From sequence record DRR723986_6279: a stretch of 39,976 bases of DNA; one strand, written 5' to 3'. The notes beneath the pieces are model-generated. The model saw only the letters and a program-made list of their open reading frames with translations. It was not told the DNA's origin and searched no databases. Below, in pieces: positions 1 to 39,976 of this stretch (positions are counted from its first letter, which is position 1; every line of letters begins with the position of its first letter). The position numbers and the translations under genes were made by a program.

Positions 1-2
1 AC

Positions 3-1658
3 TTGCTAAATGATTTAGCATGGGAATACACCTATCAAGATCTAGATACTGCATTTTTCTTTGCTTCAGAAGGATTACGTTTAGCGCAAAAACATGAAAA
101 CGAATTTCCAGGTCCACTCGCAAATAGCTACGGAACGGTTGGGATAGTTTATGATATTCAAGGGAACAACCATAAGGCCCTTTCATATTATTTGGAGTCA
201 TTAGAACTAAAGATTTTTTTAAAGGACTCTTCAGGAATTGCTAATATGAAAACCAATATTGGTGCACTTTTCTTCACTCAAGAAGAATATTCAAAAGCAC
301 TCCCCTATTTCAACGAAGCCCTTGAAATTGAAATGGCACTATCAGATTCCTCGAGCCAGGTAGGAAGTCTAATCAACATTGGTGTGATCCAAAAAAACCA
401 GGGTCAGTTAGAAATTTCAAGAAAATACCTTAGAAAAGCCTTATCCATTGCCATTGCCATTGAAGACCAATTTTATTATGGCATCATCTACAACAATATT
501 GGAGCAAACTACCTTCATGCAAACGACCTGGACTCGGCCTTATTTTACTTCGAACTAGGTGCTAAAGAGAATCTTGAAAACGATAACTTATACAACTATG
601 GAATTTCATTAGAAAATCAAGGTAAAATCCATCTCAAAAAGAAAAACTTCAAACTTGCACAAAAGAAGGCAGAAAAGGCTCTCTCAGTGGGCGAAGCAAA
701 TGGTTTTTATTTCTTACTCACCAATTCATATGAGACTTTGTATGAAATAAACCTAGCGAGTGGTAACATTGATTCTGCCTTCTATTACAAGGGACTGTTC
801 AGTTTATATAAAGATAGTCTGTTAAAGAAAGAAAATAAGCAAATCGTTGATGAAATTGAAGCGAAATACGAGCTAGAAAAAAAACAAAAAGAACTCTACA
901 AAAAAGATTCTAAAATTGCCGATAAGGAGAGGGAATCAACAATCTTCAAATTTATAATTGGAGCTACAGTATTGGCTTCTATCTTATTAATTTGGATGAT
1001 TATCGCAAAAATCCGCAATAACCGAATTCTTTCATATAAAAATAAGATCATTGAAGATTCATTGGAAGAGAAAGAGGTATTAATGCGAGAAATTCATCAC
1101 AGAGTCAAGAATAATATTCAAGCGATTAAAAGCATCATTAATATCCAAAAAAGAAAGACAATTTCTGAGGAAACGAAAGAAAGTTTAAATCAAACTTTGA
1201 ATCGTGTGAATGCCATGGCTTTAATCCATAACAAGCTTTATCAACAAAATAGTTTGTTTGAAATTGGTTCAGATGAATATTTCAAAGAATTGATAAAAGA
1301 TGTGTTTCAATCGTTTGGCATCAGTGAAGAGAATAGCCGTGTAGACATTCACCTGTGCCCTCATATTTTTGAAACCGATCAATTACTTACTTTGGGCCTT
1401 GTTATTAACGAATTGGTGACTAACAGCTGCAAATATGGCAAAGGTGAATCAGGAATATTAAGCTTATCCGTAAAATCTGAAATAAGAGACAAATCATTCA
1501 TAATGAGAATAAAAGATGGGGGTATCACTTCTAAAAATACTGAGAAAGGGTTTGGAACGGATTTAATAGATGCAATGATCTTCAAATTGAAGGGGAAAAT
1601 AACTTATATTAGGGATAATGGTTATCTGACCGAAATGATAATCCCAATAGAAGAATAA
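3..1658 (+). CDS. TPR-repeat sensor histidine kinase (HisKA_2/HWE-like), 5'-truncated by window edge
   Basis: TPR-like repeats (e.g. ANSYGTVGIVYDIQGNNHKALSYY), TM helix IFKFIIGATVLASILLIWMII, H-box EIHHRVKNNIQ, N-box INELVTNSCKYG; stop abuts the ATG of the response regulator. Confidence 0.9.
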   Translation: MLNDLAWEYTYQDLDTAFFFASEGLRLAQKHENEFPGPLANSYGTVGIVYDIQGNNHKALSYYLESLELKIFLKDSSGIANMKTNIGALFFTQEEYSKALPYFNEALEIEMALSDSSSQVGSLINIGVIQKNQGQLEISRKYLRKALSIAIAIEDQFYYGIIYNNIGANYLHANDLDSALFYFELGAKENLENDNLYNYGISLENQGKIHLKKKNFKLAQKKAEKALSVGEANGFYFLLTNSYETLYEINLASGNIDSAFYYKGLFSLYKDSLLKKENKQIVDEIEAKYELEKKQKELYKKDSKIADKERESTIFKFIIGATVLASILLIWMIIAKIRNNRILSYKNKIIEDSLEEKEVLMREIHHRVKNNIQAIKSIINIQKRKTISEETKESLNQTLNRVNAMALIHNKLYQQNSLFEIGSDEYFKELIKDVFQSFGISEENSRVDIHLCPHIFETDQLLTLGLVINELVTNSCKYGKGESGILSLSVKSEIRDKSFIMRIKDGGITSKNTEKGFGTDLIDAMIFKLKGKITYIRDNGYLTEMIIPIEE

Positions 1659-2354
1659 ATGCTCAAAATCCTTATTGTAGAAGACGATCCATTAATTGCT
1701 TTTGATATTAAAGGCGTTGTTGAGTCCGCAGGGCACGAAGTGGTGGCCGTTTTTCACACCGCTGAAGAGACACAGGTTCATTTTGATCAAAACGCAGATA
1801 TCGCATTATTAGATGTGAATTTAGGTGCAGGTTATGATGGTATTTCACTTGGGGCTTTGCTGAAAGAAAAGTATCAGACCCCTTGTATTTTCATAACTTC
1901 ATATTATGATGACAAAACAGTGGAACGCGCAAAACGTGTTGAGCCACTTGCTTATATTTTGAAACCATATGAAGAGCATGATATTTTGACCAACCTGAAA
2001 TTGGTACAATCAAAACTCACAAAACGATCAAAAACCATAGAAAACAGTCCAATTTTCGTTAAAACTGGTTCAAAATTAACCAAAATTGATCCAAAAGAGG
2101 TTGATTTTGTTCAAGCTTACGACATGTACGCTCATCTTTTTATTAAGGGCAAGAGAATAACGGCTTCTCAAACATTGAAAGAAATAGAAAAGTTATTTGC
2201 TGCATTAGATTTCTTAAGAGTTCACCGTTCTTATATGGTTAATTTGAATTCCATAGATGGCATTTGTGAAGATGAAATATTGATTGCTGAAAACAGAGTT
2301 CCTGTTGGGCGGACTTACAAGAAAGAATTGTTTGATCGGATCTTGACGATTTAA
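1659..2354 (+). CDS. LytTR-family DNA-binding response regulator
   Basis: Receiver motifs ILIVEDD, LLDVNL, YILKP; LytTR motifs FLRVHRSYMVN and VPVGRTY. Confidence 0.93.
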   Translation: MLKILIVEDDPLIAFDIKGVVESAGHEVVAVFHTAEETQVHFDQNADIALLDVNLGAGYDGISLGALLKEKYQTPCIFITSYYDDKTVERAKRVEPLAYILKPYEEHDILTNLKLVQSKLTKRSKTIENSPIFVKTGSKLTKIDPKEVDFVQAYDMYAHLFIKGKRITASQTLKEIEKLFAALDFLRVHRSYMVNLNSIDGICEDEILIAENRVPVGRTYKKELFDRILTI

Positions 2355-2443
2355 GTTTCACCTTTAGATTTTGGTTGTTCACCAAATCAGAGCATTCGTT
2401 GACATTAATCTCAATTTTCAGGGTCATATTTACTCTACATTTG
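2354..2443 (+). promoter_or_regulatory. Putative LytTR-type direct repeats plus -7 promoter box upstream of lipoprotein gene
   Basis: AGTTTCAC (2354), TTGTTCAC (2375), TCGTTGAC (2396) at an exact 21-bp period; TACATTTG at 2436-2443 matches TAnnTTTG. Confidence 0.5.
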
Positions 2444-2464
2444 ATTCAATCAAAATCAAACGTT

Positions 2465-3079
2465 ATGAAATTCAAAACAATATTTACAGTTATGCCTGCT
2501 GCATTACTAATGGCTTGCGGAGGCGGAGAAGAAGCAACAGAATCTGCTGGTGGCGAAGAAACAAGTGCTGAAGCATACCATACTTCATTTGGAGAATGTG
2601 CTGCAAATGGTTCATCCATTTCAATGACCGGTGAAACAATTGATGAAAGCTATATGAGCGCGCTTAAAGGATCTGAAAATTCAGACTGGGGAAGTTTTAC
2701 AAATTCAAATGCTGAATTAACAGAAAGTCATAAAAATCTGTACATAAAATTCACGAATAATCCTGACATTTTAAATTCATCCATAGGTTCTTTTGGACCC
2801 ACGGATCAATCCATGACCATTACTGTTCAAAACAAAGAGGGTGAAATTGAAGCGGGAGAATATACTGAAGATGACATCAAAGTCAAATTAACACTGGGGC
2901 GAAAATCTGATGGAGTATCTAAAACAAGTGATATCGGTTCGAATAAAATGACGGATAAAATTGTTATTAATGATATCTCAGAAAAGCATGTTTGTGGCAG
3001 TTATTCATTGACTACAGAAGAAGGTCAAGAAATTATTTCTGCTACATTTGATATGGATGTTAAGGTCGTTAAGTTTTAA
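2465..3079 (+). CDS. Hypothetical lipoprotein
   Basis: Likely start ATG 2465 (MKFKTIF...), lipobox LLMAC followed by acidic GGGEEATES linker; lies downstream of the -7 box. Confidence 0.75.
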   Translation: MKFKTIFTVMPAALLMACGGGEEATESAGGEETSAEAYHTSFGECAANGSSISMTGETIDESYMSALKGSENSDWGSFTNSNAELTESHKNLYIKFTNNPDILNSSIGSFGPTDQSMTITVQNKEGEIEAGEYTEDDIKVKLTLGRKSDGVSKTSDIGSNKMTDKIVINDISEKHVCGSYSLTTEEGQEIISATFDMDVKVVKF

Positions 3080-3100
3080 TTTGAATAACGATTGATTAGA

Positions 3101-3133
3101 CGCCTGCATTTTCGTAATGCGGGCGCTTTTTTT
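3101..3133 (+). terminator. Rho-independent terminator
   Basis: CGCCTGCATT-ttcgt-AATGCGGGCG stem followed by a T7 run, between convergent genes. Confidence 0.8.
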
Positions 3134-3950
3134 ACCTCTTATTCTTTCCAAACTGAATTGACCCACCAAACTGAATGAGCAATGGAAATCTGAAATCCAT
3201 GTTGTGAGATATGGGATTGAGTTCGTTTCCGTCTGCGAAATACTTTGCTCCCTTTCTCTTTTTAACCGTTAAAAATTGTTGATTCAAATTCAGGAAAATC
3301 ATCCCTCTGTTAAAGGCCTTTTCAATGTGAAAAACTACACCCAATTGATGAGTTTGGTATTGGCCGAAAGTAATTGCTCGACTATTTGGAACATATATTT
3401 CACTAATTGGAGAACCATTAAAAGTCCGATCATCTCTATGTCGAAATGTGTAAGATAATCCTCCTCCCCATGATATATTTTCATTGTTTCTGAGATATAA
3501 AATTTCCTGCGAAACGGCATAACCACCTCCAGGAGCAGTTGCTTTTTCATTGTATCCAACTTTCACTTCTGAACTGCCTTTATAAGGTACTCCTGCTACA
3601 GAATCTCCCGTGCCAATATCTGTTAGAGAAAATTCTATTTCTTCACGATAAATTTCAACTGCAACGCTAAAAGATTGACGAATTTTATAATGTTTTTTTT
3701 GCACCCAATCCCATCCTAATTTCAAGTGAAATCCCGAAGAAAAAGTGAAATTTTTGTAATCGATATCGTAAAGTTCAGTCTCGTAAACCGCGAAGTCATT
3801 GTGAATTCGATAAACTCCTTCAAAACTTCGGGTACCATAATTCATCACTGAAAACAAACCCAAACTAGCCTGCATTCGGTATTTGGAATCTTGGCTGTAT
3901 GCTTTGGTAAATAGAAAAAAGATAAAGACTAAGGTAAAGTTTCGGGTCAT
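3132..3950 (-). CDS. Hypothetical secreted/outer-membrane beta-barrel protein
   Basis: Signal peptide (..TKAYSQ), alternating aromatic beta strands, C-terminal GGSIQFGK. Confidence 0.6.
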   Translation of the reverse strand: MTRNFTLVFIFFLFTKAYSQDSKYRMQASLGLFSVMNYGTRSFEGVYRIHNDFAVYETELYDIDYKNFTFSSGFHLKLGWDWVQKKHYKIRQSFSVAVEIYREEIEFSLTDIGTGDSVAGVPYKGSSEVKVGYNEKATAPGGGYAVSQEILYLRNNENISWGGGLSYTFRHRDDRTFNGSPISEIYVPNSRAITFGQYQTHQLGVVFHIEKAFNRGMIFLNLNQQFLTVKKRKGAKYFADGNELNPISHNMDFRFPLLIQFGGSIQFGKNKR

Positions 3951-4058
3951 ACCTTTAGAACAATCATTTCATATGAATAGTTACAGTTGTTCTCGATACA
4001 AATTGATTTTCATAGCTTCAAATCAATTCACTCGAACTAACTGTTCAAAGAGGGAAAT

Positions 4059-4094
4059 AAAAAAAGGTGTCCTGAAAACCAGAACACCTTTTTT
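4059..4094 (-). terminator. Rho-independent terminator downstream of icd (bidirectional form)
   Basis: AAAAAAGGTGTcCTG-aaaac-CAGaACACCTTTTTT inverted repeat with A and T tracts. Confidence 0.8.
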
Positions 4095-4145
4095 AATATT
4101 TCGAAAAACCAATGACGAATAACGTCATTTGCATTCTCCCTCGGA

Positions 4146-6377
<2,232 letters not shown>

Positions 6378-6442
6378 TTAATATTTGGTTGGCGAAAAGC
6401 CAAGGGTGAATCAATAATATTCAACTCTCAGAGAGCGGAGCA

Positions 6443-6450
6443 CAAAGTTA
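6443..6450 (-). promoter_or_regulatory. Bacteroidota sigma-A -7 box for icd
   Basis: TAACTTTG on the minus strand about 70 bp upstream of the start codon. Confidence 0.55.
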
Positions 6451-6570
6451 GAAATTTGACGCAATTGAAAGGGCTTTTCAACTTGAAATTTATGTCGTCC
6501 TCTATAAAAATTCAACGAAAATATTATATTTAGTCTGGCCAAGCCGTCCAACTACAATAAATCAATAAAA

Positions 6571-6948
6571 ATGAAAGTTACAGCCGAAAAAAATGAGCAA
6601 GTTGCCAATATGGTATTCGGGTCTATTTATCCGCTATATCTGAATAGACTGGAGAAAAACGGAAGAACGAAAGATGAATTGGATCAAGTACTGCGTTGGT
6701 TTACCGGCTTAGATCAATCAGCTCTAGACCATATCATTGAGAGCAAAGAAACCTATCGAGATTTATTCGAAAAATCCAGTATTCATGCCAATGCCCATCT
6801 TATTAAAGGCGTTGTCTGTGGTTATCGAATTGAAGAAATTGAAGATGAATTTGAGGTTTACAAAAAGTGCAGACAGATGGAAAAGTTGATTGATGAACTG
6901 GCTAAAGGACGTAAAATGGAGAAGATTTTGCGCGAAGAAAAGAAATAA
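6571..6948 (+). CDS. DUF2200 family protein
   Basis: M.FGSIYPLY..RLEKNGRT..EL..V..W.TG, IKGVVCGYRIEEI, KLIDELAKG pattern. Confidence 0.85.
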   Translation: MKVTAEKNEQVANMVFGSIYPLYLNRLEKNGRTKDELDQVLRWFTGLDQSALDHIIESKETYRDLFEKSSIHANAHLIKGVVCGYRIEEIEDEFEVYKKCRQMEKLIDELAKGRKMEKILREEKK

Positions 6949-6979
6949 GGGACTTTATCCTAGAATTAAATACGACAAC

Positions 6980-7501
6980 ATGCAAAAATCGGAGCTGAAA
7001 AAGAATCCTGATTTTTTAGAATACGTTTACCAATTAACCGAAGGCACTGATTACACTGAAGCCCTTAATCTAAGTCTTGCAGCAATTGACGATATAGACA
7101 TTGCCCAGCTGGAACGAATTGGATTGAAAACCTACGAAAAGGATAAATGGACTATTCCCATCATCCTTCAGCATTTGATAGACTGGGAAAGAATTTGGTG
7201 CTTCAGAGCTATCCTGTTCGCAAGAGCAGAAGGAACTGTTCCTGTTGCGCATGATCAAGAAATAATGGCGGCAAATGCTAATGCCAATGAATTGTCCATA
7301 AAACAGCTAATAAATGAACTGAAAGTTGTGAGACAATCAAGCATTTTATTATTCGAGTCTTTCAACAAAAAAATACTCAACACCGATTGCGAATTTTTTG
7401 AATATGAAATGCCCTTACATTCGATAGGACTTACGATTGCAGCACATCAAATACATCATATCAACATTTTGAAAGAACGCTACTTTCAATTAGATGATTG
7501 A
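6980..7501 (+). CDS. DinB family protein
   Basis: Likely start ATG 6980; KWT...ILQHLIDWER and IAAHQIHH metal-binding His motifs. Confidence 0.8.
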   Translation: MQKSELKKNPDFLEYVYQLTEGTDYTEALNLSLAAIDDIDIAQLERIGLKTYEKDKWTIPIILQHLIDWERIWCFRAILFARAEGTVPVAHDQEIMAANANANELSIKQLINELKVVRQSSILLFESFNKKILNTDCEFFEYEMPLHSIGLTIAAHQIHHINILKERYFQLDD

Positions 7502-7613
7502 CAAGGATGTCTTCAAATAAAACATCAAACATTTTAAAGGACACAATACACGAAAACCTTTGTGTATTAGTCTTTTATTAGAATCAATTTAGTATCTTCC
7601 GTGTTGATACTAC

Positions 7614-7997
7614 ATGATTACTAGTAAAAAACTCACCTCTGCAAACGCTTCAATTGAACAGATTGATGATGGCATTCTTAAATTGTCGTTTACTCGGCCT
7701 GGAATTACGTTGACCAAAAAGGAAGTGATGTGCGGATGGCAATTGGCCATTGATTTTGACCCGGAGAGACGTTCAAAAATTTTGCTGGTAACAGCAGAAG
7801 GAAGTTTATTAGATAAAGCTGCCAGGAAATCAGCATTTGAAGAAAAAGAAAAATGGCCAAAAGTTGCCATGATCATTCATGATACTGGACAGGTGCTCAT
7901 GGCTAAAATAGCGATTACAAGGCACACACCCTCATCAAATACCAAGACCTTTACCAACGAAAAAGATGCTCTTTTATGGTTGCATCAAGAAACTTAA
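7614..7997 (+). CDS. Hypothetical STAS/SpoIIAA-like small protein
   Basis: 127 aa with C-terminal TKTFTNEKDALLWL, typical of SpoIIAA-like Bacteroidota proteins; 3' end overlaps ispD by 24 bp. Confidence 0.55.
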   Translation: MITSKKLTSANASIEQIDDGILKLSFTRPGITLTKKEVMCGWQLAIDFDPERRSKILLVTAEGSLLDKAARKSAFEEKEKWPKVAMIIHDTGQVLMAKIAITRHTPSSNTKTFTNEKDALLWLHQET

Positions 7998-8633
7998 ATA
8001 CTTCAGGTCTTCAGGAGTGGTAATTTTAATATTATTTTCTTCTCCCTTTACCAATGCGATATCTTGACCACAGGCTTCAACTACGGAGGCATCATCAGTA
8101 AATGCAGACTGATAATTTTGCTCGTACGCTAATTTCAAAATTTGAGATTTAAAAACCTGAGGCGTCTGTACCAATCTGAATTTTTTACGATCAACAGCCT
8201 TTGATTCGTCATAGGTAATTTCTCTCAGTGAATCTTTTAACTCAATTACGGGGATAGCAGCACCCGTTAGCTCAGCCGTGTGAAATAGGTCAAGAATAAG
8301 TGCAGTACTAACATTGGGCCTTACGGCATCATGAACAGCAATCACATCACCGGTACATTGGTTAATTGCATTTTGAATTGAGTTAAAGCGTTCATTTCCG
8401 CCGATTACAGTTTTCGTATCAATACCGAAAAAATCTTTGAGCTCATTCCATTCTTTTTGATGTGACTCTGCTATTGAAACAACCACTTCAATTGATGGAT
8501 CAGCTTTTTGAAACGCCTTAATACTTCGATAGATAATGGGCTCATCATGCAATAACAAAAATTGTTTAGGAGTTGGGTTTTTCATCCGACTTCCAACTCC
8601 TCCTGCAGCGATTATGACACTTCGTTTACTCAT
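7974..8633 (-). CDS. ispD: 2-C-methyl-D-erythritol 4-phosphate cytidylyltransferase
   Basis: AAGGVGSRM...PKQFL, GGNERFNS, VHDAVRP, VQTPQVF, TDDASVVE, NIKITTPEDL. Confidence 0.93.
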   Translation of the reverse strand: MSKRSVIIAAGGVGSRMKNPTPKQFLLLHDEPIIYRSIKAFQKADPSIEVVVSIAESHQKEWNELKDFFGIDTKTVIGGNERFNSIQNAINQCTGDVIAVHDAVRPNVSTALILDLFHTAELTGAAIPVIELKDSLREITYDESKAVDRKKFRLVQTPQVFKSQILKLAYEQNYQSAFTDDASVVEACGQDIALVKGEENNIKITTPEDLKYLSFLMQP

Positions 8634-8686
8634 TCTCTTTATTTCGAGATGCTAATTTAACATTCATTCTTAAACTGCCAGAAAAC

Positions 8687-8719
8687 AAAAAAAGGCTGCT
8701 TAATGATTAAGCAGCCTTT
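8687..8719 (-). terminator. Rho-independent terminator downstream of queA
   Basis: AAAGGCTGCTTAA-tga-TTAAGCAGCCTTT perfect stem with U tract on the minus strand. Confidence 0.85.
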
Positions 8720-8738
8720 AAATATTATCGTTTATCTA

Positions 8739-9794
8739 CTATAGAATAAGCATTGCGTCACCGTAAGAGTAGAAATTGTATTCTTCTTTTATTGCTTCTT
8801 GATATGCCTCAGTAACAAAATCGTGACCTGCAAAAGCAGAAATCATCATCAATAATGTAGATTGTGGCGTATGAAAGTTAGTAATCATGCAATTTGCAAC
8901 TGAAAAGTCATATGGAGGGAAAATAAATTTATTCGTCCACCCACTAAAAGGTTTCAAATAACCGTCAGTAGAAACACTTGATTCAATAGCTCTCATTGAA
9001 GTTGTACCAACCGCACAAACTCTTTTTTTATTTCTTTTAGCTTTATTCACTTGGTCTGCTGTTGCTTGATCAATGTAAGCTTCTTCAGAGTCCATTTTAT
9101 GTTTCGTTAAATCCTCAACTTCAACATTTCTAAATGTTCCTAAACCAATATGCAGTGTGATTTCTGCAAAATCAACTCCTTTAATTTCTAAACGCTTTAA
9201 CAATTGCTTGCTGAAGTGTAAACCAGCGGTTGGAGCTGCTACAGCACCTTCATTCTTTGCATATATTGTTTGGTAACGCTCTTCATCATCAGGAGTAACG
9301 TCTCTTAATGCTTTGATATAAGGAGGAATTGGAGTTTCACCTAATTCAGTAATTTTTGCTTTGAATTCTTCGTAAGATCCGTCAAACAAAAATCTGATGG
9401 TACGTCCTCTTGAAGTTGTGTTGTCAATTACCTCAGCTACCAAAGAATCATCATCTGTGAAATACAATTTATTTCCGATTCTGATTTTTCTTGCTGGATC
9501 AACTAACACATCCCACAATAAGCTTTCTCTATTTAGTTCTCTTAATAGAAATACTTCGATTCTCGCACCTGTTTTTTCTTTATTCCCGTATAAACGTGCT
9601 GGAAAAACTTTGGTGTTATTCATGATCATGCAATCACCTTCGTCAAAATAATCTAAAACGTCTTTAAACATTTTGTGTTCGATCGTTTTTTTCTCGCGAT
9701 CTAGAACCATTAATCTCGCTTCATCTCTAATGTCGTTAGGATGTTGAGCGATTAACTTTTCAGGTAACTCAAAATTGAATGCAGATAACTTCAT
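8739..9794 (-). CDS. queA: S-adenosylmethionine:tRNA ribosyltransferase-isomerase
   Basis: [67 protein letters not shown]. Confidence 0.97.
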
Positions 9795-9820
9795 ATTTCT
9801 TTTTAAAATTAAAAGGATGG

Positions 9821-9828
9821 CAAAGTTA
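9821..9828 (-). promoter_or_regulatory. -7 promoter box for queA
   Basis: TAACTTTG on the minus strand 27 bp upstream of the ATG. Confidence 0.6.
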
Positions 9829-9995
9829 ACATTTATTAATGACTTTAAACGCTTGAAGCCAATAGAAAACTTAATTTAAGAACGCATAGTGTTTTGCCTT
9901 ATTTTTTCACAGGAAAAGAGGGATCGTTCAGCAATTAGAAATTTAAGAATTGTGGTTTATAGTCAAATCACTTGGACATTGATATCCAAATTATT

Positions 9996-10024
9996 ACGCA
10001 AAATGTGAAACGCAAAATGTGAAA
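9996..10024. repeat. 14-bp tandem duplication
   Basis: ACGCAAAATGTGAA x2 in an intergenic region. Confidence 0.85.
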
Positions 10025-10030
10025 TAAAAT

Positions 10031-10070
10031 TAAAAACCCGACCCAACACTTATAAAAGTGCCAAGTCGGG
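10031..10070 (-). terminator. Probable terminator of the VWA gene
   Basis: CCCGAC..CACT-tataaa-AGTG..GTCGGG hairpin with an adjacent A5 (U tract on the minus strand). Confidence 0.6.
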
Positions 10071-10098
10071 CAGATTACAACTGAATCCAAGCTTTGTT

Positions 10099-11697
10099 CT
10101 AACTTTCTTTTCTAATTAATTTGGCATCTTCAACCAAGCGTATAAATTCTACTTTATCCAATTCGTTGATAGAAACTACGCTTCGAGCAATGTCTGTCAC
10201 ATCTTCTAAATCAAAATCTTTGATGTATTTCGATTCTCTTAAGATCAAAGAGAAACCTGCTACCGCAGCAGAAAACTTAAACATCTTAGAGTTATCATCC
10301 CAAGCCACTCCAGCATCCTTCACTGGTATGGAAATTAATTTTGATTTATCCCCAGTTGGTTTTTTAAACCTGAGGCTAACGGTAACTAACTCATCCGAAG
10401 CCTTTGATGAAGAACTTTGGTACTTCAAATTTGATTTCTCAGCTTTACCTGGAATGATTTCATAAATCGCCGTAACAGTGTGTCCTGCTCCTAACTCTCC
10501 CGCATCTTTTTTATCATCTGCAAAATCTTGGGCCTCCATTAATCGGTTTTCATAACCTACCAATCTGTATTCTTTAACCAGGTTCGGATTGAACTCTACC
10601 TGTATTTTCACATCCTTCGCAATAGTGAATAAGGTTCCTGCTAAATTTGTAACCAGCACTCTATTACTCTCGCGGATATCGTCTATATAAAAGTAATTCC
10701 CGTTTCCATGATCAGCTAAAGATTCCATTTTAGAATCTTTGTAATTCCCCATTCCGAATCCTAAGATGGTAAGAAACACGTCATGCTCTCTTTTCTCCTC
10801 AATTAAGCGGGTTAACTCCCCATCAGAGGATTGACCGATATTGAAATCACCATCCGTAGCCAAAATGACACGGTTGTTCCCGTCTTTCACAAAATTATCT
10901 ATGGCAATGTCATAGGCACGATTGATTCCGCCCTCACCATTTGTTGAACCACCAGACTCTAAATTATCAATGGCCTGTTTGATCACCTCTTTGTTTTCAC
11001 ATGAAGTGGATTCAAGCACTACTCTATCCTCTCCTGCATAGGTTACAATTGCCACTCTATCTTTTTCATTCAATCGATCAACTAAGGTTTTAAAAGATTT
11101 TTTGAGCAACGGCAATTTATTCTCATCTGACATTGAGCCTGAAACATCTAACAAGAACACCAGGTTTGACGGCGGTAACATTTCAACCGGAACAGTGTAT
11201 CCTTTTAAGCCAACATGCACCAATCTCGCATCTTCATTCCAAGGACAATCGCCCACTTCAGTATAAACCGAAAAAACATCTTCTTTTTGAGGTACTGGAT
11301 AATTGTAGTCAAAGTAGTTAATGAATTCTTCTGTTCTAACTGCATCAATATTTGGCAGATTACCGTTTTCAATCATTCTTCTACAATTGGTATAACTCGC
11401 ATTGTCTACATCAATTGAAAAAGTAGATAAAGGATTTAAACCTGGTGACATGAAATCGTTTTCTACGATATGGGCGTACTCTTCAGTATTGAAATTATTA
11501 GCTACCTGATCTTGAACCTCTTCCATGTAGTTAACATCAGCCTCTGCTTCAGTTACTTCAAAATAACCCTCACCGACATCTTCAACGCTGTCAAGGGAAT
11601 AATTTTCATTACTTGCAGTGCCTTCTCCTCCACCACAAGCTACAATAGCTATAGCGGATAGGATTACTGCGCTTACTTGCATCCAATTTTTAGTCAT
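10099..11697 (-). CDS. YfbK-like von Willebrand factor A domain lipoprotein
   Basis: Lipobox AIVAC; STFSIDVDNASY, MIDAS motif DVSGSMS, ILATDGDFNIG, TIAKDVKIQVEFNP, YRLVGYENR. Confidence 0.9.
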   Translation of the reverse strand: MTKNWMQVSAVILSAIAIVACGGGEGTASNENYSLDSVEDVGEGYFEVTEAEADVNYMEEVQDQVANNFNTEEYAHIVENDFMSPGLNPLSTFSIDVDNASYTNCRRMIENGNLPNIDAVRTEEFINYFDYNYPVPQKEDVFSVYTEVGDCPWNEDARLVHVGLKGYTVPVEMLPPSNLVFLLDVSGSMSDENKLPLLKKSFKTLVDRLNEKDRVAIVTYAGEDRVVLESTSCENKEVIKQAIDNLESGGSTNGEGGINRAYDIAIDNFVKDGNNRVILATDGDFNIGQSSDGELTRLIEEKREHDVFLTILGFGMGNYKDSKMESLADHGNGNYFYIDDIRESNRVLVTNLAGTLFTIAKDVKIQVEFNPNLVKEYRLVGYENRLMEAQDFADDKKDAGELGAGHTVTAIYEIIPGKAEKSNLKYQSSSSKASDELVTVSLRFKKPTGDKSKLISIPVKDAGVAWDDNSKMFKFSAAVAGFSLILRESKYIKDFDLEDVTDIARSVVSINELDKVEFIRLVEDAKLIRKES

Positions 11698-11758
11698 AAT
11701 TTCTAATTTTTAGGTGTTATAAATTCGTTTAACAGTTTATTCGGATAGGTCACCTGAA

Positions 11759-11796
11759 GTCACCCAGTCAAAAAAATAATTTCTATTTTGGGTGAC
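11759..11796. promoter_or_regulatory. Inverted repeat, putative back-to-back ECF -35 elements
   Basis: GTCACCCA (11759-11766) N22 TGGGTGAC (11789-11796) between the divergent VWA and ECF genes. Confidence 0.45.
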
Positions 11797-11823
11797 CTTT
11801 TAATTTTTCAAGGATATACCTAA

Positions 11824-12384
11824 TTGGAGATAGTGAACAAAGAACATCAAATAGCAACCGAAATTGTAGATAAAATAAGGGAGCAAGATCGTAAAACACT
11901 GTCACAGATCTACGAAAAAGGATATCCAATGCTTGAAAAATACATTTTAGAAAATAGCGGAAATGAGGCAGATGCGGCTGACGTTTTTCAGGACGCCATG
12001 TATTTATTGATCAAAAAAACGGCTGACCCAAACTTTGAACTGAGTTCTAAAATCAGCACTTTTTTATTCGGGATTGGGAGAAATCTTTGGCTCAAGCAAT
12101 TGACTAAAAAACAACCTGATCATGATGCCCTTGCTGCCGAAATTGAATTTGACGATTTACCAGAAGAGGATTTTCAAAAATTTGAACGCACAAAACTGAT
12201 GAAAAAGTGCATTGATTTATTGGGAGAACCTTGCAAAACCATAATCGTGCAGTTTTATTTTTTTCAAACCTCTATGAAAGAAATAGCCGAACAATTGCAT
12301 TATACCAATGCCAATAATGCCAAAAATCAGAAGTACAAATGTTTTGTACGTCTAAAAAAAATGATGTTAGATAAAGGTGAGTGA
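11824..12384 (+). CDS. ECF RNA polymerase sigma-70 factor
   Basis: Region 2 DAADVFQDA...STFLFGIGRNLW; region 4 LGEPCKTII..FY....SMKEIAEQL..NAKNQKYKC. Confidence 0.92.
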   Translation: MEIVNKEHQIATEIVDKIREQDRKTLSQIYEKGYPMLEKYILENSGNEADAADVFQDAMYLLIKKTADPNFELSSKISTFLFGIGRNLWLKQLTKKQPDHDALAAEIEFDDLPEEDFQKFERTKLMKKCIDLLGEPCKTIIVQFYFFQTSMKEIAEQLHYTNANNAKNQKYKCFVRLKKMMLDKGE

Positions 12385-13504
12385 AGAAGAAAAAACAGCA
12401 TTATTTGACGCCTATTTGCGGAATGAGCTCTCTGTTGAAGATCGAGCTGGTTTTAAAACTTTATTGGATAAAAACGAAGACTTCAAAAAAGATTTTGATG
12501 CGTACCAAAACACAGCTCGTGAAATCAAAGAAGGACAAGAGTATGGGCTGATCAAAGAAACTTTAAAAGAAATTCATGCAGAACTCGTCCAGCCTAAAAA
12601 ATCAATTTTATTAAGAGCAAAATTCATTATTCCAATTGTTTCAGCTGCGGCAATTTTGGTTCTCCTCATTAGTGTTTTTCCGTTCAATGAAAACGGTGAC
12701 ACTGCTCAAGCCGTAAATGTAAGTGCTGATGACTATTCGCCAACGGACAATGAAGAAGAAGCGGGAGAAGGAGAAGCCTTCTGTGAAGAGGCGACCGAAG
12801 TCCAAGAAATGGACAGTATTATTCATGAAAATTATGCTGACACGAATAATGAAAATTACAATAGTGTTGACTTTTTAAATAAGGTAATTGAGTACACGCA
12901 GTCTGTACCATTAGGAACATCATTTCAAATTTCTAAAAGGGGATACTTTATTACTGCCAAGCATTTGGTGTACAAAAAACGATACGTGCAATTGCACAAT
13001 AAAGAGCAGCAGCTGGCATTCTATGCCGAAGTAATATATAGGGATACCCTTGCCGATTTTGCCCTATTGAAATGTTCGGACTCAATTGCCAATCTTTTAA
13101 ATCCATGTCCTTATAAAATAAGATCTAAACAACCGAATTTAGGAGATGAAGTATTCACCTTGGGTTATCCTAAAGCAGAGATCGTCTATACTAAAGGTGC
13201 TGTGAGTTCTTCAAAAGGATACCGTTCAGACAGTTTAACTTTTGAGTTGTCTTTACCTTCAAATTCTGGAAATAGTGGAGCACCATTATTTTCTAAATCA
13301 GGAAATTTTATGGGTTTAATAGTTGCCAATAATTCTAAAAAGCAATCGGTCACCTATGTGGTTCAGCCAACTTACATTGCTGAAAGAATTCAACAACTGA
13401 GATCTAAATATGACATTGACATGTCAAAAAATTACAGCAAAAATTCTCAAAAACCTTCTTATTTGATTGAGAAATTCACTCCGTTTATCTTTGAGTTGAA
13501 ATAA
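12377..13504 (+). CDS. Putative anti-sigma factor with C-terminal trypsin-like (S1C) serine protease domain
   Basis: Overlaps ECF stop; N-terminal FDAYLRNELS helical domain, TM helix, GTSF..ITAKH, DFALL, LGYP, SGNSGAPL. Confidence 0.85.
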   Translation: MSEEEKTALFDAYLRNELSVEDRAGFKTLLDKNEDFKKDFDAYQNTAREIKEGQEYGLIKETLKEIHAELVQPKKSILLRAKFIIPIVSAAAILVLLISVFPFNENGDTAQAVNVSADDYSPTDNEEEAGEGEAFCEEATEVQEMDSIIHENYADTNNENYNSVDFLNKVIEYTQSVPLGTSFQISKRGYFITAKHLVYKKRYVQLHNKEQQLAFYAEVIYRDTLADFALLKCSDSIANLLNPCPYKIRSKQPNLGDEVFTLGYPKAEIVYTKGAVSSSKGYRSDSLTFELSLPSNSGNSGAPLFSKSGNFMGLIVANNSKKQSVTYVVQPTYIAERIQQLRSKYDIDMSKNYSKNSQKPSYLIEKFTPFIFELK

Positions 13505-13586
13505 AAACACCCTCACCTAACCCTTAATTTTACTGGTATTTCAAATTTAATTCATTTTATTTTTGGAGATTAACTATTCTTTTCTA

Positions 13587-13619
13587 TACATTTGCAGTGT
13601 ACTATTATACTAATACACT
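13587..13619 (+). promoter_or_regulatory. -7 box plus YtrA-type GntR operator
   Basis: TACATTTG (13587-13594) followed by AGTGTA-N12-TACACT (13596-13619); operon encodes a YtrA-like GntR. Confidence 0.7.
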
Positions 13620-13624
13620 ATACA

Positions 13625-14461
13625 ATGATAGCATTTGACAATTTCACATTTGCCTACAGCAAAAAATATCCGATTTATACGGACTTAAATTTAACACTTG
13701 AAAAAGGTAAAATTTACGGCCTGTTTGGAAAAAATGGCGCAGGAAAATCTACCTTACTAAAAAATATAACTGGTGTTAATCGACCTTCTAAGGGGACAGT
13801 TTCGGTTAACAATCATACTCCGCATAAAAGAAAACCGTCTTTCTTGGGCAACTTATTTATGATTCCAGAGGAAGTTTATGTTCCAGCCATTAGCCCTAAA
13901 AGTTTTTTAAAAATTTATGGGTCGTTTTACCCGAACTTCTCCATGTCAGATTTCGAAAATCACATCAATATGTTGGAGGTACCTGAAACAAAAAACTTGA
14001 CTAAACTCTCTTTCGGTCAACAAAAAAAATTTTTTATCGCCTTTGGATTAGCTTGTAACACTGAGGTTGTGATTTTAGATGAGCCAACAAACGGTTTAGA
14101 TATCCCCTCTAAAAGCCAGTTTCGCAAATTAATTGCCCAAACCATTTCGGATGATAAAACATTCATTATTTCAACCCATCAAGTTAGAGACCTTGATCAT
14201 TTATTAGACCATATAATTATCGTCAATTCAGGAAAAGTATTGCTTGACGAAAGCGTGTATGTTATTGCGAATAAAATCGCCTTTAATTTTTATCAAACGA
14301 AACCAAATCCTGAAACAGTTTTAGCCAGTGACGAAATCATTGGAGGTTTTGCCGTTATGGAACAAAATCATGAAAACGAAGAAACCAATGTGAATTTGGA
14401 GCAATTGTTCAACACCACCATTATGAATACTGAAGTAATCCAATCAGTATTTGCCAAATAA
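13625..14461 (+). CDS. ABC transporter ATP-binding protein (YtrB-like)
   Basis: Walker A GKNGAGKST, signature LSFGQ, Walker B ILDEPTNGLD, STH; ATG 13625 lies downstream of promoter and operator. Confidence 0.92.
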   Translation: MIAFDNFTFAYSKKYPIYTDLNLTLEKGKIYGLFGKNGAGKSTLLKNITGVNRPSKGTVSVNNHTPHKRKPSFLGNLFMIPEEVYVPAISPKSFLKIYGSFYPNFSMSDFENHINMLEVPETKNLTKLSFGQQKKFFIAFGLACNTEVVILDEPTNGLDIPSKSQFRKLIAQTISDDKTFIISTHQVRDLDHLLDHIIIVNSGKVLLDESVYVIANKIAFNFYQTKPNPETVLASDEIIGGFAVMEQNHENEETNVNLEQLFNTTIMNTEVIQSVFAK

Positions 14462-14469
14462 CTAATAAC

Positions 14470-15258
14470 ATGAAAGATATATTTAATTTAAAAAGATTCT
14501 ACAGCTCATTTCTGAGACTCATTTCTGAAAAAGGGGTAAAAATGATTGGCAGCGTTATTATTGCCATTTTATTTGCATTTGTTTTGTTAAACATTGAAAC
14601 TCACCCTGGAATATATGCAGAGCTGCAAACCACGTTTTTAATCATAGGTTTAACTTTTGGTCCTGTACTATTTATGTCAATTGTTTCGAATGAAATGAGC
14701 GCCAATTCAAAAGGTATGGCCTATTTGTTATTACCCAATTCAATTTTTGAAAAGTGGTTTTTGAATAGTGTGATTGCCTTGATGATTTATTTTGTATTGT
14801 TTTGTTCGTTGTATTTTTTACTGGACCTATTAATGATTGAAATCGTTTCAGCCAGGCATAATTTACCTGACGGCTTCATTCAACCTGTAGAGTTTTTTAC
14901 ACATAACACTTACATTGGATTTATGGCAGGAACGGCTTTAGGACTAGGAGTAACACTTGGCTCGTTATACTTCAAGAAAAATAACTTTGTCTATTCAAGT
15001 ATGGTAATGTTCGGACTGTTTATTCTCATATTTGTCATCAACCACTTTACGGCAAATGCATTTTTTGATGAATATATTTATTTTGGAGACTCTGCACCAT
15101 ATGCTTCTGTATATATTGAGAATGAAGCTAGCGCTTCAGGAGGATTCCATGTCACGAGTAATTTATCAAGAATGGGCATCACCTCTTTAGTTTTTGCCCC
15201 ATTCATTATCGCATTTTCAGGCATCTACTTTTTAAGATTAAAAGAGAAAGAACTCTAA
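14470..15258 (+). CDS. ABC-2 type permease
   Basis: About 6 TM helices, YLLLPNSIFEK motif, C-terminal RLKEKEL. Confidence 0.8.
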   Translation: MKDIFNLKRFYSSFLRLISEKGVKMIGSVIIAILFAFVLLNIETHPGIYAELQTTFLIIGLTFGPVLFMSIVSNEMSANSKGMAYLLLPNSIFEKWFLNSVIALMIYFVLFCSLYFLLDLLMIEIVSARHNLPDGFIQPVEFFTHNTYIGFMAGTALGLGVTLGSLYFKKNNFVYSSMVMFGLFILIFVINHFTANAFFDEYIYFGDSAPYASVYIENEASASGGFHVTSNLSRMGITSLVFAPFIIAFSGIYFLRLKEKEL

Positions 15259-15259
15259 T

Positions 15260-15628
15260 ATGGACTTTAAGCAAAAACAAACTATTTATCTGCAAATTGC
15301 CAACAGTATTTGCGAAAAAATACTTGAGGGTGAATATCCTGAAGAAGGAAAAATACCGAGTATTAGAACAACGGCTGTGGATTTTCAGGTAAACCCAAAT
15401 ACAGTGCAACGGACCTATGAGCATTTGACCAATGAAAACTTCATTTATACGCAAAGAGGTTTGGGATATTTCGTGACCAAAGGAGCTAAAAAAAGTATTC
15501 TGAAAGCACGAAAAAAGAACTTTATGGACAAACAACTACCAGGTGTTATTAAAAGCATGATTCTGTTAGATATAGACATAGAACAAGTAGTTGAAAAATA
15601 TAACGACATTAAAAATAAGCAACAATGA
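15260..15628 (+). CDS. GntR family (YtrA subfamily) transcriptional regulator
   Basis: IYLQI, KIPSIR, VNPNTVQRTY, QRGLGYFV; 122 aa with short C-terminal domain. Confidence 0.93.
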   Translation: MDFKQKQTIYLQIANSICEKILEGEYPEEGKIPSIRTTAVDFQVNPNTVQRTYEHLTNENFIYTQRGLGYFVTKGAKKSILKARKKNFMDKQLPGVIKSMILLDIDIEQVVEKYNDIKNKQQ

Positions 15629-16326
15629 AAACGACAATAAAATTATTAATCGGTCTACTACTATTGGTAACAGGAATATTATCAATGACAAATTATCAGT
15701 TGGCGCAAAAATATGCAGCCATTGATACTGCTGATCAGTATCACGAATTTGAACAGCACGACCAGTTGAATTTTGATAAAATTGAAATCAATGGTGGAAA
15801 CGAACTGAAATTGCAAATCAAACAAGGGGAGTCTAATTCCTTATTCATTCACAAACGATTCACTGATAAAATCGATTTCACAAATAAAGAGGGTCAATTG
15901 CAAGTAAATTTTCATGAAGATTTGACTGATGATGATTATAATCCTAGAGAACATGATCATTATAGAAATTCACCGAGAGTGATTATTACTTATACACAAC
16001 TTGATGAAATTATTAGCACAAATGGAAATATGGATGTTCAAGCTGTCATCAATAACAACCTTACTTTACTATCAAAAGGCAATTCAACAATTAACCTCAA
16101 CATTACCGAAATTAAAGGAGGTAAGCTCTCGGTCACAGGAACAGATAATACACTGATTAACATTCTCGAAGACTCAGAAAAAGGAAGTTTAAATTTGGCC
16201 AAGTTCGATTTAAAAGATAAAGCCTATTTAAAAATTCCGGCTTTAAAATCAGATAGTGTTAGTTTGAATATGTCTCCTGAAAGTGAAATCAGTTGCGGAA
16301 GTTCATTTATTGCAAATTTGAAATAA
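15625..16326 (+). CDS. GIN/DUF2807-like (adhesin head) domain protein
   Basis: N-terminal membrane anchor, FDKIEING motif, beta-helix-like repeats; ATGA overlap with gntR. Confidence 0.6.
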   Translation: MKTTIKLLIGLLLLVTGILSMTNYQLAQKYAAIDTADQYHEFEQHDQLNFDKIEINGGNELKLQIKQGESNSLFIHKRFTDKIDFTNKEGQLQVNFHEDLTDDDYNPREHDHYRNSPRVIITYTQLDEIISTNGNMDVQAVINNNLTLLSKGNSTINLNITEIKGGKLSVTGTDNTLINILEDSEKGSLNLAKFDLKDKAYLKIPALKSDSVSLNMSPESEISCGSSFIANLK

Positions 16327-16451
16327 TAGAAACAACATCCACAATCATTTAGCGCAGGATGAATCATTCAATCAACCTTTTAACATATTTTTTTAAAATG
16401 AATGTGCGTCTAAGTGTAACTTTGTGCCATAAATTGTGTCTAACAGGTAAC

Positions 16452-18986
16452 GTGTATTTAAAGCCCATTTTAGCATTCTTTTTGATTTTGTGCTCAGCAT
16501 TTGCTAGTGGACAGGCAATTCAGGGTTTTATATATGATGAATCAAACAACCCTATTCCTTACGCTAAAGTGTACATGACCAACACTTCTTCTAATGGTGG
16601 AAGTCTAGGAGCCATCTCTGATGAAGAAGGGAAATACTTTATTGGATGTAATCAGGGATCCTACAATTTGGTTTATAAGTGTGTTGGATTTGAAGATTAT
16701 GAAATTACTGTTACCGTTAAAGGTTTACAGCCAACGGTTCATAATATTTACATGAAGCAAAAGGACAATGAGCTGGGCACAGTTGAAATCAAAACTAAAA
16801 AAAGAAATGTTGGTTGGGAGATTGTTCAACGGGTGATAGACCATAAGAAAGACCTAATTCAACAGTACGATAGCTACAGTTGTGACATCTACATCAAGGG
16901 AACAGAATCGTTTGATGTGAAGAAAAAGCCAGAAAAAGAGAATGATGATCCGGATGATGAACCCAACGATAAATTTCAAAAACAAAAAGATGAAATCAAC
17001 AAAAAGTTAAACGGTGAAAATCGACTGAATATGGTTGAGATTAACATTGAAAAACATTTTCAGTATCCAAATAAAATTAAAGAAATTAGAACAGGTTATG
17101 ATAAAATCGGAAAGCCTGAACAAATCTATTTTCAAACCACTACAGGTGGAGAATTCAACTTTTACAAAAGTTTGGTGAGACAGGAAGACGTACACAAAAC
17201 ACCAATCGTATCTCCATTGCACCCCTCTGGTATTTTATCCTACAAATACAAACTAAAAGAGATCATCACTGAAGAAGGGAGTAATGACACCATTTATAAA
17301 ATTGAAATTTCGCCAAGAAGTGTTGGAACATCAACCTTAGAAGGGTTTTTATGGATTAAAAAAGGAGATTTTGTGTTGACCAAATTAGACCTGGCTATGC
17401 ATAAAGGAAATTTGAAGAAATATGATGATTTTCACATCATTCAGTCTTTTGAACAGATTGATTCTTTTTGGGTAATGACCAGACAATCTTTTGAATACAG
17501 CACGAAGTATATGAAAGAAACGATCAAGGGGATTACTACTGTGGCTTACTCGAATTACAAGTTTAATCCTGTCTATCCTCCAAAATATTTCAGTAATGAA
17601 GTTGGAGTTACTACTGAAGAAGCTTATGAACGTGACTCAACGTATTGGGGCAGCATCAGACCTGAACCCTTGACTCAAGAAGAGCAAAGAAAAAAATTCG
17701 TCCAAGATAGCCTCACAGCCATTTATACTTCTGAAGAGTACTTGGACTCTGTTGATGCCAACTTCAATAAAATAACTGCACTGAAAGTGCTAATTATGGG
17801 CATAGAACATAGAAACCGTCATAAAAAAACCCAATGGTTCATTTCTTCTGTTGCCGAACTATTCAACTTGAGCCAGGGAGGGGTGAGAATCGGACCTGAA
17901 TTTCAGCTTTTTAAAAAATGGAAGAATGAACAATGGATAGATTTCAGCGGAAACTTTTCTGTAGGGTTAAATAACGGTGATTTGAGAGGCAAAGGACGGA
18001 TTTACCACAGATATAACCCTAAGAAATTCGCTACTTGGTCAGTTTGGTATTCGAGGGATGCGGAGTTTATAAATAGTTTTGACGCTATACTTTCTCAGTG
18101 GAATAGAAAGAACTGGTATATTAATAATCAAGGTGGAGTTTGGCATAGTTTTGAAATCTTAAATGGGCTTTTCCTTTCTACCGGTTTAAGGGTTGAAAGA
18201 AGAAGTTCATTTGATACCACTTACAAATTTAATACATGGTTGGATAACGCACTTGATCAAAGTTTCCCAGATCAATTTGATCCATATTACGTTTTAAGAA
18301 CAAACATTGGATTGGAATTTACACCAGGGCAAAAATATATGACTGAGCCCAAGCGAAAAGTAATTTTAGGCTCGGTATGGCCAACTTTTTCTCTTTATTG
18401 GGAAAAAGGATGGAAAGGTCCTTTAGGATCTGACGCGGACTTTGATTATTTAAGTTTAACTATTGATCATGCTTTTCAAATTGGCACAATGGGAAAATCA
18501 AAATATAGAATCAGAACCGGAGCTTTTTTGAATCAAAAAAACGTTTATTACATTGATAAAAAATTCTTCAGGTCTTCAGATGAGGGATATCTGCGTTGGA
18601 TATTTTCACCGCCCCTTTGGTCTTTCCAAAATTTGGATTCATCTTACGAAACTCAAGATTATTATTTGGAGTTTCATTATATCCATCATTTTAACGGAGC
18701 CGTAATGAATAAAATTCCTTTTATGAAAAAAACTGGTATACAGATGGTTGCTGGAGGTGGCTTAATATATCTACCTGAACATGCTGATTATTTCTATACA
18801 GAATTGTACGCAGGTCTCGAACGAACGTTTAAATTTCTGAGACGAAGGTGGAGGTTCGGAACATACATTACCTTCAGCTGGTCCAACAATTCTTTCTCAT
18901 TACCAGAAGAAAGCCAGCCTAAAAACGTTCAATTAAAATTTGGGTTGGATGTAATGAATGAGCGCGACTTGAAATTTAATTTCTAG
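16452..18986 (+). CDS. DUF5686 / carboxypeptidase-regulatory-like domain outer-membrane protein
   Basis: IQGFIYDESNNPIPYA..SDEEGKY..VGFE N-domain, VSPL...YKY, RDSTYW..IRPEPLT.EE; start moved to GTG 16452, downstream of TAACTTTG (16417-16424). Confidence 0.8.
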   Translation: MYLKPILAFFLILCSAFASGQAIQGFIYDESNNPIPYAKVYMTNTSSNGGSLGAISDEEGKYFIGCNQGSYNLVYKCVGFEDYEITVTVKGLQPTVHNIYMKQKDNELGTVEIKTKKRNVGWEIVQRVIDHKKDLIQQYDSYSCDIYIKGTESFDVKKKPEKENDDPDDEPNDKFQKQKDEINKKLNGENRLNMVEINIEKHFQYPNKIKEIRTGYDKIGKPEQIYFQTTTGGEFNFYKSLVRQEDVHKTPIVSPLHPSGILSYKYKLKEIITEEGSNDTIYKIEISPRSVGTSTLEGFLWIKKGDFVLTKLDLAMHKGNLKKYDDFHIIQSFEQIDSFWVMTRQSFEYSTKYMKETIKGITTVAYSNYKFNPVYPPKYFSNEVGVTTEEAYERDSTYWGSIRPEPLTQEEQRKKFVQDSLTAIYTSEEYLDSVDANFNKITALKVLIMGIEHRNRHKKTQWFISSVAELFNLSQGGVRIGPEFQLFKKWKNEQWIDFSGNFSVGLNNGDLRGKGRIYHRYNPKKFATWSVWYSRDAEFINSFDAILSQWNRKNWYINNQGGVWHSFEILNGLFLSTGLRVERRSSFDTTYKFNTWLDNALDQSFPDQFDPYYVLRTNIGLEFTPGQKYMTEPKRKVILGSVWPTFSLYWEKGWKGPLGSDADFDYLSLTIDHAFQIGTMGKSKYRIRTGAFLNQKNVYYIDKKFFRSSDEGYLRWIFSPPLWSFQNLDSSYETQDYYLEFHYIHHFNGAVMNKIPFMKKTGIQMVAGGGLIYLPEHADYFYTELYAGLERTFKFLRRRWRFGTYITFSWSNNSFSLPEESQPKNVQLKFGLDVMNERDLKFNF

Positions 18987-18987
18987 G

Positions 18988-19299
18988 GTGATTTTTGGCA
19001 AAAAAATAACATCAGAACAATCCATTAAACTTCAAGGTGTATTAGAGGCAGTTTTAACCTATCTCAAAAATTCAAGTGACTCAGTTTATGCATATGACAC
19101 AGTTCAAGAGTGTCAAGATCTGATTCAAAAAAATTTAATAAAAATGAAGGCAGGGAAACGAGTTCAACTCAAATTCATAAAGTACCTTTTTCTACCCGCT
19201 GGATCATTACAGGATATTTCTTTAGACAACAATTGGGCGGATGAGTTCTTAGCACTATCAAAAAGCTTTGACGCTATTTTTAGTTCATCCCTCAATTAG
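18988..19299 (+). CDS. Hypothetical protein
   Basis: 103-aa ORF starting 1 bp after the previous stop; FLPAGSLQDISLDNNW motif. Confidence 0.6.
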   Translation: MIFGKKITSEQSIKLQGVLEAVLTYLKNSSDSVYAYDTVQECQDLIQKNLIKMKAGKRVQLKFIKYLFLPAGSLQDISLDNNWADEFLALSKSFDAIFSSSLN

Positions 19300-19339
19300 G
19301 CATGTCTGTGTAGACATCTAATGATTATCTTTGTAATAG

Positions 19340-19651
19340 ATGATTTTCATTACTCAGATAATACATATCCATCCGAACAAGGAAAAAGAATTCTTGGAGT
19401 TTGAAGATTTTGCTATACCTCTAATGGCTGAGTACGGCGGAAAAATGATTCATAGAATTAGACCCGCCAAAGAGAATTTCATTAATCATTTGACGGACAC
19501 TTTCCCTTACGAAGTGCATATACTTTCATTCCCATCTGAGCAAGACCTCGATCAATTTATTAAGGACCCCAGACGCCTTTCTTATGTACACTTGAAAAAT
19601 GAATCAGTTAAAACGTCATTTATGATCAAGGGAAAAAAATACGGCGAATAA
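19340..19651 (+). CDS. DUF1330-like dimeric alpha/beta barrel protein
   Basis: EF..FE....PLMAEYGGK, HILSFPS, F..DP.R pattern. Confidence 0.7.
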   Translation: MIFITQIIHIHPNKEKEFLEFEDFAIPLMAEYGGKMIHRIRPAKENFINHLTDTFPYEVHILSFPSEQDLDQFIKDPRRLSYVHLKNESVKTSFMIKGKKYGE

Positions 19652-19704
19652 CAAACCTTACCATGAGTTAATTCAATTTCTGTATCTTCGACTCGCCCAA
19701 TTTA

Positions 19705-21120
19705 ATGTCCATGAGTCAAACATCAACGATTATTCAAGTTAACAACTTGCCCAAACCCAAAGGAAAATTCATCCTAGGAAATTTACCTGAATTCAACACC
19801 GAAAACAAACATCTCATTTTAGAAAAATGGGCTGAAGAATGTGGTGACCTCTATCAAATTTCATTGGCAGGAAAACGTTTCGTTGTATCAGCTCGCCCAG
19901 AATTGAATGCAGAAATTCTTAAGCTCCGACCAAAAGAATTCCGCCGTTTTGGAAAAATTGATGAGATTTTCATGGAAATGGGAATTGACGGCGTGTTCAA
20001 TGCTGAAGGCGCTAAATGGCAAAAACATAGAAAGTTGACCTCAGAGGCGCTCAATGCACAAAACGTTAAATCTTTTTATCCAACAATCGTTGAAAAAACT
20101 GGGGTCTTACTGAAAAAATTTGAAGGCTTCGCTTCGAGCAATGAAAAAGTGGCCATTCAAAAAGAGATGATGTCTTTCACTATTGACATTACGACAAAAA
20201 TTGCCTTTGGCTATCATCTCAATACCATACAAAATGAAGGGGATGACTTTCAAGAACATCTTGAGAAGATTTTTCCTATGATCAACTCCAGAATAACCGC
20301 CCCAATTCCTTTATGGCGACTGATTAAATCGAAGAAAGATAAAGAACTTGACATTTCATTGAACAAAATTCAAGAACTGGTTTTTAAATTCATCAATGAA
20401 GCAAAAACGCGCTTAGCAGATCAACCAGAACTTAAAAAACAACCTTCTAATTTTTTAGAAGCACTATTAGTTGAGGCCGAAAACGAGCAATTCAGCAATG
20501 AAGAAATTTTTGGCAATGTATTTACCATGCTTTTGGCTGGGGAGGACACCACCTCTAATTCAATTTCATGGGCAATTTATTATTTGGCGCAGCTTCCAGA
20601 ATTGGTGACTCGATTACGCGAAGAAGCCAATTCCGTTTTTAAAAATGATGATTTACCACATGACTATTCTTGTTTTGCAGCTTTAAAATTGGCAAACGCT
20701 GCGGCACAAGAGGCCATCAGAATAAAACCTACAACCCCTCAACTTTATTTGCAAGCCAACGAAGAAGTTGAAGTGGGCGGAATTCTTTTTCCAAAAGATA
20801 CCATTGTGATTTTGCAATCTAAAATCGCACAAAATTCGGACAAATATTTTACTGATGCTTTAAGCTATAATCCGGATCGTTGGATGCGAGGAGGATGCCC
20901 TGTTGATCATAACCATTCACCCAAAGTAGTCAAAGCCTTTGGCGGAGGACCTAGATTTTGCCCAGGGATGAATTTAGCCATGCATGAAATGGTAGTTTTA
21001 CTTTCTTCTTTGTGTAAACGCTTTGATTTTGAATTGGCCGTAAAACCAGATGCGGTGAAGGACAAATTCGCCTTCACCATGCATCCAGATAATTTGTGGG
21101 TTAACTTGAAGAAGGTTTGA
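19705..21120 (+). CDS. Cytochrome P450
   Basis: I-helix AGEDTT, K-helix EAIR, PDRW, heme-binding FGGGPRFCPG. Confidence 0.95.
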   Translation: MSMSQTSTIIQVNNLPKPKGKFILGNLPEFNTENKHLILEKWAEECGDLYQISLAGKRFVVSARPELNAEILKLRPKEFRRFGKIDEIFMEMGIDGVFNAEGAKWQKHRKLTSEALNAQNVKSFYPTIVEKTGVLLKKFEGFASSNEKVAIQKEMMSFTIDITTKIAFGYHLNTIQNEGDDFQEHLEKIFPMINSRITAPIPLWRLIKSKKDKELDISLNKIQELVFKFINEAKTRLADQPELKKQPSNFLEALLVEAENEQFSNEEIFGNVFTMLLAGEDTTSNSISWAIYYLAQLPELVTRLREEANSVFKNDDLPHDYSCFAALKLANAAAQEAIRIKPTTPQLYLQANEEVEVGGILFPKDTIVILQSKIAQNSDKYFTDALSYNPDRWMRGGCPVDHNHSPKVVKAFGGGPRFCPGMNLAMHEMVVLLSSLCKRFDFELAVKPDAVKDKFAFTMHPDNLWVNLKKV

Positions 21121-21227
21121 AAATACTGATTGCATCCGTTCAAACTCCAAAACTTGTCAGGAGTTAACTTTCTATATTCCATACTTTTCCCTAGTTTTAA
21201 GGAATGAGAATAACCCTTAACATAACT

Positions 21228-23054
21228 ATGAAAACTTGTATCTTAACTCTTGCTTCAGTTTTTGCTTTTGTTTTTAACGCAAACTCCCAATGTGGTCCAG
21301 AACCTACCATCAATTTCAACCAAAATACATTTACAATTTGCCCTGGAAATAGCGTGACAATTATCGCCTCCACCTCCGGGACAGTAGGCCCCGTTTCATA
21401 TGTTTGGACCCCGACAGGTCCAGTTGGAAACAGCAACACAAATACAGTAAGTCCTACAGCCAATTCGACTTGGTATTATCTTGAAATTACAGATGATTGT
21501 TTTACGGTTATTGACAGTGTAGTTGTGAATGTTGACAATTCAGTGATCACAAATATTAATTCAACCTTTGCTATGGATTGTCCAAGCCAAACAGGAAGTC
21601 TAGGTTCAATCTCCATTTCACCAAACAATCCGAGTTGGATCTACACATTAGATGCTGGCGGCACAACTTACGGCCCTACAAACAATGGTAATTTCACTGA
21701 TTTACCTGGTGGGCAAACTTATTTTATAAACATCATGACTTCAAACGGTTGCCAACTTGACTCCAATGCAGTAGTTAGTTTAGCTGCAAATCCGACATCT
21801 GCTAACTTTGTGATAGACTCACTGAGGGATGTCACTTGCTTTGGCGATTTAAATGGAGGTGCTTATATCAATAACATCACCGGAGGCCTTTCAACTCCAT
21901 ATGATGTTTATTGGACTCATGAGTCGGGAACTTTTATCTCCAACGCTGGAATTCCGAACCTTGGGGATGCTGAACAAGATTTTTTAAATGGAGGACAATG
22001 GGTAGTTTCTGCCGTTGATCAGGACGGATGTGCCTGGTCATACCCTTTTGAAATTGGTGAACCAGATGAAATAATAATAGATTGGATAACATACTCACCG
22101 GTTTGTCATGGATCCTGTGATGGCAGTGCAACCGTTAGCCCAACTGGTGGTAACGGGGGAAATATTTACCAAATCACTGACGCCAGTGGAAATCAAGTTA
22201 ATTTTGCAAATCAGCCTACGATAAATTTACTTTGCGAAGGGTTTTACTATGCATTGGTGACAGACAATCAAGGATGTTCACAATACGATTCAACATTTAT
22301 TGCCCAACCCGATTCTATGCATTTTTCAGTAAGTAACCAAAGTCTTTTGTGCTCATATGATAGCACTTGGGCCTTCATTGATACTGTCTATAATTTCCAA
22401 GGTGCGTATAGTCAATTATCCTACTTCTGGGTACCAAATCCAAGTTCAGTTCCTAATGGCATGGGTTCTGATAGCATAAACGCCCTAACAGCTGGTAATT
22501 ATACTGTAATTGTTAATGATCAAAACGGATGCTCTGCCAGTCGAAACTTCACAATATCATCACCACCACCTTTAACCTTCAGTGACTTAAGCACAATTAA
22601 TTGCACAGGCAATAGTGATGGTTCAGTAACGGCTGCTGCTGCAGGTGGCGCAGGTTCTTATTCGTACACATGGACCAATTTGACTGATTTTACAACATCT
22701 ACCAACAGCACTTGGGGTGGATTAACTTATGGGGATTATGAAATTGAAGTCATTGATGCCAACGGATGTACTCTGATAGACACCATTACTCTGGGCTGCC
22801 TGAGTATAAGTGAAAATGACATTAACTTCTCTTTGTATCCAAATCCTGCCAAGACAGAGGTATTTATACAACTACAAGAACATCTTATTGCCTCCATAAC
22901 AATTAAGGATTTGACCGGTAAAATTTGCCAAACTAGTCAAGTAATGGGTTCCACCACTATCGAATTAACAGATTTAGCGTCTGGAATTTACTTCGTTACT
23001 TTAAGTTATGAAGATAAACATCAGACTATTCCGCTCGTGATTTCTAAGGAATAA
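21228..23054 (+). CDS. T9SS type A cargo protein with SprB-like repeats
   Basis: Signal peptide from ATG 21228, repeated C..DG....GG..Y....D.NGC units, C-terminal LYPNPA...GIYFV sorting domain. Confidence 0.88.
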   Translation: MKTCILTLASVFAFVFNANSQCGPEPTINFNQNTFTICPGNSVTIIASTSGTVGPVSYVWTPTGPVGNSNTNTVSPTANSTWYYLEITDDCFTVIDSVVVNVDNSVITNINSTFAMDCPSQTGSLGSISISPNNPSWIYTLDAGGTTYGPTNNGNFTDLPGGQTYFINIMTSNGCQLDSNAVVSLAANPTSANFVIDSLRDVTCFGDLNGGAYINNITGGLSTPYDVYWTHESGTFISNAGIPNLGDAEQDFLNGGQWVVSAVDQDGCAWSYPFEIGEPDEIIIDWITYSPVCHGSCDGSATVSPTGGNGGNIYQITDASGNQVNFANQPTINLLCEGFYYALVTDNQGCSQYDSTFIAQPDSMHFSVSNQSLLCSYDSTWAFIDTVYNFQGAYSQLSYFWVPNPSSVPNGMGSDSINALTAGNYTVIVNDQNGCSASRNFTISSPPPLTFSDLSTINCTGNSDGSVTAAAAGGAGSYSYTWTNLTDFTTSTNSTWGGLTYGDYEIEVIDANGCTLIDTITLGCLSISENDINFSLYPNPAKTEVFIQLQEHLIASITIKDLTGKICQTSQVMGSTTIELTDLASGIYFVTLSYEDKHQTIPLVISKE

Positions 23055-23057
23055 TGG

Positions 23058-24653
23058 TTATCTCTTAATTAATTTATTTGAATATACCTTAAGCCCATCA
23101 ACATAACTTGAAAGGATATACATCCCAGGAGCAAGAGCAGAAACATCTATATTGTTTTCAAAAGATTCAATTAAAACTTGTCCATTAAGAGTAGAAACCT
23201 CAAAATAATTGGCCGTTTCACTTTCAATGATAATGTTGTTGACAGCTGGATTTGGATAGATGGCTACCGAAGTCAGATTAGGCTCAGTTAAATATAATCC
23301 TCCTGATGAAAATTCCATGATCCAATAATCTCTTTGGCCATTTGTCCCTTCTGTTTTGTCGCCCGAAACACCTGAAGATGAATATCCTCCCAAAATAAAG
23401 TTACCCGAAGTCAATTGTAAAATTGATCTTAGATTATCAGACGAGCTGCCGCCAATACTTTTATCCCAAACAATACTATCTGCTGCATCTAATTTAACCA
23501 TCCAGTAATCGGTGGCGCCGTTACTGGCTTCTGTTTTCATCCCTGATATACCAGCAGCCGTTGTGCCTCCAACTAAAATACCTCCATCATTCGTAGGAAT
23601 TGAACGTACAGTTAAATCTTCTGAATCAGTGGTTCCAATTGTTTTCTGCCAAACTATATCACCTAAATTATCCAATCTGAGCACCCAATAATCTTGATTT
23701 GCGGCTAGCGAATCACAGCCTATGCAATTCTCTGTCTTTAAGCCTGAAACTGGCGAATTAGAACTGCCGCTAATTAAAATCTCTCCGCTTGATAATGCAC
23801 TCACTGTTCCAAATATTTCAAAACCTGTGCCTCCAATAGTTTTATCCCAAACTGTAGCACCTGTAGGGTCAATTTTTACTATCCAATAATCTCTTGATCC
23901 ATAATTATTCTCCGTTTTATCCGTTGAAGCACCTGAATCAGACTGACCTCCTAATATATAGTTACCATCACTTGCAATTACAATTGAGCGAATAAAATCG
24001 TTAGCAAATCCACCTATGGTTTCGTCCCAAACAATATCACCATTAGCAGAGTCAATTTCCATTACCCAATAGTCGTATCCGCCCATTGAGCCTTCAGTTT
24101 TATCAGGAGAACTATATGATGCCGAGGTGCCTGCAACTAAAATGTTCCCATTTGGAAGTAACACAGCATCTCCAAAAAGTTCTTCTCCGGTTCCTCCAAA
24201 GGTGCGATCCCACATTACAACTCCATTGCTATCTAATCTTAGTAGCCATAAATCTCCTGTGTCTTGTGGTCCATCTCTATCTTCAGTTTTATCTCCAGAA
24301 GCGTTTGACATGGACTCACCACCTACAAAATAACTTCCATCAGCCATTTGCAAGGCAGTACCAAATTGCTCATAATCATCTCCTCCTAAAGTGTTTTCCC
24401 ATTCAACGACACCGTTTTGATCAACTTTGACAATCCAATAATCCACGGTTCCCATTTTTGCTTCTGTTTTATCCCCTGAAATACCTGAACGACTATGTCC
24501 TCCGAGAATATATCCGCCGTCAGCAGTAGGTGAAACAGTTAGTAAATAATCATGATCTGAACCGCCAATACTGTTTTGCCAGTTGATGGTTGATAGCTGC
24601 GAATACGCAAAACTTGTTAATATTGAAAATAAAGAAAGGGCAAATGTTTTCAT
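23058..24653 (-). CDS. T9SS type A cargo protein with tandem beta-propeller-like repeats
   Basis: About seven DYW(I/V)xKxD..G..xW..xIGG / GDKTE repeats; C-terminal IYPNPA...GMYIL; start ATG 24653. Confidence 0.88.
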   Translation of the reverse strand: MKTFALSLFSILTSFAYSQLSTINWQNSIGGSDHDYLLTVSPTADGGYILGGHSRSGISGDKTEAKMGTVDYWIVKVDQNGVVEWENTLGGDDYEQFGTALQMADGSYFVGGESMSNASGDKTEDRDGPQDTGDLWLLRLDSNGVVMWDRTFGGTGEELFGDAVLLPNGNILVAGTSASYSSPDKTEGSMGGYDYWVMEIDSANGDIVWDETIGGFANDFIRSIVIASDGNYILGGQSDSGASTDKTENNYGSRDYWIVKIDPTGATVWDKTIGGTGFEIFGTVSALSSGEILISGSSNSPVSGLKTENCIGCDSLAANQDYWVLRLDNLGDIVWQKTIGTTDSEDLTVRSIPTNDGGILVGGTTAAGISGMKTEASNGATDYWMVKLDAADSIVWDKSIGGSSSDNLRSILQLTSGNFILGGYSSSGVSGDKTEGTNGQRDYWIMEFSSGGLYLTEPNLTSVAIYPNPAVNNIIIESETANYFEVSTLNGQVLIESFENNIDVSALAPGMYILSSYVDGLKVYSNKLIKR

Positions 24654-24832
24654 TGTTTTAAGTTTTAATTTTCTCAAAACTAAGCAATGAAACTCGATTA
24701 CAAAGCTGTATTTCTACTTAAAAAAGCTTAAATATACAAGTCATAAAAATTTGTAAATCAATGGTTTAAGTATTAACACCTAGGTGATAAAACTTATAAA
24801 AGGCATTTGATCTATACAGGTTCAGTTCAAGG

Positions 24833-25291
24833 CTATTTTTTACTTTTCCCGTTGCCGTTGCCTTTACCGTTGCTTTTACCTGAACCCTTATTTTTAGACT
24901 TTTTGTTTTTAGTACTCTGCTTTAATTCATGAAACTCCGCAGATCCTGGCTTAATTCCCAGTTCTTTCGCCATTGCTCCCCATCCCTTTGATTTGTTAGC
25001 CACATACTTATCGGCAACATCCGTAGGTTTAGTGTTCGATATTTTACCCAATTCAAGAGACATGTAGACATCTCCAGGTTCAAGGTTTAACGAAAACATA
25101 TAATCGATTTCTTTTATACTGACATTGAAATCTGCTGAAAGCTCTTTCTTGAATAGACCTAAATCTGACTTGGCCGAAACGTTTATGGAATTTAAATCAG
25201 CATCCAGCTCTGTTGAACCGGTATTAAAGTTTATTTGAGCCGTTAATTGGAATGTGAAGGCTAAAAATAGTAGGGATAGTATTGATTTCAT
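24833..25291 (-). CDS. Hypothetical secreted protein with Lys/Gly/Asn-rich tail
   Basis: Signal peptide, KGWGAMAKELGIKPGSAEFH motif, basic tail. Confidence 0.75.
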   Translation of the reverse strand: MKSILSLLFLAFTFQLTAQINFNTGSTELDADLNSINVSAKSDLGLFKKELSADFNVSIKEIDYMFSLNLEPGDVYMSLELGKISNTKPTDVADKYVANKSKGWGAMAKELGIKPGSAEFHELKQSTKNKKSKNKGSGKSNGKGNGNGKSKK

Positions 25292-25348
25292 AATTTGAAT
25301 TTATCTGTTTTAAGTAAGATACATTTTTTTAGCCGAGGGTTGGATAAA

Positions 25349-26986
25349 TTAGGAATTCAAATCCAGCGCCTTCAAATTCTCAATTCTATTTCTTGCCAAA
25401 AATTCATCAATGGTTTCAAAGTGCTCAATGATGCGCTTGTCTTTGAACTCAAACACTTTTTGCGAAAGGCCTTTTAAGAAATCTCTGTCGTGAGATACTA
25501 AAATGAGTGTACCGTCAAAATCTTGCAATGCTTGTTTCAACACATCTTTCGACTTCAAATCTAAGTGATTTGTTGGCTCATCAAGAATTAAAACATTCAC
25601 AGGTTCCAACAACAATTTCACCATGGCCAAGCGCGTTTTTTCTCCTCCCGACAAAACACTTACTTTCTTATCAATATCATCTCCACTGAACATAAACCCG
25701 CCGAGAATGCTCTTGATTTGCGTTCGTATTTCGCCTTTTGCCACCTCATCAACCGTTTGAAAAATAGTCAATTCAGGATCTAATAAAGAAGCTTGATTCT
25801 GTGCAAAATATCCCACCTGCGCATTGTGACCTAAAGCGCATTCCCCTTCAAAATCTATCTCCCCCATTATTGCTTTAATCATGGTTGATTTTCCTTCTCC
25901 GTTTCGGCCCACAAAAGATACTTTCTCTCCCCTAGCAATAGACATATTTGCATCTTTAAAAACAACGTGATCGCCATAAGATTTTGACAAGTCTTTTGCT
26001 ATCACCGGATAGTCTCCAGATCGTTGGGAAGGCGGAAACTTTAATCTCAAGGCAGAATTGTCTACCTCATCAATTTCAATGATATCCAGTTTTTCCAGCA
26101 TCCGTTCACGTGATGCCACTTGATTGGTTTTTGAATATGTTCCTCTGAATCGTTCAATGAAAGCACGATTATCGGCGATCATTTTTTGCTGTTCGTTGTA
26201 CTGCTTTAATTGTTGCTCACGTCTCTCTTCTCTTAAAACGAGGTAGTGCGAATAGTTAGTCTTATAATCGTAGATTTTACCCATTGTCACCTCAATGGTT
26301 CTGTTGGTGATGTTGTCAATAAACGCCCGGTCGTGTGAAATGACCACAACAGCCTTTGCTTTGTTCAGTAAAAAATCTTCTAACCAAATCACGGATTCAA
26401 TATCTACGTGATTCGTAGGCTCATCTAACAAAATTAAATCGGGTTTTTGGAGTAAAATTTTCACCAATTCTATTCGCATTCTCCAACCACCACTAAATTC
26501 TGAAGTGGGTCGTGTAAAATCTTCTCGTTTAAATCCGAGACCTTTTAGCGCCATTTCTACCTCAGCATCATAGTTGATTTCTTCAATTGCATAGTACTTC
26601 TCACCTAAATCGGTCACTTTTTCAATAATCCCCATGTACTCTTCCGACTCGTAATCGGTTCGTGTTTCCAACTCTTTATTCAGCCGATCCATCTCATTTT
26701 TCATCTCAAAAATATGACCGAAGGCTTTAGAAGCCTCTTCAAAAACTGAACAGTTATCATCCGTCAATAAATGTTGAGGTAAATAAGCAATCACGGTATC
26801 TTCAGGTGTGCGAATTCCTCCCCTATTGGGTTTCGTTTCTCCAGCAATGATTTTCATCATTGTAGATTTTCCTGCACCATTTTTACCCATTAGAGCAATT
26901 TTATCATTTTCATTAATCGAAAAAGAAACATCACTAAACAGTGTTTTGCCACTAAATTCTACCGCTATTTGATCAACCGAAATCAT
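25349..26986 (-). CDS. ABC-F family ATPase
   Basis: Two NBDs (GKNGAGKST/FSGGWRMR/LLDEPTNH; GRNGEGKST/LSGGE/ILDEPTNH), no TM domain; TAGCTTTG -7 box at 27006-27013. Confidence 0.95.
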   Translation of the reverse strand: MISVDQIAVEFSGKTLFSDVSFSINENDKIALMGKNGAGKSTMMKIIAGETKPNRGGIRTPEDTVIAYLPQHLLTDDNCSVFEEASKAFGHIFEMKNEMDRLNKELETRTDYESEEYMGIIEKVTDLGEKYYAIEEINYDAEVEMALKGLGFKREDFTRPTSEFSGGWRMRIELVKILLQKPDLILLDEPTNHVDIESVIWLEDFLLNKAKAVVVISHDRAFIDNITNRTIEVTMGKIYDYKTNYSHYLVLREERREQQLKQYNEQQKMIADNRAFIERFRGTYSKTNQVASRERMLEKLDIIEIDEVDNSALRLKFPPSQRSGDYPVIAKDLSKSYGDHVVFKDANMSIARGEKVSFVGRNGEGKSTMIKAIMGEIDFEGECALGHNAQVGYFAQNQASLLDPELTIFQTVDEVAKGEIRTQIKSILGGFMFSGDDIDKKVSVLSGGEKTRLAMVKLLLEPVNVLILDEPTNHLDLKSKDVLKQALQDFDGTLILVSHDRDFLKGLSQKVFEFKDKRIIEHFETIDEFLARNRIENLKALDLNS

Positions 26987-27091
26987 GTCTATTATTTTGA
27001 AAATGCAAAGCTATAAAAAAGACATCATGGTCTATCGATTCAAAAGTAATTCCTATTTTAATTGCGAAAACCCATTTATTAGTTGCACGTA

Positions 27092-27562
27092 ATGCAAAAA
27101 CAAAGATCAACACAACTTGCCTCCAGATTTAAAGAAGTCATGCTCAATGGTACATGGATTGCAAATACAAATTATCAGCAAATTCTAGCAGATGTAAATT
27201 TTGAGCAAGCCACTCGAAAAATCAGTGATTTGAATACCATAGCTCTACTAACTTTTCACATCAATTACTACGTCAATGGACTAAACCAATTCTTTGAACA
27301 CCATGAATTGACCATAAAAGACAAGCATTCATTTGGCGCTCCAGTTTTGAAATCTGCGGCAGATTGGGAAGACTTAAAACAACAATTGATCAATAACTCA
27401 GAGCAGTTCAGTTATCACGTTGAGAACATGTCAGATGAGCAAATACAAGCGGTTTTTGTGAAAGTAGGTTATGGTTCTTATGAAAGGAATATTGACGCTA
27501 TGATTGAACATGCTTACTATCATCTAGGTCAAATCAGTTTGATTAAGAAAATGACAAGCTAA
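27092..27562 (+). CDS. DinB/DUF1572-like protein
   Basis: NTIALLTFHINYY and IEHAYYHLGQI motifs. Confidence 0.8.
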   Translation: MQKQRSTQLASRFKEVMLNGTWIANTNYQQILADVNFEQATRKISDLNTIALLTFHINYYVNGLNQFFEHHELTIKDKHSFGAPVLKSAADWEDLKQQLINNSEQFSYHVENMSDEQIQAVFVKVGYGSYERNIDAMIEHAYYHLGQISLIKKMTS

Positions 27563-27788
27563 AAGTCAGTTCAAAGACCTATTTTAGACCCTCTATTTTA
27601 TTTGAAATTTCAGTTTTTAAACTGATTTTTTATGCGTTTTGTTGTCTTAATTTTGGAGCGTTGCCCAAAACAACGAAAGGGAATACTTTCTAGATCAGAA
27701 TGAGCGAAGATCATCCATCTTATGGATTCATATACATACGGCTCAATAAAATCCTTGTGATACAGGACTCTAGTGAACCCTTTACGAC

Positions 27789-28586
27789 ATGGTTATTAAT
27801 AAAATAAAAATAGCGATACTAGTATGTATTGCACCTATGGTATCCCAAGGTCAGCTGAGCCTTGGGATATCTTCTGGTATTAGGATGTCCTTTTCAAAAA
27901 TTATTCTTGAAAATTCACCGAAAAACACCTTCAGGATTGCTCATCAAGTAACTTTCCCAAACATGAGTATTCAGCTCAATTACAACCATAATAAAAATAT
28001 TTATGGATTTGATTTTGAGAGAAATAATGTTTTTTTAAGTGCTGCGGATAGATCAAAAAACATACTCTTCTTTCCTGACTTAGAAAACGGAAGAGGGACT
28101 ATTCTAAACAATGGAGGAAGAGCCATTACTTTAAATATTAAGTATGGGCGACAATTCACTAAGAATAAATGGAATTTCAATTTAATGGGACAGGTCTTTT
28201 ACTCGAAATTCCAAGATCATTTTGAAACTGGCTGGGGCGTATTGGCTGGAGAATTGGATAGTGCTGGCAATAAAAAACATGAATGGTCATTTCTAGAATG
28301 GGGAGATGTCCGGTACTACAACAATCTACAAACCTTCGGTTTAGGGCTCAAACTAGAAATAGAATACAATGTTTTTCACAACTTCTACCTTAGCCTTTCA
28401 AATGAGGTGAATAAAGGATTTTTTAAAGTAATGGAGAAAGATTATCGAACGAGCTTTTGGTCAATTGATGAACCCGAAAAAAACGCAACATATTTCAACA
28501 GCACTGCGCATTTTGGGAGCAATTACAAGTGCTTCATTGGGCTTAAGTACGTTTTCAAGAAAAAGCAGGATAGGCCTGAGGATTAA
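27789..28586 (+). CDS. Hypothetical outer-membrane beta-barrel protein
   Basis: Signal peptide, amphipathic strands, C-terminal FIGLKYVF. Confidence 0.6.
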   Translation: MVINKIKIAILVCIAPMVSQGQLSLGISSGIRMSFSKIILENSPKNTFRIAHQVTFPNMSIQLNYNHNKNIYGFDFERNNVFLSAADRSKNILFFPDLENGRGTILNNGGRAITLNIKYGRQFTKNKWNFNLMGQVFYSKFQDHFETGWGVLAGELDSAGNKKHEWSFLEWGDVRYYNNLQTFGLGLKLEIEYNVFHNFYLSLSNEVNKGFFKVMEKDYRTSFWSIDEPEKNATYFNSTAHFGSNYKCFIGLKYVFKKKQDRPED

Positions 28587-30602
28587 TTAATTGATTACCA
28601 CTTTCTTTGTGAAGCCACCTAATTTCATCAAATAGATGCCTTGATTTAAATTACTTAGATCTATGGGCATATTTTCAGATGCAAGCCCCCTAAAACAAAC
28701 CTTCCCAGACAAATCAATCAATTCGAACTCGCCTTCATAACCTGTAACCTGAATCAAACCCTGACTCGGATTTGGGTAGATCTCCATCTTCTCTTTGATC
28801 TCTTCTATACTCCCGGCACCTGGCGCATCTGCACGATAATACAATCGCGTTCCGTTATCCCAATTGATCCAATCAAAATAAAGCGGATTGCCTGATTGAT
28901 TCTTAAAACTTACCGTATCCAACCCATTAAAGTCAATCACAAACGATTGCTCATCAATCAAATGAGCGTCATCAATGGTCACCTGCATTTCGTTACCTAC
29001 AATCTCGGTATCATATGCTAATACATCACGTTTCTTCCAGAAATCTCCATATCCTTCAAAAGAATAAATCAAAACATCAGGATCTAACTGATTGATATAA
29101 TCTTGCTGCGCCCACAATTTATAGGTTCTATTGGGATGAATCAACAATACAACTGGTGAATTGTTGGCCACGTAACGTTGCGTTGCATCTGTCCATTGGG
29201 CCACTTTTTGAGAATAGTTACTGGCATTAATCGGGTCTGAATGAAACACATCTGAAATGGTCATGGGTATTTCTAAAATACTTGATTCTTGCGCCGAAAA
29301 TGAAGGGAATTGCAAGGCGTAAAAAGGATAAGATGTCAAAATATCATTGGCAGAATAAGTTGAATTGAATTCATAGCCTGCAGTTTCTAAGCCATAAATT
29401 AAAGAATCAGGATAAACCAAATGACCTGCTCTAAAACTTCTTACTGTAACGCCATGGTCTGTTTCAATCAAATTTTTTGAAACTTCTAGCTCTCCTAAAA
29501 TCGAACCTCCGCTTGTTCCATTTCCATCATTAAAAGGAAAATAATTAGAACTTGTATTGCCCAAAGCGCCGAAAGGAAAAAGTGCGTCATCATCAAAATC
29601 AGGGAAATGTCCAACAGAATGTGAGGACAATTTATGTCCCTTCAACTTTACTGTATTCACTTGATTCCATGAGCCGTTGTAGAAATCTGACATTAAACTG
29701 TCAACAAATATCCTGGTGGTTAAATTATAATGCCCCTCGGCACCAATTGACATTTCATATGCAGCAAAATCATACATGGTATCTACACCTGTATGACTAT
29801 CAATATCATGCGTTAACATCACTGCCGATTTTCCTTTGTTTGGAATGGTGTGTTTATAAATAGCATGGGGCAATTCAGCCATAATCATATTTCTAACGAT
29901 CAACATAATCACATCTGCACCTGGCTCAAAACCATTAGAATAAGTTCGGTTTGCATTAACATCAGCGTTGATCTGACTTCTAAAAGTCAAATCTCTAAAG
30001 TCAGGACCAAAGGTGTAAACTGTTCCTTGCCCCCATGTATTTTTTACCAAGGCTGGCTCCCCATTTTCATAATGTGCTAAGGCAATTCCAGATGTTAAGG
30101 TGTAATAACGACTATAATAAGTTGTGGTTGAGGCCGAATCGCCCAATAAAATTTTCACCTCAAGCGAATCATCAATATAATCAAAGACGTTGGCGGCGGT
30201 GGTATCCCAAGTGAGTTCAAACAAGGTATTACTTGAAGTAGATGCCGATATTCCACAGGCGTTGAACAAATCAGTTTCTCGCATTGAAGAGGTAATCAAG
30301 GTCCCGCCATCAAAAACCCAATCGTTAATCAATTGATTTTGAGCAAAACTTAAAGCGTTGTTTTGAATTCTTGATCCGGTTATAATAATAGGATAATTCA
30401 AAGCTTCTTCTAAAGAATCAGTTATAACGTATGGAACACCACAGGTACGAATCAATCGCTCAGCAGATAATTTTCTTGAGCTACCCGTTTCGCCGTTATA
30501 ATTGGTCATGTCTAACACAGCCACTTTGCGCTCAGCTTGGGCAAAACTTATTGAGCAAATAAACACTGATAACAGTACAAGAAAATAACTTTTCATAATC
30601 AA
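28587..30602 (-). CDS. T9SS cargo with polysaccharide deacetylase-like (NodB/CE4-like) domain
   Basis: LTHDID, SSHSVGH, SFRAG, LEIPMT, LLIHP motifs; C-terminal IYPNPS...GIYLMK sorting domain. Confidence 0.75.
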   Translation of the reverse strand: MIMKSYFLVLLSVFICSISFAQAERKVAVLDMTNYNGETGSSRKLSAERLIRTCGVPYVITDSLEEALNYPIIITGSRIQNNALSFAQNQLINDWVFDGGTLITSSMRETDLFNACGISASTSSNTLFELTWDTTAANVFDYIDDSLEVKILLGDSASTTTYYSRYYTLTSGIALAHYENGEPALVKNTWGQGTVYTFGPDFRDLTFRSQINADVNANRTYSNGFEPGADVIMLIVRNMIMAELPHAIYKHTIPNKGKSAVMLTHDIDSHTGVDTMYDFAAYEMSIGAEGHYNLTTRIFVDSLMSDFYNGSWNQVNTVKLKGHKLSSHSVGHFPDFDDDALFPFGALGNTSSNYFPFNDGNGTSGGSILGELEVSKNLIETDHGVTVRSFRAGHLVYPDSLIYGLETAGYEFNSTYSANDILTSYPFYALQFPSFSAQESSILEIPMTISDVFHSDPINASNYSQKVAQWTDATQRYVANNSPVVLLIHPNRTYKLWAQQDYINQLDPDVLIYSFEGYGDFWKKRDVLAYDTEIVGNEMQVTIDDAHLIDEQSFVIDFNGLDTVSFKNQSGNPLYFDWINWDNGTRLYYRADAPGAGSIEEIKEKMEIYPNPSQGLIQVTGYEGEFELIDLSGKVCFRGLASENMPIDLSNLNQGIYLMKLGGFTKKVVIN

Positions 30603-30745
30603 GTTAAATGGGTTCTAAATATATGGATTCGAAACATTTGCAGCGCGTTTTGATCACTTTTATTTATCATTGTTTTTAAACAGACAATTCAATTGAATTT
30701 CTCAAACGGTTGAGGATAAATAATGGGATTACTTATTTTTGAGGC

Positions 30746-31102
30746 ATGAGCAAAACTGATAACTTCTATCTCAAGCAAGACGAACCCAACAAAAGTTGCT
30801 TTTTAGCATTGCGAGATATCCTGCTCGATTTTGATCCCAACATTTCAGAAACGGTGAAATACGGGATGCCTTGTTTCATGTATCAAAACAAAGCTTTTTG
30901 TTATTTGTGGAAGGATAAAAAAACGGAAGAACCCTATGTGTTAATTGTTGATGGGAATAAAATTGAGCATCCCGCATTAGAGCAAGGTACAAGAAACAGG
31001 ATGAAAACATTTTCTGTGAATCCGAATGAAGATATTGATTTAGAGACTATGAATGAAGTACTAATGTTGGCGCTTGAACTCTATAATGATGTGAAGGAAT
31101 AA
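30746..31102 (+). CDS. DUF1801 (YdhG-like) domain protein
   Basis: LRDIL....ISETVKYGMPCF.Y..K.FCYLW. Confidence 0.85.
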   Translation: MSKTDNFYLKQDEPNKSCFLALRDILLDFDPNISETVKYGMPCFMYQNKAFCYLWKDKKTEEPYVLIVDGNKIEHPALEQGTRNRMKTFSVNPNEDIDLETMNEVLMLALELYNDVKE

Positions 31103-31149
31103 TTTTTCGGTCTAAGATTCGTAGATTAATTAATTTCTATATTTATAGC

Positions 31150-31992
31150 ATGTTCCCAAAGCTTTATTTTACAATCGCACTATTTGTATTCTGCTCGATT
31201 CAATCCACCGCTCAAGATTCTACGATTTATCTCAAAGCCGATAACGGATATAGTCTTTCACTCAAAATGATTCACCAACACCCAGATGAGGTTGCGAAAC
31301 TTAGCATCTGGGGTGGTTTTGGACTTGGAGTTGAGAGGTGGAGCTTTTTAGGCGCCTCCTATTATCAACCCACGAAATTTCAGATCGAACTTCATGGAGG
31401 CACTGGCGCGGGTTTAGACGGAACTATATTTGTCAAAAATTGGTTGAGAAACGACAAAGCGAAGCAATCTGTTGCCACCGACCCCTCTCAAAATCTAGTA
31501 TATAAAGTAACGATTCCCATAAAGAAAAGGCTTTCAATTGGACCTCATTTTGGAGTAGGAAGATATCATCCGTTTGGTGAGGGTTTTGTTGCAAATTATG
31601 GGGCAATGGGTATCGGATTTTTCAGGGCGAAAGGGGTTCATTGGAAATTATCTTCAGGCTATTTAGAACGAAAAGGCAGTAAAAAAGTAGGGCTTTATTT
31701 AGATGCCATGTACTATTTCGGCCACAATTATCCTATTCCAAAAAACATTACAATCATCCCTACAGGTCCGTCAGACCCACAAAACGATATTTATACCCAA
31801 GAAGATATAAAAAATGAATTATCTGAAGAAAAAATAAATTGGGGAGCGAGGCTCTTTTTGCAAGGAAATGTAACCATTTGGTCGAAGAAAGGAATATTAG
31901 GTTTCAACTATCTACTTGGTGTAGGTACGCCACCTGATTGGGATGGAATGCTAGGCAGTATCGGAGCAGGTTTAAGCTTCACATTTTTATAA
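31150..31992 (+). CDS. Hypothetical outer-membrane protein
   Basis: Signal peptide ..STAQ, Gly/aromatic strands, C-terminal GAGLSFTFL. Confidence 0.6.
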   Translation: MFPKLYFTIALFVFCSIQSTAQDSTIYLKADNGYSLSLKMIHQHPDEVAKLSIWGGFGLGVERWSFLGASYYQPTKFQIELHGGTGAGLDGTIFVKNWLRNDKAKQSVATDPSQNLVYKVTIPIKKRLSIGPHFGVGRYHPFGEGFVANYGAMGIGFFRAKGVHWKLSSGYLERKGSKKVGLYLDAMYYFGHNYPIPKNITIIPTGPSDPQNDIYTQEDIKNELSEEKINWGARLFLQGNVTIWSKKGILGFNYLLGVGTPPDWDGMLGSIGAGLSFTFL

Positions 31993-32061
31993 AATAAATA
32001 TGAAACACCCATGTAACCCTTCTATAAAATCCAACTTATAAGATTACCCAATCCCAGAAAA

Positions 32062-34443
32062 ATGCCCTTTAAAACCCGCCTATTTTTAGCCATTTGTCTA
32101 AGCTTTATCTCGTGGACCTCCCAAGCTCAAAACACCTACAGCATCAAAGGACAAGTCGTTGAGGCAACCGGAACCGGAATTGAATTTGGTAATCTGGTGC
32201 TACTTTCTATAGATGATTCTTCCCTTCTAAAAGGCACCCATATTTGGAACGGTGAATTCGAATTATTAGGCATTGAACAGTCCGATTTCATTTTAAAAAT
32301 AACGGCTCCTGGTTTATCGCCATTTTTTCAAAATCAGCAATTATCCGATACCAGTTTAGCCGATCTCGGAACCTTGGTGATGGAAAATGCCAACTTGGAC
32401 GTGGTTGAAGTAGTACATTATGTGCCCATGTTTCAACGCGAAGTCGGCAAACTGGTGGTCAATGTGGAGGGCACCATGCTGCAAGAAAAAGGCACCATTA
32501 AAGACTTATTGAAAAGCACACCCAATGTATTGGTGAAAGGCAATTCAGTTGAAGTTGTTGGCAAAGGGCCGGCAATTCTTTATTTAGATGGACAACGCGT
32601 TTTCTCATTAGAAATGATCTCCTCTATTTCGGCAACAGACGTTCACAAAATTGAAGTCATCACTAATCCTTCTTCTAAATATGATGCCGAAGGTAATGCC
32701 GTGATTGAAATCATCACTAAAACCGGCGCGAAAAATGGCTATCAAGTGAGTCTAGGATTAAGAGGGATGCACCGCACCGATTCGCAATTTGCCTACTGGT
32801 TTAACCTGAGTTTAAAAAAGAATTGGTTCACCATGTACGCTTCTTACGGTCAATATAAAGGCACCATTTATGAAGATGAATTTTATTTCAGAGAAGTGTT
32901 TGGCAGCCCCAACATCACCATGGAAAATGATGTGTTGAGAGCCATAAATTACAAGCTCAATAATTGGATGTATTTGGATACCGATTTTGATTTGGATTCA
33001 GTTTCTACCTTGTTTTTGAGCTATACGGGGTCGATTTCTCAACAAGAAGTGAACACCGATAACCTCAACCAATTGTTTGCAGATAGTGTCTACTCTGGAG
33101 AATTAGCGAGTAATTCTTTTGAGCGTCCTAAAAAGAACATGCATTCAATTTCTGGCGGATTTGTGCGAGAGTTGGACTCACTAGGCTCTGAATTCAGGAT
33201 TGTGGGCCAATTCACCAATTTTGACTTTAACTCGAACAGCTCAATTGTCCAAAACTCGATCTTCACTACCAACACAATCAACGAATTTAGAAGTGATAAT
33301 TTCAATGACATTCGCATGATTTCTGGACAAGCGGACTTCAACAAAAACTTTGGCGAAAAAATCAACTTATCTGTTGGATTAAAAAACGCCTATGTGACCA
33401 ATGCCAGTGGGATTGATTTACAAAGCCGCCAAAACGATTCGTGGGTGTCTGACTCTAGTTTTTACAATGAATTTGATTACACCGAAAATGTCTCAGCCGC
33501 GTACGCAGAAATACGAGGACGCCTAAATAAGTTCTCCTACTCATCAGGAATTCGTTATGAATGGACCAATGTAGAAGGCAACTCTTATGTCGCGGGTACT
33601 GGAATCGTCAGTCAATCGTATCATAACCTGTTCCCGAATTTGCAAATGAACTATGACTTTACGCCAGATTTGATCATGGGACTCTCCTACATCAACCGTA
33701 TACAACGCCCGAGTTTTACTGACTTAGATCCATTCATCAGTTTTGTAGATTCATTGACCTCTTTTAGCGGCAATCCTAAATTGCAGCCCTCATATGCCCA
33801 CAATCTAGAAATGAATTTGGTGTATATGGAATACGCATCCATCACTTTAGGCTATTCAAAAGCCTTTAATCCCATGTACTTAACTGTGATTCAAAACCCC
33901 GGCACCAATACCTTTAGCGCCTTGACTCAAAACATCTCCTCCAGCGAAACCTATTCCATTGGTTTGGTAATCCCATACGAATGGCCTTGGTGGACGACTT
34001 TTAATGCATTTGGTTACAGCTGGAATAATTTCAAAATTGTAGATGATGCCACCACCGTGTTGAACAACGAACCCACTTGGTATGTGAGTTTATGGAATGA
34101 ATTCCGTTTCAAAAACATCTGCACAGTTGAGCTCTCTTATGAATATGTCTCCCCAGGTTCGCAAGGCTTTTTCAATGCCAAAAGTTATCAATCATTCGGG
34201 GGCAGCATTTCCCGTGCGTTTTTGAAAGATGCCTTGAGTGTGCGTTTCAGTGTTTTTGACTTGTTCAAGCAAGAAATTGAACGCGCAGAATCAGCCTTAC
34301 CGAGTTTCAATGTCAGCTACCGTTCATGGGCAGATACCCGCAGCTTTATGTTGACCCTCATTTATCAATTTGGCAAACTGGCGGATGACAGTATGAAGGC
34401 CACGAGCATTGATGCTGACACCAAAGATCGAGCGAGGGATTAG
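32062..34443 (+). CDS. Outer-membrane beta-barrel family / TonB-dependent receptor-like protein
   Basis: Carboxypeptidase-regulatory N-domain, plug motif IEVITNPSSKYDAEG, RIQRPSF.DLDPF, GNPKLQP, C-terminal LIYQFGK. Confidence 0.88.
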   Translation: MPFKTRLFLAICLSFISWTSQAQNTYSIKGQVVEATGTGIEFGNLVLLSIDDSSLLKGTHIWNGEFELLGIEQSDFILKITAPGLSPFFQNQQLSDTSLADLGTLVMENANLDVVEVVHYVPMFQREVGKLVVNVEGTMLQEKGTIKDLLKSTPNVLVKGNSVEVVGKGPAILYLDGQRVFSLEMISSISATDVHKIEVITNPSSKYDAEGNAVIEIITKTGAKNGYQVSLGLRGMHRTDSQFAYWFNLSLKKNWFTMYASYGQYKGTIYEDEFYFREVFGSPNITMENDVLRAINYKLNNWMYLDTDFDLDSVSTLFLSYTGSISQQEVNTDNLNQLFADSVYSGELASNSFERPKKNMHSISGGFVRELDSLGSEFRIVGQFTNFDFNSNSSIVQNSIFTTNTINEFRSDNFNDIRMISGQADFNKNFGEKINLSVGLKNAYVTNASGIDLQSRQNDSWVSDSSFYNEFDYTENVSAAYAEIRGRLNKFSYSSGIRYEWTNVEGNSYVAGTGIVSQSYHNLFPNLQMNYDFTPDLIMGLSYINRIQRPSFTDLDPFISFVDSLTSFSGNPKLQPSYAHNLEMNLVYMEYASITLGYSKAFNPMYLTVIQNPGTNTFSALTQNISSSETYSIGLVIPYEWPWWTTFNAFGYSWNNFKIVDDATTVLNNEPTWYVSLWNEFRFKNICTVELSYEYVSPGSQGFFNAKSYQSFGGSISRAFLKDALSVRFSVFDLFKQEIERAESALPSFNVSYRSWADTRSFMLTLIYQFGKLADDSMKATSIDADTKDRARD
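34367..34443 (+). repeat. Direct repeat copy 1 (3' end of beta-barrel gene)
   Basis: 77 bp, 66/77 identical to 36786-36862. Confidence 0.95.
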
Positions 34444-34607
34444 ATAACTGGAATCTTGACTAATCACCTCTTGCGGGAATTACGGTTTTCATTTTCGGAT
34501 TCTACTGTTTTTTGAAAATCAAGTGGTTATGAGTTAACAAATCTTTGTTTTTATTTGACATATTTAGGGAATGAAATTAATGCTGATTTTTAAAACCCTA
34601 GCAATTT

Positions 34608-36725
34608 ATGATCCAATCTAGTGTAATATCCAAAACTCTTACTTGCATAATACTATTCGTAATAACTGGCTGCACATTTATCAAGAAGCCACCTATAAAA
34701 GAAATTCCTGACTCGATACCAAATATTGAAACGTCTCGAATTTCTATTCCCATTATCGTGGATATTGAAAAAATTGAAAAAGCAATTCTTGAGTCAATAG
34801 AGAATCCCATTGCAAACGGTAAAACTGACGAGCTTGACATAAAGATTCTTGCTACAAAGAAAATCACTGAAAGACAACTAATAAAGAAACTATTGGAACC
34901 AGCAAAACCCGGATATTATGTCACAAAATATAAAAATGTTGAAAAAAAAGTGTCCAAAGCATTCAAATGTATGTTAAAACCCTGGAAATGGGGCAAGTGT
35001 TATAAAGATGTGATTGAGGTGGTCAAAGTTCCTTATGATATGTGGATTGAGCCTGTGGAAGCTGTGTATGGATATGTTTCAGAAGACATTACAAAGTTGA
35101 TTGATAAAACTTTTGATATCTCTGGTTGGCTAAATTACAAAGCAAATGTTCAATCTTTTGATATGGACATTAATGGCAACGTTCTTAACTCATCAACAAA
35201 ATTAAAAATCGACCTTTCGTTGGATTACAAACAAAATGCATTCCCTTTTGGACCAGATATACAAATCAATGGTGCGTTGACTTGCACAATCGAAGCTGAG
35301 ATTAAAATTAACGGAACTATCAATATTGGAGAGAATGCTGATTTACTAATCAATCTACCTGACAATGGCGGGGAAATCAATTTCACAAAAATTTGCCTAC
35401 CAGAAGCTATTGAAGTGTTCGATATTGTATCATTGATGAGCCCTATATTAATGATAACAAAAGATCAGATTGGAAAAAAACTAGATCAGAAATTAACTGA
35501 AAAAATAATTGAAGAAATAAACGATAAACAAGGAGACTTAAATTTTAAAGATGAGGTTATCAAAAATGCTACTGCAGCCTCAAAGCCAAATCTGATTGGT
35601 GAAAATGTTTGGCTATTACCAAATGTAAAATCTCTGGAGTACACGGATATTAATGGTGAAAATGGAAAATTAAAGTTTCAGCTTGCTCTAGAATGCACTC
35701 CAGAAATATTCTATTCGAAGGAAGAATTTAAAATAACTCCAAATAATGCTCCCGTTGTGTTGAGAAAAGTAAATTCCATCAATCCAAATACTCAACTTTT
35801 GATTGATGCTTCAATTTCATACGAAGAAGCCGAACATTTGTTAAACACTGAAATCGCCGACTTCCAAAACTCTAAATACCCCAAAAACCCTTATTACTTG
35901 GCAAATTCGCACCTTTATCCTTCAAATGAAAAAATTGTGATCTCCCTTGATTTAATTAAAAAAAAGAACAACAAACGAAAACTAAGGTTGTATGCCTGGG
36001 GTATACCCAAGTATAATGCCGAAAGCAGTGAAGTCTATCTTGACAGTTTACAATTTACACTCCAATCTAAATCCGCAATACTTAAATTCTTGACAGCTAT
36101 TTTTGAAAAAGAAATCATTGAAAAACTTGCAAAAACTTCTATCTGGAGTATTTCTAATGAAAAACAGAAAATTCTTCAAGAAATCAGTGATATAAATTAT
36201 GTAAATGAAGATTTTATAATTTCAGGTGGATTCAATCGTTTAGACCTTATTGAGGTGTTCACAACAAAAGATAAGTTCAAAGTATTTGTTAAAACTACAG
36301 GACAAATAATAATGGAAATAGATCCATTAGGCTCGCAAAAAATCGTTTCGGATATGAAAGAAATATCCAAGATGGAATCACTAAGCAACCTTCGTTTTGT
36401 TGCGGACGATCATTCAAGCACTAATTATGTAAGTGAATCATTTAATACAATGTCAACGTTCGCAAATTCAATGGAAATTGAATATTTACCTAAAGAAGAA
36501 ACAATCAAATCTATTGAGTCATCATTTTTTGAAGATCTTCTAATTATGACTGGTGATACAATATATCTTGACGAAAAATTTGAAAATTATAGAATTGCTG
36601 AAGATAAAGATGCGTCTTCAGCTGGTGACACCTTATATTTCATTAATCACAATAATGAACTTTTATTTCATGTACTTAGTTTTGAAGATCTTAATAATCA
36701 GCGAAAACAGAGTGAGCCCAAATGA
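34608..36725 (+). CDS. DUF4403-like lipoprotein
   Basis: Lipobox-like FVITGC, SRISIPI N-terminal motif, WLLPN, LYAWGIPKYN and LDSLQF recall DUF4403; extra C-terminal extension. Confidence 0.6.
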   Translation: MIQSSVISKTLTCIILFVITGCTFIKKPPIKEIPDSIPNIETSRISIPIIVDIEKIEKAILESIENPIANGKTDELDIKILATKKITERQLIKKLLEPAKPGYYVTKYKNVEKKVSKAFKCMLKPWKWGKCYKDVIEVVKVPYDMWIEPVEAVYGYVSEDITKLIDKTFDISGWLNYKANVQSFDMDINGNVLNSSTKLKIDLSLDYKQNAFPFGPDIQINGALTCTIEAEIKINGTINIGENADLLINLPDNGGEINFTKICLPEAIEVFDIVSLMSPILMITKDQIGKKLDQKLTEKIIEEINDKQGDLNFKDEVIKNATAASKPNLIGENVWLLPNVKSLEYTDINGENGKLKFQLALECTPEIFYSKEEFKITPNNAPVVLRKVNSINPNTQLLIDASISYEEAEHLLNTEIADFQNSKYPKNPYYLANSHLYPSNEKIVISLDLIKKKNNKRKLRLYAWGIPKYNAESSEVYLDSLQFTLQSKSAILKFLTAIFEKEIIEKLAKTSIWSISNEKQKILQEISDINYVNEDFIISGGFNRLDLIEVFTTKDKFKVFVKTTGQIIMEIDPLGSQKIVSDMKEISKMESLSNLRFVADDHSSTNYVSESFNTMSTFANSMEIEYLPKEETIKSIESSFFEDLLIMTGDTIYLDEKFENYRIAEDKDASSAGDTLYFINHNNELLFHVLSFEDLNNQRKQSEPK

Positions 36726-36785
36726 TTTGATTAAACAATTTTCACCAACAGAAGATCGAAATAAATACACCTTTTACCTGAAAAT

Positions 36786-36862
36786 AATTTGGCAAGCTCA
36801 AAGATGACAGCATGAAGGCCACCAGCATTGATGCTGATACTAAAGATCGGGCTAGGGATTAG
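36786..36862 (+). pseudogene. Direct repeat copy 2: orphan 3' fragment of the beta-barrel gene
   Basis: Encodes FGKLKDDSMKATSIDADTKDRARD* versus FGKLADDSMKATSIDADTKDRARD* in the intact gene; preceded by an in-frame TAA, no start codon. Confidence 0.9.
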
Positions 36863-37029
36863 GGACTTTCTTGTTGCTTTTACATGTAATGCGGGAATTA
36901 CGGTTTTTTTGAATATATGCGTTTTCAAATGGTTAAACCCGTTTAATAGTGAATTTTATTCCCGATATTTAGGGGAGTAAAGTGCAGATGTGCTTTATTC
37001 GCAAGTTACCTGTAATTACAATTTGACAA

Positions 37030-38646
37030 ATGACAAATGAGGTATTATTAAAACTTGGATATATTCCAAAGGAGTTACCACCTCCATTTGAAAGCATCAC
37101 ATTTGCTGAAAATATTAACGGTATTAACTCTGAATGGAATTCTATTTTTAACGGGTTTACTTATGCCCAAAAGCAGAAATACTTCGAGTCAAAATGGGTT
37201 TCTTTTTCTATTCCTAAGGTAAACTTATCACGCAGGATAATTAACATTCCAAATCCACTTCATCAATCCAAGCTTTCTAAAACACTTACAGATCGTTGGA
37301 CCGAAATTGAAACTATTTTTAACAATTCAACCATTTCTTCAAGTTCCCCCATAGTGGACAACAAAGGGAAACGTGCATTAATTCCAAAACATGATTTTGG
37401 AACATTCAAACGAAGAATTCTAAATGAATCTTTTGACAATCTCTATGAAGTTCGAACAGATGTTTCGCGTTTTTACGGAACTATTTACACTCATTCTATA
37501 CCATGGTTAGTGCATACTAAGCCCGTTGCAAAGGCAAATAGAACAGATATGTCAATGTTGGGCAATGCCATAGACAAAGATTTACGAAGTTCTAACTCAG
37601 GCCAGACCGTGGGAATTCCGATCGGCCCAGACACCTCATTAGTCGTTGCAGAAATTATTACCTGTTTAATGGATGAGCAAATCCAGAGCAAACTTCGAAA
37701 TGTAAAATCATTCAGGTTTATAGATGATTATTACCTCTATTGCGACAGTTATGCAGATGCCGAAAAAGCATTCAAATTCATCCAATCTTTGTTAACCGAA
37801 TTCCAGCTGGATATAAATGAAGAAAAAACAAAAATTTCAAAGGCTCCATTTGCTTTAGATAGCAAATGGTCAATTGAATTAGGCTCTTTCACTTTTAGAA
37901 AAAATCCAAAAACTCAATTGACTGACATTGAAAGATTTGTAAGTCTTTCCTTGATTCACTCGGCAGATTCACCTAAAGATTCTGTCTTGCTATTTTCAAT
38001 TAAAGTTTTGAAGTTCTTACCCCTTTTTAGTGAGAATTGGGATACATACGAATCGTTAATATTGAAATTAGGAATGACCGAACCAAGGACTTTACCTGAT
38101 GTAACAGAGATTTTAGCTTCTAACAAAAATCGAATATCCAAGCGAAAAATTAAAAGCGTAGTTGAAAAATTAATTGCAATTCACTTACCGAAAGGCCATA
38201 ATTTTGAGGTTTCATGGGCGCTTTGGATTTGCGTTGAATTTCAAATTAAATTAAAGAATAAAACAGCCGAAAAAGTCTTTGCTTCGAATGATTTGATTTC
38301 AATATTAATTGCTCTTGATCTTAAAAGTAAGAATTTGATTAATTCAACTGTTTCCACAAATGAACTACTCTCCGAATTGTCGGAAGATTCACTAATGAAT
38401 GAAAATTGGTTATTTACTTACGAAGCAATTAAAAAAGGCTGGCTATCTGTGCCTACAAACCCAATAGAAACAAATGAATACTTCAAAATTCTTCTTGAGA
38501 AGGGCGTATACTTCTACAAGGAAGATGCTAATACTTCAACCTACAATGTTCCTACACCTCCGAACTCACAGGAATCAACAACACAAGCACAAACTCCAGA
38601 TACTGCTTCAAACATTGTGATTGGTGGCTTTGGTGGAGGCTATTAA
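37030..38646 (+). CDS. Abi-like (AbiK/Abi-P2-related, class 1 UG/Abi) reverse transcriptase
   Basis: GYIPKELPPPF, FSIPK...RR.I.IPNP, TDVSRFYGTIYTHSIPW, QTVGIPIGPDTS, FRFIDDY, INEEKT; helical C-terminal half. Confidence 0.88.
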   Translation: MTNEVLLKLGYIPKELPPPFESITFAENINGINSEWNSIFNGFTYAQKQKYFESKWVSFSIPKVNLSRRIINIPNPLHQSKLSKTLTDRWTEIETIFNNSTISSSSPIVDNKGKRALIPKHDFGTFKRRILNESFDNLYEVRTDVSRFYGTIYTHSIPWLVHTKPVAKANRTDMSMLGNAIDKDLRSSNSGQTVGIPIGPDTSLVVAEIITCLMDEQIQSKLRNVKSFRFIDDYYLYCDSYADAEKAFKFIQSLLTEFQLDINEEKTKISKAPFALDSKWSIELGSFTFRKNPKTQLTDIERFVSLSLIHSADSPKDSVLLFSIKVLKFLPLFSENWDTYESLILKLGMTEPRTLPDVTEILASNKNRISKRKIKSVVEKLIAIHLPKGHNFEVSWALWICVEFQIKLKNKTAEKVFASNDLISILIALDLKSKNLINSTVSTNELLSELSEDSLMNENWLFTYEAIKKGWLSVPTNPIETNEYFKILLEKGVYFYKEDANTSTYNVPTPPNSQESTTQAQTPDTASNIVIGGFGGGY

Positions 38647-38661
38647 AAAATTCATTGCGTT

Positions 38662-39867
38662 TTGGAAAAGCAGAATAAAATAAGAAAGAGTTTTGATCAT
38701 ATTCTAAGTGATTTTCAACCAAATTCGAATTATACCGAAAAGTGGACTGATTTAGGAAATGGTCGAAAGGTACTGAAAAGATATTCAGTCAAACTTCCAG
38801 AAAATGAGCGTATAAAGTTTCCTTTTATTGTCAACCTAATGTTTTCAAAAATTCTCAATTATCCTGTTTTACCGAGATTTGAGAAGGTGGCCTGGGAGAT
38901 TCCAATTCTGTATAAAAACGAAGCTTTTGTCTTAGCCCATAGAAAATTCGGTTTTGACATTTCTGCCACTGAAGAAGCCGACAAATTAAAAAAATTAGCT
39001 GTCGAAGCAATTTCTCAAATAAACAAAGCTATACCTCTAGTCGAAGCCTTAATTAATCCAATTGTTAAGGCACAAGTTCAAAAAGGACATCTCACTATTG
39101 AGAGTAAGTTCACCGAAATAAACAACAGATATATCTTTTTCAGAAATAAGCTTCAAGAAACAGAATCATCAGAACTAATAGAACTAAAACAAAAAACTAA
39201 AAGTTTTGATTGGCAAAATTTTAATTCCACGGATGAAGCCCTAATAGCATATAATGAAATTGAAAGACTTAGTAACTCAAAATCATACTATTTATATTCT
39301 ATGGTAGACTCATATTTCAGTTTACTTGAACACATTTCAGTCCTCGTGCCACCTTTCTTATCTCATTTGAAAATAAGTGAAATGAATGTTGAAGAATTCA
39401 TGCGTAAAAATTGGAAACAAAAGCTTCAAACAATTTTAAACCACAAAAAGAATCCAGAAGCCAATCAAAAAATTCAAATCTTAGAAGAAATAAAAGAACA
39501 AATACGGAATCCAATTGCTCATGGACATTTTGTTAAAAATGGTAGATCATTTTTTGTTCACATGAAAGGCTTAGGCGCCATTCCTTTCACATTGACAGAG
39601 TCGGTTTCCAAGTATCGATTCGAATATTCTCAAATGGATTTCCTTTCATTTGAGTTAGTACGTAAGCACTTTGACGATTTTGATGAATTTCTTGAAAGAA
39701 CAAATACTAAATTCGCTATGAAGTACATCAAGCATGATTTACCAGTAGCATTCGACAAGAATTCTTCTACAGAATATAGGAGAAGAATGAAAACTGAAAA
39801 CTCAACGGATAATTATATCAAAGCTACAATTCAGCAATTAGAGAATTCAAGAAACATGGATTGGTGA
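38662..39867 (+). CDS. Putative HEPN-domain protein
   Basis: TTG start 15 bp after RT stop; helical region with DSYFSLLEH and RNPIAH (R282-H287, nt 39505-39522). Confidence 0.6.
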   Translation: MEKQNKIRKSFDHILSDFQPNSNYTEKWTDLGNGRKVLKRYSVKLPENERIKFPFIVNLMFSKILNYPVLPRFEKVAWEIPILYKNEAFVLAHRKFGFDISATEEADKLKKLAVEAISQINKAIPLVEALINPIVKAQVQKGHLTIESKFTEINNRYIFFRNKLQETESSELIELKQKTKSFDWQNFNSTDEALIAYNEIERLSNSKSYYLYSMVDSYFSLLEHISVLVPPFLSHLKISEMNVEEFMRKNWKQKLQTILNHKKNPEANQKIQILEEIKEQIRNPIAHGHFVKNGRSFFVHMKGLGAIPFTLTESVSKYRFEYSQMDFLSFELVRKHFDDFDEFLERTNTKFAMKYIKHDLPVAFDKNSSTEYRRRMKTENSTDNYIKATIQQLENSRNMDW

Positions 39868-39976
39868 AAAACTACAGGTAACATATTAAGTAAAATTCAC
39901 ACCCTCCCTTGTCCAGCGCAAAAAGCTACCTTTAGTTTGTCCAATATCTTGGGGTTCCACGCAGGAATTGCCAACG

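Follow-up and report, generated by a model that had tools for sequence, protein, structure and literature searches.

A DRT4/DRT6-type reverse transcriptase and a candidate HEPN-like ribonuclease in one integron-type cassette: one defence system or two?

Introduction

When two candidate defence genes lie back to back between a single pair of boundary sequences, do they form one system or two? The question is raised by the end of a 39,976-nucleotide stretch of DNA from sequence record DRR723986_6279 (hereafter the window), where a reverse transcriptase (RT) of 538 aa is followed, 15 nt later and on the same strand, by a 401-aa protein with an RxxxxH motif (the partner). A sequence-only reading of the window had taken the pair for a 'split AbiA'-like operon, in which an Abi-type RT senses infection or controls a separately encoded HEPN RNase. 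The follow-up analysis described here argues for a different reading, to which we give a probability of about 0.6: the two genes are autonomous defence modules of one gene each, brought together in a composite cassette of the integron type.

Layout of the Locus

Both open reading frames, their common orientation and the short gap between them proved to be as first described (Table 1). The partner would begin at a TTG codon, a start that is credible because the N-termini of its homologues line up with it. Upstream of the pair, the duplicated remnant of a 793-aa gene is 77% identical to window positions 34367-34489, with a further match, in G001, the nearest genome available for comparison with the window, to the tail of the orthologous gene and the region downstream of it. 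The leader element that comes after it is likewise conserved, with window positions 36919-37031 being 89% identical to G001 contig C307 (11455-11344), and in the alignment with G001 this conservation stops at ...CGCAAGTTA, which is the cassette boundary. At the far end, the attC-like dispersed repeat has five full-length counterparts, 74-84% identical, on three contigs of G001, along with a shorter match of 37 nt at 89%, and alignment places the beginning of each copy directly after a ...TAAC box.

Table 1. Features at and around the RT-partner cassette (window coordinates).
Feature	Position	Strand	Remarks
Duplicated remnant of a 793-aa gene (32062..34443), from its 3' end and the sequence downstream	36786..36907	+	
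Conserved leader element	36906..37004	+	stands ahead of a slot's first cassette
5' cassette box, GTTACCTGTAATT	37005..37017	+	begins 25 nt upstream of the RT ATG; inverted repeat I16
RT ORF, 538 aa, DRT4/DRT6-type class 1 UG/Abi enzyme by sequence	37030..38646	+	ATG start
Spacer, 15 nt	38647..38661	+	holds no boundary box, terminator or repeat
Partner ORF, 401 aa, unnamed family	38662..39867	+	TTG start; unknown-fold N-terminal domain, helical C-terminal part with RNxxxHG at 282-288
3' cassette box, AACTACAGGTAAC	39870..39882	+	complements the 5' box at 12/13 positions
attC-like dispersed repeat (start only)	39883..39976	+	cut by the window end at 39976

The earlier statement that no terminator or repeat separates the genes stood as well: between positions 36500 and 39976 there are no terminator-like sites, shuffled sequences giving a mean of 1.9, and no Rfam family reaches threshold, so that no retron-like or other non-coding RNA match lies beside the RT. 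Together, the 15-nt gap, the lack of a terminator and the single cassette suggest that RT and partner are expressed and moved as one unit, with mobilisation shared and co-transcription probable. Expression and mobility as one unit is also the look that a genuine two-gene system would be expected to have.

The Reverse Transcriptase

By sequence, the RT counts as a full-length member of UG/Abi class 1, related to the Abi enzymes and of the DRT4/DRT6 type, and the initial assignment to the Abi-type RTs is upheld both by PADLOC models and by alignments to solved structures. The best PADLOC model is Drt4 PDLC02177 (705.9 bits, residues 1-524 of 538), with Drt6 PDLC03748 second (569 bits); a further Drt4 model, PDLC03752, scores no more than 279.8 bits, and the NCBIfam equivalog for Drt4, at 258.6 bits, stays below its cut-off of 450. 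AbiK (153.8 bits) and AbiP2 (123.9 bits) are both within the best 25 of the 62 PADLOC families, and AbiA is absent from those 25. Against solved structures of hexameric RTs, the alignment runs over residues 6-502 and takes in both the RT domain and the C-terminal repeat domain, with 243.4 bits for 9wy8_A, an MBP-fused RT hexamer, and 116.7 bits for 21ou_A of UG15. The former is presumably MBP-DRT6, going by the MBP-DRT6 that appears in PMC12783706; a literature search on '9WY8' returned no relevant paper.

All the RT motifs named at the outset are present, namely the FY-type block (FYGTIYTHSIPW, residues 148-159), QTVGIPIG (192-199), D144, and FIDD with D232/D233. When 30 relatives were aligned, D144, H155, D182, D232 and D233 were invariant. 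F230-I-D232-D233 of the RT aligns to Y238-I-D240-D241 of 21ou_A, the Tyr of the YxDD motif being replaced by Phe, and the numbering is validated since Y125, Y238, D240 and D241 of 21ou_A land on Tyr and Asp as published. The RNase site of E. coli DRT4 consists of H160 and D192 (10.64898/2026.10.21.760695); these catalytic residues align to the invariant H155 and D182, and the window RT is predicted to carry the residues of a DRT4-type RNase site.

Published work describes DRT4 as a single-gene system (PMC12783706) with an RNase HD site, a priming Tyr and a sensory C-terminal tail (10.64898/2026.10.21.760695), and DRT4-type RTs in general as single-gene enzymes with a built-in RNase (10.64898/2026.10.21.760695; PMC12783706). 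Moreover, DRT6 expressed alone also makes untemplated, protein-linked DNA (PMC12783706). The priming residue Y125, reported to be absolutely conserved across 174 DRT4 systems (PMC12783706), aligns to K120 of the window RT, in a loop where the alignment is uncertain, and the 30-relative alignment holds no invariant Tyr near K120. Details of the mechanism may therefore differ in the window RT, and class 1 enzymes may prime on Tyr, Thr or Ser (10.64898/2026.10.21.760695).

The Partner Family

The partner belongs to an unnamed family, without a Pfam domain, of at least 1009 representative clusters. Its best 150 relatives are 186-447 aa long, and a search for longer fused forms, itself weak evidence, found none. 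The RxxxxH motif turned out to be family-wide: in R282-N-P-I-A-H287 and the residue that follows it, R282, N283, H287 and G288 are invariant in 28 relatives, and in 68 more distant ones N283, H287 and G288 remain invariant and R282 is kept in at least 90%. The N-terminal domain is marked by a conserved EKxxW...HRKFGF block and has no known relative.

Similarity searches converge on HEPN families at scores below threshold. Residues 245-287 of the partner give 14.6 bits against Pfam Cas_Csm6_HEPN (cut-off 23.4), and seven of the 28 relatives match the same model, also sub-threshold, with a best E of 8.1e-4. For the 68 distant relatives, the sub-threshold Pfam matches are to Csm6_HEPN (3), Csx1_HEPN (2), HEPN_MAE_28990 (1) and HEPN_Swt1 (1), and PADLOC matches of family members, again sub-threshold, are to Csm6, Csx1 or CARF-HEPN models in 14 of 18 cases (best E 5.8e-5). 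The partner itself has no PADLOC, NCBIfam or above-threshold Pfam match and no match to ApeA or another named system. Neither the partner nor any of the 28 + 68 relatives ever matched an AbiA HEPN model in Pfam or PADLOC; with AbiA also missing from the best 25 families of the RT, the 'split AbiA' label is not supported.

The structure model of the partner (pLDDT 86.5, pTM 0.75) has no significant fold match in a Foldseek search of the PDB, the best E being 0.18; the HEPN proteins RnlA (E 0.57) and Csx1 (E 1.1) are among the non-significant hits. A family profile run against PDB sequences retrieved only EnvC coiled-coil noise (E 0.16), and a protein atlas placed the partner with unannotated look-alike clusters only, the score of 0.75 for HEPN_Apea being too low for use. 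Searches of phage records and viral contigs found no relatives. As to the proposal that the partner is a HEPN protein, then, the conserved RNxxxHG motif speaks in its favour and the sub-threshold matches and Foldseek result do not secure it; we infer a self-contained HEPN-like RNase. The HEPN assignment rests on the motif and on sub-threshold matches. A co-fold of RT and partner, run without alignments, gave a score of 0.00 and a mark of 0.34, and says nothing either way.

Linkage across Loci

Co-occurrence of the two genes in other genomes, the check by which the sequence-only reading had proposed to be judged, was absent in both directions. No RT was detected at any of 14 partner loci (tblastn; RT profile), and no partner at any of 80 RT loci (tblastn; partner profiles at E<=10 over all 1564 frames), 43 of which extend at least 1300 nt downstream of the RT. 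The partner contexts comprise these 14 genomic loci and three from plasmids, out of a family with 1009 clusters or more, and a UG/Abi RT was absent from all three of the plasmid contexts. Moreover, no conserved neighbour of the RT emerged across the 80 loci, and DNA homology between the window and other loci spans each gene separately. The neighbour clusters of Mestre et al. 2022 include a HEPN-like 'cluster 79' that is linked to UG22.

Elsewhere, the immediate neighbours of the partner include Hachiman, a PDC-S26-like nuclease, SoFic and TIR, and of ten neighbour proteins scanned, six have matches in defence families, either known or candidate. For example, in two loci of Flavobacteriaceae the partner lies directly behind the Hachiman gene for HamB, with an 8-nt overlap in one (L006) and a 19-nt gap in the other (L007). 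A plasmid copy overlaps by 4 nt an upstream gene for DUF2384, which we take to be an antitoxin-type domain, and housekeeping neighbours occur at two loci (a match to the glycyl-tRNA synthetase beta-subunit family and a CNNM/CBS protein). Since each gene is found alone elsewhere, the pair looks like two separate defence genes and not like a new two-gene system. What survives of the two-gene proposal is a tight, bounded unit; an RT that controls a separate HEPN effector does not agree with the missing linkage.

Cassette Boundaries

The end boxes of integron cassettes are of the GTTRRRY and RYYYAAC type and are complementary to each other within a cassette. Those of the window, GTTACCTGTA...TACAGGTAAC, are complementary and end in GTT...AAC, with the purine/pyrimidine consensus only partly matched. 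They form inverted repeat I16 (13 nt, 92% complementary), and ten nucleotides of the 5' box pair exactly with 39873-39882. When the two flanks were shuffled by mononucleotide, only five of 300 shuffles gave a pair of at least 12/13, and homologous slots of G001 carry different boxes at the same positions, again self-complementary; for both reasons the boundary goes beyond chance. The claim that one complementary pair encloses both genes is thus borne out, and by its sequence features the boundary is that of an integron-type gene cassette.

The boxes are, moreover, of a kind found on cassettes that hold an RT by itself. The 5' box belongs to the same family as those of RT-only cassettes (GTTACCTGCAAT) and the 3' box resembles their 3' boxes (AGCAGGTAAC), so that the partner ORF appears to be nested inside an RT cassette. 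Of the 73 RT loci that could be assessed, 23 have boundary pairs, two decoy patterns giving 2 and 1, and at least 15 of these 23 are RT-only cassettes, including those of relatives 72% and 69% identical to the window RT. A relative of 75% identity (L033) is RT-only by eye; a 1-mismatch boundary pair proposed there is false, as reading of the sequence rules it out. At L085, L080, L099 and L100, the boundary pairs have AT-rich boxes or enclose an opposite-strand ORF. The partner, for its part, forms a one-gene cassette at two of its 14 loci (decoys 0 and 0), and no boundary pair surrounds Hachiman plus partner (L006, L007) or HamA-HamB (L001). One-gene cassettes of both genes speak against the notion that RT and partner depend on each other.

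How common are cassettes with more than one gene? On one G001 contig, the four cassettes examined hold one ORF each, which makes a cassette of two genes unusual in that genome. Two RT cassettes, in each of which Drt6 is the top PADLOC model of the RT, carry more: one (L078) adds a trypsin-like protease, and in the other (L069) a DrmC-like protein is encoded by one of three ORFs. These effector-like genes hint that add-ons recur in the RT family. An attC-like element of ~100-170 nt follows cassettes at L034, L078, L069, L093, L011 and L067 as well as in G001. The integron integrase model TIGR02249 was reached over its cut-off in none of three same-genus genomes (best 114.7 vs 265 bits), and control genomes give similarly weak matches. 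Published work reports that integron cassettes carry phage-defence genes (10.1101/2024.07.02.601719; 10.64898/2026.03.17.712381), among them phage-protective one-gene cassettes with HEPN domains (10.64898/2026.03.17.712381).

Competing Explanations and Proposed Mechanism

If the two genes are indeed autonomous modules, each would act by its own means. By homology, the RT would form a hexamer that makes protein-primed, untemplated ssDNA; a phage SSB-like protein together with a rise in dNTPs may signal infection to it, upon which the RT would turn on its own RNase site and abort the infection. In the partner, the N-terminal domain might sense infection or keep the enzyme inactive, and the RNxxxHG site, once triggered, would cleave RNA. 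The partner ORF may have come to nest in the RT cassette, behind the RT stop codon and ahead of the 3' box; such nesting means that the genes move together, and probably share a transcript, yet stay independent of one another.

There is an appreciable, if minor, chance that the coupling is facultative, with the partner serving as an optional extra effector, or as a second layer, that reacts to the RT, for example to its ssDNA product or to RNA damage that it causes, and that was recruited into the RT cassette since the combination protects better. Its precise position 15 nt past the RT stop, in the RT's own cassette, would be consistent with such recruitment, as would the other effector-like add-ons in cassettes of the same RT clade (L078, L069), the partner's place directly behind HamB, and the co-located accessory genes reported as possible for class 1 UG/Abi RTs (Mestre et al. 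2022, PMC9226505). However, RT and partner do not co-occur at the 14 + 80 loci, each exists as a lone cassette, and DRT4-type RTs are described as already having an RNase effector (10.64898/2026.10.21.760695). A broader idea, which we regard as rather doubtful, is that the partner family is a promiscuous plug-in RNase effector that rides behind unrelated sensors (a DRT-type RT; HamB) and adds a second killing activity triggered by a shared cue, of which exposed ssDNA is an example, with DRT6-like RT cassettes being a platform that repeatedly gains add-ons (HEPN-like, protease, DrmC-like nuclease).

It is also conceivable, but distinctly unlikely, that the partner has no part in phage defence and acts as a toxin-like or addiction gene by which the cassette is kept stable, or has an unrelated function and a chance RxxxxH. 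The absence of any PADLOC, NCBIfam, above-threshold Pfam or significant fold match would fit this, along with the plasmid copy overlapping a DUF2384 gene and the housekeeping neighbours at two loci; yet most of the neighbour proteins scanned (6/10) match defence families, the weak matches are not scattered at random but gather on HEPN nuclease families, and phage-protective one-gene HEPN integron cassettes are in print (10.64898/2026.03.17.712381). As for a conserved, obligate pair of the 'split AbiA-like' kind, with the RT in control of a HEPN RNase encoded by a gene of its own, the tight same-strand spacing and common boundary are what it would predict, but linkage is missing both ways (0/14, 0/80), neither protein resembles its AbiA counterpart, single-gene cassettes of both genes exist, and no fused long form was seen in a search that is weak evidence (best 150 relatives, 186-447 aa), which makes it very improbable.

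Under the preferred reading of two autonomous modules, what had seemed to be a new two-gene RT system reduces to known logic, namely a single-gene RT of the DRT4/DRT6 type plus a separate gene. The partner family, being large, equipped with a HEPN-like motif and found in defence islands and one-gene cassettes, is a good candidate for a new single-gene abortive-infection protein. DRT-type RTs appear to be common cargo of integron cassettes in metagenomes (23/73 loci), at times with nested add-on genes, and cassette boundaries offer a simple test, from sequence alone, of whether adjoining defence genes are one unit or two.

Comparison with Known Systems

Among known systems, DRT6 (UG12) and DRT4 (UG15) are closest to the window RT in full-length similarity to PADLOC models, in the alignment of RT and C-terminal repeat domains to solved structures, and in the single-gene organisation seen in the RT's relatives. 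DRT4 also shares the xIDD motif and the residues aligned to the H/D RNase pair, and the flexible tail of the E. coli enzyme has a counterpart here in a variable C-terminal tail. The window RT differs from DRT4 in scoring below the NCBIfam Drt4 cut-off (258.6 vs 450 bits) and in having F230 for the YxDD Tyr and K120 for the priming Tyr125; it is nearer to 9wy8 (243 bits) than to UG15 (117 bits), and the second gene in its cassette sets it apart from DRT4 and DRT6 alike. AbiA, an RT with a fused C-terminal HEPN, recalls the window in that an Abi-related RT stands beside an RxxxxH protein; however, the window RT is outside the AbiA group (best 25 of 62 PADLOC families), the partner does not match the AbiA HEPN, and the pairing of the two is not conserved.

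Stand-alone HEPN proteins (Csm6/Csx1-type; ApeA, AbiU2-like) differ from the partner in that it reaches no curated threshold, has no significant Foldseek match to a HEPN fold, and bears an N-terminal EKxxW...HRKFGF domain without known relative, but they resemble it in an R-N-x-x-x-H that ends a long helix, in the weak, convergent matches to Csm6, Csx1, MAE_28990 and Swt1 HEPN models, and in contexts of defence islands and integron cassettes. Finally, compared with integron defence cassettes, the cassette differs in its two genes and in the lack of any integrase match above the TIGR02249 cut-off in three same-genus genomes, but it is like them in its GTT...AAC boxes, its cassette-specific complementarity, the start of an attC-like element behind it and its defence cargo.

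The gene pair and its reverse transcriptase

The sequence-only reading placed two same-strand ORFs 15 nt apart at the end of the window, and ORF listing recovered both, encoding a reverse transcriptase (RT) and a protein with an RxxxxH motif, here called the partner (see table). The TTG start of the partner is consistent with its homologues, whose N-termini align with its own. The motifs listed for both proteins were found in the translations, with key residues invariant among relatives: D144, H155, D232, and D233 in an alignment of 30 RT sequences, and R282, N283, H287, and G288 in one of 28 partner sequences. As claimed, no terminator lies in the region of the pair (0 terminator-like sites in 36500-39976), and no Rfam family reached threshold in 36500/36600-39976. 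The complementary boundary sequences were likewise recovered as a 13-nt inverted repeat (37005-37017 / 39870-39882; 12/13 complementary), with shuffles of both flanks yielding an equally good pair in 5 of 300 cases. The window stops 109 nt past the partner stop codon.

The best PADLOC model for the RT was Drt4 PDLC02177 (705.9 bits, residues 1-524, full-length), followed by Drt6 (569 bits), more Drt4 models, UG30, UG14, AbiK (153.8 bits), and AbiP2 (123.9 bits); the assignment to Abi-type RTs thus holds, with the Abi models scoring below Drt4 and Drt6. The NCBIfam Drt4 equivalog gave 258.6 bits, under its cut-off of 450, and Pfam returned RVT_1 only. Among solved structures, 9wy8_A, an MBP-fused hexameric RT, was the best match (243 bits, residues 6-502), ahead of 21ou_A (labelled UG15; 117 bits) and AbiK (63 bits). 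A literature search found no paper naming entry 9wy8; we infer that it is DRT6, because passages of PMC12783706 describe the purification of MBP-tagged DRT6 from Sphingopyxis and passages of a preprint (10.64898/2026.10.21.760695) cite a DRT6 cryo-EM study published by the same group in 2025. The RT is accordingly placed with DRT4 and DRT6 among the class 1 UG/Abi RTs, closer to DRT6, and is a further member of an already known enzyme type.

Coordinates and content of the gene pair, cassettes, and partner neighborhoods (L001-L014, partner loci; L025-L104, metagenome RT loci; G001, nearest genome compared)
Feature	Location	Strand	Content or remark
RT, 538-aa ORF	37030..38646	+	ORF listing
Partner, 401-aa ORF	38662..39867	+	ORF listing; TTG start
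166-aa ORF in place of RT and partner	G001:C307:10885-11385 (L019 1042-1542)	minus	Slot with the most window-like leader element
RT-only cassette	L034		72% identical to RT; 3′ box 2 nt after stop
RT-only cassette	L037		69% identical to RT; 3′ box 8 nt after stop
RT cassette with added ORF	L078 1378-4435		425-aa ORF, trypsin-like protease domain; PADLOC RT-Protease_XI, E 5.9e-23
RT cassette with added ORFs	L069 3874-8687		Three overlapping ORFs: HEAT/ARM-like, DrmC-like, 182-aa unknown
Partner-only cassette	L001		60% identical; boxes 20 nt before ATG, 1 nt after stop
Partner-only cassette	L011 (Thiothrix)		Boxes 36 nt before start, 1 nt after stop
Hachiman downstream of partner	L001 5953-11629		Partner upstream of HamA
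Hachiman upstream of partner	L006 2583-7104		Partner directly behind HamB, 8-nt overlap
Hachiman upstream of partner	L007 2568-7095		Partner directly behind HamB, 19-nt gap
Partner neighbors	L005		PDC-S26-like PD-(D/E)XK protein; DUF6602 protein
Partner neighbor	L011		SoFic
Partner neighbor	L014		TIR protein
Partner neighbor	L002		DUF4238
Partner neighbor, housekeeping-type	L013		Protein matching glycyl-tRNA synthetase beta-subunit family
Partner neighbor, housekeeping-type	L012		CNNM/CBS protein

The partner family

No PADLOC or NCBIfam model matched the partner, and its only Pfam match, Cas_Csm6_HEPN (14.6 bits, below the cut-off of 23.4), covers residues 245-287 and stops exactly at the RxxxxH motif. 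A word-indexed search gave 44 clusters of relatives, and an exhaustive profile search gave 1009 representatives at E ≤ 0.001, of which 780 reached E ≤ 1e-10 and 442 reached E ≤ 1e-30; the best 150 are 186-447 aa long, and none is annotated other than as “hypothetical”. In 68 members sharing 22-58% identity with the window protein, K75, K95, G97, E223, W251, N283, H287, and G288 do not vary, and R282 is retained by at least 90%. Weak matches of these relatives gather on HEPN families of Pfam and PADLOC: Csm6_HEPN was matched by 7 of the 28 aligned members, the 68 members gave Csm6_HEPN (3), Csx1_HEPN (2), HEPN_MAE_28990 (1), and HEPN_Swt1 (1), and 14 of 18 PADLOC member-matches fell on Csm6, Csx1, or CARF-HEPN models (best E 5.8e-5). 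AlphaFold gave a confident model (pLDDT 86.5, pTM 0.75), with a mixed N-terminal domain (~1-145) and a helical C-terminal part in which helix 265-286 ends at R282-H287. A Foldseek search of the PDB returned nothing better than E 0.18 (RnlA, E 0.57; Csx1, E 1.1). Of the earlier identification as a HEPN protein, the RxxxxH motif stands and is conserved; no match to a HEPN family exceeded threshold. With weak matches concentrated on HEPN families and a best Foldseek E of 0.18, a putative HEPN-like protein is the best reading. The family is uncharacterized and merits direct test.

One relative is broken into two ORFs, 268 and 102 aa long (L009 6001-7158). A distant one on plasmid CP115967.1 (L107 5477-7017) shares a 4-nt overlap with the DUF2384 gene upstream of it, a toxin-antitoxin-like layout, and is flanked by a methyltransferase and DEAD-box helicase pair and by an AAA ATPase and helicase pair.

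Linkage in other genomes

The sequence-only reading had named linkage across genomes as its own test, and none was found in 14 partner loci, 80 RT loci, or three plasmid contexts. An RT relative was present (tblastn; RT profile) in 0 of 14 partner loci with 6-kb flanks, drawn from Flavobacteriia, Syntrophales, Desulfatiglandales, Thiothrix, Acidobacteriota, and others. At E ≤ 1e-20 the RT family comprises 909 clusters or more. A metagenome scan gave 542 RT relatives, and of the best 80 loci, which were retained, 0 held a partner relative by tblastn; at least 1300 nt was available downstream in 43 and upstream in 49. Narrow and wide partner profiles (E ≤ 10) matched none of the 1564 stop-to-stop frames of these 80 loci, which also lack any conserved RT neighbor. 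Two of the RT relatives are broken by stops (L052 3637-5303 and L075 344-2190).

Five plasmid records contain distant partner relatives. The three examined lack a neighboring UG/Abi RT; in one of them an unrelated group II intron RT lies at a distance of 2.6 kb. The 81 relatives of G001 included one with the RT clade and none with the partner; the eight same-genus genomes had neither, and of 401 genomes belonging to the class, 1 had the RT. At the DNA level, homology to other loci runs from the RT start codon and ends within the RT, and homology to L001 covers the partner gene alone. Seventeen contexts represent a partner family with 1009 clusters or more.

Cassette boundaries

Integron cassettes and their attC sites have fixed GTT...AAC ends, cassette-specific complementary cores, and an imperfect palindrome ending in the next GTT box. 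These hallmarks are plain in L034, L067, L069, L078, L093, and L011, and the complementary boundary of the gene pair is a cassette edge. Upstream of the RT, window 36919-37031 is 89% conserved in G001; the next elements there are one 166-aa ORF and a copy of the ~100-nt post-partner sequence, with another self-complementary pair, GTTAGCTACC...GGTAGCTAAC, at the positions of the window inverted repeat. This dispersed repeat (window 39868-39976; L020-L024 in G001), ~100-170 nt long, begins directly after each ...TAAC box; five full-length copies and one 37-nt match lie on G001 contigs C307, C43, and C99, are 74-89% identical to the window copy, and behave like the species-specific attC sites of an array of chromosomal cassettes. 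A second G001 slot, downstream of a 793-aa gene, is orthologous to the window slot and consists of three units of one ORF, all having a box pair of their own (GTTAGGGTGC...GCACCCTAAC; one degenerate; GTTACGCTTTGTT...AACAAAGCATAAC) and then the repeat. No integron integrase over the TIGR02249 cut-off was found in three same-genus genomes.

In the window, two copies (34367-34489 and 36786-36907; 77% identity) of the 793-aa gene's 3′ end and of the sequence after it flank a 705-aa DUF4403 gene (34608-36725) absent from G001 at the same place. This arrangement suggests an insertion with duplication beside the cassette slot.

Boundary pairs were sought as GTTA+X6 no more than 100 nt upstream of a start and the reverse complement of X6 plus TAAC after the stop. 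Pairs without mismatch flanked 7 of 73 assessable RT loci versus 0 and 0 for two decoy patterns, and pairs with at most one mismatch flanked 23 of 73 (decoys, 2 and 1). DRT4/DRT6-like RTs are thus frequent integron-cassette cargo in these metagenome loci; no mention of RTs was found in passages of two integron-defense preprints. In 15 of the 23 paired loci at most 61 nt separate the RT stop from the 3′ box, and these are therefore RT-only cassettes. The pair called in L033 (75% identical) was false on reading the sequence; this locus is RT-only, with its own box right after the stop, then ~160 nt, a new GTT box, and the next ORF. The other seven are L069, L078, L075 (RT with an early stop), and L080, L085, L099, and L100, whose candidate pairs have AT-rich boxes or an opposite-strand ORF in the interval. 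L078 and L069 have exact pairs with arms 14/16 complementary and content beyond an RT whose top PADLOC model is Drt6; the L078 protease ORF looks to have a signal peptide. The boxes of L069 and RT-only L068 are nearly identical, and the extra genes were therefore gained or lost within the cassette. On the partner side, 2 of 14 loci are partner-only cassettes (decoys, 0 and 0).

Probable origin of the gene pair

The window boxes, 5′ GTTACCTGTAAT and 3′ aaaacTACAGGTAAC, look like those of RT-only cassettes (GTTACCTGCAAT...AGCAGGTAAC), as does the sequence after the L033 RT stop (“TAA aaaacTGTGGG...”), and are unlike those of partner-only cassettes (GTTATCTTCA...TGAAGATAAC; GTTAGAGTAT...ATACTCTAAC). 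On the simplest reading, an RT cassette would have gained the partner ORF between the RT stop and its own 3′ box, possibly at a short AAAA run present on both sides. With RT-type boxes and an inserted partner ORF, the pair would therefore be a derived composite, so far unique. The two genes form a single mobility unit and very probably share one transcript.

Two autonomous single-gene modules sharing one cassette best explain these observations (probability roughly 0.6). The precise nesting of the partner in an RT cassette, the other RT cassettes with add-on genes, and the recurrence of the partner directly behind HamB (Hachiman HamA and HamB adjoin the family in 3 of 14 loci) would favor a facultative synergy of RT and partner, which we nonetheless consider rather unlikely. 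A partner role outside defense is improbable; 6 of 10 scanned neighbor proteins match PADLOC families, and the neighborhood is the pattern of a free-standing defense-island gene. The conserved “split AbiA”-like two-gene system first proposed, in which RT and stand-alone HEPN protein act together, is very hard to sustain when neither the 14 partner loci nor the 80 RT loci (best 80 of 542) show the linkage.

Comparison with DRT4 and DRT6

DRT4 is described as a single-gene system in PMC12783706, passages of which also present DRT6 alone as carrying out the same kind of DNA synthesis as DRT4 (untemplated and protein-linked) and as activated by the same phage protein. According to passages of preprint 10.64898/2026.10.21.760695, DRT4 holds its own effector RNase, with catalytic H160 and D192 at a trimer-trimer interface, a YxDD motif at Y238, D240, and D241, and a flexible C-terminal tail (508-540) required for phage SSB recognition; another preprint (10.64898/2026.10.27.754916) reports dNTP-dependent RNase activity. 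This numbering is valid for the 21ou_A alignment because positions 125, 238, 240, and 241 land on Y, Y, D, and D.

In that alignment D240/D241 correspond to RT D232/D233. The RT tail (window 38524-38646, residues 499-538) is low-complexity, Ser/Thr/Pro/Gln-rich, and ends in GGFGGGY, its last Tyr being retained by at least 90% of the 30 relatives; the tail may be the counterpart of the flexible sensory tail of E. coli DRT4 or hold a candidate priming residue. In the 21ou_A alignment no Tyr of the RT matches the priming residue, Y125 of DRT4 lying opposite K120. The RNase pair H160/D192 is aligned to RT H155/D182, both invariant among 30 relatives, and an enzyme of the DRT4/DRT6 kind does not need a separate RNase.
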